A DNA stretch of 64,000 nucleotides from Candidatus Poribacteria bacterium (lineage in GTDB: Bacteria; Poribacteria; WGA-4E; PCPOR2b). Under the pieces are notes generated by a model that searched no databases, was not told the origin of the DNA, and saw only the letters and a list, made by a program, of their open reading frames with translations. Each line of letters starts with the position of its first letter. The stretch's first letter is position 1. Location of the stretch: assembly GCA_965208675.1 (NCBI GenBank), contig OZ242351.1, forward strand, positions 2,240,001-2,304,000, given 5' to 3'. Shown piece by piece: positions 1 to 64,000 of this stretch. The position numbers and the translations under genes were made by a program.

Positions 1-2565
1 GTATCCCGCGAACAACTCGCGGAAATTGCCGAAGCACCACAGACATATTTCGATCCCGAAGTTGTCGAACTCGATTCGACAGATGAATCTCCTTCTTTCA
101 GTGAGCGCGTCCGTGAAATCGGCATCTATCAACCGAGGACCTATCCGTTCGTTTCACCGTACAACAGCCAGTGGATCCCCGGTATTTTGGTTGATGATGG
201 AACAGAATCACAAACGAAAGTTCAGATCAACACTGATACGGAGTTCGATGAACTTCGGCAAGTGATTAGTGAGGCAAAACAGGCAAATCAAACCCATCTG
301 ACATGGGAAGGAAAAAAACTTCCAGTTTCTGATGTTGAGCAACATCTCCCATTTATCGAAAAACAACTCAAACATCGGACGAAGCCATCGCGTACATCGG
401 ATGAAAAATCCGAGACTGTTATCTTAATAATTGAGGAGAACATAGACGACCCCGATTACGTTGCAGCATCTGATTCTTCAATCGAGGAACCGTTTCGGCA
501 TCTGCTTGAACTCCCGCCCAACCTGAAACAGGAATTCAAACTCCTGCCGCATCAAGAAGAAGGCCTAGCATGGGCACAGCAACTGTGGGAGAAAGAATAT
601 CCCGGTGGATTGCTCGCCGATGACATGGGCCTTGGCAAAACGTTACAGGTGCTCTGTTTTTTGGAATGGCATCACACGAAATTTCGCATGCAAGAATCAC
701 AACACAAACCGTACCTGATTGTGGCACCAATCGCGCTTTTGGAAAATTGGGCAGCGGAATATCCCAAGTTTTTTGCCAATGGTGAACTAGATTTCGTTAC
801 ATTGTACGGAAAAGATTTACAAACATTCAAGTCGGAGATGACCGACACAACCGTGTGCCCTATTCCAGAAATCGAAGGCAAAAAACATCCCCAACAATTA
901 CACAGACGACGCGGTAATCTTGATGTCAAACGCCTCGGAGCCGCCGATCTGGTGTTAACAACGTATGAAACGGTCCGTGACTTCCAACTGGATTTAGGCT
1001 TGATTTCGTGGGCAACTGTTATCATTGATGAGGCACAACGAATCAAAACGCCCGGAACACTCGTGACAAACGCCTTGAAAGCACTCAAAACTGATTTTCG
1101 ACTTGCATTGACAGGCACACCCGTTGAAAATTCATTGATGGATTTATGGTGTATCACAGATTTCGTTGCACCGGGTTATCTTGATAGCGCGAAAAATTTT
1201 AACCGTAACTTTTGTCTTCCCCTTGAGCGCCCTGAAACAGACATTCGTGCGCTTGGCGAGCAGGTTCGCGAGCGCATTGGTGTTCACCTAAAACGACGAT
1301 TAAAATCTGACATTCTGAATGATCTCCCAGAAAAACATATACACGTCGAAGCATGCCAAGAAAAGATGCCGTCTGAGCAAGTGACACGCTATCAGGCTGC
1401 ACTTCAGTCGTCGCACGAGCCCGAATTAGCAGGTGCACAATCACGCAACGGAATCTTGCAAGTGCTACATCAGTTACGTGACATTTCCGACCATCCGTTG
1501 TTAGCTGATTCCCAATGGGGACAACTTCCCCTTCTCACGTTAATCGAACAATCGGCAAAACTTATCGTGACGGTAAAAATCCTTGAAAAAATTGCTAACG
1601 CAGACGAAAAGGTGATTCTATTTGCTGAACGGCGAAAGACCCAGCATCTTTTAGCGCATGTCGTTCGAGAAAAGTACCGTTTGGAGAACGTATCTATCGT
1701 CAACGGCAGTACCCCAGGCAGCACACAAAGAGCGGGTTCGATGAAGATGAGCCGTCAACAAGCCGTTGATCGTTTCCAGGCTAGCCTGGGTTTCAACACT
1801 ATTATCATGTCTCCGCTCGCAGCAGGTGTTGGTCTCAACATCACCGAAGCGAACCATGTCATTCACTATAGCCGCTGGTGGAATCCCGCTAAAGAAGATC
1901 AAGCAAGTGACCGGGTCTACCGTATTGGACAAACGCGGCCCGTGCACATCTACCTGCCGATGGCAACCCATCCCGAGTTTCAGACGTTCGACGTTATCCT
2001 GCACGAACTTCTGGAACGCAAACGCCAGCTTTCACAGGGCACGCTCTTCCCTACGGAACGGGCCGAAGTAACTCCTCTAGACTTGTTAACCCGTCTGCAG
2101 GCAGTTCAACCTGAACAGGAGAATAATTCTTCGTTGACATTAGAAGATGTTGATAGACTTGAACCCAAATTATTCGAGGTTTTTGTTGCCGCCGTTTTTC
2201 ATGTGCTGGGGTACCACGCCGAATTAACACCCGATTCAGGCGACAAAGGCGCGGATGTCATTGTTCACCCGCGTCAAGGAGACTCATGTGGACTCTTGAT
2301 ACAAGTCAAACAACGTCGAGAAGGCGAAAAACCTGGAGGTGATGGCGTGGATGAAATTCTCGCAGCGAAACCGTTTTATGAGGAAAAATACGACACAACC
2401 TTTCAACCGATAATCATCACGAATCGGGAATTCACTAAGGAAGCACATCAACGCGGTAAGGTAAATCAGGTAGACATGTACGAACGCAAATGGTTGATGC
2501 AGAGTTTAGAACAACATCCAGTGACATGGCAGGAAGTTAATCATTGTCAATTACAGACCTGTTAA
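1..2565 (+). CDS. SNF2-family helicase with C-terminal Mrr-type restriction endonuclease domain (ZorD-like); 5' end outside window
   Basis: Frame is open from base 1 (VSREQLAEIA...FSERVREIGIYQP). Motifs LADDMGLGKT, DEAQ, LTGTPVEN, GVGLN, WWNPAKEDQASDRVYRIGQ; C-terminal FE..VA..F...GY...TPDSGDKGADV...IQVK (Mrr_cat-like). Confidence 0.85.
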   Translation, partial: VSREQLAEIAEAPQTYFDPEVVELDSTDESPSFSERVREIGIYQPRTYPFVSPYNSQWIPGILVDDGTESQTKVQINTDTEFDELRQVISEAKQANQTHLTWEGKKLPVSDVEQHLPFIEKQLKHRTKPSRTSDEKSETVILIIEENIDDPDYVAASDSSIEEPFRHLLELPPNLKQEFKLLPHQEEGLAWAQQLWEKEYPGGLLADDMGLGKTLQVLCFLEWHHTKFRMQESQHKPYLIVAPIALLENWAAEYPKFFANGELDFVTLYGKDLQTFKSEMTDTTVCPIPEIEGKKHPQQLHRRRGNLDVKRLGAADLVLTTYETVRDFQLDLGLISWATVIIDEAQRIKTPGTLVTNALKALKTDFRLALTGTPVENSLMDLWCITDFVAPGYLDSAKNFNRNFCLPLERPETDIRALGEQVRERIGVHLKRRLKSDILNDLPEKHIHVEACQEKMPSEQVTRYQAALQSSHEPELAGAQSRNGILQVLHQLRDISDHPLLADSQWGQLPLLTLIEQSAKLIVTVKILEKIANADEKVILFAERRKTQHLLAHVVREKYRLENVSIVNGSTPGSTQRAGSMKMSRQQAVDRFQASLGFNTIIMSPLAAGVGLNITEANHVIHYSRWWNPAKEDQASDRVYRIGQTRPVHIYLPMATHPEFQTFDVILHELLERKRQLSQGTLFPTERAEVTPLDLLTRLQAVQPEQENNSSLTLEDVDRLEPKLFEVFVAAVFHVLGYHAELTPDSGDKGADVIVHPRQGDSCGLLIQVKQRREGEKPGGDGVDEILAAKPFYEEKYDTTFQPIIITNREFTKEAHQRGKVNQVDMYERKWLMQSLEQHPVTWQEVNHCQLQTC

Positions 2566-2702
2566 GGTGTCCCAGTTATTGCGATAAACAGCATATTTCA
2601 CACAACAACCGACATAGACAACAAAATCAAAAAACTGTTTTAGTCGATCGTAGCAATCCGTAATTTTATGATTCACGACTCATTCGTAAAGGAGGTTTCC
2701 CG

Positions 2703-2915
2703 ATGACAGCACGACTTGAACAAGCTTTCACAGAAGTCTCAAAACTATCCCCAAAGGAGCAAGATGCGCTGGCAGATTGGTTGCTTGCTGAGCTTGAATC
2801 CGAAAGGCGGTGGGATAAACGATTTGCAGATTCTCAAGACGTATTATCCAAGCTAGCTTCTGAAGCACTTGCCGAACATCGCAAGGGTCAAACTCAAGAA
2901 TTAGATTCAGATTAA
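2703..2915 (+). CDS. Putative type II antitoxin
   Basis: 70 aa acidic helical protein with strong RBS (aaggagg), immediately upstream of a ParE/RelE-like toxin. Confidence 0.75.
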   Translation: MTARLEQAFTEVSKLSPKEQDALADWLLAELESERRWDKRFADSQDVLSKLASEALAEHRKGQTQELDSD

Positions 2916-2917
2916 AC

Positions 2918-3181
2918 ATGAATTCAAAAACGACAAAACGGTTTCGTCAGATGCTTGCAAAATTACCAAGCGACATTCGACACCAGGCGAGGAAAGCCTA
3001 CTCGCTTTTCAGGGAGAATCCAAACCATCCAAGCCTTCGGTTCAAAAAGATACATACCACTGAACCGATTTATTCCGCTCGTATCAATATGAACTATCGG
3101 GTGGTTGGAGTCGTTGATGAGGGAGTGATTGTTTGGTTCTGGATTGGAACACACGCTGAATATGATAAACTGATTCAGTAG
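2918..3181 (+). CDS. ParE/RelE-superfamily toxin
   Basis: 87 aa basic protein with HPSLRFKKI, YSARI..NYR and WFWIGTHAEYDKL signatures. Confidence 0.85.
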   Translation: MNSKTTKRFRQMLAKLPSDIRHQARKAYSLFRENPNHPSLRFKKIHTTEPIYSARINMNYRVVGVVDEGVIVWFWIGTHAEYDKLIQ

Positions 3182-3253
3182 TCACCGAATCCGCCGTTTA
3201 TAAGCAAATCTTCGTACCATCAAAAGTCTCATGAATGGAAGAGGGCTGACAAA

Positions 3254-4207
3254 ATGAACGAATTTGGTGAATTGAAAAAAGTACCATTGCGTGAAATATG
3301 GTCGCATGAGGCACACGACTTCACGCCGTGGCTGGAATCAAATATTGAAGCGTTGGGAGTTGCACTTGGACTAGAGCTCGAGCTAACCGGTAGAGAAGAA
3401 TCGGTTGGTGATTTTTCTCTAGATCTTCTCGCTAAAGACTTGAATAGCTCGCGAACGGTCGTTATTGAGAACCAACTATCCCAAACCGATCATGATCATC
3501 TCGGCAAGCTCCTCACGTATGCCGCTGGATTTGACGATTCAATCGTCATTTGGATTTCCGATGAGGTTCGGGATGAACACCGTCAAGCATTGGAATGGTT
3601 AAATCAAAGAACGGATATAGATACGCAGTTTTTTGCGGTCGTGGTAGAAGTTTTGAAAATCGACAATTCAAAACCTGCCTTCGACTTCAATCTAGTTGTT
3701 TTTCCCAATGAATGGCAGAAGGCCAAGCGACAGGAAACAGCAACTAGCCTATCACCGAAAGCGGAGCAGTATCAAGCGTATTTTCAAGAACTTATCAATG
3801 AACTAAGGGAACGTCATGATTTTACACGTGCACATAGTGTCCTCTCGCGTAATTTTTTTCGTTTTTCCTCCGGCATCAAAGAGATTCGTTATCTTGCGTC
3901 GTTTGTAAAGGGAGGTAAGGTATGTGCCGCCATTGATATCATGGGACCAGATCAAGAAAAAAACAAAAAACTCTTTGATGCGCTTGAAAAGCGAAAAACA
4001 GATTTCACGCCCAAGTTTGGGGATAAACTTGACTGGGATCGCGCCGACGATAATAAAAGTTCAAAAATTGCAGTATATTGTGATGGTTACATTGAGTCGT
4101 CTGACAGTGAATTAGAAGAAATCAGAGAATGGCACATTGAAAATCTGTTAAAATTAAAAGAGGTGTTTACGCCGGAGATAGAGCGGGCGTTGGAAGAAAT
4201 AGAGTAG
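3254..4207 (+). CDS. DUF4268-domain protein with N-terminal PD-(D/E)XK-like nuclease domain
   Basis: LREIWSHEAHDFTPWL, DLLAKD..VVIENQL, DHDHLGKLLTYAAG; C-terminal FDALEKRK..FG.KLDWDR...SKI. Confidence 0.8.
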   Translation: MNEFGELKKVPLREIWSHEAHDFTPWLESNIEALGVALGLELELTGREESVGDFSLDLLAKDLNSSRTVVIENQLSQTDHDHLGKLLTYAAGFDDSIVIWISDEVRDEHRQALEWLNQRTDIDTQFFAVVVEVLKIDNSKPAFDFNLVVFPNEWQKAKRQETATSLSPKAEQYQAYFQELINELRERHDFTRAHSVLSRNFFRFSSGIKEIRYLASFVKGGKVCAAIDIMGPDQEKNKKLFDALEKRKTDFTPKFGDKLDWDRADDNKSSKIAVYCDGYIESSDSELEEIREWHIENLLKLKEVFTPEIERALEEIE

Positions 4208-4270
4208 ACATGGGTGCCACATTTGCGAGTCTCAGATTGGCGGAGTATCGGATTGAGTGTGTCGCTAGGC

Positions 4271-4299
4271 TTGAAATAATCTGAGACTTGTGTTAATAT
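4271..4299 (+). promoter_or_regulatory. Sigma70-type promoter (copy A of duplicated promoter-leader)
   Basis: TTGAAA-17 nt-TAATAT with extended -10 TG; homologous to 5948-5976. Confidence 0.65.
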
Positions 4300-4396
4300 T
4301 TTAGCTTGATGGAGACGACGCTGTTTTAGGCTGGTTCCGCTGCGAAGCGTTGGATTTCATCTCAGATTATCTTTGTGCGGCGTGAATAGTCACGCC
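4300..4396 (+). ncRNA. Candidate structured 5' leader/small RNA, copy A
   Basis: Colinear similarity to 5977-6073; stem cgacgct/agcgttg and hairpin ggcgtga-atag-tcacgcc (4379-4396). Confidence 0.4.
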
Positions 4397-4497
4397 TACC
4401 AACTGTTGTCCCATTCTCACACCTACCGCGCATGGAATGCTATCACTAAAAACTTGTACCACTTCATTTCACTCAACCCAAGGAGGAGGTAATCGAA

Positions 4498-5295
4498 ATG
4501 AAAGTTACATTGGCGTTTTTGTCCATGGTGTTCGGTCTCGTTGTTTTTGGATTGATGCTAACTGCGGAAAGCGATGCAAAGATTGAATCCGTTGGCGCTT
4601 GGCTTTTGGATGAAGCTGAAGGAAATACGGTTGAGGACGTTTCCGGCAAGGGCATCAACGGAGAAATCCAGGGCGGCTATAAATACGTTCAGGGCCAGTT
4701 CGGCGAAGCGTTGGAGTTTAATGGACAGGACACGCTTGTACTGTTCGAGAACGACGATCCGAATCAGGCATTCATTCTCCACCGTGACTATGATGTTTCA
4801 TTTGTATTCTGGCTCCAACCTCTTGACGACAACCATAGATCCATTTTCTGGACAAGAGGTAATGCCGCCGATTCAGATAGATTTAATTTCTATTCAGGCC
4901 CTGGGGAAACGCTTGGGTTCGACTACAGGGAAGTGGATGGTGCGGTGATACACCTGATCAGCCAAGAGATAGCGCTTCCCCTAAAGGAATGGTCCCATCT
5001 TGCTGTCGTAAGAGCAGGTGACAATTATAAGGTATACAGAAACGGGGTGGAAGTCGCGCATAAGACAGATTCCAATCCAAAATTGCCCGAAGCTACAAGC
5101 TGGATGATGTCGGGCAGACCGAATTTTACTTTTTTCGGGCTCATGGACGAAGTCGCGTTCTTCGACTTCGCTTTGAGTGAAGCCGATATTTCCAATGTTA
5201 TGAATAATGGACTCGTAGAATTTTCCGTGGAAGTTTCTGTACAACCATCAGACAAACTCGCGGCGGCTTGGGCACGGTTAAAGACCCGGAGATAA
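4498..5295 (+). CDS. Secreted LamG-like jellyroll protein with C-terminal KLAAAWARLK motif
   Basis: Signal peptide; W.LDEAEG..VED.SG, G.FGEALEFNG, WSHLAVVR, GLMDEVAFF; RBS aaggaggagg. Confidence 0.85.
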   Translation: MKVTLAFLSMVFGLVVFGLMLTAESDAKIESVGAWLLDEAEGNTVEDVSGKGINGEIQGGYKYVQGQFGEALEFNGQDTLVLFENDDPNQAFILHRDYDVSFVFWLQPLDDNHRSIFWTRGNAADSDRFNFYSGPGETLGFDYREVDGAVIHLISQEIALPLKEWSHLAVVRAGDNYKVYRNGVEVAHKTDSNPKLPEATSWMMSGRPNFTFFGLMDEVAFFDFALSEADISNVMNNGLVEFSVEVSVQPSDKLAAAWARLKTRR

Positions 5296-5387
5296 CGCGG
5301 CTTCCGAGATTTAGTCTAAGCAGCGTGTGGCTTGCGGATAGATTTATGGTCTCGGGTTTATTGACATTTGCGAAGCTGTCTGTAATC

Positions 5388-5512
5388 GTAGGGGATTAAC
5401 CGAGTGAATAGCGAGGGCGATAGTGTTTATCAGGATGCCTCGCCCATTGACCTACAGGACTCCGATATCGTCTTTGATGTGTGAACAAAGGGTTGGGAGA
5501 CCCAACCCCTAC
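5388..5512. repeat. Inverted pair of GTAG-type REP-like palindromes containing a G.A-hairpin module
   Basis: GTAGGGG...cctcgccc at the left end; gggttgggagacccaacccCTAC at 5490-5512; module at 5394-5425. Confidence 0.65.
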
Positions 5513-5561
5513 GAAGGAACGTGTGTCTCTGCACACCTCTCGATTATCTTGTTGCAGTGAA

Positions 5562-5771
5562 ATGTCAACAGCACCTCGTGTAAAAGAACTGCAATCAGCC
5601 GTTTCCCAACTTTCGGCGGAAGAACTTGCCCGTTTCAGGGCATGGTTTGATGAATTCGATGCCGAAGTTTGGGATGGGCAGTTTGACGAAGATGTGGAAT
5701 CAGGAAAGTTAGACCGCCATGCAAACCGTGCAATTGCGGATTTTCGGACTGGGAAGTGCAAACGAATTTGA
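5562..5771 (+). CDS. Putative type II antitoxin (similar type to 2703-2915)
   Basis: MSTAPRVKELQSAVSQLSAEELARFRAWFDEFDAEVWDGQF..D...GKLD; its stop overlaps the toxin remnant start (TTGA). Confidence 0.7.
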   Translation: MSTAPRVKELQSAVSQLSAEELARFRAWFDEFDAEVWDGQFDEDVESGKLDRHANRAIADFRTGKCKRI

Positions 5772-5930
5772 ATCACTTCGCGGCACCCTCAACCTGCGAG
5801 CGTTATCGAGAACTCTTGCAAATACTCAAGGCCAAGTAGATGAAAATTTCAGTCCGATAAAGGGAGATTCGAGACAACCATCCTTACATCTAAAGAGAGC
5901 CGGAGGGTTTTGGTGCACTAAGGTGCAGAA
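5768..5930 (+). pseudogene. Frameshifted, truncated ParE/RelE-like toxin
   Basis: One frame gives MNHFAAPSTCERYREL; another gives QVDENF..IKGDSRQPSLHLKRAGGFWCTKV, matching the HPSL.FKK motif of 2918-3181. The C-terminal WIG motif is missing. Confidence 0.7.
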
Positions 5931-5947
5931 AGCGTTTGTTGCGATGC

Positions 5948-5976
5948 TTGAAATAAACCGGGACTTGTGTTAAGAT
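5948..5976 (+). promoter_or_regulatory. Sigma70-type promoter (copy B)
   Basis: TTGAAA-17 nt-TAAGAT with extended -10 TG. Confidence 0.65.
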
Positions 5977-6073
5977 TTCAGGTTGAGGGGGAGTTGCTAA
6001 TTTCGGCGGGTTTGGCCGCGGAGTTTTGGGTTTCATCTCAAATCATCTTGAGCGGCGTGAAAGGTCACGCCGC
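5977..6073 (+). ncRNA. Candidate structured 5' leader/small RNA, copy B
   Basis: Homologous to 4300-4396; 9-bp hairpin gcggcgtga-aagg-tcacgccgc (6052-6073). Confidence 0.4.
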
Positions 6074-6123
6074 GCCGAATGTAACGTGTTACACATATCA
6101 ATCCGTTGTCGAAGAGGAGAAGT

Positions 6124-7173
6124 ATGAAACAAATTTGCCGCGTCTCGAGAAATTACCCCTTTTGGGCATTAGGACTACTTTTTATCTGTAGTTGCGACTT
6201 GGTTCAAGAACTTATCATCTCGGAACCATCAAGCGGAATGGATCCTGGATCAATTCATGTGACCATGGTGTATCCAAGCGATTGCGTTGGGGATTCATCA
6301 TATTGTGATAGTTTCCATATTGGGGTTAGGAAGGCGGAGGCGGAACTTGGAATAAGCCTGACCGAGTTAGACGGCATGGAGAGCGATCCGGCAGCAACAG
6401 AGATGGTTTTGAGAGAAGCCGCACAGAATTCAGCCCTCGTTTTAGCGGCAGGTTACCAGATGGGCCCGCCGCTCGCGCGCGCGGCAGCCGAATTTCCTGA
6501 TGTCAAATTTGCGATTTTTGATGTTGTGCTTGACGTTCCGAACGTAGCCTCGATTAACTATAAGGCGAACGAAGGTTCATTTCTGGTTGGTGCGATTGCA
6601 GCTTTAAAGTCAGAGAGCGGAAAAATTGGATATATCGGCGGCGCGGATGTTCCGTTATTACACGAATTTGAAGCCGGTTACGCCGCCGGGATTCGCGCTG
6701 TCAATCCGGATGCAGAGGTTGCCATTGAATATATCAGCGAGAACGAAGCGGGTTTCGGCCAGCCGGACAGAGCGAAAGAGATAGCGCTGGCACAATATGA
6801 GAGCGGCGTCGATGTTATATACGTCGCTGCCGGCGGATCGGGTCAAGGTGTGCTTGAAGCCGCCCAAGAGCAGAGGAAATTTATCATTTGGGTTGACTCT
6901 AACGGAAATCATCTCGCGCCCGGAATCGTCTTGACGAGTATGGTCAAAGAGCTTTCGGCTTCTGTGGAGCGAGTGATCGGTGAAACCGCTGACGGCAATT
7001 TTATGGCAGGTGTCCGATATCTCGGACTTGAAGATGGCGGTGTCAGCTATGCTCTTGATGAATATAATCAGTCGTTGCTGTCAGATGAGATTTTACAGAC
7101 CGTTGAATCATTGAAGGCGCAAATTATCGCCGGCGACATTGATGTTCCGAATGAAGTCTCACTTCCCCGTTGA
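6124..7173 (+). CDS. BMP-family ABC substrate-binding lipoprotein (nucleoside-binding type)
   Basis: Lipobox-like ICSC; EGSFLVGAIAA, KIGYIGG, FEAGY..G, GVDVIY.AAG.SG.GV, TSMVK. ATG at 6124 follows gaggag. Confidence 0.9.
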   Translation: MKQICRVSRNYPFWALGLLFICSCDLVQELIISEPSSGMDPGSIHVTMVYPSDCVGDSSYCDSFHIGVRKAEAELGISLTELDGMESDPAATEMVLREAAQNSALVLAAGYQMGPPLARAAAEFPDVKFAIFDVVLDVPNVASINYKANEGSFLVGAIAALKSESGKIGYIGGADVPLLHEFEAGYAAGIRAVNPDAEVAIEYISENEAGFGQPDRAKEIALAQYESGVDVIYVAAGGSGQGVLEAAQEQRKFIIWVDSNGNHLAPGIVLTSMVKELSASVERVIGETADGNFMAGVRYLGLEDGGVSYALDEYNQSLLSDEILQTVESLKAQIIAGDIDVPNEVSLPR

Positions 7174-7212
7174 CGGGACACGCCGTCGCATTAGTAACGG
7201 GTTTTTACGCCG

Positions 7213-7956
7213 ATGGCACAATGTGTACGTGTCATTCTGCCCGATTTAAGTTTGGTAAGTATCTCCGACACTGAGTTACAGTTCCATCTGATTTTCCACG
7301 AATATAGAAAATCGCTACGATCAGTACGGATTGGCGAAATGAACTTCTTCAATCAGGAACGAAAACTCTTTGGCGATTGGCTCGAACCCGAAGCCCCGAA
7401 TCTTAGCGCACCAATTGCGACCTCGGAGGAACAGCCGCCTGAAGACAATGAATCTCACGCAGCGGACAACGCGAAACAGGGCACGCTCATCTTTACTAAT
7501 CGAGCGTGTCTTTTTTCGCAAGAGGAGTTGAATTCCTTTTTCAACCAGATCTCAGGGCAGATTCGCGGCGAGAAGAAACGCGGGCGAATACCGACAGCGG
7601 ATGAAATTCGCGGTCGCTATGAGCAGGGACGTTGTGTCATGGGTGCCGCTGATAGTCAAGTGTGGGGATATACGTGTATCGTACCAATCACGGAAGAGAT
7701 TGATGTTCTTGAAACAACGATTCAGCGTGATTTCCAAAATACCCAACCCACGAAACAGTTAGTCGACCTCCTGTCGCAGGGGTTGCTGCACCCAGAGAAA
7801 AACGCCTTCGCGCTCTCGTGGACATCTTATACCAAACGACTTTACGGTAAGTTGGGCTGGTTACCTTGTAATATTAAAATGCTGGATTCCGGTACGAAAG
7901 AAGCACTTAAAACATACGATGACGTCGTCGACCAATACAACATTTTCATACCTTGA
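7213..7956 (+). CDS. Hypothetical protein, C-terminal half possibly GNAT-like (start may be 7339)
   Basis: Long ORF; VWGY...TTIQRDFQN and RLYGKLGW resemble acetyltransferase motifs A and B. Confidence 0.45.
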   Translation: MAQCVRVILPDLSLVSISDTELQFHLIFHEYRKSLRSVRIGEMNFFNQERKLFGDWLEPEAPNLSAPIATSEEQPPEDNESHAADNAKQGTLIFTNRACLFSQEELNSFFNQISGQIRGEKKRGRIPTADEIRGRYEQGRCVMGAADSQVWGYTCIVPITEEIDVLETTIQRDFQNTQPTKQLVDLLSQGLLHPEKNAFALSWTSYTKRLYGKLGWLPCNIKMLDSGTKEALKTYDDVVDQYNIFIP

Positions 7957-8022
7957 TATGAATACTAGAGACGCGTTATGATGAGGGTTATCACTTCAGT
8001 CTTTATTTCCCATTCCTAGCAC

Positions 8023-8709
8023 ATGAAATCATCCCCCGGTAACCCGCTGTTTAGTTTGGTCGCGGAAAGTGTAGCCTACCAAGACACTGTTGCGCTAAAG
8101 AATATCACGCTGCAAATCGACAGGGGCGAAAAGGTCGCGCTAGTAGGTCCGAGCGGCGCCGGCAAAACCACATTACTTCGTACACTCTACGAAAGCGTCG
8201 AGGGTCAGCCTTCATTCGTTCATCAACACTATTCCCTTGTGCCGCAACTCTCCGCATTTCACAACGTCTATATTGGACGGCTCGATCGATATTCCACAGC
8301 ATACAACCTCTTGAACCTGATAAAACCGCAGAAAAAATCTTTGCAAGAGATTGTTCCTATCCTGCGCGAGTTGGGCATGGATGAGAAGACTTTTGATAAG
8401 GCTGGTGCGTTGTCTGGAGGACAAAAACAGCGGGTCGCTGTCGCCCGCGCGATTTACCGGGGCGAGGATATCCTGTTGGCGGATGAGCCGGTGTCTTCCG
8501 TGGACCCGCATCAGGCAGGCACGGTGATGGAACTCATTATGCAGAATGCAGAAACCGTTGTGGTGTCGCTGCACGCCGTGGAATTCGCCCTGAAGTTCTC
8601 ACAGCGGATGGTCGGGCTTCGCGGCGGAGAGGTTCAATTCGATCTGCCAGCCGAGGCGGTGACCCAGATGATGCTTACGGAACTGTATCGCAATGAGAAT
8701 GCCCATTGA
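8023..8709 (+). CDS. ABC transporter ATP-binding protein, PhnC-like
   Basis: GPSGAGKT, LVPQLSAFHNVYIGRL, LSGGQKQRVA, LLADEP. Confidence 0.9.
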   Translation: MKSSPGNPLFSLVAESVAYQDTVALKNITLQIDRGEKVALVGPSGAGKTTLLRTLYESVEGQPSFVHQHYSLVPQLSAFHNVYIGRLDRYSTAYNLLNLIKPQKKSLQEIVPILRELGMDEKTFDKAGALSGGQKQRVAVARAIYRGEDILLADEPVSSVDPHQAGTVMELIMQNAETVVVSLHAVEFALKFSQRMVGLRGGEVQFDLPAEAVTQMMLTELYRNENAH

Positions 8710-8741
8710 ATTCATGACGTTTCAAAGGGAATACTGCCGCC

Positions 8742-10232
8742 ATGTTGAGAACCAGCCTTGTCTTCTTCGCCATAGCGTTGATTGCTGTCCTACTGGCAGA
8801 CCTTGAAATCTCCACACTTCACCCCTGGACCGAACTGGGCCAACTTGCTTGGGGGGCAATCACTCCGGATATTCCTGCCCTGTGGGGTTTTAAATCTGCA
8901 GTGCTCAACACAGTAATCTTTGCTGTCTGCGGTACGTTTCTTGCGGTTGTGCTCGGCATCGGATTAGCCTTCGTTTTTCGTTTTATGGCTGTCAGGTTGT
9001 TCTGCGCTTTCATCCGCGCCATTCACGAGATATTCTGGGCATTTATCTTTCTGCCTATTGTTGGCTTAAATTCAACCTGCGGCGTGCTCGCCATTGCGAT
9101 TCCTTATGCGGGCATCTTTGCCAAGGTATATGCGGAGATTATTCAGGAATCGGATCGGGGCCCGCTTGAAGGCGTTCCTAAAGGGGCTGCGGGTTTGAGC
9201 CGTTTTGTTTACGGTATTCTCCCGGTCATCTATGCCGACACCAAACACTACACCAGCTACCGTTTCGAGTGCGCCCTGCGTTCTAGCGCTATTCTCGGAT
9301 TCATCGGACTGCCGACGCTCGGATTCCATCTTGAGACTGCGTTTCGAGAAGGTTTGTACTCGGAGGCGTGGGCACTGCTCTACGCCTTCTACATCTTGAT
9401 TGCCTCGCTCAGGTACTGGGTCAAGCCGCGTCTTGCCGCACTTTACATTGCAACGTCGTTCGTGTTGTTGTCGAAGACAATCAACGTGTCATGGGAGAAC
9501 ATCGTCCGCTTTTTCACCTATGACATCCTGCCGTGGCCAATGCGCCGGGATGGTATCCACGACGGATCACACGACGTTTCGTTTGTGTGGGAATCAATTC
9601 CTGGCTGGGCGCACAAAATTTTCGTTCAGGAGGCTTGGGAAGGAATAGGGAACACCGTAATATTGACCCAAATTGTGTTGGTTGGGACAGGCGTATTTGC
9701 GCTATTGAGTTTTCCATTCGCGTGCCGGCACTTCTCGGGGAAAATCGTCAATCGGATCTCGCACTTCGGGCTGGTTGTCATCCGCACGACTCCGGAGTAC
9801 ATGCTCGCGTATATCCTTGTACAGCTCTGGGGACCGTCAATGCTCCCGGCTGTTTGGGCGATTCTTCTGCACAACGGAGCAATTCTTGCGTTCCTGACTA
9901 GCAACAACGCCGATTTGGTCTCTCCCAGAATAGATACGCCCCATAGACGGATAGACCGGTATTTGTTCGAATTCTTGCCGCGCGTATACGGCCAATTCCT
10001 CGCGTTCCTGTTTTACCGATGGGAGGTGATGATGCGGGAGTCCGCCATTCTTGGGATTCTCGGCATATACACGCTTGGATTCTACATTGAGAGCGCAATT
10101 TCCGATGATCAGATTGATAAAGTAGTTCTGCTGATACTCATCACGGCGCTGCTCAACATGGGTATCGATTCCGTGTCACAGTTTGTACGTCGGCGCCTTA
10201 AGATTTCTACGAAACTAGTCACGTCTTCGTAA
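8742..10232 (+). CDS. PhnE/PtxC-family ABC permease (two fused permease domains)
   Basis: Duplicated motifs RAIHEIFWA/RTTPEYML and YRFECALRSSAILGFIG/YRWEVMMRESAILGILG. Confidence 0.88.
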   Translation: MLRTSLVFFAIALIAVLLADLEISTLHPWTELGQLAWGAITPDIPALWGFKSAVLNTVIFAVCGTFLAVVLGIGLAFVFRFMAVRLFCAFIRAIHEIFWAFIFLPIVGLNSTCGVLAIAIPYAGIFAKVYAEIIQESDRGPLEGVPKGAAGLSRFVYGILPVIYADTKHYTSYRFECALRSSAILGFIGLPTLGFHLETAFREGLYSEAWALLYAFYILIASLRYWVKPRLAALYIATSFVLLSKTINVSWENIVRFFTYDILPWPMRRDGIHDGSHDVSFVWESIPGWAHKIFVQEAWEGIGNTVILTQIVLVGTGVFALLSFPFACRHFSGKIVNRISHFGLVVIRTTPEYMLAYILVQLWGPSMLPAVWAILLHNGAILAFLTSNNADLVSPRIDTPHRRIDRYLFEFLPRVYGQFLAFLFYRWEVMMRESAILGILGIYTLGFYIESAISDDQIDKVVLLILITALLNMGIDSVSQFVRRRLKISTKLVTSS

Positions 10233-10411
10233 GAGGACTACCTACGGCTTGTCAATAACAACGAACCATTTCGCATTAATTTTCGTTATCGTGTTCGATG
10301 GTAACGATTTCCCTGTTACAGGATTTCAGATATTCTTCGCGGTATTTCACAATAATGGTGTACATCGCATAACCACTTAACTGGCTTACAATGAAAGGAG
10401 AATCGACTTAA

Positions 10412-11104
10412 ATGACTGAGAAGGAAGTGCTCGAAGAACTAGAGTCGCTCGGCACAGCGCAGAACCGAAAAATCTATAAACGCCACGGCGCCGATGAGAC
10501 GGTCTACGGCGTCAGTTTTGCAAATTTGAGGAAGATGCACAAACGGATTAAGGTCGACCATGCGTTGGCGTTAAAGCTCTGGGAAACGGGCCAGCTTGAA
10601 GCCCGCCTCATCGCCTCCATGATTGCTGACCCAAAGTTGACGGATGAGGCTCTGCTTGACGCTTGGGCGAGAGACTTGAACAGTGGTATGGTAGCCGGTG
10701 AATTCGTAGAACACGTCAGCAAAACACCATTTACCCGCGCCAAAATGAAGCAGTGGTGTGACTCGGAGGGGGAATGGACTGGGCGTGCAGGCTGGCAACT
10801 TCTTGCCCATCTTGCAATGAAAGACGAAGAATTGTCCGACGAATATTTTGAAAACTATCTTCACATCATCGGGGAAGAAATTCACTTGCGGAAAAACATG
10901 GTGAGGGACGCCATGAATTCAACGCTCATCGCCATTGGGATTCGCAACAGCAAATTGGAGAAACAGGCGCTTGCAGTTGCTGCGAAAATCGGGAAGGTAG
11001 ATGTCGATCACGGGGAAACGAGTTGCAAGACGCCTGACGCCGCCGAATACATCCGTAAAACCCTCAATCGCAGGCGGCAGAAGAAGAAGAAATCAGCAGC
11101 TTAA
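10412..11104 (+). CDS. DNA alkylation repair protein (AlkD-like HEAT fold)
   Basis: YGVSFANLRK...IK.DH.LA..LW.TG, MN..LIAIG, VDHGETSCKTPDA. Confidence 0.8.
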   Translation: MTEKEVLEELESLGTAQNRKIYKRHGADETVYGVSFANLRKMHKRIKVDHALALKLWETGQLEARLIASMIADPKLTDEALLDAWARDLNSGMVAGEFVEHVSKTPFTRAKMKQWCDSEGEWTGRAGWQLLAHLAMKDEELSDEYFENYLHIIGEEIHLRKNMVRDAMNSTLIAIGIRNSKLEKQALAVAAKIGKVDVDHGETSCKTPDAAEYIRKTLNRRRQKKKKSAA

Positions 11105-11419
11105 CCGCTGTTTAAGACGGCTCAAAATTGGAATAATGGAGCGGCACACAAAACGAATGTGCGGTATGAACCGTTTGCATTTACGGATTTGCGCCGTGCC
11201 AAATGCGTGGATTCTATCATTTCGTGGAGTCAACGCCCTCCGATTTGAAAATGTGCCACCCAAATACAGTGCTTGCCGGCTGAAAAACACGCTAAAATGA
11301 TTAATTTCATTGCGCCATGAGACATCACCAAGGATTCATGGCTCGTTTTTATATTTTGACTACATTTTATGATATTTTAAATGATTGTGGTGAATATGTA
11401 TGAATATTTGCATTATGAC

Positions 11420-11448
11420 TTGACATACATTTATAACTATGTTATATT
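11420..11448 (+). promoter_or_regulatory. Sigma70-type promoter
   Basis: TTGACA-17 nt-TATATT with extended -10 TG in AT-rich intergenic DNA. Confidence 0.7.
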
Positions 11449-11541
11449 CTATTTGCAGCAACCGATTGATTCAATCATCACATCAACCTCTAGGATGAAA
11501 TTTATCTTGCGAATGATACCGGAAAAATGCACATACAGTTA

Positions 11542-11617
11542 TTTGCCGTCCCTTTTGGGATTGGAAGGCAATAAAATTAAGGGCGCACCCTTACGATCGC
11601 AGGTGTCGGACGGCAAA
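11542..11617 (+). ncRNA. Candidate multibranch cis-regulatory RNA in the leader of the 11648 operon
   Basis: 10-bp closing stem tttgccgtcc/ggacggcaaa enclosing taaggg-cgca-ccctta and a weaker ctttt/ggaag hairpin. Confidence 0.35.
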
Positions 11618-11647
11618 ACAAAAAATGAAGAATTAGAGGAGTTCTAA

Positions 11648-11884
11648 ATGACAGAGATGATCTTGATGCTAGTAATTGTATTTGGAAGTATTATGGTTAC
11701 AACGCTTGGCTGTGTCTGGATGGGCACGTCTTACTCTTCAAAGAAACGGGGTTATATAACGGGCGCGTCCGAACGCGAGATAAAGCAACTACATGAACAA
11801 GTGGTGCAAATTCAGCAAGATGTCAGGTTTCTACAAAAAGAGGTGAAATCGCTCATCAAGATCGCAAAAGGCATTATAGAGTAA
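11648..11884 (+). CDS. Small membrane protein with C-terminal coiled coil
   Basis: N-terminal TM, heptad-rich C-terminus, RBS gaggag; paralogous to the next gene. Confidence 0.7.
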   Translation: MTEMILMLVIVFGSIMVTTLGCVWMGTSYSSKKRGYITGASEREIKQLHEQVVQIQQDVRFLQKEVKSLIKIAKGIIE

Positions 11885-11898
11885 GGGAGGGATGTTGA

Positions 11899-12240
11899 AT
11901 GGCACTAGTGCTTCTACTACTTTTTCTAGGGTTGATGCTCTTTTTCCTCATCAAATTTTCAGTGATTATTGCGGCGATGGCAGCGATAGTTTTGGGGAGC
12001 ATAACGGTTACGGTGCTTGCAATTGTCTGGTTGGCAACATCGCGTTCGCTTAAAAGAGCGGGAAAATTCCCGTACAGCGGACAAATGACCTATCAACAAA
12101 TACAAGCAGATTTAAGTCAGATTTCTGAGGATTTGAACGGCATTCGCTGGCAGTTGCAAGACATCGCCCCGCGATTGCATGATATGGAATTTTTGAAGTA
12201 TGCGCGGCGAGAGGACACTGATCAAGGTACTCCTCAATAG
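11899..12240 (+). CDS. Small membrane protein with coiled coil, paralog of 11648
   Basis: IVLGSITVTVLAIVWLATS matches IVFGSIMVTTLGCVWMGTS; RBS gggagg. Confidence 0.7.
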   Translation: MALVLLLLFLGLMLFFLIKFSVIIAAMAAIVLGSITVTVLAIVWLATSRSLKRAGKFPYSGQMTYQQIQADLSQISEDLNGIRWQLQDIAPRLHDMEFLKYARREDTDQGTPQ

Positions 12241-12400
12241 ACATGTCTACTGGGGTTGTAGATTTCTGATTGCCTAGAAACTGCGGCAAACAACAATCAC
12301 TAAAAACTTAACTAAAATCGTGGTAGGGATTTGCACAACAAAGGTGGACTATTGGATAAACCCACACAATAAATCGGAATCCGCACGAACAGATTTGCCG

Positions 12401-12586
12401 CTAAGATTGGCGTTTTTCTAGCGTCCTTCCGACAAAGAATATGAGTATGCCTAAAACCAACGAACCCATCTCGGCGCCCATCGCTTTGCCTTCGCTTAGT
12501 CCATGTGGATTGACACAACCAATATACAAACCTGCCCCGAGTAATGCCATGCCGATTAGTTCTAGCGTTTTGCCGAGATAAAACAC
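12401..12586 (-). CDS. Small two-TM hypothetical protein
   Basis: GTG start after ggagg; two hydrophobic helices. Confidence 0.6.
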   Translation of the reverse strand: MFYLGKTLELIGMALLGAGLYIGCVNPHGLSEGKAMGAEMGSLVLGILIFFVGRTLEKRQS

Positions 12587-12639
12587 GGTGCCTCCGGGGA
12601 CAAATGAAACATCAAGAATCGGCAATCTCATGCACGGGT

Positions 12640-13350
12640 TTAGTAAAGACTTTTGATGCTGCCCCACTGCATAGCCTTCAGGTTGGCGTCTAGCTTTAGC
12701 TTGGAAGTGAACACCAAATCCGCGAGTGTGTTATCTTCAGTGGACGCGATTGGCGCCCAGCGAATTTTATGATTCAGACGCCCGCCGTCCACGTCGTTAT
12801 ATAAGATGCCAAATCCGATCGCATCATCCTTTTTCGGGGACTGCCCTAAGTTAACACTCAATTCGCAGGATTGTCCATCATCACCCCAAGCTACCATAAT
12901 GATGGGTGAGTTAGGGTCCGGGTTGTGCTCACCAGCACGAAGTGTATGATGAAAAAGGTTGCTTTGGTACCCTGTATGATCTATATCAAGATATATTTCT
13001 AGATGGTCTTGGCGAGAGAGTTTTTCCTCGTGGGTTTCGACTAGATCGTCAGTCAACTTGATTGCGATGTAAAGGAAACTATTACGCCACACAGCGACAA
13101 AGGTGCCTGTGAAGTCATCTGAGTGCTGGTTCCAGCGTTTATTTTCAATCGTATCCCACTCCAAATTTCCTAATTCTGCTGCTTCCCAGGCTGGGTCGTC
13201 GAGGAACCCATCGACCAAAGGAGCAACCTCTGCTAAATTGGCTCTATATTGAAAAGGAAATCCGGTGTCTGGATCGACGATATGGGCAAAGCCGCTACTC
13301 GCTATAGTAAGCATGAGCAAAACCGTGAAATGCTGTTTCCAATTTCTCAT
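12640..13350 (-). CDS. Secreted CBM9/DOMON-like sugar-binding protein with C-terminal KAMQWGSIK motif
   Basis: Signal peptide from ATG 13350; P.VDGFLDDPAW, LYIAIKLTDD, DHLEIYLD, IGFGILYNDVD. Confidence 0.75.
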   Translation of the reverse strand: MRNWKQHFTVLLMLTIASSGFAHIVDPDTGFPFQYRANLAEVAPLVDGFLDDPAWEAAELGNLEWDTIENKRWNQHSDDFTGTFVAVWRNSFLYIAIKLTDDLVETHEEKLSRQDHLEIYLDIDHTGYQSNLFHHTLRAGEHNPDPNSPIIMVAWGDDGQSCELSVNLGQSPKKDDAIGFGILYNDVDGGRLNHKIRWAPIASTEDNTLADLVFTSKLKLDANLKAMQWGSIKSLY

Positions 13351-13634
13351 ACCTTCTTCCCTTTCTCTGCAATCAAATTGGAGATTCAATAAGTTTAGTA
13401 TACTGTCAAATGAGTGGGCTGTCAAGGCAAAATAAATCGATTTATTTTAGGCGAGGCTGGATCGCACACGGGCCATACGTGCGCGCTTTATTCCTTCTCG
13501 AATCTTACCGCGCCGAAGGAAACACGCCTTCTTCAAATTGTCCGGTGCATTGCCGGCACATGTAGTGTAAAATCGGTAATCGTTATTATGAATATCCTGA
13601 ATCAAAGGCGCGTTGAATTTAGATTATTACAATC

Positions 13635-15281
13635 TCAAATTGCATGGGCGATATTTCCCAATCGTTCAGTAAGCAGCGCGTTTTCGCCATAGTCTATTGG
13701 AACGACGACGAGGCACGGCCGATCAGCGGTAAATGCCTGCTCTAAAGCAGGGGCGACGTCACGCGCATTCTCCACTTGGATTCCTTTCCAGTCGAAAGCT
13801 TCAGCCAACTTAACGAAGTCGGGATTGTCGAAGGACAAATCTGTATTATGATCGAATTCGTTCCGCTGTTTCCATTCAATAAGTCCATATCCGCGGTCTT
13901 CCCAAATCATCACGACGATATTGGTCCCAATTCGCCTTGCAGTTTCTAAATCTTGTACATTCATAAGAAATCCGCCGTCGCCGCAAATTGCCAGCACACG
14001 TTTGTCTGGATTAACCAACTTTGCGGCAATGGCTCCCGGCAAGGCAAATCCCATGGAGCAGAAGCCGTTGGAGATTAAGCAGGTATTTGGTTCGTCACAG
14101 TGATAATAGCGGGCAATCCACATCTTGTGCGCACCGACATCGCTCAAAAGTATATCTGTAGCGCCCAGCACTTTTCGCACATCCCAAAGCACTTTTTGCG
14201 GACGGATACTGCCTTGTGTGTCATCATCCTTGTGTTCAGCGAAATCGGTCAGCATTGCGTCTCGAATCGGTTTGTATTCATTCACCTCATAGCGAATCGG
14301 CTGCTGTTTGATACGCTCATTGAGCATCCAAAGGGTGTGCCCAAGGTCGCCAACAACCTCTACATCTATACGATAATTTTCATCCACTTCGGCTGGAAGA
14401 AAGTCGATATGGACGATTCGTTTATCTGCCTTTGGGTTCCAAAGCCGCGGGTGGTATTCTACCAAATCGTATCCGAGTGTGATGACGAGGTCAGCGGCAT
14501 CTATGGCTAAAGCCACGACATCCTTAGCTTGTAACCCTATTGTAAAGAGGTAGTTCGGCGCGTGGCGAGAGATGCACCCTTTGCCCATGAATGTGCTGAT
14601 TACGCCGATGCCTGTTGCGTCAGCGAATTGGCGCAGTTGCGTGCTTGCTCGTTTGCGAATGGTGCCGTTACCTGCAAGGATTACCGGATTTTTCGCACTA
14701 CGAATTAAATCCATCGCCTGATTCACAATCTTGTCATCTGGCACTGGGCGGCGCATCCGCTTACTGGGGATAGGTTGGTTTTCAACGGGTAACTTGGCGA
14801 TATCTTCGGCAAGTTCAATATGGCACGCCCCGGGTTTTTCGGTCATTGCCACCTTGAACGCTTTGCGGACAACTTCCGGAATGTTCCCAGGGTGAATTAT
14901 CGGCATTGCCCACTTCGTGACGGGCTTAAACATCCCGACGACATCCATGTTTTGGTGGCTCTCTTTGTGCTGCCTTCGGCTGTCAGCCTGCCCCGTAATA
15001 ACGACAAGCGGGGCGCGGTCCATGTTGGCATCAGCCACGCCCGTTATAAGATTTGAAGCGCCGGGCCCCAACGTGCCGAGACAGACAGCCGCCTGACCGG
15101 TCAGTCTTCCGTGCACGTCTGCCATGAAGGCGGCGGCTTGTTCGTGCCGCGTAAGGATGAACTCAATGGGTGAATGCTCTAGCGACATCATAAACTCGGC
15201 ATTTTCTTCACCCGGCACCCCGAATATATACTTAACGCCCTCGGCTTCGAGGCACTGTATAAACAGATCAGCAGCTTTCAT
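13635..15281 (-). CDS. Acetolactate synthase large subunit (TPP enzyme)
   Basis: FGVPGEEN, RHEQAAAFMA, TLGPGASN, SMGFALPGAIAA, GDGGFLMN. Confidence 0.92.
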   Translation of the reverse strand: MKAADLFIQCLEAEGVKYIFGVPGEENAEFMMSLEHSPIEFILTRHEQAAAFMADVHGRLTGQAAVCLGTLGPGASNLITGVADANMDRAPLVVITGQADSRRQHKESHQNMDVVGMFKPVTKWAMPIIHPGNIPEVVRKAFKVAMTEKPGACHIELAEDIAKLPVENQPIPSKRMRRPVPDDKIVNQAMDLIRSAKNPVILAGNGTIRKRASTQLRQFADATGIGVISTFMGKGCISRHAPNYLFTIGLQAKDVVALAIDAADLVITLGYDLVEYHPRLWNPKADKRIVHIDFLPAEVDENYRIDVEVVGDLGHTLWMLNERIKQQPIRYEVNEYKPIRDAMLTDFAEHKDDDTQGSIRPQKVLWDVRKVLGATDILLSDVGAHKMWIARYYHCDEPNTCLISNGFCSMGFALPGAIAAKLVNPDKRVLAICGDGGFLMNVQDLETARRIGTNIVVMIWEDRGYGLIEWKQRNEFDHNTDLSFDNPDFVKLAEAFDWKGIQVENARDVAPALEQAFTADRPCLVVVPIDYGENALLTERLGNIAHAI

Positions 15282-15498
15282 ATTGGTAACTCCTCCTAGT
15301 TCATTGTCGAAAAGCGAATACGTCGTCCGTTAATATTTGAAGATAATTCCAATTATTCACGCCTCCCCAATATTCGTTGATTCGTGTGAGCATTTTTATG
15401 ATGGATATTATATAATATAATCCTAATATTGCGTACAAATTCACGCTTCTAGCGTAACAAATACGATGCAGAAGCCGAATTTCGGGAGGGGGCAGAGC

Positions 15499-16605
15499 TT
15501 GAGTGTCAGCCATGCGGATGTTATAATTATTGGCGGTGGTGTCATCGGTTGTGCAGTTGCTTATAACCTCGCCAAATCTCAGGTAAAGCCGCTTGTAATC
15601 GATAAAGCCGGCGGAGTGGGCCGGGAAGCTTCACGGGCGGGTGCAGGCATATTGGCTTCCCATGCTTCAACCCAAGAACCGTATGCGGAATTGTGCCGTG
15701 CAAGCCTCGCGCTTTATCCGCCGTTGGCAGAAGAGTTAAAAGCCGAGACACAGATTGACATTGAGTTTATCCAATCCGGCTCAATCGCCGTATATTCGAC
15801 TGACGCTGAAAAAAATGGCTTGATAAGTCTGGCAAAACGGCGCATCGAGCGCGGCTTTTCTGCTGAAGTGTTGACTGCCGCACAGGTGTTGGAACTCGAA
15901 CCCGCCGTCTCAAGAGAAGTGATTGGCGGGGTTCGCTTCCCCCACGATTCGCAGGTCAGAAGTGTCAAACTCTCCAAAGCGCTCGCGAACGGGGCAGCAC
16001 AACTGGGGGCGCAGTTTTTGTTCGGCAACCCAGTCACCGCAATTTTACGGAAGGCAGAACGCGCCGTTGGAGTTGAGGTAAACGGCGAGGCGCACTACGG
16101 CGAAACAATCGTAATTGCCGCGGGGTGCTGGTCGGGAAAGATGGCTGCGTTCCTCGACTACTCCCTGCCGATCGAGCCAGTACGCGGGCAAATGGTGTTG
16201 ACTGAAACCATGCCGCCGCTCTTTCGGCACATCATTGACGGATACGGCGTTTACCTCGTCCCTCGATCAGATGGGAAAATCCTGATTGGCGCCACGGTTG
16301 AATTTGCCGGATTCGACAACCGAACAACGTTGGGAGGCATACACGGGCTGATTAAAGCCGGTACCACATTGATGCCAGCGCTCGCCGAAAAGCCGTTCGT
16401 ACAAGCATGGTCTGGATTGCGCCCATATTCAAGGGGAGGACCTTATATTGGGAAACTGCCCGGGTACGAAAACGTAATCGTCGCATCAGGACATTACAAA
16501 AATGGCATTCTCCTCGCGCCGATTACGGGAAAATTAATCGGTGAACTTATAACAACAGGGCGTCCTTCAATGTCGCTTGAGCCTTTTCGCCTCGGTAAAA
16601 CGTGA
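15499..16605 (+). CDS. thiO: Glycine oxidase ThiO-like FAD oxidoreductase
   Basis: IIGGGVIG, ASRAGAGIL, PVRGQM, WSGLRP, GHYKNGILLAP; TTG start after ggagggg. Confidence 0.8.
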   Translation: MSVSHADVIIIGGGVIGCAVAYNLAKSQVKPLVIDKAGGVGREASRAGAGILASHASTQEPYAELCRASLALYPPLAEELKAETQIDIEFIQSGSIAVYSTDAEKNGLISLAKRRIERGFSAEVLTAAQVLELEPAVSREVIGGVRFPHDSQVRSVKLSKALANGAAQLGAQFLFGNPVTAILRKAERAVGVEVNGEAHYGETIVIAAGCWSGKMAAFLDYSLPIEPVRGQMVLTETMPPLFRHIIDGYGVYLVPRSDGKILIGATVEFAGFDNRTTLGGIHGLIKAGTTLMPALAEKPFVQAWSGLRPYSRGGPYIGKLPGYENVIVASGHYKNGILLAPITGKLIGELITTGRPSMSLEPFRLGKT

Positions 16606-16756
16606 AAGATATGTCAATAATCTAAAGTAGCGTCCTGGCGGGAAAGGTTGAGCTGTTCTATTTCGCCGATCATCACGACTAAAAAATGAGGCAATAAACC
16701 GGGGTAGATTTTCTCATCGTACCGCATCGATTTAGAAAGTCTCTCTAAGTGTGAAC

Positions 16757-17794
16757 ATGATACAACACAAGGCTCCGTTAACAGTAGCAGCGTTTGAAAT
16801 TGCCGCAATCCTGTTGCTTCTGTCTTCTGTGACACCAATCTCCATTGGCTGTGATGACAACAAAGCGCCAGATAAAATCGGCGTCAGCGTGCCAACGGCG
16901 AAAACACCGGTTAATGTGCTCATGAAAAAGGCGATGATTGAGCATGAACAGGAGTACGGGGTCGAGATATTTTGGAATGAGGTGCGGCATGAAGGGCCGC
17001 AACAGGATGCCGTCGTATTGGAAAGGCGTCAGATTAAAGACATGTTTGAAGCCGGGATTCAGGCACTAATCTTGAATACCGTCGACGGGAGTGCCGCATA
17101 TCCAATTTTATTAGAGGCGCGCCGCTGGGGTGTGCCTGTTATATCCTTAGATAAGATGTTGGTCAGTATGCCGGTGCGAGGCCATATCGCCGTGAATGAG
17201 GTGAGGCTGGGAGAAGAAGCTGCGAAATACGCCGTTTCGCAGATTGGGCATAAGGGAAACGTCCTACTTTTGGAAGGTTCTGCCGGATCTGAATCTCTGC
17301 GGAACATCGCAATAGGGGTATACCGAGTTTTAGACAAATATCCTGAGGCGATTCATGTTTTTGCAAGACCATCCGCCCTCACTGCGGAGGCAGCATTCGA
17401 TTATACCAATCAGATGCTGAAGAACTACGCGGGAAATATCCAAGCAATTATTGCAGTTGACAGCACACTGGCAGTCGGTGCAGTTCGCGGTGTTCAGTTG
17501 CACGAGCTTGTAGATAGAATAATCACTATCGGGGTTGGGGCGGGAAAGGAAGCGTGTCGCCAAATCATGTCCAAACAACACGACGCAGAAGTCGATCTGA
17601 TGCCTTATGAACGAGGACTTACCGCGTTCAAAGCTGCTATCAATGCCTTGAGGAATCAATCATTCGTGTATGATACCGAATTGCCCAATGGTGAGACTTT
17701 AACCAAAACGAAATTTGGTCCTGTTCGCCTCATCACCTCTGCGAATTTTGGCGTACTCAAGCAGATGTGGCCAGATTTGTTCATCCCAAAATGA
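16757..17794 (+). CDS. Sugar ABC transporter substrate-binding lipoprotein (RbsB-like)
   Basis: Lipobox SIGC; GIQALIL, GVPVISLD, G.EAAKY, periplasmic binding protein type 1 pattern. Confidence 0.8.
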   Translation: MIQHKAPLTVAAFEIAAILLLLSSVTPISIGCDDNKAPDKIGVSVPTAKTPVNVLMKKAMIEHEQEYGVEIFWNEVRHEGPQQDAVVLERRQIKDMFEAGIQALILNTVDGSAAYPILLEARRWGVPVISLDKMLVSMPVRGHIAVNEVRLGEEAAKYAVSQIGHKGNVLLLEGSAGSESLRNIAIGVYRVLDKYPEAIHVFARPSALTAEAAFDYTNQMLKNYAGNIQAIIAVDSTLAVGAVRGVQLHELVDRIITIGVGAGKEACRQIMSKQHDAEVDLMPYERGLTAFKAAINALRNQSFVYDTELPNGETLTKTKFGPVRLITSANFGVLKQMWPDLFIPK

Positions 17795-17831
17795 GCGAAC
17801 ACGTTGACAGATTAGGGTAGAGAATCCTATA

Positions 17832-18374
17832 ATGCCTAAACTAGCCACGGTATTAACTTTCGGCTTTATCTTTTACGGTTCCGTAGCGGCAAACACAACG
17901 GAGACTAACAAACCGCTTGAGGTCGGCGGCAAAGCACCAGAATTTGTGCTGCAAGACGCAGCTGATCGAACACATTCGTTGAAAAAGCTGCGCGGTAAGG
18001 TGGTCGTTATAATCCTCGGAAATCGTAAGATACAAAAAGAAGATGACAAATGGGCTTTTGCTATTCAGAAGGATTATCAAGAAAACAGCCGTATCGCAAC
18101 GTTTATCATCGCTGATATGCGGAGCGTCCCGCGGTTCGTACCGAAAGCGCTCATTAAGCGGCAACTCAAGAAAAACAAACCGCCCGTAACACTGTTGCTC
18201 GATTGGAAAGGCGAGACCCATAAAGCCTACCGGACGCAAAAAGAGATGCCGAACCTGTATGTTGTAAATCCTGACGGTAAGATAGCATTTCACATCAAAT
18301 CGAATTTCAGTGACGAGAAATTCGAAAAACTGAAAGCTGTCACTGAGAAAGAAATTGCCAAAATTAAGTCATGA
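17832..18374 (+). CDS. Secreted thioredoxin-fold (redoxin/YtfJ-like) protein lacking Cys
   Basis: VGGKAPEFVLQD..HSL..LRGKVVVI, LLLDW.G, LYVVNPDGKI. Confidence 0.7.
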   Translation: MPKLATVLTFGFIFYGSVAANTTETNKPLEVGGKAPEFVLQDAADRTHSLKKLRGKVVVIILGNRKIQKEDDKWAFAIQKDYQENSRIATFIIADMRSVPRFVPKALIKRQLKKNKPPVTLLLDWKGETHKAYRTQKEMPNLYVVNPDGKIAFHIKSNFSDEKFEKLKAVTEKEIAKIKS

Positions 18375-18385
18375 AAGGAAATTGT

Positions 18386-18928
18386 ATGACAACAAAGGCG
18401 TTATCATCAGAAAGCCCCTTGGTCAGCATTGTCATGGGAAGCGATTCAGATCTTGCGTGCATGGCTGAGGCTGCAAAGATTCTAGAAGAATTTGAAGTTC
18501 CGTTTGAGATTACGGTTTCGTCAGCCCACAGATCGCCGGAACGGACGATTGAGTATACCGTAGATGCTCCCGATCGAGGAATTCATGTGATTATCGCGGG
18601 CGCAGGACGTGCCGCCCATCTTGCCGGCGTCATTGCAGCACATACAACGCTTCCGGTGATTGGCGTTCCGGTGGATGGAGGGCCGCTTAACGGGGTTGAT
18701 GCGCTCTACGCAACCGTACAGATGCCGCCCGGCATTCCGGTGGCAACGGTTGCAATCGGATCTAGCGGTGCGCGAAACGCGGGCATACTCGCCGTCCAGA
18801 TTCTCGCACTAAAATTCCCGGAACTTGACGATAAACTCAAAGCCTACAAAGCCAAACTTAGCGAAGGTGTGGCAAAGAAAGCCGCGCGGTTATCGGAAGT
18901 CGGGTATCGTGAGTATTTAACAAAATAA
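18386..18928 (+). CDS. purE: N5-CAIR mutase
   Basis: IVMGSDSD, SAHRSP, AGAGRAAHLAG, VQMPPGIPVATV. Confidence 0.96.
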   Translation: MTTKALSSESPLVSIVMGSDSDLACMAEAAKILEEFEVPFEITVSSAHRSPERTIEYTVDAPDRGIHVIIAGAGRAAHLAGVIAAHTTLPVIGVPVDGGPLNGVDALYATVQMPPGIPVATVAIGSSGARNAGILAVQILALKFPELDDKLKAYKAKLSEGVAKKAARLSEVGYREYLTK

Positions 18929-18988
18929 CATTCATGCGCATTTCGTTATTTTTCAGGTTTTTTCAAATTCTGAATCAATTCATCAAAC

Positions 18989-19411
18989 ATGGCTGAATCC
19001 TTTCGCACGCATAGTCCGGAAGAAACACAAGCAATCGGGGTACGCGTAGGGCAAAACCTCAAACCCGGCGACATTGTTGCCCTCATTGGAGACCTCGGGG
19101 CGGGCAAAACTTGCCTGACGCAAGGCATTGCGCGCGGTGCGAAAATAGATCCGAACCAGATTGTCAACAGCCCGTCCTACACCCTGATTAACGAATATGA
19201 AGGTGAGATCCCAATTTACCATATAGACCTTTATCGACTTCAGCGGCGGGAAGAGATACTGGATCTGGGTTTAGAGGTATATTTTGAGGGAAACGGCATC
19301 TGTATTATTGAATGGGCGGATCGAATGCTCGACATGCTTCCTGAGGGTTACATGGAGATTAAACTCAAATGGGAAGATGAGTTTGTACGTACAATCGAAT
19401 TTAACCCTTAA
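18989..19411 (+). CDS. tsaE: tRNA t6A biosynthesis ATPase
   Basis: GDLGAGKT, VNSPSYTL, YHIDLYRL, IEW. Confidence 0.95.
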   Translation: MAESFRTHSPEETQAIGVRVGQNLKPGDIVALIGDLGAGKTCLTQGIARGAKIDPNQIVNSPSYTLINEYEGEIPIYHIDLYRLQRREEILDLGLEVYFEGNGICIIEWADRMLDMLPEGYMEIKLKWEDEFVRTIEFNP

Positions 19412-19538
19412 AACCCGGTTTTAACCAATGGCGGTTAAAGCGAAAACACGGCGAGCATACAGCGATAGAACAAAACGATTCCCCGGTCCAACTCAATAAC
19501 GAAAAAAGGAGCGGCGCATTTGCGCGCCTCACGTTCCC

Positions 19539-20927
19539 GTGGCAAAGCGACCCAACATCGTGCTCATGGGGGTCGATTCCTTGCGTGCCGATCGCATGAG
19601 CTGTTACGGCTATCAGCATTGCACCACACCGCATATCGATCGATTCGCCCAAAGCGGAACGCTCTTTGAGCAAACTTACAGTCCACATATTCCTACAACT
19701 AGCGCCTATGCGTCCATGCTCACCGGCATGGATTGTTTCAGTACGCAGGTCGTTGCGCTGCGGCATAAAGGGCCGCTAAGACCGGAAGTCAAAACCTTGG
19801 CGGAGATACTTCGCGGCGCAGGCTATAACACGACGTGCGTAGGTTTCGAGGGCAACCCAAGCTCACGCGGTTTTGACAAATACTTGGACTACGCAGCCTG
19901 GGGCAGTTGGGCGGAAGGGCGCAGCCCGAAAGCGCAAAACCTCAACAGCGCGGCAATTCCGGAACTAGATCGATTGATTAACTTGGGTGACCCATTTTTC
20001 TTATTCCTTCGCCACATGGATCCGCACGCCCCCTATTTGCCGCCCGAACCGTACGAGCGCATGTTCTACCACGGGGACGAATTCGACCCGCACAATAAAT
20101 CCATGAATCCTGTGATGGATTTTAAGCCGTTCTGCGATTTTTTCGCCAGTTGGATGCCGCCCGGCATAACGGATAAAGATTACGTCATCGCCCAATATGA
20201 CGGAGCAATCGCTTACATGGACGCCTGTCTTCAGACAATTTTTACAGCCCTAAAAGCCCGCGGCATCCTGGACGAAACCGTAGTCGTCATCAACGGCGAT
20301 CACGGTGAAACGCTCTACGACCATGAATGCTGGTTCGATCATCACGGCCTCTACGATCCCACCTTGCATGTGCCGCTAATTATCCGATACCCGAGCAAGA
20401 TTCCCGCCGGCGCGCGCGTAAGCGGTTATAATCAGCACAAAGACTTGGCGCCTACCATTCTCGAACTAGCAGAAATCGAGACCGAGATTGAATTTGACGG
20501 GGTGAGCCTAATTCCGATGATTAACGGTGCAGTTTTTTCTTACGAAAGTGAATTCTACATCACCGAATGCACCTGGATGCGGAAGCACGGTTGGCGCACG
20601 CCAGAATGGAAGTTAATTCACGCCCTTGAGCCTGACTTCCATTTTAAGCCGATGGTAGAACTCTATAACCTCATTGAGGACCCTCAAGAAAATGACAATC
20701 TTGCGGAAGCAAATCCAGACATCGTTGCTAAATTAGAGACGCGGATGCAAAGCTGGATTGAGAAACGTCAACGTGAAACTGGCATGGAAAACCCCATGAT
20801 GACGCAAGGAGATTGGCACGGGCATGAGGGAATAGGTCCTTTCAAGACCTCCCAACAAGCTTATGATACCCTTCATATCGGCAATCCGGGGCAAGCTGCA
20901 CGAATGCAGGCGGAAGCCAGAAAATGA
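19539..20927 (+). CDS. Sulfatase-like hydrolase (alkaline phosphatase superfamily) with Thr at the nucleophile position
   Basis: PNIVL..VDSLRAD, TPHIDRFA, DPHAPY, GDHGE, VPLII, DLAPTIL, ELYNL..DP.E. Confidence 0.85.
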   Translation: MAKRPNIVLMGVDSLRADRMSCYGYQHCTTPHIDRFAQSGTLFEQTYSPHIPTTSAYASMLTGMDCFSTQVVALRHKGPLRPEVKTLAEILRGAGYNTTCVGFEGNPSSRGFDKYLDYAAWGSWAEGRSPKAQNLNSAAIPELDRLINLGDPFFLFLRHMDPHAPYLPPEPYERMFYHGDEFDPHNKSMNPVMDFKPFCDFFASWMPPGITDKDYVIAQYDGAIAYMDACLQTIFTALKARGILDETVVVINGDHGETLYDHECWFDHHGLYDPTLHVPLIIRYPSKIPAGARVSGYNQHKDLAPTILELAEIETEIEFDGVSLIPMINGAVFSYESEFYITECTWMRKHGWRTPEWKLIHALEPDFHFKPMVELYNLIEDPQENDNLAEANPDIVAKLETRMQSWIEKRQRETGMENPMMTQGDWHGHEGIGPFKTSQQAYDTLHIGNPGQAARMQAEARK

Positions 20928-20933
20928 AAACTA

Positions 20934-21070
20934 TAGGACTTACCCACTTTCTCTTACAGTCCCCCGGATAAGGGATCAAGCGAACGAATAGTGAGTGCGA
21001 TAGTCTTAGGGAGGTTAAAATGACCTTTTCAAAAAAATATACCCCGTCTGATCAATCTGCGTAAGTCCTA
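20934..21070. mobile_element. MITE-like element with TAGGACTTAC(C/G)CA terminal inverted repeats; carries a G.A-hairpin module
   Basis: taggacttaccca ... tgcgtaagtccta; internal C-rich/G-rich palindrome interrupted by the module at 20974-21005. Confidence 0.7.
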
Positions 21071-21189
21071 AACTATTTTTATGCGCGCGAACCAATGATT
21101 ATGTTTTATAACCGCGGTGTTGTTTAACAATGTTAAAACCTGGTATTTGAACTTGCATAACTGCTCCAACTATACGGAGGGAAAAACAG

Positions 21190-21375
21190 ATGCCCATCTA
21201 TGAATATCAATGTGTAGCATGCGCGTCCAAATTTGAAGCCCTGCAACGCATCAATGCGGATTATCAAGATTTAGTTTGTCCCATATGCGGCGCACCTGAA
21301 CCGACCAAGGTCTTCTCACGCTTTGCATCTTTGGGCGTCGAGAAAGGCGGTGCATGTGAGACAGGCTCTACATGA
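21190..21375 (+). CDS. FmdB-family zinc-ribbon protein
   Basis: MPIYEYQCxxC...FE...CPxCG; RBS ggagg. Confidence 0.9.
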   Translation: MPIYEYQCVACASKFEALQRINADYQDLVCPICGAPEPTKVFSRFASLGVEKGGACETGST

Positions 21376-21471
21376 GCGCTGCCTGGACCGGACAGTTAGT
21401 CCAAACAAGATAGGGCTTATGTAGTTGAAGACTTTTGTGTCACGTAATGGTGCTTCATTCGCTGTAATTCA

Positions 21472-21498
21472 TAGGGACTAACGATTGTTAGTCCCTAC
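21472..21498. repeat. Perfect 11-bp hairpin (REP-like or terminator)
   Basis: tagggactaac-gatt-gttagtcccta, ending in CTAC like the other REP-like units. Confidence 0.5.
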
Positions 21499-22039
21499 AT
21501 ACGCCTATATCCCTTTCCATAGACAGGCCAGTCGAGAACACAGATCCGGGAAGATGAGAACTAAATCCCCTTAATCAAAAGTTGACAAAATATTCGGATT
21601 TCAGGATTGTGGTAATATGCAGCCTGACTGATGGATGTTTGTTTGAATTCCGCTTCTTCCGTGACAAACTCTTCAGGGGTAACGCAGATGCAAAACAGAA
21701 ATGCCGATAGAGCTGTGTCTCCACAGCTGAATATCACACAAAGTTAATACCTAATTATCCCCGTCGCAGGTCGCAGGCAGATTCCCGATTTTCCGGTTTG
21801 TAAGCTTAAACCGAAAAGCCATTCGCGCTTTTAATCCTATTGTAGTCTCACATCCCCACCTATATCCCCACTTGTTCACAAGAGCGAATCCCGATATTCC
21901 TTAGGACTTGCCCAAGATGCATCTGAAAAGCGGGAGATTTTACCGCCGCGCGCAAGACGTTGATACGGAAGCACATAAACGTTTGTCAGACATAAGTGGA
22001 AGATGGAAACCTGAAAGACAACACCATTCCAACACTCCC

Positions 22040-22302
22040 AAAAGGGATGGAGATTGCTTTGACTATGTTTGCGGTTTTTCTTGCGTGATGCGAGTTTTTC
22101 ATCCACACGACAGAACCAATGTGTGATAAAATTCTTTGCGGTCATGAGTCTAGATTTCCGTCCGTTAATCAAGAATTGTTTAATCCAAAAAGACCAACGT
22201 TAAAATCGAGGAAAACGCCACATGACCTCAATCTAACAATGTTCGAATCAAAGCCACGGTGCTTTGTTACGGCTATTGATTTCAAACTAGCACCAACGGT
22301 TA
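22040..22302 (-). mobile_element. Probable IS remnant: one end plus the N-terminus of a decayed DDE transposase
   Basis: Minus-strand MTAKNFITHWFCRVDEKL...KHSQSNLHP from 22145 resembles, from memory, N-termini of IS982/IS4-like transposases (FI..LFCRVDD..KH.QA.L.PSE). Similarity then stops. Candidate end TAACCGTTGGTGCTAG at 22287-22302. Confidence 0.5.
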
Positions 22303-22340
22303 TTTTTGATTTTTAGAGAAAAAACTTTAAAGGAGAAATT

Positions 22341-25013
22341 TTGCTTTTGCACACTCAGACTAAAACCAGTTTTTTGCTATACACCATTACGTTATTTGTA
22401 TGTCTCAATACCTTTTTCTCAAATAACGCCGATGCACAATCCGATAATGGCTCAACTCCCGGCTCCCCTGAATTCACCTATACTTATGAAAGTATCGATG
22501 TTCCCGGTGTAGATTTTTTAGCGTTGACGGCGAGTAGCGACTTTGAGGATTACGCCGGTTACACACGGAGTGCTGACGGTGAAAAAACAGTCGCCTTTAC
22601 GCTCATTGACGGTGTTTATACGACTTATGATTTCCCCGGTTCGCAGAACACTTATTTCTATGCGCTCGGCAATAATGGAGTAGCTGCGGGGCACTACGAG
22701 GATAGCGACGGTCTGCACCATGGTGTCGTCTTGGAAAATGGCGAGTTGCGGCAATACGATTTTCCGGGCGCTGTCCAGACGGAGATATATGGGTTCAGTG
22801 ACGCGACGGGTGTCCTGACGGGTAATTTTATAGACGATTCCGGCGTTCGTCGTGGATTTTCAGGGGACATAATCGTTGAAGCGCCTGATGCGACGGCAAC
22901 GTACGCCGATTTTGTGAACGCGAGTGGCGCTATCACGGGAAGTTACATTGGCCCTGATGGTCTATATTATCCATACGTGCGCACCCCGAATGGCACATTT
23001 GTAATGCACGACTATCTGGACTCATCTACATTGGAGTACTTTTTTGTGCACGGCCTCACTGATACAAGGATTATCGTTGCGCGGGCTAGAGCAATAGGCG
23101 ATATTCCGCGCTCCTATGTGGGCACATCCCAGCAAGGATTGTCTGAATTACAGTTTCCGGGTAGTGTAAGCACCGAGGGTTGGAATATCAATCAAGATGG
23201 GTCTGTCGTTGGGTATTACGACTCGGGGGATGGTGGTAGACACGGATTCATCGCCAGACCGCCTGAATTCAACTTTACCTATGAGAGTATTGATGTTCCC
23301 GGTGTCGATTTTTTAGCGTTGACGGCGAGTAGCGACTTTGAGGATTACGCCGGCTACACGCGGACCACCGATGGTGAAAAAGAGGTTGCCTTTACGCTCT
23401 CCGATGGTGTTTTTACAACGTATGATTTCCCTGACTCGCAAGGAACCTATTTCTATGCGCTCGGCAACAATGGGGTAGCTGCCGGGCACTACCAAGATAG
23501 CGATGGTCTGTACCACGGTGTCATCCTAGAAAATGGCGAACTGCGGCGATACGATTTTCCGGGCGCTGTGCAAACGGAGATATACGGGTTCAGTGATGCG
23601 ACGGGTGTCCTGACGGGTAATTTTATAGACGATTCCGGCGTTCGTCGTGGATTTTCAGGGGACATAATCGTTGAAGCGCCGGGTGCCATAGCAACATACG
23701 CCGATTTTGTGAACTCACAAGGCCTCATCGTAGGCAGCTTCGTGGACGCTGACGGTCTATTTCACGCATACGCCCTCACTTTGAGTGGCAGGTTTGTAAT
23801 TCTTGACTATCTTGACCCGTCAAATCTGGAATACTTTTTTCTGCACGGTATTAATGATGGCGCGGGTAGGGGTGTATTTGTGAGCGCCCGATCCAAATCT
23901 GTGGATGATATTCCACGCTCCTATGTCGGCTCATATCTGTACGGGCTACATGAATTGTGGTTTCCGGGAAGCGTTAGCACGGAAGGCTGGAACATCAATC
24001 AGGATGGCTCTGTCGTCGGGCACTATGACTCGGCAGATGGGCGCAGGCACGGGTTCATCGCCAAACTCAATACGAAGGCAGAGAGCGACAATTTTAGCAA
24101 CACCTACGATGTCACACTAGTTAAGGGGTTGAACATGATCTCCGTGCCATTGGCGCCGCCAACGCCGATGAGCGCCAAGTCGCTCGCAGGACTGACAGGA
24201 GCGACGACCGTCATCACGCTTGATGCCGCAAACCAGCGTTTCATCGCATGGACGCCAAGTGCACCCGATGACGGTTTTCCGATCGAAGGCGGAGGCGGCT
24301 ACATCGTCAATGTGCCGGAAACTCGCCAATTTGCATTCGCCGGAGCACCTTGGACAAATCAGGCCGAGGCGGCTGCCGCGCCGCCTTTCATATCTGTGGA
24401 TGCACCCCAAGAACGGGAAGCGTGGGCGTTCGTTGTTAGCGGTCACTTGGACGGTAAACCGGCGTTTGACGACTATCAAGTATTCGTCCGCAACCTGAGA
24501 ACAGATAGTACCATAAGCACGCCCGTGCGAGGTGATTACTTCGCTGCTGCTACAGCCGACATGTCGCGCCAAAGCGTTGTCCAAATCGGAGATGAGATTG
24601 AAGTCTATGCCATCGGTCCGGACGGCAACGTTGAATCACCGACCCTCACTTACAAAGTGACTCTTGAGCACCTAGCAGACGCCGTTATGTCCGTCAGTCT
24701 TGACAGTATCGGTAAACCGAAATTGACTCAGTTGTTGCAGAACTACCCGAATCCGTTCAACCCGGAGACGTGGATTCCATATCAACTCTCGGAAGACAGT
24801 CCGGTATCCTTGTCCATCTATGACGCGACAGGCGCACTGGTTCGCACGCTGTCACTCGGCATGCAATCTGCTGGTTTCTACAACAGCCGTGGACGTGCGG
24901 CATATTGGGATGGCCGCAGTACTAACGGGGAGTTAGTCGCTAGCGGTACCTACTTCTATCACTTGTCTACCCCATCATTCCATCAAACACGTCGACTCGT
25001 CATCATAAAGTAA
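22341..25013 (+). CDS. Secreted protein with duplicated beta-repeat domain and C-terminal FlgD-Ig/T9SS-like tail
   Basis: TTG start after aaggag; signal peptide; two ~265-aa repeats; C-terminal LLQNYPNPFNPETWIPYQL...YWDGR...G.YFY. Confidence 0.85.
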   Translation: MLLHTQTKTSFLLYTITLFVCLNTFFSNNADAQSDNGSTPGSPEFTYTYESIDVPGVDFLALTASSDFEDYAGYTRSADGEKTVAFTLIDGVYTTYDFPGSQNTYFYALGNNGVAAGHYEDSDGLHHGVVLENGELRQYDFPGAVQTEIYGFSDATGVLTGNFIDDSGVRRGFSGDIIVEAPDATATYADFVNASGAITGSYIGPDGLYYPYVRTPNGTFVMHDYLDSSTLEYFFVHGLTDTRIIVARARAIGDIPRSYVGTSQQGLSELQFPGSVSTEGWNINQDGSVVGYYDSGDGGRHGFIARPPEFNFTYESIDVPGVDFLALTASSDFEDYAGYTRTTDGEKEVAFTLSDGVFTTYDFPDSQGTYFYALGNNGVAAGHYQDSDGLYHGVILENGELRRYDFPGAVQTEIYGFSDATGVLTGNFIDDSGVRRGFSGDIIVEAPGAIATYADFVNSQGLIVGSFVDADGLFHAYALTLSGRFVILDYLDPSNLEYFFLHGINDGAGRGVFVSARSKSVDDIPRSYVGSYLYGLHELWFPGSVSTEGWNINQDGSVVGHYDSADGRRHGFIAKLNTKAESDNFSNTYDVTLVKGLNMISVPLAPPTPMSAKSLAGLTGATTVITLDAANQRFIAWTPSAPDDGFPIEGGGGYIVNVPETRQFAFAGAPWTNQAEAAAAPPFISVDAPQEREAWAFVVSGHLDGKPAFDDYQVFVRNLRTDSTISTPVRGDYFAAATADMSRQSVVQIGDEIEVYAIGPDGNVESPTLTYKVTLEHLADAVMSVSLDSIGKPKLTQLLQNYPNPFNPETWIPYQLSEDSPVSLSIYDATGALVRTLSLGMQSAGFYNSRGRAAYWDGRSTNGELVASGTYFYHLSTPSFHQTRRLVIIK
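22467..24064 (+). repeat. Intragenic tandem duplication (~795 bp unit)
   Basis: Units start at 22467 and 23262 (cctgaattca...); long identical stretches such as gcgacgggtgtcctgacgggtaattttatagacgattccggcgttcgtcgtgg. Confidence 0.9.
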
Positions 25014-25236
25014 CATGCGATCTACAGTGGCACACGTTAGTTGCGATCTTTTCGGCATGATCCATCGAATTGTGCCGATGCCCGCATAAACTTTACGTAT
25101 GAATATAGGAGTGGGAGAACGTTGACTACGATGGTATGTAAAATAGCCAACGTCCATCTTTTCTTTTTTGCGAGATTGAGGCATAATCGGAGGTGAATGC
25201 CTCTCCCACTTCCTTCCTATTTGATCGGCTTAAGAG

Positions 25237-25443
25237 TTAATCCACTACTGGTATCGAATCCAATAGTTTCTTCAATCCTTCAATGCTTTCCAGTGTTTTC
25301 ATTGCGTTATCAAATGAGCTATTATCAGCATCGAAACTAGTGTGACGCAGTGTCTTGATGACTTCTCCGATTATTGTTCCTGAATCCAAAACCTTATCAA
25401 TTACTTCGTTCTTAACATCTTCCGTGAATTGTGTAGTGGGCAT
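25237..25443 (-). CDS. Small hypothetical protein (68 aa)
   Basis: ATG at 25443 preceded by ggagg; helical composition. Confidence 0.6.
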   Translation of the reverse strand: MPTTQFTEDVKNEVIDKVLDSGTIIGEVIKTLRHTSFDADNSSFDNAMKTLESIEGLKKLLDSIPVVD

Positions 25444-25758
25444 GACATCCTCCGTTGAATTAGTTTTCTGTTTACGTGCGAACACATGAGTGAGTGCAGG
25501 TCAGAAGGCGCCAACAACCATGCTTTGACGTCCATCTCCCCCAAGTTTGAGAATTGCATAGGAGCATAAAGCAAATTCAATTCCATCGTCCATATCTTAA
25601 CATGAAATATATTCCTGCCTCAAATATTTTCGCCTTTACTTCCTACAAATTTTAAGTTGCCAAACGCGCGATTGGTTTGCGATAAATCCACGACCTACAG
25701 AACGTTGACCTATCCACTGCGTAACGCCAATTAATTTCGAATATCGCTTAAAATTCAG

Positions 25759-25801
25759 ACAGCATATTGCATATTTTTTGAGCAATATGCTGTTTTTTTT
25801 G
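25759..25801 (+). terminator. Inverted repeat with T-tract (terminator or activator-binding site)
   Basis: acagcatattgc-11 nt-gcaatatgctgt followed by a T-run. Confidence 0.45.
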
Positions 25802-25958
25802 TTTGGGCTGATTGATTACCAATTTTTCCAATACAGATTGCCGCTGGTAAAACCATGCTGAAAAGTGCTGTGTACCCTTTAAATTTCAGTGTTTACATCA
25901 ATTGGAGCAGAATGATATAATTCAATAACTATGGTTAGTTAAAGACCGAAATTGGTTT

Positions 25959-25974
25959 TGGCATGTCTCTTGCT
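25959..25974 (+). promoter_or_regulatory. Sigma-54 (-24/-12) promoter of the porin-urt-ure cluster
   Basis: TGGCATG-TCTC-TTGCT fits the TGGCACG-N4-TTGCW consensus (one mismatch), ~195 nt upstream of the porin start. Confidence 0.75.
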
Positions 25975-26169
25975 TCTATGTTGAGAAATTGAGTTTTAAA
26001 ACAGGTTGCATTACCTGTTTTTCAATTTTCCTTAAAATCTTTGTTAAAACCTGTGACGCTTTGGCAATTTCCGTTATGTATGTTTTTGGTATTAGAGTTT
26101 AAGGTAGGGTGAAACAGGTTTACAAGGTAATAAGGTAATGTTTTCTATCACAAAATTGGAGATTTTTTC

Positions 26170-27111
26170 ATGAAAAAATTTGCATTAACCACACTGTTTT
26201 TTGTCGTTCTCGCGTTCACTGCCGGTAATCTCTACGCTGAAATAAAATTGACGGACAACTTGTCGTTGTCAGGTTTTTTGGATATGTCAACCGTAATAGG
26301 CAGCCATGACGATCACACCGACGCAAGTCTGTCATTTGATCAGTTCGAGTTGGATTTCCATCTCGACTACGGCTCAGTTACCGGGCGCATTGATGTTGAC
26401 AGCACAGCCGCGGAACAAGGGCTTAAATTGGAACAGGGGTTCGTGACATACACGCTTCCCGAAGATGTTGTATCCGGCGTTAGCATCACCGCTGGTAGAT
26501 TTCTCAGTTCGTTTGGCTTTGAAGCCGCAGAGCCGACGGGGCTCTATCAGTATTCCTTTTCCGAGGGAATTCCTTATCCTAGGTATCAGAACGGCGTCGC
26601 AGTCAATGTCAGCCCCGTAAAAGAGGTCGGCATTTACGTCGCGCTCTTGTCCGGTGTCTGGGATGTGAACGATACGGATGTGAAAGACCCGGGTGTCGAG
26701 ACACAACTTTCGTTGATGCCTACCGAGCAGATTACGGCGAAGGTCGGCTATGCGATGGATATGTTGGAAGACTATTCACAAACGGAACTCAACGCTTGGG
26801 CGCAATTTACCCAGGGACCGTTGACCCTAGCCGGGGAAATTGACCTGTTGGGCAACTGGGGCGCCGATGGTAATAACGGCATGCACTTTTTGGGGATGGC
26901 AAATATCTCGCTGGAAGATGCGATTTCAGCGCCGGTTGCAGTTACCCTCCGTTTTAGCGGCATCAACTTAGATGATTCGGACAGCTCTACGGAGTTTACG
27001 TTCAGTCCATCGTATGCAGCGACGGACAACTGGTTGCTGCTCGCCGAGTTCAAACAGCGAATTGACGCGGAAGAGACAATCATCGCAGCCGAATCCCTTT
27101 TCACGTTCTAA
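26170..27111 (+). CDS. Outer-membrane beta-barrel porin
   Basis: Signal peptide; LSGFLD, DQFELDF, GRFLSSFGFEAAEPTGLYQYS; C-terminal Phe (LFTF). Confidence 0.8.
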   Translation: MKKFALTTLFFVVLAFTAGNLYAEIKLTDNLSLSGFLDMSTVIGSHDDHTDASLSFDQFELDFHLDYGSVTGRIDVDSTAAEQGLKLEQGFVTYTLPEDVVSGVSITAGRFLSSFGFEAAEPTGLYQYSFSEGIPYPRYQNGVAVNVSPVKEVGIYVALLSGVWDVNDTDVKDPGVETQLSLMPTEQITAKVGYAMDMLEDYSQTELNAWAQFTQGPLTLAGEIDLLGNWGADGNNGMHFLGMANISLEDAISAPVAVTLRFSGINLDDSDSSTEFTFSPSYAATDNWLLLAEFKQRIDAEETIIAAESLFTF

Positions 27112-27156
27112 ATGAAAATCACTTAGAAGCAAAAAAACTTAAGGAGATCATTAGTT

Positions 27157-28452
27157 ATGTTTCGGTCTAAACCAAAATTGTGCAGTATCGCCTCGATAAG
27201 TTTTCTAATCATAGTTGTGGGAATGTTTAGTACCACGCAGGTAAACGCCGGGGATGGTGAAGTAAAAATCGGAATACTGCACTCGTTGAGTGGCACAATG
27301 GCAATCTCAGAGACCTCTCTCAAAGACGTCGTTCTGATGGCGGTTGAAGAGATTAATGCAAGCGGTGGCGTGATGGGTAAGGAGATAAAACCGGTCGTCG
27401 TTGATCCCGCCAGCGACTGGGACCTGTTCGCTGAAAAAGCCAAGGATTTAATCGTTAAAGAGGAAGTCGCGGTCGTCTTTGGCTGCTGGACCTCTGTGAG
27501 CCGAAAGTCTGTCCTTCCTGTTTTTGAGGAAAATAACTCTCTGCTGTTCTACCCGGTACAATATGAAGGTGAGGAGCAGTCGCTCAACGTCTTCTACACC
27601 GCCGCGACCCCGAACCAGCAGTTGGTTCCTGCCGCAGAATACATGATGGAAGAAATCGGTGCCAAAAAATTCTATCTTCTTGGAACCGACTATGTGTTTC
27701 CACGCACGGCAAACAAGGTGCTGAAAGCATTCTTAAAGACGAAGGGTGTTCCCAATGAGAATATCGTCGAGGAGTACACCCCGTTTCACCACCAGGACTA
27801 CCAAACAATCGTAGGGAAGATTAAGACGTTCGCCGCTGGCGGCGACGCATGCGTATTGTCCACCATTAACGGTGACAGCAACGTGCCTTTCTACAAGGAG
27901 TTCGCCAACCAAGGGTTGACTTCCGACGATTGCCCCATCATGGCATTCTCCGTTGCGGAAGATGAGTTGCGAGCGATGGATGTACCGCCTCTCGTTGGAC
28001 ATCTCGCCACCTGGAATTATTTCCAGAGCATAAACACACCCGAAAACAAGAAATTCGTCAAGGACTTCAAGGCGTTCTGTGAGCAGAATAATCTGCCCGG
28101 CGGCTCGGACCGGGTCACAGATGACCCTATCGAAGCCGCTTACTTCGGCGTATACGTGTGGAAAGCTGCCGTTGAAAAGGCGAAGTCCTTCGATGTTGAT
28201 AAGGTCCGAGCGGCTGTCTACGGTTTGGAATTTGACGCACCCGGCGGTAAGAAGATGATGCACGCAACCAACCAGCATACGCTCAAGCCGGTATACGTTG
28301 GCGAAATTAAGAAGAACGGCCAGTTCAAGATTGTTTATAAGTCGGATGGATTGGTTTCGCCCGATTCCTACAGCAAATACCTACACCCAGACGGTAATTT
28401 CCCGGCACCGACTGGCGGTCCAAAGGCTGCTGTCGAAACATCCGAAGAATAA
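27157..28452 (+). CDS. urtA: Urea ABC transporter substrate-binding protein
   Basis: GILHSLSGTMAISE, DPASDW, FGCWTSVSRKSVLP, YPVQYEG, PNQQ. Confidence 0.96.
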   Translation: MFRSKPKLCSIASISFLIIVVGMFSTTQVNAGDGEVKIGILHSLSGTMAISETSLKDVVLMAVEEINASGGVMGKEIKPVVVDPASDWDLFAEKAKDLIVKEEVAVVFGCWTSVSRKSVLPVFEENNSLLFYPVQYEGEEQSLNVFYTAATPNQQLVPAAEYMMEEIGAKKFYLLGTDYVFPRTANKVLKAFLKTKGVPNENIVEEYTPFHHQDYQTIVGKIKTFAAGGDACVLSTINGDSNVPFYKEFANQGLTSDDCPIMAFSVAEDELRAMDVPPLVGHLATWNYFQSINTPENKKFVKDFKAFCEQNNLPGGSDRVTDDPIEAAYFGVYVWKAAVEKAKSFDVDKVRAAVYGLEFDAPGGKKMMHATNQHTLKPVYVGEIKKNGQFKIVYKSDGLVSPDSYSKYLHPDGNFPAPTGGPKAAVETSEE

Positions 28453-28465
28453 CCAAGTTTGTGCC

Positions 28466-28559
28466 CCGCCGTTAGATAATAGCTCGCTTGGCTGTAATCT
28501 AGCGGCGTTTTCTTGAAGAGTTCGGAAAGCGTAAGGCGTCCTTTGACGCTTTACGCTTT
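28466..28559 (+). terminator. Two stem-loops after urtA (mRNA stabiliser/attenuator)
   Basis: cgccgttagat/atctagcggcg and aaagcgtaaggcgtc-cttt-gacgctttacgcttt. Confidence 0.55.
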
Positions 28560-28640
28560 GTGAATTTCATTTTACGATTTGAACCTTTGCTAATTCAAAA
28601 TCCTCCCCTTTCCCGCGTAAGCCATCTGAGGTGCACCCCC

Positions 28641-30371
28641 ATGCCGAAAGTGCGTATTCTCTTCAGCATCCTCGCAATCTCCTTTTCGCTGCAAGTCCTC
28701 ATTGATTCTAACCTCTGTTCAGCTCGTGCGGACGATGGATTCATCCGGTCTGAAATCCACGAACTCAGCAGCGAAAACACCGCAACCCGCAAAGATGCTG
28801 TCATCGCGCTGGCAAAAACTGGTGACATGCGTGTGGAGGCAATTCTCCAATCGTATAAATTGAGCGAACTATACGTTTGGAATGATGCAGTCGTTCTCTG
28901 CAAAGAGATTATCAATGACGAGGATTTCAACGAATTCTGCCGTGTCTCAGACGTGTTGACCGGCGAACCAATTCTGGACGCAAACGGCGAACCGCACGAA
29001 ATCCCGGTGGAGGAACTTGAGGAGATTAGTCCCTCAAGAGCAGAACGCAAACTCGCAAATAGCGCTAAATTTCTTCTCCGGCTGTCATCTCCAGACCGTG
29101 AAATCCGGATGTCGGGCGCAAAGAAATGCGGTGACCCGCCGGGCATTATCGCATCGGTACGCCAACTCCGAGAGATGTCGAAGAACGACCCGGTCAAAAA
29201 AATTCGCTATATCGCCAAAGAAAGCCTGCTTCTCATCCGCTTAAATCAAACCTCCGTAGCGTCGGATTCGCGTGCACACCTTGAAGTTGCGCGTGAATTG
29301 GGAAACATAAAAAGTATGCGCGGGCGGCCGCAGTTGCAAAAACTTTTCGATGAGCTGGAAAAAGACGCCAACGAAGCCAATCCGGTGCATGAAGACGCTA
29401 GGAAAACTTACAAATTCTCGATTGACCAGATTGACGGCTATCAAGGTTTCGTGGGCGGGGTCGGCAACATATTTCGTGGGCTATCGCTCGGATCTGTTCT
29501 CATCCTCATGGCACTTGGACTTGCGATTACCTTCGGTCTGATGGGCGTCATCAATATGGCGCACGGCGAATTGATGATGATTGGGGCTTACGCGACCTTT
29601 GAGATGCAAAAATTTTTCGGCCATACACCTGACAACCCCTCAGACCTGTATTATATCGCCGCATTACCTGCCGCTTTCCTCACAGCGGCCTTCGTCGGTT
29701 ATCTCATTGAGGTGTCGGTTGTCCGTTACCTGTACCGACGTCCATTGGAATCACTGCTCGCAACATGGGGGATTGGGCTTATCTTGATCCAACTTGTGCG
29801 CATTCGTTACGGAGATAATATTGGGGTTAACGCCCCGACTTGGGCGCGCGGCGGTATCGAAATTGTGCAAGATCTCGTCCTCCCTTACAGCCGTTGCTTC
29901 ATCATTGTCTTGTGCGGCATGTGCGTTCTGCTAATCTATTACCTCATGAACTACACGAAGCTGGGTTTGCGGATGCGAGCGACGATGCAAAATCGGAATA
30001 TGGCAAGGAGCGTTGGCGTGAACACGCAGCGTGTAGACCGGTATACGTTTGCTTTCGGCGCCGGAATTGCAGGAGTCGCAGGCTGTGCTTGGACGCTTAT
30101 CGGCGGCGTCACGCCGGATATGGGACAGACCAACTTCATCATTGATTCATTTCTCGTCGTCGTCACCGGCGGTGTGGGCGAACTAATCGGCGTAATCTGC
30201 GCGGGATTGGGTATTGGCGTGCTGACGAAAGTGGTTGAGCCGACGCAAATTGGGTCTTTCGTTGTCGGCGCGATTTGGGCAAAAATCCTGCTATTGGTTG
30301 TCATTGTCGCATTTATCCAATTTAAGCCCGCAGGCCTGTTTGCGCCTAAAGGTAGGCTCAGTGATGTTTAA
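28641..30371 (+). CDS. urtB: Urea ABC transporter permease with N-terminal HEAT-like periplasmic extension
   Basis: GLSLGSVL.L.ALGLAITFGLMGVINMAHGE, RPLESLLATWG, IDSFLVVV.GG, P.GLF..KGR; ATG 28641 after gaggtg. Confidence 0.93.
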   Translation: MPKVRILFSILAISFSLQVLIDSNLCSARADDGFIRSEIHELSSENTATRKDAVIALAKTGDMRVEAILQSYKLSELYVWNDAVVLCKEIINDEDFNEFCRVSDVLTGEPILDANGEPHEIPVEELEEISPSRAERKLANSAKFLLRLSSPDREIRMSGAKKCGDPPGIIASVRQLREMSKNDPVKKIRYIAKESLLLIRLNQTSVASDSRAHLEVARELGNIKSMRGRPQLQKLFDELEKDANEANPVHEDARKTYKFSIDQIDGYQGFVGGVGNIFRGLSLGSVLILMALGLAITFGLMGVINMAHGELMMIGAYATFEMQKFFGHTPDNPSDLYYIAALPAAFLTAAFVGYLIEVSVVRYLYRRPLESLLATWGIGLILIQLVRIRYGDNIGVNAPTWARGGIEIVQDLVLPYSRCFIIVLCGMCVLLIYYLMNYTKLGLRMRATMQNRNMARSVGVNTQRVDRYTFAFGAGIAGVAGCAWTLIGGVTPDMGQTNFIIDSFLVVVTGGVGELIGVICAGLGIGVLTKVVEPTQIGSFVVGAIWAKILLLVVIVAFIQFKPAGLFAPKGRLSDV

Positions 30372-31599
30372 AAGAACTGTAACCGCCGAGTCAAGCAATG
30401 GAGGCGATGCGGCGAGGCCTCAGTCTTTCCGGACAAATGGATTGGGATTAAAGAGCCAAAATTCACAAGTTGCGGCAACTGGCGGCTGGCCAATTTTTGT
30501 CCAACGGCATGTCCCGTGGGCATTACTTTTTGTCGGGTTAGTCATGATCCCGCTGTCATATTACACTGGGCTTATTACCATCGGGACAGTTAACATGCTC
30601 GGCCGGTACATGGCATTTGCAATTGTCGCGGTGGGACTCGATCTAATCTGGGGTTATACCGGTATCCTTAGTCTCTGCCAGTCCTTCTTTTTCGCACTGG
30701 GCGGATACGCGATGGGGATGTATTTGGCGCACCACGGCGGTCCGGAGGGAATCATAGACGCCAACAACTGGAAAATTCCCGCCTGCTTGTACGTCGTATA
30801 TCCGTACAAAGTCGGCGAAGCGCCGGGTGATGCGCTGGTTCCATGGTTCTGGAAACCCTTCTATACACTGCCAGTCACAACACTTCTCGGGTTGCTCATT
30901 CCTGGCTTAGCCGCTCTAGTAATCGGCTATGTCGGGTTTCGGAGCCGGGTTCGCGGCGTCTATTTCGCCATTTTGACACAGGCAATTACGGTGGCGGGGT
31001 GGTTAGTGTTCTGCATGAACAATATGAAACTGTGCGGGACTAACGGATTGACACGGTTTGACCGAATCGCGGGCTTCAAGTTAGCCAACCCTAATGTCAA
31101 GGTGAGCTTGTATATCCTCACGCTGCTTTCGTTAGTTGGCGTTTACGTCCTTTGCCGATACGTCGTGAAATCGCGGCTGGGACGTGTGCTCATCGCCATT
31201 CGTGATGACGAAACTACGCTGCGTTTTTCTGGCTATAAACCCTACATTTATAAGCTCTTCGCTTTTGTCCTAGCAGGCATGATTGCCGGGCTGGGCGGGA
31301 TGCTTTACGCGCCGCAGATGGGCATTTTTACGCCGACGAACATGGAGGCGAGTGCGTCGATTTTGGTTGTTGTCTGGGTCGCAGTTGGCGGGCGCGGCGC
31401 CCTTTCCGGAGCAATTCTTGGGGCGTTAGCCGTAAATCTTCTTTACAACTTTTTTACCTCTGAGAAGGACTTCTTCCTGTTTGTCTGGAAACCAGAATTT
31501 TGGCAGTTTATTTTAGGTGGTCTGTTCATAGGAGTCGTTCTGCTGTTCCCCGGCGGTTTAATCGATCTGTGGCGGCGCTTGGTGCGTGCTGCGAGATGA
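30364..31599 (+). CDS. urtC: Urea ABC transporter permease
   Basis: DLIWGYTGILSL, RSRVRGVYFAILTQA, GRVLIAIRD.E..RFSGY, WVAVGGRG. Confidence 0.93.
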   Translation: MFKRTVTAESSNGGDAARPQSFRTNGLGLKSQNSQVAATGGWPIFVQRHVPWALLFVGLVMIPLSYYTGLITIGTVNMLGRYMAFAIVAVGLDLIWGYTGILSLCQSFFFALGGYAMGMYLAHHGGPEGIIDANNWKIPACLYVVYPYKVGEAPGDALVPWFWKPFYTLPVTTLLGLLIPGLAALVIGYVGFRSRVRGVYFAILTQAITVAGWLVFCMNNMKLCGTNGLTRFDRIAGFKLANPNVKVSLYILTLLSLVGVYVLCRYVVKSRLGRVLIAIRDDETTLRFSGYKPYIYKLFAFVLAGMIAGLGGMLYAPQMGIFTPTNMEASASILVVVWVAVGGRGALSGAILGALAVNLLYNFFTSEKDFFLFVWKPEFWQFILGGLFIGVVLLFPGGLIDLWRRLVRAAR

Positions 31600-31607
31600 T
31601 TGAGAGC

Positions 31608-31672
31608 GGGCAACCACGAGCGTTGCACCTACAAGGGTAACCTCAATGTAGGGGCGGGTCGTGTACATGCCC
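31608..31672. repeat. Pair of GTAG-type REP-like palindromes between urtC and urtD
   Basis: gggcaac-cacgagc-gttgcacCTAC and GTAGgggcgggtcgtgtacatgccc. Confidence 0.55.
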
Positions 31673-31733
31673 ATTATGCTTGCAACGGAGATAGGTTCAA
31701 TTTGTCTAATTCCAAACAGAACCTAGTTTTATT

Positions 31734-32534
31734 ATGGACCAAGCCCAACGAATCGCCGAATATAAAGAGTACAGTCCTCGAGCCAGTCGATTGTCAGAGG
31801 AGAAATTTCTGCTCTTTCTGGAAGATATAACCGCAGTCTTTGACGGTTTCAAAGCGTTAGATATACAGGCGTTGGGAATTGAACATAACGAACTCCGCGT
31901 TATCATCGGTCCCAACGGCGCGGGTAAAACAACGCTCTGCGATGTCGTAAGCGGCAAAACCCGTCCGACGACTGGATATGTCTTTTTCGATGGCACCGAT
32001 ATTACGCAACAGACAGAAGAACAGATTGCGTTGCGGGGAATCGGCAGGAAGTTTCAAACGCCGACCGTTTTTGATAGCCTCACGACCTACGAAAATATGG
32101 AGCTCGCCCTACCGGGCCACTACCATCTGTGGCCCAATCTGTTTGGACACACAACAAAAGCCCAGCGGGAACACATCTTAGAAATTTTAGAGCGAGTCGG
32201 ACTCGTAGATGCGTTAGACCTTGAAGCCAAGTATTTGAGTCACGGACAACGTCAATGGTTGGCGATTAGCACGCTTATCCTATCCAACCCCAAATTGCTC
32301 CTCGTCGATGAACCTGCCGCCGGTTTAACGGATGCCGAAACGGCGTTGACAGCGGAACTTCTCCTTGAGTTGAAAGGCGACCATACGCTTATCGTCATTG
32401 AGCACGATATGGATTTTGTACGCCAGCTTGATTCGTTCGTAACCGTGCTGAATGAAGGAGTCATCATGGCGGAAGGATCCATGCAAGAGGTTCAGCAAAA
32501 AGAGGAGGTCATTGAGGCATATCTCGGCAGATAG
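31734..32534 (+). CDS. urtD: Urea ABC transporter ATP-binding protein
   Basis: FDGFKAL, GPNGAGKT, GIGRKFQTP, LSHGQRQWL, EHDM. Confidence 0.94.
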   Translation: MDQAQRIAEYKEYSPRASRLSEEKFLLFLEDITAVFDGFKALDIQALGIEHNELRVIIGPNGAGKTTLCDVVSGKTRPTTGYVFFDGTDITQQTEEQIALRGIGRKFQTPTVFDSLTTYENMELALPGHYHLWPNLFGHTTKAQREHILEILERVGLVDALDLEAKYLSHGQRQWLAISTLILSNPKLLLVDEPAAGLTDAETALTAELLLELKGDHTLIVIEHDMDFVRQLDSFVTVLNEGVIMAEGSMQEVQQKEEVIEAYLGR

Positions 32535-32584
32535 CGACGAGAACGCGGGCTTCAGAATTAGAGAAACCCGTTTGGATGTGCGTT

Positions 32585-32619
32585 TACACATTACTCGTTA
32601 CGCATTACGTATTACGTAT
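32585..32619 (+). repeat. Five tandem heptamers (consensus TACGTAT)
   Basis: tacacat tactcgt tacgcat tacgtat tacgtat, ending 10 nt upstream of the urtE ATG. Confidence 0.7.
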
Positions 32620-32629
32620 CACCAACATC

Positions 32630-33325
32630 ATGCTAACAGTCTCGAATCTCTCATTTTCATACGGCGAAGTCCAAGTGCTGCGTGGGGTGGATGTTCATGT
32701 TCCTGCGGAGACAATTGTCTCGATGATGGGACGTAACGGTGTGGGAAAAACGACACTGATGAACAATATCGTCGGGCTGCTCAAACCGACGTCCGGCTCG
32801 ATAAAAATCGAAGACCGTGAACTTGTGCGCGTTTCGACGCACCGGCGGATACGAGCCGGGTTGGCTTACGTACCGCAGGGTCGGATGATATTTCCGAAAC
32901 TGACGGTTGAGGAAAATTTACGGGTCGGGCTATCGGCGCGTGCTGATAAACGCACACAAATCCCGGATGAGATTTATGAACTCTTCCCAATTCTCAAAGA
33001 GATGGGAGGTCGGATGGGCGGCGACCTCTCCGGGGGGCAGCAACAGCAACTCGCTATAGGACGCGCGCTCGTCACTGATCCGAAGGTTCTTATCTTGGAC
33101 GAACCCACCGAGGGCATCCAACCGAACATCATCCAACAGATTGGGGTGGTGCTGCGGCAATTGGTGCAAAACAGACGGCTTACAATTCTTATCGTCGAAC
33201 AGTACCTCGATTTTGTTCGGGAATTCTGCCAGCAGTTTTACATCATGAACCGCGGTGAGATTGTCGCACACGGTGAAACCGACGCGCTCAACCAGAACAT
33301 GATTCGGGAGTACCTCAGCGTCTAA
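32630..33325 (+). CDS. urtE: Urea ABC transporter ATP-binding protein
   Basis: GRNGVGKT, YVPQGR.IF, LSGGQQQQLAI, DEPTEGIQP. Confidence 0.94.
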   Translation: MLTVSNLSFSYGEVQVLRGVDVHVPAETIVSMMGRNGVGKTTLMNNIVGLLKPTSGSIKIEDRELVRVSTHRRIRAGLAYVPQGRMIFPKLTVEENLRVGLSARADKRTQIPDEIYELFPILKEMGGRMGGDLSGGQQQQLAIGRALVTDPKVLILDEPTEGIQPNIIQQIGVVLRQLVQNRRLTILIVEQYLDFVREFCQQFYIMNRGEIVAHGETDALNQNMIREYLSV

Positions 33326-33326
33326 G

Positions 33327-34175
33327 ATGTCACGCATCAGCTCTATTGCAGGACGCCACGGCGAACTCAAACTCGCTTTCGAACAACGAAACGGCAGTAC
33401 GGTGTTGGCGGCGAGCTTCTTCAGAGTGCCGTTACAGGTGATGAAGCCGCGTTACGATGCGTCGAGCTGTGCTTGTGTATACCTTTTGAGTCCAACAGGA
33501 GGTGTCGTTCAGGGCGACGATTATCAGATTGAGATTACGCTCGCTGCTAACACTCACGCAATTCTGACGACGCAGGCGGCGACGAAAGTTTACGCCATGC
33601 CCAAGCAGGGCGCATCGCAATCAATGCGGGTGCAGGTCGGGCAAGACGCATTCTTTGAATACTTGCCGGATCCAACAATCCTATTTCGAGACGCGAATTT
33701 TAGTCAAAGTATCACCCTCTCTTTAGAGCGCGGCGCAAAGGTTGCCCTGCAGGAAATTGTTATGCCGGGGCGGTTGGCGCGGGGAGAAACGTTGGCATTC
33801 ACGCGTTTTGCTAGCCGCATAGAGGCTTCAAATACGGATGGGCTATTTCTGTTTGACGCATGCTGCATCCAACCGGACCGCCAATCTTACCTCACCAAAC
33901 TAGCAGTGTTAGAGAGATATACTTGCTGGGGAAGTTGGTATCTCATCGGCGATTTTGAAATGCCCGAATGGGAGCCGTTTTGTACATTTGCCGAGCCGTT
34001 GCTCAACCAGCCTTCGAAATCGTCGGGCGGAGTGTCTCAGTTGCATCAGAGCGGTATCGCAATCCGGATGCTCGCCCACAACGCAGGGACGATTTATTCT
34101 GCTTTTCAGGCGATCTGGAATTGGCTGAAGCTGGAACATTTTGGACTCGACAGCGTTGATTTGCGGAAGTATTAA
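33327..34175 (+). CDS. ureD: Urease accessory protein
   Basis: PL.V..P, GGVVQGD, TTQAATKVY, EYLPDP.I.F, GRLARGE. Confidence 0.92.
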   Translation: MSRISSIAGRHGELKLAFEQRNGSTVLAASFFRVPLQVMKPRYDASSCACVYLLSPTGGVVQGDDYQIEITLAANTHAILTTQAATKVYAMPKQGASQSMRVQVGQDAFFEYLPDPTILFRDANFSQSITLSLERGAKVALQEIVMPGRLARGETLAFTRFASRIEASNTDGLFLFDACCIQPDRQSYLTKLAVLERYTCWGSWYLIGDFEMPEWEPFCTFAEPLLNQPSKSSGGVSQLHQSGIAIRMLAHNAGTIYSAFQAIWNWLKLEHFGLDSVDLRKY

Positions 34176-34193
34176 ACTCGGAGGAAATTACTC

Positions 34194-34496
34194 GTGAACT
34201 TAACGCCCCGTGAACAAGAGAAGTTGCTGATTTACGTTGCGGCGCAGCTTGCCAATGATCGGCGGGCACGCGGCTTAAAACTCAACTACCCTGAAGCGGT
34301 CGCCATTATCACCGCCGAAATTCTGGAGGGCATCCGTGAGGGAAAATCGGTCGCAGAACTGATGCAATACGGCACCACCCTACTGAACCGCGGCGATGTA
34401 ATGGACGGCGTGCCGGAGATGCTCCACGACGTGCAGGTCGAAGGTACGTTCCCCGACGGCACGAAGCTCGTCACTGTCCACAATCCGATTCGGTAA
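34194..34496 (+). CDS. ureA: Urease gamma subunit
   Basis: [35 protein letters not shown]. Confidence 0.98.
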
Positions 34497-34522
34497 TAAT
34501 GAGCAGTTAAAGGAGCAAAGAG

Positions 34523-34837
34523 ATGATTCCCGGAGAATTCATACTTGCGGAAGGCGGCATTACCGCCAACGTTGGGCGCAAGACCGTCGAGTTAGCTGTT
34601 GCGAACACCGGTGACCGGCCCATACAGGTCGGATCGCACTTCCACTTTTTCGAGGTCAACACCGCACTCCTATTTGATAGGGAGAAGGCGTTCGGTATGC
34701 GGCTGAATATCCCGTCAGGCGTCGCTGTACGCTTTGAACCGGGCGATGAAAAAACTGTGACGCTCACGGAACTAAAGGGCAAAAGAATCGTGCACGGATT
34801 GAACAATCTGACCAACGGACCGCTTGACGAAGCGTAA
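34523..34837 (+). CDS. ureB: Urease beta subunit
   Basis: [29 protein letters not shown]. Confidence 0.98.
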
Positions 34838-34848
34838 AGGAGTGCAAA

Positions 34849-36567
34849 ATGCCTCTCAACATCCCGCGACGCACCTACACAGACATCTACGGACCGACCG
34901 TCGGAGATAAAATTCGCCTTGCGGACACCGAACTATTTATCGAAGTCGAGCGTGATTTTACAACTTACGGCGATGAGTCGAAATTTGGAGGCGGCAAGAC
35001 GCTGCGCGACGGCATGGGACAGATGCCCGGTGCAACAAGTGCGGACGGTGTGCTCGATCTCGTACTAACCAATGCGCTAATCCTAGACTATTGGGGAATT
35101 GTCAAGGCAGACATCGGCGTGCGAAACGGAAAAATCGTCGGGATTGGCAAGGCGGGGAATCCAAACATAATGGACGGCGTCACAGAAGGTATGATCGTCG
35201 GTGCAGGCACGGAAGCTATTGCTGCCGAGGGGATGATTGTCACGCCAGGCGGACTTGATGTCCACATCCACTTCATCTGTCCCCAGCAAATTGATGAAGC
35301 CCTCTCTTCGGGAATCACGACGATGATTGGCGGCGGGACTGGACCAGCGACCGGCACCAACGCCACCACCTGCACCCCGGGCGCGTGGAACATTGCGCGA
35401 ATGCTGGAAGCTGCAGACGGTTTCCCAATCAACCTCGGTTTTCTGGGCAAGGGCAACTCATCGCTGCCGGCGTCACTCAACGAACAGATTGAGGCGGGCG
35501 CGTTGGGATTGAAACTCCACGAGGATTGGGGTACGACACCCGCTGCAATCGACTGCTGCCTATCCGTCGCCGAGGAATACGATGTGCAGGTCGCCATACA
35601 CACCGACACACTCAACGAGGCGGGGTTTGTCGAGGATTCCATTGCCGCATTTAAGGGACGAACCATCCACACCTACCACACTGAAGGCGCGGGGGGCGGA
35701 CATGCGCCGGATATCATCAAGGTCTGCGGTCAAAGCAACGTGCTGCCCTCCTCGACCAATCCTACGCGGCCGTTCACGGTCAACACCATTGATGAGCACC
35801 TCGACATGCTAATGGTCTGCCACCATCTAGACTCCTCTATCCCCGAAGACCTGGCATTCGCCGAGTCCCGGATCCGCCCGGAGACTATCGCCGCCGAGGA
35901 TATCCTGCACGACCTCGGCGCATTCAGTATGATGGCGTCCGATTCACAGGCGATGGGGCGTGTCGGCGAAGTCATTCTCCGCACGTGGCAGACTGCCCAC
36001 AAAATGAAAGTCCAACGTGGGCGCCTTCCTGATGAAACGGGCGAAAACGACAACGTTCGTGCAAAACGCTATATCTCCAAATACGCAATAAACCCGGCAA
36101 TCACGCACGGTGTCAACGACCACGTGGGATCGATTGAGGTGGGCAAACTCGCCGATCTCGTGATATGGGATCCAGCCTTTTTTGGCGTCAAACCGCAATT
36201 GGTGCTGAAGGGCGGATTCCTCGTCTGGGCGGCGATGGGCGACGCAAACGCTTCCATTCCAACTCCTCAGCCGGTTCTAGGGCGTCCGATGTTTGGCGCT
36301 TTTGGTCGCCTCCCGTATACCGCCTCCTACACGTTTGTTTCACAGGCTGCTGTTGCGAGAGAGGTCGGTGTGCGTCTCAATCTTCAAAAGCCGACGGTTG
36401 CCGTGCAAAACTGCCGCACTCTAGACAAATCCTCCATGATAAAAAATTCCTACCTGCCGAAGATGGAAGTAAATCCAGAAACCTACGAAGTTCGCGCGGA
36501 TGGCGAACTCCTCACGTGCGAACCCGCCGAAGTCCTTCCCATGGCGCAGCGTTACTTCCTGTTTTGA
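34849..36567 (+). CDS. ureC: Urease alpha subunit
   Basis: [38 protein letters not shown]. Confidence 0.98.
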
Positions 36568-36635
36568 CAACTGTTCCCGCTACGCAAAAATCCCCACAAA
36601 CCCAAACTGTCCTCCCTCCAACGTCCACGCAACAC

Positions 36636-36664
36636 TTGAATTTCTCGCTGAATTCAACTATAAT
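36636..36664 (+). promoter_or_regulatory. Sigma70-type promoter
   Basis: TTGAAT-17 nt-TATAAT. Confidence 0.65.
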
Positions 36665-36703
36665 TAGCGGTAGGGCTGACCATACCAGTTGGAGGAATTA
36701 AAT

Positions 36704-37498
36704 TTGGATGGCCGTATCCGGCACTACGAAGACAAATTAAGCTACGAAACCGATTCATGGGACCTCAATGAAGCCATTCAAAACGGCGAGAGAATTGTCG
36801 TAATCGACGCACGTTCTTCCGAAGCGTTCGAAGAAGAACACATCCCCGGAGCGGTCAGTTTGCCGCATCGGACGATGTGCCAAGAGACGACAACCCATAT
36901 GGATCGAGAAGTTCTCTACGTCACATACTGCGACGGTATCGGTTGCAATGCGTCAACCAAAGGCGCACTCAAGATGGCACAGTTAGGATTCCGCGTGAAG
37001 GAGCTAATCGGCGGCTTGGATTGGTGGAAGCGGGATGGTTATCCTACTGAGAATTGCGAGACTGGATCAGAATCGAAGTCAATGTCTTCCGCGCGGAAAA
37101 ATTTTCTTGGTAGCGTGTCAACAGAAAATAACGTGATCTCTTTCGAAGTTAGGTGTTCACAGAACGGCGAAAGACATCTGACGATCAGCGAGTCAAATCA
37201 AGCAAACGATTACTACAGGCACAATCGAATTGTGGTCTTTGAAGAGAACATAGAATCGTTTTTATCAGGCCTAGACAAAGCCATCAAATCGTTAAGACTG
37301 CCTGGTCAACCTGAATCGTACAGTGTGAAGGAAATACGCAGAAATCATCCGAGGGCTTACGAAAAATGGTCTTCCGAAGAAGATGAGGAATTGAAGAAAA
37401 GGCATAGTATGGGGTTAAGCCCCTCAGAACTAGCTAAGCATTTTCAACGCAAACCAGGTGCGATTCAGTCACGCTTGACCAAGTTAGGCTTGAAATAG
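36704..37498 (+). CDS. Rhodanese domain fused to PUR/DUF3276-like and Myb/SANT-like domains
   Basis: YETDSWDL, HIPGA, YCDGIGCNASTKGA, IGGLDWW; then FEVR...G..HLTISES...RIVVFEE; then AYEKWS.EEDEEL...LA.HFQRKPGAIQSRL. TTG start follows ggagg. Confidence 0.75.
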   Translation: MDGRIRHYEDKLSYETDSWDLNEAIQNGERIVVIDARSSEAFEEEHIPGAVSLPHRTMCQETTTHMDREVLYVTYCDGIGCNASTKGALKMAQLGFRVKELIGGLDWWKRDGYPTENCETGSESKSMSSARKNFLGSVSTENNVISFEVRCSQNGERHLTISESNQANDYYRHNRIVVFEENIESFLSGLDKAIKSLRLPGQPESYSVKEIRRNHPRAYEKWSSEEDEELKKRHSMGLSPSELAKHFQRKPGAIQSRLTKLGLK

Positions 37499-37825
37499 CA
37501 TCGTAAACTTTTTAAGCTAAGAACTAGCCAATTGTCGCATTTGGTGGCATCAAATCGTGGTTTTATCTTTGCTAGTGACCTGTGCCGATTTTTGGCCTAT
37601 TGAGTGTGCTCGGGCGAGCTGTTTCGTAGGATTCCATACGTTTTTATTACGGCATGCACAATGCGTGTGCGGAATGAATAATTATATGGGACTGCGATAG
37701 GTACTCCCGCACGAGGGCTTGGGAACGCGCACCAGCATATCTATATCTCCGATTCTGAATCACGGTATTCCGAGTCGTTGCGGGTTTCCCATAATCCATT
37801 CGACGCAGCTTTGAAGGACATACCC

Positions 37826-38386
37826 ATGAAATACGACGAGAATTCGCCATTCTATAAATTGCTCGCTACGAAATATAAGGCGGAAGAAGAAAACTTTGGC
37901 ATAGCCCTTATCGAATCTCATCCGGAAATCGCAACGTTGGTATGGCCCGGTCCAGATGAAGAGGGGCAACCATTCATCAAAGGGAGTACGGCGCTGCATT
38001 ACGCCGCCAATGACGGAAAAGACAGGCTTGTCCTCAAACTTCTCGCGCATGGTGCGGACATCAATGCCAGCAATGCAAATTGGTATCGATCTGTGCTATC
38101 TTGGGCCGCAAACAACGCGCGAATATCAACCATCCGTCTGCTTCTTGAAAACGGCGCGTACCCAAATTCGCTGGATGCGGTGCATGCCGCCGCTTACGGC
38201 GGATCGGCGTGCGGAGAAGGTGAAGAGCAGGAGTATGCCGAGTCGCTTAGAATCCTGATTGAAGCGGGCGCCGATATGAACGATCGAAGACATTATCAGA
38301 ACCAAACACCGTTGCGCGTTGCTTTGAACAGCGGCAACAGAGGGGCAATTGAATATTTGTCCAGTATTAGCGCCACTGAAGAATAA
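37826..38386 (+). CDS. Ankyrin-repeat protein
   Basis: TALHYAA, LLAHGADINA, LLLENGA, LIEAGADMN, TPL. Confidence 0.85.
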   Translation: MKYDENSPFYKLLATKYKAEEENFGIALIESHPEIATLVWPGPDEEGQPFIKGSTALHYAANDGKDRLVLKLLAHGADINASNANWYRSVLSWAANNARISTIRLLLENGAYPNSLDAVHAAAYGGSACGEGEEQEYAESLRILIEAGADMNDRRHYQNQTPLRVALNSGNRGAIEYLSSISATEE

Positions 38387-38554
38387 ATCCAAACTAACCC
38401 ACTGATACAAGCGGTGATTTCCTTTTCGTTGCATGAGAGCCATTTGAGTTACTTTGGTCTCGTACGGTTTAGGCAGGTCTCCGACGCGCTAGTCCCAAAT
38501 CCTCTAGATAACGGAGTTTGTTCATTCATCGAGTAAGTTAAGGAAGTTTCAAAC

Positions 38555-39286
38555 ATGAGCAACGCCAAGGCACTTATACCTCTCGGTTTAATACTCGCGC
38601 TCGGCCTTGTAATATCGACCTACCTCGTCACAAAATTCGCGCGAGAGGTCGTCATGGCTCATCAAATCATCAAGGTCAGGGGATACGCAGAAATTCCCGC
38701 CGAGTCGGATTTGGCGATATGGCATATCACCGTCAAAGCGAAAGACAGAGATTTGACAAAGGCATATCCTGTTCTTGCCTCACATAGCGAAGCAGTGGTG
38801 GCTTTTCTGAAGGAAAACGGTGTGAAATCCGAGGAAACAAAAATATTTCCAGTCCAAGTACGCGAGCACAATATCCGCACCGAAAACGGCCATAAAACAA
38901 GCGAGGTTGAGGCATTCCAACTTTCACAGGACATTACGGTCAACTCGAAGGACGTGCACAACATATCAAAAATTGCGACATCAATAGCCGATCTTCTCGG
39001 GCGAGGAGTAAACTTTAAGATGGATATGCCAGGCTATTACTTTACGGGGGTCAACGCACTAAAGAGTACGCTACTCGTGGAGGCAACAAAAGACGCACGG
39101 ATGCGGGCGAAGACGTTGGCGGAGGGCAGCGAAGCGAATCTAGGTCCGCTCCGCGCCGCGCGTCAAGGAAAATTTAGCGTTCAGTCCGCATACTCGAGCA
39201 GCATTGCAGAGGAAGCCAGTGATGATGTTTCGTCTATTGCAAAGAAAGTCACTGCCGTTGTAACATTCGATTATATAATGCGATGA
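38555..39286 (+). CDS. SIMPL (DUF541) domain protein
   Basis: N-terminal TM; VRGYAE...SDLAIW, EATKDAR.RA, LG.LR.ARQG.F, KKV.AVV. Confidence 0.85.
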   Translation: MSNAKALIPLGLILALGLVISTYLVTKFAREVVMAHQIIKVRGYAEIPAESDLAIWHITVKAKDRDLTKAYPVLASHSEAVVAFLKENGVKSEETKIFPVQVREHNIRTENGHKTSEVEAFQLSQDITVNSKDVHNISKIATSIADLLGRGVNFKMDMPGYYFTGVNALKSTLLVEATKDARMRAKTLAEGSEANLGPLRAARQGKFSVQSAYSSSIAEEASDDVSSIAKKVTAVVTFDYIMR

Positions 39287-39393
39287 AAGCCTGACACACC
39301 TTCACGACATCTAAATTAAGAGGGTTTTGTTGCCGTCCGGTGTTTGTCCGTAATTCATACAGCAACCAGACTCGGAGGCTTTTAACAGCCAAA

Positions 39394-39867
39394 ATGAGCG
39401 AAAAAGAGGTATTAATATTCACTGACGGCGCCTGTCTCGGTAACCCGGGTAAGGGTGGATACGGCGTTGTGCTCTGTTATAATGGCAACCAGAAGCAGTT
39501 ATCCGGAGGGTTCCGTCTCACCACAAACAACCGGATGGAAATCATGGCGGCAATTGTCGGATTGGAGGCGCTGAAGTCGCCCTGCTCGGTTACGCTGTAC
39601 ACGGATTCAAAATACCTCGCCGACGCAATCACCAAAGGGTGGGCGCGGCGATGGCGAGCAAAGGGATGGTGGAGAACGGACAAAGAAAAAGCCTTAAATG
39701 CCGACCTGTGGACGAGATTGCTGGATTTGTGCGAGCAACATAATGTCAAATTCCGCTGGATTAAAGGGCACGCGGGGCATGAGTGGAATGAGATTTGCGA
39801 TAAGATTTCAAAGGAAGCCGCAGGTGCCCCTAATCTTCCTGATGATGATGGGTATGTAGCGCATTAG
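39394..39867 (+). CDS. rnhA: Ribonuclease HI
   Basis: [39 protein letters not shown]. Confidence 0.96.
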
Positions 39868-39896
39868 TGCAAGCGGAAAGCACGGAGAGCGGGATA

Positions 39897-40268
39897 ATGA
39901 TTGGAAAGATAGCCACATCGGCGGTCTACGTGACAAATCAAGATAAAGCCATACAGTTTTGGGGAGAACAGGTCGGCTTTGAAATACGCCGTGATTTACC
40001 CATGGGCCCCGGTGCAAAATGGATTGAAATGGCGCCGCCGGGCGCCGAATCCTGCATCGTCATCTACCCAAAAAGCATGATGGAGGATTGGGCTGAACGG
40101 AAGCCATCCATGGTGTTTGAATGCGAGGATATAGAACAAACTCACAGGGAGATGGCTGCGCGGGGTGTAGAATTTTCACAGGAACCTAAGGAAATGCCGT
40201 GGGGTATGTTCGCCATCTTTTTGGACCCCGAAGGCAATTGGTACGGTTTACGAGAAGCATCCAAATAA
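39897..40268 (+). CDS. VOC/glyoxalase-family protein
   Basis: V.NQDKA..FW...GF, GV.F..EP..MPWG..A.F.DPEGN. Confidence 0.88.
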   Translation: MIGKIATSAVYVTNQDKAIQFWGEQVGFEIRRDLPMGPGAKWIEMAPPGAESCIVIYPKSMMEDWAERKPSMVFECEDIEQTHREMAARGVEFSQEPKEMPWGMFAIFLDPEGNWYGLREASK

Positions 40269-40314
40269 AACACGCTACCTTCACTCGCGCTGCTGAAATC
40301 TTTGCCCTCTCATC

Positions 40315-43146
40315 TCACTTTGCCGACATCCAATTGTCCCCAATCCCTACCTCCGTCCGAAGGGGAACTCGCAACGTCATCGCGCCTTCCATTTCCTCGC
40401 GCACAACGGCTGCATGTGCGTCAGCGAACGATTCAGGCGTTTCATATACCAATTCGTCGTGAATCTGTAGCAGCAGTTTCAACGGCAAACAGTCTCCATC
40501 AATGCGCCGCTGCACGTTCACCATCGCCGCTTTAATTAAGTCTGCCGCGCTGCCCTGAACCACCGTGTTGAACGCTAAACGTTCACCTTGACTTTGACGG
40601 TGCCGGTTCGAGGAGTGAATCTCCGGGATAGCCCGCCGCCGTCCGGTGAGCGTGCAAACATATCCGTGTTCCAAAGCCTGTTGGATACACCGATTCAAGA
40701 AAATCTCGATTCCCGGAAAGCGTTCCTTGTAGTCGTTAATCAACGCCGTAGCGGTCTTTACGTCCATACCCTTAATCCGCCGCGCGAGTCCAAACGGGGA
40801 TACTCCATAGATGATGCCAAAATTTATCGTCTTCGCACGGTCGCGCTGTTCCCGCGTCACGCTCTCAATCGGGACGCCGTACACCTGCGAAGCCACGGAC
40901 GTGTGGATGTCAAGTCCTTTCTCAAACACCTCAATCAAGCCAGGGTCTTCGCTGAAGTGAGCGAGCAACCGGAGTTCAATCTGTGAGTAGTCGGCGCAGA
41001 TGAGTTTTTTGCCATCCGGGGCTTTGAATGCCTTACGAAGTTGGCGTCCCACCTCTGTCCGCACCGGGATATTTTGTAGGTTGGGCCCGTGCGACGCCAA
41101 CCTCCCTGTTGCAGTGGTGAGTTGATGGAACGTGGCATGAATGCGCCCCGTCTCCTTGTTGACCGCGTTTCGAAGTTGATCAAGGTAGGTGCTAGTCAAT
41201 TTGGTGAGTTGGCGGTACTCAATAATAAGACGCGGTATCGTCGTGTGAGGCTGATTCAAGTCCTCCTGCGCGGTGAGCCGTTCCAACACGGTCACGTCCG
41301 TACCCCACCGGCCGCTCTTCGTCCGTTTCACCGGCTCAAAACCGAGTTTGTCGAAGAGCACCTCCCCAAGTTGCTGCGTGGACTCCAGATGGAATTCGCC
41401 GCCGGCAAGCTCCCAAATTTCCGTGCGGAGTGCGTCGATTCGCTCGTTGATAATTTCGCCTTGCCGCGCCAACTCCTCCGGATCGCAGACAACGCCGTTG
41501 AACTCAATCTCCGCAATGATTGGCGCGAGCGGCGATTCAATTTCGCGTACAAGGGCAGTAATGCCCATCTCCTCCAACTTGGGCAGTAGGTGGTGATACA
41601 AGCGAAGCACGATGTCAGTGTCCTCGGAGGCATAGGTGGTAACCTGCGCCAACGGAATCGTGTCGATAGCTCTCTCTTCCTCACCCTCACCTATCAGGTC
41701 AGCGATTGGAATCATTTTATAGTTAAGGTGAAGCAAGGCGACGGTATCCAGCCGGTGCCCCGGTTGTTCAGGATCGATTAACAGGCTGGCGAGCATCGTA
41801 TCAAAAACGACGCCGCGCAGTTTAGAACCGTTTCGCAGCAGCACGTGCGCATCAAACTTCAGATTGTGACCGCACTTGTGCAGATTGCTGTCTTCCAAAA
41901 TCGGTTTCAGGGCACCTAAGACAGTTTCAGTATCGAGGTGTTCGCTCGGATTTGGCGAGCGAACCGGAACATAAACGCCGCGCCCAGGCTCCCATGAGAA
42001 ACTCAAACCGCAGAGCGCTGCGTCTCGCGCCAGACTGGTCGTCTCCGTATCAACGCTGACAATCGGCTGATCACGGAGTGCCGCCGCGAGTTCTTCCAAC
42101 TGTCCCGGTGTCGTGATAGCAGTGTAGGTACCCGTGCTGGCGGTGCCGTAGTCGCCTTTTTCCAGAATCGCTGTCGTTTGCTCTTCCAAAACTGCGACCC
42201 GCTCCTTCCTTGTCGTGGGAGTGGGAACTTTCGCGGAAACCGCCGGTTCGGTGCCATCGGTTAGTTGCTCCAACTCCCTCCGAAACCGGTTAAACCCCAA
42301 CTGCTCAAACAGCAGCATAAGTTTTTGGCGGTCAATGGAGTCGACCCGCGCTTGATCTAGCGAAAACGGGAAGTCGGCGTCGCGTTTCAGTGTCACAAGG
42401 GTACGCGAAAGGGGCAAATGGGCACGTGCCTTGTCCAAATTTTCTCGACGTTTGCCTTTAATCTTGTCGATATTCTCGAATATACCGTCAATCGATCCAA
42501 AATCTTGTATCAGTTTGGCGGCGGTTTTTGGCCCAATGCCTTCAACACCGGGGACGTTGTCCACTTTATCGCCCATCAATGCAAGCAAATCAACCACTTG
42601 CGCCGGTGTTATGCCTTTATCCTTTTGCAGCGATGCCGCATCAATTGTTGCGTCTGAATGGATATCAAACATCGTAACGCGATCGCCGAGGAGCTGCTCA
42701 AGATCTTTGTCTTTAGAGACGATGCGGATTCGCAAGCCGTCGCATGCGGAGTCGTCAAGTAGGCGTTGGGTAATTGTGGCGATAACATCGTCGGCTTCTA
42801 AACCCGGCACACCGACGATTGGGATACCGAATAGTTCGGTTACCTCCAGAATTCGGGGTATCTGTGAGATTAGGTCGTCCGGGGTAGTCTCGCGAGTACC
42901 TTTGTACTCGTCATAGAGATCGTCGCGAAACGTCTTGCCGGGCATATCAATCGCGGCTACAACATAGTTTGGGCGAAACTGAGAGAGGAGTTTAAACAAC
43001 ATACCCGTGAAGCCGAAGACGGCGTGGGTCGGTTCTCCCGTAACAGAACTGCGCAATCCACCGCGAATGGCGTAGTACGCACGGAATATCTGTGCGTGCC
43101 CGTCAATTAGGTATAAAGTTTCAACCTGTTTATGTTCTGCCTCCAT
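40315..43146 (-). CDS. polA: DNA polymerase I
   Basis: LIDGH..FRAYY, EADDVIAT, GD..DNVPGV.GIGPKTA, DTET, TGRLAS..PNLQNIP, DYSQIELR, AK.INFGIIYG, QIHDEL. Confidence 0.97.
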   Translation of the reverse strand: MEAEHKQVETLYLIDGHAQIFRAYYAIRGGLRSSVTGEPTHAVFGFTGMLFKLLSQFRPNYVVAAIDMPGKTFRDDLYDEYKGTRETTPDDLISQIPRILEVTELFGIPIVGVPGLEADDVIATITQRLLDDSACDGLRIRIVSKDKDLEQLLGDRVTMFDIHSDATIDAASLQKDKGITPAQVVDLLALMGDKVDNVPGVEGIGPKTAAKLIQDFGSIDGIFENIDKIKGKRRENLDKARAHLPLSRTLVTLKRDADFPFSLDQARVDSIDRQKLMLLFEQLGFNRFRRELEQLTDGTEPAVSAKVPTPTTRKERVAVLEEQTTAILEKGDYGTASTGTYTAITTPGQLEELAAALRDQPIVSVDTETTSLARDAALCGLSFSWEPGRGVYVPVRSPNPSEHLDTETVLGALKPILEDSNLHKCGHNLKFDAHVLLRNGSKLRGVVFDTMLASLLIDPEQPGHRLDTVALLHLNYKMIPIADLIGEGEEERAIDTIPLAQVTTYASEDTDIVLRLYHHLLPKLEEMGITALVREIESPLAPIIAEIEFNGVVCDPEELARQGEIINERIDALRTEIWELAGGEFHLESTQQLGEVLFDKLGFEPVKRTKSGRWGTDVTVLERLTAQEDLNQPHTTIPRLIIEYRQLTKLTSTYLDQLRNAVNKETGRIHATFHQLTTATGRLASHGPNLQNIPVRTEVGRQLRKAFKAPDGKKLICADYSQIELRLLAHFSEDPGLIEVFEKGLDIHTSVASQVYGVPIESVTREQRDRAKTINFGIIYGVSPFGLARRIKGMDVKTATALINDYKERFPGIEIFLNRCIQQALEHGYVCTLTGRRRAIPEIHSSNRHRQSQGERLAFNTVVQGSAADLIKAAMVNVQRRIDGDCLPLKLLLQIHDELVYETPESFADAHAAVVREEMEGAMTLRVPLRTEVGIGDNWMSAK

Positions 43147-43437
43147 GTTCGTATCCTTTAGTAACAGAAACTACAGCGCTTTTTGCAGCCTTTTCGCTTG
43201 GGAATTATTTCAAACGTTGCTATAATGCAACAGTTTGGATAATCGAGGTATTCTAAGATTTTTTCCGCTCAGCAATCTGTCAGGGGTTTCAAAGGGAAGT
43301 CTTTCCATCCGATCTACTGCCTAATCGCTATTTTAACCGAATTGGCTATATAATGCAACCCACAAAACTCCGCTCATTTCCGAGCATTCAATGCCGATTT
43401 GCAAAAGAGTTTGGACTATATACGGGTAGAACTATAG

Positions 43438-43770
43438 TTGAAGAACGAACCTAAAAAAGCCATACTGGATAACTTCTTTTCCGAGAGTGATGATGTCCGC
43501 GCGGGGCAAATGTTTGGCTATCCGGCATATTACGTCGGGCGTTCGATGTTCGCTTGCCTCTACGAGGGGAAGATTGGTTTAAAGCTACCGGAAACGATGG
43601 CGAATGAGGCGAGAGAGAAGCGCGAAAACTCCTATTTTCAGCCTTATGGAAAACCTAAAATGCGGGAATGGATCCAGTTTGATTTCGACTCGGAAGGAGA
43701 CCTAGACCGGCAAAAACCTCTCCTAGATGCCGCCATTGCGTATGCGCAAACGAGAAGCAGTAAAAAATGA
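43438..43770 (+). CDS. TfoX-N-like protein
   Basis: MFGYPAYYV...MFA, KLP, F.PYG..MREW. Confidence 0.7.
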   Translation: MKNEPKKAILDNFFSESDDVRAGQMFGYPAYYVGRSMFACLYEGKIGLKLPETMANEAREKRENSYFQPYGKPKMREWIQFDFDSEGDLDRQKPLLDAAIAYAQTRSSKK

Positions 43771-43840
43771 ATGGCTATTACGGGGAGATTTCGGCTGGAA
43801 GTCATTGCTGCGTTAGAGATTGCACCGCTATGCCGCGACA

Positions 43841-43880
43841 AAGAAAAAGGGTCTGCCTAATGAATGGCAGACCCTCTTCT
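43841..43880 (-). terminator. Intrinsic terminator between convergent genes
   Basis: agggtctgcc-8 nt-ggcagaccct with a U-tract on the minus strand. Confidence 0.75.
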
Positions 43881-43906
43881 CATCAACAGCATGCGAACAT
43901 ATAGAC

Positions 43907-44479
43907 TCAAGGGAGTTGGGTGAAGACGCTGTCTTTACCCGGCACAGCTTCATCATTTACCTTGCTGTGGCACGCGTGGCACCCTTCGCCTCTTTTTCCA
44001 TCTATGTCGCCAGCGACGCCGATGAACACGTCATCCGCTGAATCGCGCTGATACTGGATGTACTTCCAGTTATTGTGGTCGGCATACATCGCATCGTCCA
44101 CTTTCCACATGACGGCGACACGCCAGAGGTAGCTGTTGGCGTCATCCATGATTTCCTTGACAATCGTGGTTCCGCTATGAAAGGTTTGCTCACTCGCATC
44201 TTCCAAGGTTTCGACGCCCGTCGCGTTTATATAGACGGTTCGGGTACCCGCCCCGTGTGCGCTGCCGCTCTCTTGCGGCACTTCAAATTTCGCGGGCGGC
44301 GCGCCGAGCTCAACGCTTCTCCAAGACTCGTACCCCGCAATATCTGACGGCAGGCCTGCTGCCAGCATTTGTTCGGACTCATCGTCCATTTCGGGCTCAT
44401 CGTCTTCTGAATCGCCGCAAGCCACGAATACAACACATCCAATCAAAATCGCAATCAGTACATTATGTCGATTTAACAT
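43907..44479 (-). CDS. Cytochrome P460/c'-beta family lipoprotein
   Basis: Lipobox FVAC; Y.SW, R.VYIN, F..GT.IVKE, AVMWK, W.Y, C-terminal CHACH followed by D.VF. Confidence 0.75.
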   Translation of the reverse strand: MLNRHNVLIAILIGCVVFVACGDSEDDEPEMDDESEQMLAAGLPSDIAGYESWRSVELGAPPAKFEVPQESGSAHGAGTRTVYINATGVETLEDASEQTFHSGTTIVKEIMDDANSYLWRVAVMWKVDDAMYADHNNWKYIQYQRDSADDVFIGVAGDIDGKRGEGCHACHSKVNDEAVPGKDSVFTQLP

Positions 44480-44809
44480 CGCGAATCCTCCTTCCTGTTT
44501 ATTTTGATAAAGACCTCACTGTTGTCAATCTGCGCAAATTGGTTGAACCTGAACTCTATAACAGTTGTCAACCATCGTAGATTCTGTAGCGCAGAACCAA
44601 GCCATTTTGAATTTAGATTCATAATCAATTGATTGGGGCTTGGCAATTTCCTGACAAACGGCGCATAGTATACACTATGCGTTTTTTGAAATCAACCGAA
44701 AATCCATTCACTTTATTCAATGGTTTGCCCAACCGTATGTCCCGAAAGAACGCCTGAGCTTGCCCCGCAGTTCCACAATCCCGGAGTTCCCGCATCGGCA
44801 CCGATACGC

Positions 44810-44839
44810 TTGACGAAACCCCATACGTGAGACTATAAT
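44810..44839 (+). promoter_or_regulatory. Sigma70-type promoter
   Basis: TTGACG-18 nt-TATAAT upstream of the RDD gene. Confidence 0.55.
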
Positions 44840-44942
44840 TATTCGTAGAATTTTGAGTTGGTGATTCCGCCCGATGTTAGAAGTACCTTAAATAGAAATT
44901 TGCCAATGAATTCGGTTCCGCTAACGAATTAGGAGGTGCCGT

Positions 44943-45374
44943 GTGCGCATTATCGAAGTGCAAGGAAGTCGTTATCAACTCGCTTCTTTAATGGAAAGAT
45001 GGGTCGGTCAATTATTAGATGGATTGATATATATGGCAATTGTCTTAGGAAGCTTGCTGATAAATTCCACGATTGGGTTAGCTATTGGCTTAGTTGCAGC
45101 CATTCTATACCTGCTTTTTCAGGATGGATTATCGAATGGTCAAAGCTGGGGTAAGAAAATAGTGAAGACGAAGGTGGTTCACTCATTTACAGCTACCCCT
45201 TGTACGTTTGGACAGTCCTTCATCAGGAATTTACTGCTTACTATGCTCAGTTGGATCGATTGGGTGTTCATTTTTGGTTGGAAAAGACAGCGTCTCGGTG
45301 ACAAAGCAGCACGCACACTCGTTGTTAAGGAAATTGGTTTGCTTGAAGTTCTGAAAGAACTTAACAATCCATGA
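44943..45374 (+). CDS. RDD-family membrane protein
   Basis: AS...R....LLD, GQS.GKKI...KVV, IRN, QRLGD..A.T.VV. Confidence 0.88.
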   Translation: MRIIEVQGSRYQLASLMERWVGQLLDGLIYMAIVLGSLLINSTIGLAIGLVAAILYLLFQDGLSNGQSWGKKIVKTKVVHSFTATPCTFGQSFIRNLLLTMLSWIDWVFIFGWKRQRLGDKAARTLVVKEIGLLEVLKELNNP

Positions 45375-45400
45375 TGCCATGAAAATGACCCAAATTCGTA

Positions 45401-45756
45401 GTTTTTGAATGTTGGGTTGAGCGATCAACCGACTGAATAAGGAGGGCGATAGTCTTCGCCTTCCAAACAGATGACAATAGAGATTCTACCCTTCAACATT
45501 GCCGGCAAATTGTCACATCACTTGCGAGCATTGATTCTGTTTGTACGTTGTTTGACTGTAACGTAACCCAACGATCAACTGAGCGAATAGCGAAGGCGAT
45601 AGTCTTCCCCGCACAGCACCACCGATAAATTGAACACATCGCAATCAACAAAAAACGTTGTGTTTAGCTGTACCCACCTATTCTCGAACGCGGTTAACCT
45701 GACGAACGCTTCGTTATTATGAATATCATTCGGGAAATCCGCTCAACCCAATCTAC
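45401..45756. mobile_element. REPIN/MITE-like element I (GTAGGTTGGGT family)
   Basis: Degenerate left end agtttttgaatgttgggttgagc; internal taacccaac; right end ccgctcaacccaatctac. Colinear with 48686-49017; holds two modules. Confidence 0.75.
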
Positions 45757-45926
45757 AATGCTTCTCAATGCGAATCTGCGCCTAGACCCTCTCGCGCGCT
45801 TTCGTTCCATTGCAAAAAAAAATCATCATGCCTGCGATATTTCATCTCCCAAGCGCGTCATTATAAATAGAAGGCGATTGAATTGACAACCGCCAACAAC
45901 ACATTCACTGGCATCGGGAGTGAAAA

Positions 45927-48686
45927 ATGGCGCTCAGCGAAATTGAATTAATTCAACGCACACTGGAAGGCGACGAGTCAGCGTACGGTTTTTTGGTCGA
46001 TAAATACAAAGCAGCCGTCCACGCGCTGGCTTACCGCAAACTTGGGGATTTCCACCATGCTGAAGAGATTACCCAAGATACCTTCCTCAAAGCGTATCAG
46101 AAACTATCGACACTCCGCGACCCGCATCGGTTTTCCGGCTGGCTTTACGTCATCGCCGCCCGGCTCTGTTTGTCATGGCGTCGAAAAGAAAGGTCACATA
46201 CACACGCTATCGACAACGTTGAGACAGCCGAGATGAATTCAATGGCTGTGGCGAAGCACGCCGACCAAAAGATTCGTGACGATGTACGCGATACGCTTGA
46301 AAATCTACCCGAAAGCGAGCGAACAGTGTTGACGCTCCACTATTTTGCAGGCATGACCTGCGAAGAAATCGGGCGTTTCATGGGGACATCGCGCAGCGCC
46401 ATTCTTAATCGACTTTATCGCGCCCGACGTCATTTAAAAGAGGAGATGACAGAAATGATACAGCAGACGTCAGGAGCATTTCAACTGCCATACACTGTGA
46501 CGCAACAGATCATAGGCAGAATCCGCGAACTTCAACCGGCTCCGCCGCCCTCCAGTAAACCCATTGTTCCGTGGATTGCTGTCGCGGCGCTCAGTTTAGT
46601 GGTTCTGTTCGTCGGGTTGGCACCACGACAGATGACCCATTTTCAGCATCCATATAGCCTTAACGCGCTAGAACCCGCGACGCTGGTCGACGTAATTGAT
46701 GCGCCGATAATTGACCTGCCCGTGACCAAACCGGCTCTTGTGAATCGACTGGGTACACCGAATGCGGAAAACACCCATGACGGCAACGGCGCATCCGATA
46801 ACGTTTTGGCGGCTGCAAAGGATCCCCAGAACGGCGAATGGATGCAGCTCGGCTGGACGCAAACCAATGGTCCCTACGGGGGTGAAATTCGCGCATTCCA
46901 TGCCACGCCGGAAGACGTAATCTTCACCGGAACGGCGGGGGCAGGTATTTTCCGCTCAGCCGATGGCGGCGATTTTTGGACGCCGGTCAATACAGGGTTG
47001 TCATACGACAGGGGAGAGGGTTTTATGCCTGTCAATGCCTTTGTACATAAAGACAACTCGCTCTACGCTGGCACGAGTGACGGTTTGTACGTTTCAACCA
47101 ACCGCGGAGAATCATGGCGCAGAATGACGCATGATCGTAAGTATTCTGGTGTCAATGGCGTGCTCTTTATCAACAATCGCCTCTACATTAGCACATTCGA
47201 AGACGGTGTTTGGTATACAGATGATAACGGGGATTCGTGGATACCGATTAACGATGGATTGGAAAACCTGGGTATTCGTGAATTTGCCGCGATGGGGACC
47301 ACCCTATTCGCGGGCACTCAGGACGGGGCTTTTCGCAGAAGAGCAAGTGAGAACTCGTGGACACCAATCAATGCAGGCTTTACAGTGCAACCGATTAATA
47401 TCGATGCCATCAACAAATCGCTTATTGAGTCGGGAGCGAATCCGTTGCGAATGAGCCAATTCCCATCGGGATTGCGGGTAGATTCGTTGGCTGTCATGGG
47501 AGATGCGCTTTACATGGGATTATACATGGGCAAAGACAAAGGGCTGTTTCGTTCAGTGGACGAAGGAGACTCCTGGACGCGAATCACCGCAGAATCGATG
47601 ATACATACCGTCGAAGCGTTATCGGTGTCGGGAACGATTTTGTACGCGAGTACCTTTGGAGGTGGTGTATTCCGTTCAAGCGATGGCGGCAATTCTTGGA
47701 CAGAAGTAAACGATGGCTTAACAAACCAAACGGTCTCTGCGTTGTTAGCCGTAAGTGAGGAAACTGTTTTCGTCGGAACGGATAGTGGCGTTTTCCGCTC
47801 TACGGATAGCGGAGATTCTTGGATTGAAGTCAACGCTGGCATGACGAATACGTGGGTAGACAATCTCGCGGTCGTTGGCGAAACCGTTTACGCCGGATTC
47901 GGCGATCGATTTGGTCATTCAGTTGACGGCGGAAAGTTATGGACGCCCGTGAAGAATGGCGCGGCACCGGCACAATACCATTTTTCCGCACTATTGGTTT
48001 CGGGCGGAAAACTTTATGCTGCTGCGACTCGCTTCGCCGATACCGTCGAAGGTGGCATATATCAGTTAGATGCAGAGCGAAATTCGTTGATAGAACTCTA
48101 CGTGGACAGGAGATTGTCTACAATCGAGTCCTTGGAAATTGTCGGTACGACATTCTATGTCGGAACCCAGGGTGATGGTGTTTTTCGTTGGGAGAAAGAC
48201 TTGGATTCATGGACAAATCTCGGATTGCAGGGCCATGCCATCGCGGCGTTGTCGGTGAATGAAAGGATTGTTTTCGTTGGAACTGGGCAGGGAGAGATTT
48301 TTCGCTTGAAAGACACTGAAAAATCATGGGAATTAACCAATGAAGACATGAATAGTGATGCTATAACAGAGCTCAAGTGGATTGGAACGACACTCTACGC
48401 CGCCACTTGGGATGTGGGCGTCTTCCGTTCCGATGACGGCGGCGATTCGTGGATACCAGTTAATGTTGGATTAGCTAATACATCGGTTATGACAATACAT
48501 GCTGACGGATCGACACTTTTTGCAGGAACATATTACAACGGTGTTTTTCGGTTGGCGCGTGAAAAAAATCTGTGGGAGCCGATCGGTTCACTCGCCCACC
48601 GGGTTGATTCGTTGGCGGTCCTTGATGGCGTCCTTTACGCAGGCACAACCGGGCGAGGCGTGTTCCGCATCCCGCTTGAGAAGTAG
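45927..48686 (+). CDS. ECF sigma factor fused via a TM helix to a BNR/beta-propeller sensor domain
   Basis: AEEITQDTFLKAY, FSGWLY.IA, LPE.ER.VL.L.Y..G....EI, RLYRAR..LK; TM IVPWIAVAALSLVVLFVGLA; repeated GVFRS.DGG.SW Asp-boxes. Confidence 0.9.
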   Translation: MALSEIELIQRTLEGDESAYGFLVDKYKAAVHALAYRKLGDFHHAEEITQDTFLKAYQKLSTLRDPHRFSGWLYVIAARLCLSWRRKERSHTHAIDNVETAEMNSMAVAKHADQKIRDDVRDTLENLPESERTVLTLHYFAGMTCEEIGRFMGTSRSAILNRLYRARRHLKEEMTEMIQQTSGAFQLPYTVTQQIIGRIRELQPAPPPSSKPIVPWIAVAALSLVVLFVGLAPRQMTHFQHPYSLNALEPATLVDVIDAPIIDLPVTKPALVNRLGTPNAENTHDGNGASDNVLAAAKDPQNGEWMQLGWTQTNGPYGGEIRAFHATPEDVIFTGTAGAGIFRSADGGDFWTPVNTGLSYDRGEGFMPVNAFVHKDNSLYAGTSDGLYVSTNRGESWRRMTHDRKYSGVNGVLFINNRLYISTFEDGVWYTDDNGDSWIPINDGLENLGIREFAAMGTTLFAGTQDGAFRRRASENSWTPINAGFTVQPINIDAINKSLIESGANPLRMSQFPSGLRVDSLAVMGDALYMGLYMGKDKGLFRSVDEGDSWTRITAESMIHTVEALSVSGTILYASTFGGGVFRSSDGGNSWTEVNDGLTNQTVSALLAVSEETVFVGTDSGVFRSTDSGDSWIEVNAGMTNTWVDNLAVVGETVYAGFGDRFGHSVDGGKLWTPVKNGAAPAQYHFSALLVSGGKLYAAATRFADTVEGGIYQLDAERNSLIELYVDRRLSTIESLEIVGTTFYVGTQGDGVFRWEKDLDSWTNLGLQGHAIAALSVNERIVFVGTGQGEIFRLKDTEKSWELTNEDMNSDAITELKWIGTTLYAATWDVGVFRSDDGGDSWIPVNVGLANTSVMTIHADGSTLFAGTYYNGVFRLAREKNLWEPIGSLAHRVDSLAVLDGVLYAGTTGRGVFRIPLEK

Positions 48687-49017
48687 TTTTTGTTGGTTGG
48701 GTTAAGCGATCAACCGACTGAATCGGGAGGTGAAATAATCTCTGCCTTCCCAGCAAGTGACAATTAAACTTCTACCCTTCAACATCACGGGCAAATTGTT
48801 GCATCGCTTCCGAGCAATGATTCTATTTGTACGTTGTTTGACTGTAGCGTAACCCGACGCTTTTCGTGTCCCCCAAACCCTTCCGGTCGACTAATCACTT
48901 CGCAATCCACAAAAGGCGTTGGGTTACACTTCATCTATCAAATCTCGGAAGTGGTTAACATGCCGATCAATTCGCTATAACAAACATCATTCGTGTAATC
49001 CGCTCAACCCAACCTAC
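48686..49017. mobile_element. REPIN/MITE-like element II
   Basis: gtttttgttggttgggttaagc ... gttgggttac ... ccgctcaacccaacctac; abuts the ECF stop codon. Confidence 0.75.
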
Positions 49018-49295
49018 AATGACTTTGGATGTACACCCCCTGCGAATGATCTCGACCAAATGTTCGATCCAATACCAGATCCATAGCCATTTTTGCAGCC
49101 CCTCCCATTTTATTCGTCCCAAGCAAAAAATCACCCACCATTTCAGAGCAAATACGCCTTGAAATATGTTAAAATACTATTCACAGACATCTGGGCGAAA
49201 CGACTAAATCGCGGAGGCTTTCAAGCGAACACTGTCCTAGCCGAAATTTAATGCTAGTGATATGTTGCGGTGATTTTTAGAGGTGGCGGTGTAAA

Positions 49296-49402
49296 TTGTC
49301 TGAATCAGGATGCTCAGGATAGAAGGTTGTCAGGACAATAAACGGGAACGCATAGAATCAATCCTGTAAATCTTAAAATCCCGTAAATCCTGATTCAGAC
49401 AA
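49296..49402. mobile_element. MITE-like element with TTGTCTGAATCAGGAT inverted ends
   Basis: ttgtctgaatcaggat ... atcctgattcagacaa with internal ~9-nt aggat/atcct subrepeats. Confidence 0.7.
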
Positions 49403-49661
49403 AATAAGTGAGATTTTGCGATAGCCAGTTGACAGTTGGGTATTCAAACGCACGCAACACCAAATTTTCACATTTTTCAATGACGTGCGCATGATATAAA
49501 AAACAAAGAAAAGAAAAACCAAATCCATCCCCGACGACAAAACCGATATTGAAACTCACTAAAGAACAGGAATGGGCAGCGAACCTCTACGTAGTAGGAC
49601 AAAGAATAGAAATCGCCAGCGTTCAAGCCAAACTACATTGCTTAGGGACGGACGGGAAAAG

Positions 49662-49706
49662 CAAAAAAAATGGGACGACGGGCATTTCGCCCGCCCTCCC
49701 CTTTTT
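49662..49706. terminator. Bidirectional intrinsic terminator
   Basis: aaaaaaaa-tgggacgacgggc-atttc-gcccgccctccc-cttttt: GC-rich stem with a U-tract on both strands. Confidence 0.75.
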
Positions 49707-49863
49707 AATCATTTTGTGTCGTAAGGACGTGATTTGATTTGTCGCCCTGACTTGACGCGTAATGTATTGTCTTGGGGTGTCGCCCTGACTCGATGCGTAC
49801 TGGTTTGTCTCGGTTGGTCGGTGAACCTTGTTTAATCCGACATTAGGATTAGGGCGACACAAC
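49662..49863 (-). ncRNA. Candidate novel ~200-nt small RNA with tandem 38-nt repeats
   Basis: Bounded by a promoter (49870-49898) and a terminator (49662-49706). No ORF starts inside it. The 5' gtgtcgccct is complementary to the repeat ends. Confidence 0.55.
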
Positions 49864-49869
49864 ACTACA

Positions 49870-49898
49870 ATGCTATCATGCCGTCGCGTTTTTGTCAA
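49870..49898 (-). promoter_or_regulatory. Sigma70-type promoter on the minus strand
   Basis: TTGACA-17 nt (aaaacgcgacggcatga)-TAGCAT with extended -10 TG. Confidence 0.7.
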
Positions 49899-50002
49899 GG
49901 AAAAAACTGCCTTCATTCAAAAACGCAATTAGCTGACAGCGGAGTAAGTTGCTCTTTGCGCTAGGATATTGTACCGTCCTCGTACATTGAACATGCAAAA
50001 AA

Positions 50003-52231
50003 ATGGAGAGATATATGGACCAACTTGACCAATCCCAAAGGTTGTTTTGCGAAGCCCCTTCAACAAACATCAGGTTACTTGCACCGGCGGGATGCGGGAA
50101 GACACTTTGTCTACTTTTTCGTTGCAAACACCTCGCCGAACAAGCTAAACCACGTCGTTTGCGCTTCCTCCTTGTGACATTTACTCGTGCCGCTATGCAA
50201 GAATTAAGTAGCCGTCTTGATGAAGACAATCGGTTCGCACACTTGCAAAATTCTATTGAAATCACGACTCTGAACGCTTGGGGAAATCGCCGAATTAGGA
50301 ATGCTGTTTCCTACCCCAGGCTCCTCAATACAAAACGAGACTATCATTTTGCAATGCACAATCAACTTCGACCGGTCTGGCGAAATCATGAGGCTATCAG
50401 AAATGCGATTCAGAGCAGGAATCGACGGACAAGAAATATTGCTCCACGAATGTTGATGGACGTGATTGATGGATTTAAGTCCTTGGGATTCGACCACGTC
50501 ATACATGCAAATTTCAGCCAATTTTCCCAGCAATGGCGCCAACTTGAACTTCAAGGATTAGAATGGAGATTGAAAGAGTTGCTGGGTGAACTAGTCGATC
50601 TTGATATGCTTGATAGCGAGAATCACCACAGCATCAACTTAGTTCTTGCACTCGAAAGAAACGGGGTTGACGTCGGTCGTCTTGTCGATGACGGCGCAAT
50701 TGAAATTGAAATTTTAAACGGCGAGTCTGGCATTGATGCCTTGAGACGTGTAATCGAATCACAGAAACGTGAAGTTTACGATATATTTTACAAATTTTGG
50801 CTAGAAGCCACAGGACATTTACTTGATAGCGCCACGTTTACCCTTGAAGACCAAAAATACTACGTTTACAGGGAAGAGCGCAAGAGCGTAACAGAGGGAC
50901 GTTACCTTTCCGGCGCAGCAGGTTATGACCATGTTTTCGTCGATGAGTTCCAAGATATCAACCCGCTTGATCTAGCGCTAGTCAAAGCCATCGTTGAACG
51001 TAACCGCGCCACGTTGACTATCTCAGGAGACGACGACCAAGCAATATTTGAATGGCGAGGAGCAACGCCTTACTACATCCTAGATCCCGACAGGTTTTTT
51101 GGCTCTGCGTTTCAAACATATACACTCGGCGTAAATTATCGTTCTCCTAGAAACATCGTTGAACATGCCCAACGACTGATTTCCCACAACTCGCGGCGTG
51201 AGCATAAACAAGTTAACGCAGTTAGTTCTCTAGATGCGCGAATTGAGATTAGGGAAACCAGGGGACTCATTGAAGCGCTCGAGTACGTTGATACGATAGT
51301 TAATGAGGAAATTCAACAAGGTAGAAGCCCCAGTCGTGTAGCGATAATTGGGCGGAAACGAAGCCAAATCATCCCGTATCAAATGCATTTTGCGTCTAGA
51401 GATATGCGCTTTTGTGCGGCTGAGGATTTGCAAATTTTCTTGAGCGATACGTTTGGTAGCCTTCTTGACCTTTTAGAAATTAAATCTCGCTCCGATGTTG
51501 CACAGAGAGCGGGGCAGGTTTTAGATGACCTGTTGTTTTTGTGCAACCGCGTGAAAAAATACCCTATTAGAAACGTTGAAATACAAGGCTTAAGAACCTA
51601 TCTTCAACAATCTGATTTATCCACGGTCGTGTCTGCAACAAACACATTGATTGGGTACCGAGGGCGATTAATAAACGAAAATCGCGAAGGGCGTATGAGC
51701 ATCGCTATGGCGGATTCTATAAGAGCATTCAATAACGCTGAGACCGTATCAGATGCACTAATCGAACTAAGTGACAAGTTCGAGGGGCTACAACGTGATT
51801 TTGGTAAGGCTGAAAATGACATTTTTTACGTAGATCCCCCCTTCTTTCAGTTGGCTGAGTACGCGTCAAGCTATGGTGATGATTATGATTCCTTCATCGG
51901 CGACATTGAGAGGGCGAGGGAAACGCTAGTTTATATTCCTCCATTTGAACAGGAGGATCAAGAAAACTTATGGAATCACCCTCTTCACCTGATGACGGCA
52001 TTGCGCGCTAAGGGAAAAGAGTTTAACACAGTGATATTACTTGATGTGAACGATGGGATATGGCCAAATCGAAATGCAGACACTCCTGCGAAGCAAGAGG
52101 CTGAACGGCGTGTCTTCTATGTAGCGTTCACACGGGCTAGAAAACGTGTTGTAATGTTGGTGAATTCGCGCATGGGCAATCGAGAAGCTGCGCCATCACC
52201 CTATATTGAAGAACTTGGTTTTGAGCGATGA
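50003..52231 (+). CDS. UvrD/REP-family (SF1A) ATP-dependent helicase, stand-alone
   Basis: APAGCGKT, VTFTRAA..EL, VDEFQD, GDDDQAIFEWRGA, NYRSP, T...AKGKEF, ERRVFYVAFTRA. Confidence 0.9.
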   Translation: MERYMDQLDQSQRLFCEAPSTNIRLLAPAGCGKTLCLLFRCKHLAEQAKPRRLRFLLVTFTRAAMQELSSRLDEDNRFAHLQNSIEITTLNAWGNRRIRNAVSYPRLLNTKRDYHFAMHNQLRPVWRNHEAIRNAIQSRNRRTRNIAPRMLMDVIDGFKSLGFDHVIHANFSQFSQQWRQLELQGLEWRLKELLGELVDLDMLDSENHHSINLVLALERNGVDVGRLVDDGAIEIEILNGESGIDALRRVIESQKREVYDIFYKFWLEATGHLLDSATFTLEDQKYYVYREERKSVTEGRYLSGAAGYDHVFVDEFQDINPLDLALVKAIVERNRATLTISGDDDQAIFEWRGATPYYILDPDRFFGSAFQTYTLGVNYRSPRNIVEHAQRLISHNSRREHKQVNAVSSLDARIEIRETRGLIEALEYVDTIVNEEIQQGRSPSRVAIIGRKRSQIIPYQMHFASRDMRFCAAEDLQIFLSDTFGSLLDLLEIKSRSDVAQRAGQVLDDLLFLCNRVKKYPIRNVEIQGLRTYLQQSDLSTVVSATNTLIGYRGRLINENREGRMSIAMADSIRAFNNAETVSDALIELSDKFEGLQRDFGKAENDIFYVDPPFFQLAEYASSYGDDYDSFIGDIERARETLVYIPPFEQEDQENLWNHPLHLMTALRAKGKEFNTVILLDVNDGIWPNRNADTPAKQEAERRVFYVAFTRARKRVVMLVNSRMGNREAAPSPYIEELGFER

Positions 52232-52348
52232 TTTTGGCACCACCTGCCCAATCAACGCAGTCTTGAGAAAGTCTACCTTCTCACCAAGGAGTTGCAGACT
52301 TTGGCAACAAATTGGGGATTTTGCACTGTTGATAATTGCATTGCGAAA

Positions 52349-52741
52349 GTTTTTGTAGGTTGGGTAGAGCGGATATGGCGAAAAATGCGTAGTATTTCGT
52401 ACGCGGTACATACGTTGAGATTGTTTCGTAAATGTAACGGTGGTGCGAAACCCAACGTTTTTGAAACGTTTCGATAGCCGAACGGCAGACGCCACCGCCA
52501 GAACGATTGGAATAATGAAAACAATGTGAGTGTTTGGAATTCGCAGCGGTGTGATGAATTCGGGATTTATAAGGGTTGACGGTAGTTTTTAATACTGAAG
52601 ACTATCGCCTTCGCTACTCGCTCAGTTGATCGTTGGGTTTCGCTCTGCGTGTATTGACAGCAGCACCATTAGAAAATCGGAACGGTTAATTGCTGCCTGA
52701 ACCGTTTCGGAATCATCCGTTCTACCCAACCCACAGAAACT
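52349..52741. mobile_element. REPIN/MITE-like element III
   Basis: gtttttgtaggttgggtagagcgga ... gcgaaacccaac ... gttgggtttcgc ... tccgttctacccaacccacagaaact; module at 52600-52631 (minus). Confidence 0.75.
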
Positions 52742-52879
52742 GAGAAATTTCGAGCATTGCCGAAGCGTGGAAGGTGAATGCCGCACTAGGAGTTTTCGGT
52801 CAGTATGGCGCATCCAAACCAACGCGCTTCTGAGTTTCAAAATCATCACAGTGTGTTGCTACCTACAAGGAGAATAAAA

Positions 52880-53686
52880 ATGAAAACAATGGTTCTGAAT
52901 TTGGTGTTGTCCATTATATTCGCGGCGTTTTCTTTTGGAATAGCCGCTGCCGCGGTGGACAATGATGTGGTGCTTGCCATGCCATTTGAGGAAGGTGTTG
53001 GTGAGGACACCAAAGACCTCTCCCCCCACGAAAATCACGGCACGTTCAACGGAAAGGTTACTTGGGCGGATGGAAAGTTTGGTAGTGCGCTTCGGTTCGA
53101 GCCGGTTAGCTTTGTTGACGCCGGACAGGATGAGAGTCTGAGTCTATCCGACACAGACTTTACGATTGCCGCTTGGGTAAACATGGAGGAAACTGACGTC
53201 CAACAACACGGATTTCTCGGCCAAGATGAAGGGGGCGGATCGAAAAACAAGTGGATTTTTCGATACAACAAAGCCCAAAGTATAAAATTGAATTTTGTGG
53301 CGTATAACAGCGAACCTGCGCGCGCGGCGCAACTCGATTCGAAGCTGTGGGAACCCAAACCCGCAGCGAATCGGTGGTATCAGGTCGCTGTCGTGCGGGA
53401 GGGCGACGACTATACGTTCTATATTGATGGCAAACCGCATAGCATGGCGTCCGATGACTTGGTGATTCCACCCGTCATTGAAGCGCCGCTGACGGTCGGA
53501 TGGGCTGAAGGCCCCATTGCCATGGATGGCATTGTCGACGAAGTCCTGATACTCCGGCGGGCTTTCACAGACCTTGAAATTCAAACTCACTTCAAGGGCG
53601 GTTTGGCGCAAGTCCTCGCCGTTCAATCTCATGGAAAACTCGCCACTACCTGGGCTTCCCTAAAGGGCGCACTAACCTTTCGTTGA
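52880..53686 (+). CDS. Secreted LamG-like jellyroll protein with C-terminal KLATTWASLK motif
   Basis: ATG after aaggag; signal peptide; FEEG.G...KDLS, GKFGSAL.F, FTIAAWV, WYQVAVVR, GIVDEV. Confidence 0.88.
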   Translation: MKTMVLNLVLSIIFAAFSFGIAAAAVDNDVVLAMPFEEGVGEDTKDLSPHENHGTFNGKVTWADGKFGSALRFEPVSFVDAGQDESLSLSDTDFTIAAWVNMEETDVQQHGFLGQDEGGGSKNKWIFRYNKAQSIKLNFVAYNSEPARAAQLDSKLWEPKPAANRWYQVAVVREGDDYTFYIDGKPHSMASDDLVIPPVIEAPLTVGWAEGPIAMDGIVDEVLILRRAFTDLEIQTHFKGGLAQVLAVQSHGKLATTWASLKGALTFR

Positions 53687-53772
53687 ACCCCCCGATACAG
53701 ATTAGACCTGCTGCCTACAAATTTAAAGCGCGGTCTTAACCATGTTATGGCGGACGTTAAAAATTCTCAATA

Positions 53773-54068
53773 GTTTTTGTAGGTTGGGTAGAGCGGATAT
53801 GGTGAAATTTGCGTAGTGTTTTGTAAGCAGTAAGTACGTTGAGATTGTTTAGTAGCTGTAACAGTGGAGCGAAACCCAACGATCAACTGAGCGAATAGCG
53901 AAGGCGATAGTCTTCCCCACACGGCGCCACCGAAAAATCGAACACATCGCAATTAACGAAAAGCGTTGGGTTTCGCTCCATCCATCAAATCCCGGACGCG
54001 CTTAACCTGACAAACGCTTCGTTACAATCAATATAATTTGGATAACCTGCTTAACCCAACCTACAAAA
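53773..54068. mobile_element. REPIN/MITE-like element IV
   Basis: gtttttgtaggttgggtagagcggatat ... gcgaaacccaac[module 53881-53912] ... gttgggtttcgc ... ttaacccaacctacaaaa. Confidence 0.78.
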
Positions 54069-54372
54069 GCCCATTTCAGGGGAAGTTGACGAATCCGAAC
54101 TTGAAATTGACGCCCATTGAAGATAATGTACAAAAGTTGACATTCAGACTATGAAACTTTCATAGTAACACATTTCCAAAAGTCGGCTGAACCCGCACCG
54201 CATAAAGGTTTACTGGTATTTTAGTCCACTCTGTTTTCTCAGTTTACTATTAAAACTATGAAATTATCCGAAATTTCGCCCTTTTTTTATAGACTGTAAA
54301 AACTGTAATTTTGCCAAAAACTCGGTATGAATCAGGAACGGACACACGTTGGGCACTAATCTGAAGCGATAC

Positions 54373-55092
54373 CTAATTTAGCTTGGCTTTCAGCCTTCGT
54401 AGCGCGATGAAGGCAGCGTCATAATCCGGCATTTCATACAAGGCGCGTTTGTAGCACGCCATCGCTTTATCCCATTCAAACCGATGTTCCCAGACGCGGC
54501 CAAGGTTCATGTGCGGATACGCCCGCGGTTCGTATCGGGGTGCGCGAGTCGCCTGCTCCAGCCAAGGAATAGCGGCATCGTATTCGCCCTTTTCAATCAA
54601 ATATGCGCCGATGTCGTTGTATGGATTGCCGAAATCAGGGTCAACCCGAATGGCTTTGCGGCATTCCTCAATCGCATCTTCGCCGCGTCCAATCATGCTA
54701 TATGTCCAACCGAGATAGGTGTGCGCCTCAGCAGTCGGGTAAATTTCAATGGATTTTAGATACAACCCAATCGCATCGGAAAATTCACCCTTCTGTTGAT
54801 GCTCTAAAGCGTCCTGCCAGTAAAACAGCGCCTGTTCCTTTTTATAAGCAATTTCATCGTCGTATATGTTCAGCCTTTCTTCGGCTCGCTTGACCGTGTA
54901 GATGCGGTCGTCGTCTTTGTCTACAATTAACCATTCGCTGTCTTCCGTTTCAATCGATACTTTGACATTTCGAGAGAGGACAATCTTGTTCTTTTTAAAT
55001 GCTTGGCGCAGTTCGTCCGGGAGCGTACCGCGGTTTAAATCCGTTTGAAAACTCAATTCGACATCGAACAGCAACATCTCATCCGCAGCCAC
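54373..55092 (-). CDS. Tetratricopeptide-repeat protein with an N-terminal extra domain
   Basis: PTAEAHTYLGW, AI..DPDFGNPYNDIGAYL, YPH.NLGRV. Confidence 0.85.
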   Translation of the reverse strand: MAADEMLLFDVELSFQTDLNRGTLPDELRQAFKKNKIVLSRNVKVSIETEDSEWLIVDKDDDRIYTVKRAEERLNIYDDEIAYKKEQALFYWQDALEHQQKGEFSDAIGLYLKSIEIYPTAEAHTYLGWTYSMIGRGEDAIEECRKAIRVDPDFGNPYNDIGAYLIEKGEYDAAIPWLEQATRAPRYEPRAYPHMNLGRVWEHRFEWDKAMACYKRALYEMPDYDAAFIALRRLKAKLN

Positions 55093-55238
55093 AATTCGTG
55101 CTCCTTTCTAAGCAGAATGATGTCACAAAACCGAACAACGAACTTTCTTGCTTCTTCGAGATTCGTCAGTAACGACAAAACTCTACCGTTTATCGCTTCG
55201 GCACCAACATCCTCACCCTTATTAAGCGGCCACAATCA

Positions 55239-55274
55239 TCCTCCCCCACACCAAGGGGGAGTGAGAGGGGGGTT
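55239..55274. repeat. C-rich/G-rich REP-like palindrome
   Basis: cctccccc-acaccaa-ggggga-gtgagaggggggtt. Confidence 0.5.
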
Positions 55275-55284
55275 CTTCAGTTCT

Positions 55285-57366
55285 TCACTTCGAGTCCAAC
55301 TGGCTTTTCAATTCCGCGAGATTCGTCGTAGGAGATTTACAGGCGTAATTTTCGCAGACATAGACGGTTGTTTCGCCGTTGATTTGCCGCTTGTATTCAA
55401 GGAGCGGGATGAGCGCCTCGGTCTCGTGAGCCTTCTCATCCGTATCGTCCAACATCGCCATGACCTTGTTCGGGATAAACCGGCTGTGAATGGCATGCAG
55501 GACATTCTTCGCCCCCTCGCTGTTCAGCTTCCCGGCAATCGCTATTTCCTTGGGGATTGAATGCAGAAAATCGAGTTCACACAGCAGTTGAGCAGAACCG
55601 CTTGGCGCCGATTTCATCTGATGCGAATAGAGATTCAATGCCGTTTGCGCTTTTTCCGTTAGATTGGGTTGATTGAGCAACTTCGAAAGCCGAAGTAAAC
55701 AGTGGATGGCGATCGAGGTGCCGGACGGCGTAGCGCCATCGTATGCCGATTTGGACCGGACAATCAACGATTCGTGCCCCTTGCTGGTATAGAAAAAACC
55801 GCCCTTAGCGTCATCCCAGAACTGTTCGATCATCGTCTCATTGAGTCGTCGGGCGTTTTTGAGCCAGTGAGGATTGAAGGTCGCCTCGTATAGATTGATT
55901 AAGCCAGCGATGAAATACGAATAATCTTCGAGATAGGCGTTCAGATGGCTTTTACCGGCGCGATGGGTTCGCAGCAGCCCGTTATGCTGTGACAGTTCGG
56001 TCAACACAAAATTGGCTGACGCTTCCGCAGCTTCAAGTAAGCGGCTATGTCCAAGGATTTGATATCCTGATGCCATACTCCGAACCATCAAACCGTTCCA
56101 GCTCGTGAGGATTTTGTCGTCCAGACCGGGCTTTATGCGCTGTTCGCGCACTTCAAACAGCTTCCGCTTCCCTTCGGTGAGAATCGTCTCCAACTCCCCC
56201 AAATCCATTCCCAGTTTCTTTGCGAAGATGTCCGGCGGGGTCTGGACGTGAAGGATGTTCTCGCCTTCAAAATTTCCGGGTTCCGTAATATCGTAATATT
56301 CACAGAAAACCTTCGCGTGCTCCGCCTCAAGTAAGTCTTCAACCTCATCGGGCGTCCAAACGAAAAACTTGCCTTCGACGCCCTCGCTGTCCGCATCTTG
56401 CGTCGAGTAAAACCCGCCTGTCTCCGGGTTGTACATCTCGCGCAAGACGTAGTCGAGTGTGTCTTGAGCGATGTTCGCATAAAACGGCTCTCCAGACGCC
56501 TGATACGTCTCCAAATAGATTGCCGAAAGCAGTGCGTTGTCGTACAACATCTTCTCAAAGTGTGGGACGAGCCAAGTTTCGTCGGTCGAATAGCGGTGAA
56601 ATCCCCCGCCAATCTGATCATACATTCCGCCCTGCGCCATTTTTTGCAGCGTTAGTTCGACCATTTCTAGCGCGTTCTGATTACCGGTGCGGTGCCAGTA
56701 ACGCAGCAGGAAAGCGAGTCCCATGCTCGGCGGGAATTTGGGCGCACTTCCAAATCCGCCGTGCCGAGAATCAAACCGCGACCGATAATCTTGATAAGCA
56801 CGGTCGAATACATCGGTGTTTAGGGGCTGACCGCCCGCCTGCGTCTCCGATAGTTGATGCAAGCGTTCGGTGATTCGATTTGCTTGTTCAACAATGCTCT
56901 CGTGACGTTCGCGGTACGCCTCAATTACACCAAGCAGCACACGCGGGAAACCGGGGCGTCCGTATCGGTCATCAGGGGGGAAGTAGGTGCCGCCGTAAAA
57001 GGGTTTCAAATCCGGCGCAAGAAACATGGTCATTGGCCAACCGCCGGATCCCGTGAGCATCTGGACGGCGTTCATGTAGATTTCATCAAGATCTGGACGT
57101 TCCTCGCGGTCCACCTTGATGTTGATAAAATGTTCGTTCATGATTGAGGCGATTTGCTCGTTCTCAAAGGATTCGTGCTCCATCACGTGGCACCAATGGC
57201 ATGCAGCATATCCAACGCTCAAGAGAATCGGCTTATTCTCACGCCTCGCGAGCGCCAACGCCTCTTCTCCCCACGGATACCAATCGACAGGATTGTGAGC
57301 GTGTTGCAGGAGGTACGGGCTCGTCTCGTTAATGAGCCGATTTGTATGTTTCGGGTTTTCAGACAT
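55285..57366 (-). CDS. Thioredoxin-domain protein, YyaL/SPATA20 family
   Basis: [54 protein letters not shown]. Confidence 0.93.
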
Positions 57367-57379
57367 TCATTTCCCTCTC

Positions 57380-58333
57380 TTAGGGTGCCGCGATACCGCC
57401 GCTGCTGCCAGTTTTTAGGACGACATAGCTCCTATATCGAACCGGGCTAATCTCGCCTGCATTGACAGCCTCGGTTACTGCACAATCTGGCTCATTAAGA
57501 TGGATGCAATCGTTGTATTTGCATTCACCAAGGTAGGAATCCATTTCCGGAAAATAGAGGTCAAGGTCTTCCGTATCAACGCCCCACAGACCGACCTCTC
57601 GAATGCCCGGCGTGTCCGCCACTTCGCCGCCATTTTCCAAGGAAAAGAGTTCAACAAGCGTTGTGGTATGGCGTCCTTTACCGGTTTTCAACCCGACTTC
57701 ACCAATGGGCAAGGCGAGTCCCGGTTGCACCGCGTTAAGAAGGCTCGACTTCCCTACCCCAGACGCCCCGACGATGACACTGAACTTATCGGATAATACA
57801 CGTTCGAGTCGATCAATACCCTCGCCATCTGTGACGCTAGTATAGATTACCTGATAGCCGAGACGGTCGTAGACGTTCAACATAGAGATTACCCTACCCT
57901 TTTCCACCGAGTCGATAAGGTCAATCTTATTTAGACAAACGACAGCGCCCATCTGCCCTGCTTCGGCTAGTATAAGGAATCGATCGAGCGTTCGGTAGTT
58001 AAGGTCCGGCAGGCGGGTTGAAACAACAGCCACCACCTGATCAGCGTTTGCGACGACAATTTGCTCGATTGTGTCTCGCTTGCCTGGGTGGCGGCGAGAT
58101 AGTTTAGTCCGCCGCGGCAGGATGCCTTCGATAACACCCCTTTCCTCGTCAAGGGGCGCGACCACTACTTCATCGCCAACTGCGACAGGGTCGGCGTAGA
58201 TTTGCTTGCCCTCCTCCGATCGCCGTTCTCGCTTGACACGCCCGCGCAGCGTGCAGCGAAGCACACCGCCGTCAAGTTGGACATCGTAAAAACTCGTTCG
58301 GGCGCGAATGACTCGTCCGTGACTGTCGTCCAT
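57380..58333 (-). CDS. rsgA: Ribosome small subunit-dependent GTPase A
   Basis: NKID, GASGVGKSSL, G.GRHTT, DTPG, C...C.H..EP.C zinc site. Confidence 0.95.
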   Translation of the reverse strand: MDDSHGRVIRARTSFYDVQLDGGVLRCTLRGRVKRERRSEEGKQIYADPVAVGDEVVVAPLDEERGVIEGILPRRTKLSRRHPGKRDTIEQIVVANADQVVAVVSTRLPDLNYRTLDRFLILAEAGQMGAVVCLNKIDLIDSVEKGRVISMLNVYDRLGYQVIYTSVTDGEGIDRLERVLSDKFSVIVGASGVGKSSLLNAVQPGLALPIGEVGLKTGKGRHTTTLVELFSLENGGEVADTPGIREVGLWGVDTEDLDLYFPEMDSYLGECKYNDCIHLNEPDCAVTEAVNAGEISPVRYRSYVVLKTGSSGGIAAP

Positions 58334-58401
58334 ATAAATTCGTCCGCCTTGACGATTATGCCTTGCTACGAATACAGGCGCTAGTGCGAATCTTTAGAGC
58401 A

Positions 58402-58788
58402 CTAGCAGGGAATTACCCAATGCAGGACAGTGTCGATAAACGAAATTAGAAGGGCAGCTATTATGGTGTTGAAGAAACCATTTACCTCAAACCCTTTGAT
58501 TATCTTCGCCGTAATCCAGAGGAGAAAAGCGTTTATGACAAAATAGAACAGACCGAGCGTCAGAATAAACAGCGGCAGTGTTAACAAAATAAAAATCTTG
58601 GTGAACACCGTTTTCAATATTCCGTAAACGAGCGCTACGACGACTGCCGTGGCGAAGTTTTTGACACGGATAGACGATAAGATATGGGTAGCGACAAAGA
58701 CCGACACGCTGAGGATTAAGAGTTCGATTATCCAGTGAATTATGGGGCTATAATCAGGCAATCTCGATTTCCCCTTTCGCGGACACAA
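58402..58788 (-). CDS. YvlD/phage-holin-superfamily-IV membrane protein (start probably TTG 58761)
   Basis: Four TM segments; LTLP..ILTLGLF..VINA. Confidence 0.8.
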   Translation of the reverse strand: MCPRKGKSRLPDYSPIIHWIIELLILSVSVFVATHILSSIRVKNFATAVVVALVYGILKTVFTKIFILLTLPLFILTLGLFYFVINAFLLWITAKIIKGFEVNGFFNTIIAALLISFIDTVLHWVIPC

Positions 58789-58809
58789 AGGTGCCCTTGA
58801 CCGTATTCC

Positions 58810-59613
58810 TTACTTCCCGAACCGCCGCTGCCGTTGGCTATAGTCACGAATTGCGCGGAGAAAGTCAATCTTTCTAAATGATGGCCAATACGTATCGCAG
58901 AAGTAGTATTCTGAATACACGCTTTGCCAAAGCAAAAACCCAGATAGTCGTACCTCTCCGCTGGTTCGGATAATCAGGTCGGGGTCCGGCAATTCAGACG
59001 TGTAGAGGTGTGGGCTAATCTTTTCGACACTGAGTTCATCCGTAATTTCGGCGGGTTCACGCCCCTTCGCAAGTTCGGATTGTAGATGGCTGCGGACGGC
59101 TTCGACAATCTCTTCACGCCCGCCGTAAGCGACAGCTACGTTCAAAATAAATTTGTCGTAATGCTTTGTTGCCTTCTCCGCAGCGTGAATTGCGTCTTGA
59201 AGACTCTGCGGCAGCAGTTCAATTTGTCCCATGGATCGAATCTTAATCTGGTTGGTGTGCAGCCCTTCAATCGTCACAACTTCGCGCATCTTCTTTTCAA
59301 TAAGATCTAATATCTCTGTGACTTCGGATTGATCGCGCTTGAAATTGTCGAGAGAGAAAATCCAGATGGAGACAATCTTGACGCCCAACTCATCACACCA
59401 ATGGAGCATCTCTTCCAGTTTGTGAGCGCCGTCATAATGTCCTTTGATGGTATCCATAAAGCCCTGCTTTTTTGCATAACGGCGATTACCATCAAGAATA
59501 ATACCAATGTGGTGGGGAATATGCCAATGGCTGGTTTTCTGCTCAAGCCGCTTTTGGTAAACCGCGTAGAAGAATTTTTTTAGAGGATTTTTTATAATTT
59601 GCATTGGATGCAT
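58810..59613 (-). CDS. uppS: cis-prenyltransferase (UppS family)
   Basis: HIGIILDGNRR, S..NF.R...E, YGGR.EI, DPDLIIRTSGE.RLS.FLLWQ, RRFG. Confidence 0.9.
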   Translation of the reverse strand: MHPMQIIKNPLKKFFYAVYQKRLEQKTSHWHIPHHIGIILDGNRRYAKKQGFMDTIKGHYDGAHKLEEMLHWCDELGVKIVSIWIFSLDNFKRDQSEVTEILDLIEKKMREVVTIEGLHTNQIKIRSMGQIELLPQSLQDAIHAAEKATKHYDKFILNVAVAYGGREEIVEAVRSHLQSELAKGREPAEITDELSVEKISPHLYTSELPDPDLIIRTSGEVRLSGFLLWQSVYSEYYFCDTYWPSFRKIDFLRAIRDYSQRQRRFGK

Positions 59614-59917
59614 GGTGAGGCCTCGAAAAGATTGTTCATTTTGATTATACCATACAACACAAGATGAGAAAAAGCCAAAACCATTGATGCTGTTGAATCC
59701 AATAATTGTACGGACATCTTTTGATATCAGTGTAAAGTCCGTTAACAGCAGGCGAGTCTTCGGACTGATCGTATTTAAAGAACCACGTTATTTGCACATA
59801 CCCCTTTCGTTTTACTTTTGCGTTTCAGGTTAAACATGGTAAAATTATGCCGCCTCGTAACGTCCCAGTATTTGGGAAGATGATGCTTCGCAGCCATTTT
59901 GGAAAGGGAACGGGTGC

Positions 59918-61075
59918 ATGCCGGACGTTGTTGTTGGACATATTGAAGACCCAGAAAGCCTTAAAGCTGTATTCACTGAATTTGAACGACATCATCCCGG
60001 CATCAAAATAGGGATGGGACATTTCGAAGGCGACGACGGTGAGGTTGCAACGGAGTATGGCGGCGTCCGATATATCTGGATTGATCGGGGCGCGGGCGAG
60101 GTCTTTCTAGATTCAGGTTATCGGACGCAAGAGGGAGATGGCGAGCGATTGCCCGCAATTTACGAAACGGATCGATGTGATGATGAGAATTGGTCAATAT
60201 TGCAAACATTGGCGGGAAACCTTGACACACTCCATGAAAGAATTAGACCGCCGGTTGAGGGCATATTAGACAGGGTAACGGAACGAACATTGGTTGGCGA
60301 CATCGCCAACGAAATCTGGTTAATGGAGGAGAGCGGGGCCTCTCGCGGACAATGGTCCAGCCGACCGAAGGTGCGCCGTACCTTTGAACTTCTGCTGGTG
60401 AACTATTCTACTATCGGTTGGTCTACGAAACAGACGAGTTCGTTTGAACCCATTCAAGCTGGCGACCAACTCACCGTACTGGATGATGAGCCGATTCGGG
60501 TGCGCGGGAAATTCAGTTATTGGTGGATTGAGAACACGAACATCTTCATGACACACTTAACGACGGCTCGCCGCCTGCGCTATCTGCGTGATACGGCGGG
60601 CGGTTGCAATACTTCAACTGACGGTTTCCGCCGCTTAACCATGACATGGCATTGCAACACAGCGACCGCAGATGAGGCTGACGGCATCAATACGGTCAAT
60701 AGCCATGTTGTCAACATTACTGCTCAGTCCTCGCGGACCCACTACCACCCAGCGATTCCGGTCGGCGGCGGCAAACCACAGCACGAAATCTACCTGGCGC
60801 TCAACCCGAGCGCGTATTCGTTGAACACTTACGGGCGCGATAGTCATCTACATGTATTTCCGGACCTTACAAATCTCGCAAACCACGAACAAATACCGCT
60901 AACACCGGGTGACGTCGTCTACATTCCGCCAGATACCGGACATCGCGCCGTGGATGCCTTTGTGAACGTCGTAACGCTGCCCGGCTTCAAGCCGCATAAT
61001 GAGGTTGATTTAGATGCGCAAATCAAGGAGACAACCAACGGGAGTGTTCCCTACAATGAGAATGTGCTTCACTAA
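59918..61075 (+). CDS. Hypothetical protein with C-terminal cupin-like metal site
   Basis: THYHP...QHEIY and PGDVVYIPPDTGHR. Confidence 0.65.
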   Translation: MPDVVVGHIEDPESLKAVFTEFERHHPGIKIGMGHFEGDDGEVATEYGGVRYIWIDRGAGEVFLDSGYRTQEGDGERLPAIYETDRCDDENWSILQTLAGNLDTLHERIRPPVEGILDRVTERTLVGDIANEIWLMEESGASRGQWSSRPKVRRTFELLLVNYSTIGWSTKQTSSFEPIQAGDQLTVLDDEPIRVRGKFSYWWIENTNIFMTHLTTARRLRYLRDTAGGCNTSTDGFRRLTMTWHCNTATADEADGINTVNSHVVNITAQSSRTHYHPAIPVGGGKPQHEIYLALNPSAYSLNTYGRDSHLHVFPDLTNLANHEQIPLTPGDVVYIPPDTGHRAVDAFVNVVTLPGFKPHNEVDLDAQIKETTNGSVPYNENVLH

Positions 61076-61280
61076 CAACGGAACTTGTACGAAAAGTGGG
61101 CGGCAAAGCTACATTTTCGTTTGTGCGTCGAAATCATGGTAATTTTAAGGGTTTCACCCTTTCGATAAAGCTATACATGGATGGAACAATTATGAGGCTA
61201 TACCGTCCACTTCTCCTTTAACCGCACTACGCTACTTGCAAAAACCTGTGGAGCATCCTTGAAATTCGGATAAACGGATA

Positions 61281-62102
61281 ATGGACGAGAAGATATTCAA
61301 GTATTACGAGAAGGGCGAAGAGGCAGCCCGCCTCAGTGGCGGATTCGACCGTGTGGAGTTTGAAAGAACGAAGGAAATCCTACTCAGATACCTGCCGCCG
61401 CCGCCCGCAAAAATTCTCGATGTTGGAGGCGGCGCCGGCGCCTATTCCTTCTGGCTAGCGGAAAAGTCCTACACAGTTCATCTGATTGACATTGTACCCC
61501 TCCATGTTGAGCAGACGAAAACGGCAGACGGTGCGGCGCTTCTTGCCAGCATTGGCAAAGGAGACGCCAGAAAACTCGATTTCGAATCTGACTCTATGGA
61601 TGTCGTGCTTCTACTCGGGCCGCTCTACCATCTTCCACGGCGTTCGAATCGAATCCGAGCATTGAAAGAAACTCGCCGCGTCTTAAAAACCGGAGGTTTG
61701 GTGTTTTGCGCTGCCATTTCACGGTTCGCATCTCTTCTTGGCGGCTTGGCTCAGGATTTCTTATCCGATCCAGAGTTCCATAATATCGCCTTGAAAGATG
61801 TAAAAGATGGCAATCACCTCAATCCGAAAGAGATCCCGGGTTACTTTACAACCGCATACTTTCACAGACCAGAAGAATTAGCAGCGGAAATCAAGGAAGC
61901 AGGACTTAGCCATTTAAGCACATTGGGCTTAGAGGGGTCATCATGGCTGTTGGGAGATTTCGAAGAGCGGTGGGCAGACCCCGCGCGAAAAGCGATTATT
62001 CTTGAAGTGTTGCGACTGATAGAAGACGAAACAACACTTCTCGGTGTCAGTGCACATCTTTTGGCGGTTGCCAAAAAAGAAGGAAGAACCGAAGCTAACT
62101 GA
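61281..62102 (+). CDS. Class I SAM-dependent methyltransferase
   Basis: ILDVGGGAG, GDARKL, DVVLLLGPLYHL, RVLKTGG. Confidence 0.9.
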   Translation: MDEKIFKYYEKGEEAARLSGGFDRVEFERTKEILLRYLPPPPAKILDVGGGAGAYSFWLAEKSYTVHLIDIVPLHVEQTKTADGAALLASIGKGDARKLDFESDSMDVVLLLGPLYHLPRRSNRIRALKETRRVLKTGGLVFCAAISRFASLLGGLAQDFLSDPEFHNIALKDVKDGNHLNPKEIPGYFTTAYFHRPEELAAEIKEAGLSHLSTLGLEGSSWLLGDFEERWADPARKAIILEVLRLIEDETTLLGVSAHLLAVAKKEGRTEAN

Positions 62103-62138
62103 TTCAGATGGCTTTCAATCGAGATCGAAGGCGTACCT

Positions 62139-62363
62139 ATGGATAAATGGTATATCAGCGTAACAGTATTGAACGTACTCGCCCTCATTATGCTCATCGG
62201 ATTCCTAATATACTTTTTTCAACCATCGGCGCTTGTAAAACGGTTAGGGCTTATCTTTTTCTTAACCGCGGGCACGTTGGTCATGGTTAGAGGTGTCGTA
62301 AAAATCACGATGGGCATGCAAAAGGGCGGGAAATTACGGATCTCATCGAAAAAGAGAGACTGA
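62139..62363 (+). CDS. Small two-TM hypothetical protein
   Basis: Two hydrophobic helices and a basic tail; co-oriented in the gene run. Confidence 0.55.
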   Translation: MDKWYISVTVLNVLALIMLIGFLIYFFQPSALVKRLGLIFFLTAGTLVMVRGVVKITMGMQKGGKLRISSKKRD

Positions 62364-62424
62364 CCATCCCGTGTTGTAAACTACATCTCAATGGGGAAAT
62401 CATAATCATTAACGGAGGGGAATC

Positions 62425-63378
62425 ATGATTGACAATCGAACGAGAGTTGCACTTACCCGAGAAGGAAATCGACGCGAAAATGTCTTCACCGCACTCGATT
62501 TGGTCCGCGGCGATGTCGTTCCCAAGTTGCGGGATCAGGTGATGTTGAAACCGAATTTCCTATCAGGCGACAACCAGTTGGCGTCAACACACGTTGACGC
62601 CATCCGCGGCACAATTGATTTTTTGCTGACTACCGCAACCCCTCCGCAGGAAATCATTGTGGCGGAAGGCGGCAACGAAGAGGTACCCGGAGAGGCGTTC
62701 GAGAATTTCGGTTATTACGCGTTAATTGACGAATACCCCATCCCAATTCGGTTAGTGGATCTCAATCAAGAGGAGAATTGGGAGGAGACGCACATCCTAC
62801 TCGCGGATAGCAGTGAAGTACCCGTGTACATGCCCAAAACTGTGTTGGATTGCCCGTGCACGATCTCCGTCGGTGTCGCAAAAACGCACGATGTCTGTGT
62901 GGTTACACTTGCCCTTAAAAACATGATTATGGGGACATTACGCAAACAGGACCGCGTCAAGATGCACGGCTTCTGCACCCACGCGGAGCGAAAATTGCCC
63001 CGCGAGGCGCAGACACTGAACATCAATCTGATTCGGTTGTCCCGATATCTTCGTCCCGATATCGCCGTTATTGACGGATACCTAGGGTTACAGGGAAACG
63101 GTCCAAGTGGAACCGACGCCGTTGATTTCGGGATTGCTGTCGCAAGTGCAGACGTGTTTGCCGCTGACACCGTGATGGCGAAGGCGATGGGCTTTGATCC
63201 GCTGCATCTTGGATTGATGCATTACGCCAAAGAGATGGGATATGGCACGGCTGCTCTTGATAAAATCGATGTGTTGGGGACCCCGGTCGAATCAGTGATC
63301 ACGCCTTTCAAGCCGCATGAAACGGTGCATCTACAATTGCAATGGCATGAACCCGATGCGATGCGTTATTTAGCATGA
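62425..63378 (+). CDS. DUF362-domain protein
   Basis: V.LKPN, STH, AEG, KTH....TL.LKN, VIDG..G..GNGP, D..A.D....MGFDP. Confidence 0.88.
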   Translation: MIDNRTRVALTREGNRRENVFTALDLVRGDVVPKLRDQVMLKPNFLSGDNQLASTHVDAIRGTIDFLLTTATPPQEIIVAEGGNEEVPGEAFENFGYYALIDEYPIPIRLVDLNQEENWEETHILLADSSEVPVYMPKTVLDCPCTISVGVAKTHDVCVVTLALKNMIMGTLRKQDRVKMHGFCTHAERKLPREAQTLNINLIRLSRYLRPDIAVIDGYLGLQGNGPSGTDAVDFGIAVASADVFAADTVMAKAMGFDPLHLGLMHYAKEMGYGTAALDKIDVLGTPVESVITPFKPHETVHLQLQWHEPDAMRYLA

Positions 63379-63492
63379 GATGTGCGTATACGGCGATCGG
63401 CTTGTTTAGGCGGCATACGGACAGCCGAAACGTACAGAATCGTTGGCGGCGGACGGATTGCCTCGCACCCATTGCATCAAACTAGAAAAAAC

Positions 63493-63521
63493 TTGACATG
63501 TTATCGAACGTTTGTTAACAT
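63493..63521 (+). promoter_or_regulatory. Sigma70-type promoter
   Basis: TTGACA-17 nt-TAACAT with extended -10 TG. Confidence 0.55.
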
Positions 63522-63831
63522 AGCGTTAAAGTTTGCCGCGACCTCAGATGGAGAGATTTGGATTGTGTCACATTCATTATCACGCGCCGCCGCAATGAAC
63601 AAGACGCATAATAGAGGCATACCCGCTGTACATTTCGTGTCTGCCTTGATTACAATAATCGCCGTCATTTGCGCGTCTTACGGTGGTGGGCTGACAGAAA
63701 CGACCTAAATTCGGTTCCGCAATCATAATTATCCAAAATGCCCATTATCGAAACAGGCTTCGATGGTGGGCGTTTTTATTTTCGGTGAATATCTGTCATA
63801 GCCATTACCAGCCATATGTGCACGCGCCGCG

Positions 63832-63899
63832 GTAGGTGCGGAATCCAACCGCACCTATGGACTGGATGAATACCGGTTCGGTTAAGACACCGAACCTAC
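63832..63899. repeat. Inverted pair of GTAG-type REP-like palindromes
   Basis: GTAggtgcgg-aatccaa-ccgcacc and ggttcggt-taagac-accgaacCTAC. Confidence 0.65.
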
Positions 63900-64000
63900 C
63901 GCAGTATATAAGTCTTCATAGGATTCACTATAGCTTTTGGAAGGTTTTGGACGCTCCAACGGTTTGCGTTATGGAGGAAGAGCGTATGTTTAAGGACGTA

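Follow-up and report, generated by a model that had tools for sequence, protein, structure and literature searches.

The intergenic DNA upstream of a UvrD-like helicase gene in a Candidatus Poribacteria genome harbors, with a probability of about one half, a small, independently transcribed non-coding RNA gene that is restricted to one genus of this phylum. The putative gene is located in a 64,000-nt stretch of DNA (the window; G000:C1:2240001-2304000) of a genome, designated G000, consisting of one contig of 4.89 Mb with 49% G+C and 96.4% completeness. A housekeeping-type promoter would start an RNA of ~200 nt, and a strong intrinsic terminator would end it. The 5' end of this RNA would close a helix with a AGGGCGACA(C) sequence, followed by a short single-stranded A/U-rich linker and then the terminator. 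In G000, the loop of the helix appears to have grown, and a 38-nt segment carrying the 3' strand of the helix appears to have been duplicated in tandem, such that the helix would now be closed by unit 1 of the repeat, with unit 2, the older copy, placed in a weaker hairpin downstream. We infer transcription, its start and end points and the function of the RNA from the sequence. If transcribed, the RNA would be one of the earliest regulatory RNA candidates identified in Candidatus Poribacteria, a phylum of uncultivated sponge symbionts. It would also illustrate, on a small scale, a change of sRNA shape between sister species, with a simple 5' hairpin in the congener G002 and a three-way domain in G000, the latter built through enlargement of the loop and tandem duplication of 38 nt. 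The unit reveals no novel type of system, nor does it account for the helicase.

Organization of the Predicted RNA Gene

The elements of the unit are listed in Table 1. An earlier reading of the same DNA made without database searches (the sequence-only reading) had named a promoter, a 5' strand, a hairpin, two 38-nt units and a terminator, and all of these were recovered on the minus strand where it had placed them; the helicase ATG at 50003 lies 105 nt past the -35 box, also as described. The two promoter hexamers are separated by a 17-nt spacer and match the consensus at 10 of 12 positions, with a TG located one base upstream of the -10 hexamer. The terminator begins 39 nt after unit 2, and its stem has a predicted stability of -24.0 kcal/mol (z -4.3), which was equaled by none of 200 shuffled sequences. 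When read on the plus strand, the terminator also forms a hairpin (-18.4 kcal/mol, z -3.2), there followed by U5.

Table 1. Predicted elements of the unit and the adjacent helicase gene (window positions).
Feature	Position	Strand	Basis or remark
-35 box TTGACA	49898-49893	minus	perfect hexamer; homologous to TTGACG in G002
Extended -10 box, TG + one base + TAGCAT	49870..49878 (hexamer 49875-49870)	minus	homologous to TAAAAT in G002
Predicted transcript start	~49863	minus	from spacing to the -10 box
Closing-helix 5' strand GTGTCGCCCT, 10 nt	49860-49851	minus	in MFE and centroid structures; pair probability ~1.0
Hairpin TAATCC / 7-nt loop / GGATTA	49851-49833	minus	sequence and fold
Repeat unit 1, 38 nt	49815-49778	minus	sequence, repeat search and fold
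AGGGCGACAC, last 10 nt of unit 1, predicted closing-helix 3' strand	49786-49777	minus	fold
Repeat unit 2, 38 nt, abutting unit 1	49777-49740	minus	sequence and repeat search
Linker AATCACGTCCTTACGACACAAAATGATTA	49706..49734	minus	alignment with G002
Predicted intrinsic terminator	49663..49700 (stem 49700-49672, U8 49670-49663)	minus	fold and shuffles
UvrD-like helicase	50003..52231	plus	context only, membership in the unit not shown

The longest complete ORF within the predicted transcript has 3 codons. A 97-aa ORF on the minus strand spans the unit, but its start lies upstream of the -35 box, and it showed no match in Pfam or PADLOC. Two frames of 62 and 80 codons on the plus strand were likewise rejected as small proteins, as they matched no family, and none of the three frames showed a codon-position bias in comparison with G002, where the frames are lost. 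In the best-conserved nearby frame, the differences from G002 were distributed over the codon positions as 13, 9 and 11 (of 47, 46 and 46). Frames around and downstream of the terminator gave no Pfam or PADLOC match (E <= 1) reaching the family cut-off. The description of the unit as non-coding agrees with these observations, namely, the length of the longest ORF, the absence of family matches and the even codon-position differences.

Calibration of the Promoter and Terminator on the Whole Genome

Consensus scans of positions 49000-50300 returned 2 promoter-like sites compared with 1.8 in shuffled sequences and 1 terminator-like site compared with 1.4. Such loose local scans being uninformative, the calibration was carried out on the whole genome. 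Promoters with at least 10 of 12 consensus matches were present within 120 nt upstream of 16 of the 49 tRNA genes as against 39 of 3000 random 120-mers, and all 16 contained a perfect TTGACA, i.e., they belong to the same class as the promoter of the unit. Promoter-like sites were defined by TTGACA, a 16-18-nt spacer and a TAnnnT hexamer with at least 4 of 6 matches; a strong terminator was found 40-350 nt downstream of 16 of the 497 such sites and of 5 of 1500 random positions, an approximately tenfold enrichment. Chance alone would account for ~1.7 of these 16 pairs, and hence an orphan like this unit could be among them. The pairs comprise three tRNA operons, a cobalamin riboswitch and a T-box leader (both matching Rfam), five copies of a repeated cassette and six orphans, including the unit. 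On this calibration, an orphan promoter-terminator unit of this kind is probably real. The tRNA-type promoter, together with the enrichment of promoter-terminator pairs, makes a discrete transcript of ~200 nt likely. No RNA run was present among the sequencing runs found to contain the unit sequence. The sequence-only reading had proposed a self-contained non-coding transcription unit, which is plausible in view of the promoter class, the pairing frequencies (16/497 vs. 5/1500) and the lack of both a coding signal and an Rfam match; transcription itself is a prediction.

The five cassette copies are promoter-to-terminator units at positions 1655648, 4493253, 4875660, 3128366 and 649908 of G000:C1. 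Their terminators are near-identical (…AACGGCGAGGCGAGGGCGCTG…CCCTCGC followed by a U-run), and the five sites were therefore regarded as copies of one repeated cassette. Similar to the unit, the cassette is short and intergenic, with a TTGACA promoter, a G+C-rich terminator and an AATCC/GGATT hairpin. The unit, however, is single-copy and departs from the cassette copies in both its body and the sequence of its terminator. In the five other orphans (G000:C1 1007913, 1440726, 2504542, 400269 and 389816), which measure 55-267 nt, a strong TTGACA promoter is followed by a terminator that is likewise strong, and Rfam returned nothing for them at E <= 0.01. Each is a candidate for a small RNA or a small-protein gene, and the one at 1007913 contains a 41-codon ORF.

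Tandem Repeat and Predicted RNA Fold

Units 1 and 2 are identical at 30 of 38 positions (79%, by manual count), and a repeat search that set them in another register gave 71%. Both units end in the exact 13-mer AGTCAGGGCGACA (49790-49778 and 49752-49740), and an inverted 10-nt copy of the repeat core is present at the 5' end of the RNA. By simple arithmetic, an exact 13-mer repeat is expected ~0.004 times within ~700 nt. The 12-mer core occurs three times in the 4.9-Mb genome, two of these occurrences being in the unit, compared with ~0.5 expected. The 9-mer of AGGGCGACA is not enriched genome-wide (29 seen vs. ~35 expected). The two-copy array was not reported by Tandem Repeats Finder, even at a minimum score of 30. 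In contigs assembled from sequencing runs, one contig per run spanned 49200-50400 with 0 differences and no joints, and the repeat number was invariant; these contigs represent four runs from one sample of one study, which is probably the source of the assembly itself.

The full 199-nt RNA was predicted to fold with -62.6 kcal/mol (z -4.2), and none of 200 shuffled sequences was equally stable. For the 5' domain alone, the z score was -2.4, with 5 of 200 shuffled sequences equally stable. Pairing of the 5' strand with unit 1 gave -62.5 kcal/mol as compared with -58.4 kcal/mol for unit 2, and the corresponding pair probabilities were ~1.0 and 0.0. It had been suggested from the sequence that the 5' end can pair with the two repeat ends in mutually exclusive ways; both pairings are indeed possible, but that with unit 1 is predicted to dominate.

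Comparison with a Syntenic Congener

The locus of the congener G002 is syntenic, with BLAST identities of 90% for the sigma-fusion gene, 80% for the spacer at 48896-49686 and 88-90% for the helicase. Between the two genomes, BLAST aligned nothing in 49687-49983, the transcribed body as predicted being less conserved than the flanking non-coding DNA, and neither unit found the other at E <= 0.05. A search of the G002 unit against 30 relatives returned only the self match. Global alignment identified as homologous the promoter (CCTTGAC...GCGACGnCATGnTAnnAT), a linker block starting with AATCACG and the 3' half of the terminator; the linker is the sole stretch of the transcript body that aligns clearly. 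The G002 promoter reads TTGACG-17-TAAAAT, with 3 of 12 hexamer positions changed relative to G000, a level of conservation no higher than that of the surrounding DNA.

The G002 unit is ~125 nt long and contains no tandem repeat. A 12-bp hairpin is predicted just after its promoter (-12.4 kcal/mol, z -3.3, 1 of 200 shuffled sequences equally stable), and the 3' strand of this hairpin aligns with the unit 2 core, its positional homolog in G000 (49752-49740), immediately upstream of the AATCACG block. The terminator of G002 has a weak predicted stem (-10.3 kcal/mol, z -1.8) that does not directly adjoin the U-run, and no excess structure is apparent for the whole unit (z -0.39 for 131 nt and +0.16 for the 91 nt around the hairpin). 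As the tandem repeat is absent from G002, it probably arose in the G000 lineage through duplication of the 3' strand of the hairpin, and the comparison suggests an ancestral form composed of a 5' hairpin, a linker and a terminator. The idea of the repeat array as a conserved functional design was not sustained, since the sole homologous unit is without it.

The inner seven pairs of the helix are GUCGCCC/GGGCGAC in G000 and GUUGCGA/UUGUGAC in G002. With a 2-nt shift of the 5' strand, they differ by two double changes and two wobble-compatible single changes, and no pair is broken. Random substitution retained all seven pairs in 0.3-0.5% of trials, a frequency that applies to two sequences and to a register chosen after the helix had been seen. 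RNAalifold predicted 0 pairs on the MAFFT alignment of the two units, in which the 5' strands are set in another register. The compensatory changes therefore lend the helix weak support, considering the post hoc register, the RNAalifold result, the number of sequences and the z scores of the whole G002 unit. In two further congeners, G001 and G003, which are without the helicase, the flanking genes are scattered, and hence no empty site could be defined.

Searches for Homologs and Known RNA Families

Comparison with Rfam had been proposed along with the sequence-only reading, and it assigned the unit to no family, as Rfam 15 gave no overlapping match on its strand at E <= 10. ARAGORN identified the unit as neither a tRNA nor a tmRNA. 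The only gathering-level Rfam match in the window was RF02514 (5' ureB small RNA; 35002-35299, minus strand, 96.5 bits), which may simply reflect the conserved urease coding sequence.

In BLAST searches of its own genome, the only full match of the unit was itself, accompanied by six short matches at E 0.6-7.5, and an intergenic self-BLAST showed 49412-50002 to be single-copy. The best non-self match among 60 relatives was 28 nt in the terminator part (E 0.003). A covariance model of the 5' domain and the units gave three hits in 100 relatives (E 0.39-0.96, 17.7-19.7 bits) as compared with 173.8 bits for the unit itself. The unit had no match in phages and plasmids, and the two-core pattern had 0 hits in viral contigs. 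Being single-copy in its genome and without matches in the 60 relatives, the phages and the plasmids searched, the unit is not a MITE, a REP-like element, a dispersed repeat or a transposon end.

Among 176 genomes of the phylum, the two-core pattern was found in the unit itself and in G081. The G081 hit is a different tandem repeat, of 51 nt, sharing only the 12-mer GTCAGGGCGACA; it is probably coincidental, as any one match to the 12-mer will be present twice once a stretch has been duplicated in tandem. This G081 repeat (locus L108, G081:C1:1570877-1573939, ~1460-1590 reverse) has two copies and a degenerate third, lies just past a gene end and includes the palindrome CCCTGTCAGGG; it is followed by GGATT-phased element copies. 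The three-core pattern gave three hits in JGI metagenome contigs, which are G+C-rich, have only 9-mers in common with the unit and were taken as chance.

Several known classes were rejected. A CRISPR array would not fit, as the units abut without a spacer and are 79% identical, and no Cas domain was detected in the eight large neighboring ORFs. Nor was a reverse transcriptase domain, expected for a retron ncRNA, detected in the eight large ORFs at 43.9-57.4 kb. A riboswitch or attenuator leader was discarded since no minus-strand gene occurs between 49663 and the end of the convergent sigma-fusion gene at 48686. An Hfq-dependent sRNA presupposes Hfq in the organism, and Hfq (PF17209) was not found in this 96.4%-complete genome, the control search having detected it in 5 of 14 genomes. 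A target search with the complement of the 9-mer returned six unremarkable sites near ORF starts. In a full-text literature search, the matches listed included no poribacterial sRNA paper, as judged by title and abstract.

Distribution of the Helicase

The helicase is a generic UvrD-like SF1 protein scoring under every NCBIfam equivalog cut-off. Its similarity in PADLOC is only to GajB-type models, and the PADLOC hit 'RTasHel' is confined to the helicase part. It is present in 2 of the 176 genomes of the phylum, G000 and G002. Relatives with 40-60% identity occur in Chloroflexota, Latescibacterota, Gemmatimonadota, Gammaproteobacteria and other phyla, and the protein relatives P0002, P0003 and P0005-P0008 show 67-88% identity. 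Lateral acquisition of the helicase is likely, given that only two genomes of the phylum carry it and that the next relatives (~60%) belong to other phyla. In G002, the helicase is without ~27 codons present in G000 (window 50616-50698 vs. L018 ~8600); the two proteins align in two blocks, residues 1-206 and 233-742, without any stop codon.

Helicase loci from other phyla were examined for the same divergent repeat RNA, as had been proposed in the sequence-only reading, and none of the 80 resembled the unit (best hits 11-19 nt, E >= 1.7). At 5 of the 76 loci examined for it (four truncated loci were skipped), a hairpin resembling a terminator was found within 700 nt on the divergent strand, and it was syntenic only in G002. 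The neighbors of the helicase are unrelated between genomes (Pfam, 43 of 56 computed flanking ORFs), with no conserved neighbor. The helicase looks like a laterally mobile, stand-alone gene. The sequence-only reading had put forward an undescribed sRNA possibly partnered with the helicase; the former part is plausible, there being no Rfam family, while the latter was left unsupported by the empty loci, the absence of a conserved neighbor and the restriction of a divergent-strand terminator in synteny to the congener. Across the loci compared, an RNA partnership as a general property of the helicase family is excluded.

Alternative Explanations for the Unit

The main rival explanation is that the region is functionless, fast-evolving intergenic DNA, in which a duplication by slippage coincides with a promoter-like site and with a terminator that is either leftover or bidirectional, and any transcript would be noise. 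Nowhere in the locus do the congeners align as poorly as in the unit region, the rest of the 1.3-kb spacer is full of dispersed repeats, and no homolog was found elsewhere in the genomes, phages, plasmids, viral contigs and metagenomes searched. The lack of excess over shuffled sequences in the loose scans, the lack of shared pairs in RNAalifold and the reading of the terminator as a hairpin with U5 on the other strand point in the same direction. Such DNA would, however, not account for the approximately tenfold enrichment of promoter-terminator pairs, of which at least 5 of 16 are known RNAs, or for a promoter with 10 of 12 matches and a 5' helix that occupy the same place in both congeners despite the sequence change. 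Moreover, three 9-10-nt core copies within 125 nt that make a stable helix are unexpected by chance. We consider this explanation rather unlikely but well within reach. It is much harder to accept, and improbable on balance, that the AGGGCGACA copies act as DNA, either as operator- or iteron-like sites for the helicase and sRNA promoters or as the scar or end of a mobile element. Two direct copies and one inverted copy do lie within 125 bp between two divergent promoters, next to a helicase that is found in 2 of 176 phylum genomes and looks laterally acquired. Against such sites, the 9-mer is no more frequent than expected (29 vs. ~35), the unit is single-copy, the sites are absent from G002, and phages, plasmids and viral contigs gave no match; none of the eight large ORFs at 43.9-57.4 kb encodes an integrase, a transposase or a classical one-component regulator.

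An RNA dedicated to the divergent helicase as its guide, regulator or substrate is very improbable. In both helicase-bearing genomes of the phylum (2 of 176), a promoter-terminator unit lies immediately upstream of the gene, on the opposite strand, but G000 and G002 are syntenic congeners, and their co-occurrence therefore counts as a single observation. The 80 loci without similarity (best 11-19 nt, E >= 1.7), the divergent-strand terminators at only 5 of 76 loci, syntenic only in the congener, and the unrelated flanking genes argue against a partnership, and since the helicase and RNA transcripts do not overlap, there is no antisense relation. A narrower version, scarcely more probable, would join the RNA with the laterally acquired helicase in a single module specific to the genus; the duplicated 3' strand would offer two competing closing helices, either as targets for remodeling by the helicase or as a means of its regulation. 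The lowest probability was given to a type III antitoxin-like (ToxI-like) repeat RNA whose toxin gene has been lost or which serves an unlinked endoribonuclease. In Table 2 of Blower et al. (2012; PMC3401426), type III loci have repeats of 31-62 nt in 1.9-5.6 copies, and the promoter, approximately two 38-nt tandem repeats and terminator of the unit fit within these ranges, similar to the ToxI, CptI and TenpI RNAs. Compared with the toxIN, cptIN and tenpIN loci as presented there, the unit has the repeat array and the terminator but no downstream endoribonuclease toxin gene. The absence of a type III partner gene, as noted in the sequence-only reading, was confirmed by ORF, Pfam and PADLOC analysis after the terminator in both genomes: the downstream minus-strand ORFs have <=63 codons from stop to stop in both, and no downstream Pfam or PADLOC match (E <= 1) reached the family cut-off. 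ToxN (PF13958) was not found in the genome, in a search whose control found none anywhere either. Furthermore, the repeats are 79% identical and absent from the homologous G002 unit, and one repeat core is predicted to pair with the RNA 5' end, locked in a long-range helix instead of forming a free pseudoknot unit. By its gene content, the unit is not a member of the type III toxin-antitoxin family.

Possible Role of the Predicted RNA

If the unit is a small RNA gene, its product would most likely be trans-acting, regulatory or protein-binding, operating through the linker and/or the spare core copy and independently of the helicase. Like orphan trans-acting sRNAs, it would be ~200 nt long, non-coding and transcribed from a sigma-70-type promoter, with a helix at the 5' end, a linker rich in A and U and a strong terminator ending in a U-tail, and its phylogenetic range is very narrow. 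It differs from them in the 38-nt tandem duplication that made a second copy of one helix strand and in a genome where no Hfq gene was found. CsrB/RsmZ-type protein sponges and duplicated-seed sRNAs are regulatory RNAs with a repeated short motif. The unit shares with the CsrB/RsmZ type a repeated motif, here two identical 13-nt copies in one small RNA, but it has two copies only and no GGA-in-loop pattern, and one of the copies is predicted to be buried in a helix (probability ~1.0).

Other Features of the Locus

Among the eight large ORFs at 43.9-57.4 kb, the sole DNA-directed factor is a fused ECF sigma protein, and no integrase, transposase or classical one-component regulator was found. 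The corresponding gene (45927-48686, plus strand) encodes a protein of 919 aa with an ECF sigma factor (regions 2 and 4) and Sortilin/BNR-type repeats. The composition profile showed no sharp island boundary. Dispersed repeats with multiple copies occupy parts of the 1.3-kb spacer (48687-50002), namely, ~48687-48730, 48837-49036 and 49262-49411. A long near-perfect hairpin at 49290-49405 (TTGTCTGAATCAGGAT...ATCCTGATTCAGACAA) is multi-copy in the genus, and part of it (49359-49402) is present in hundreds of contigs of the source metagenome. This hairpin is probably an AATCC-type repeat element.
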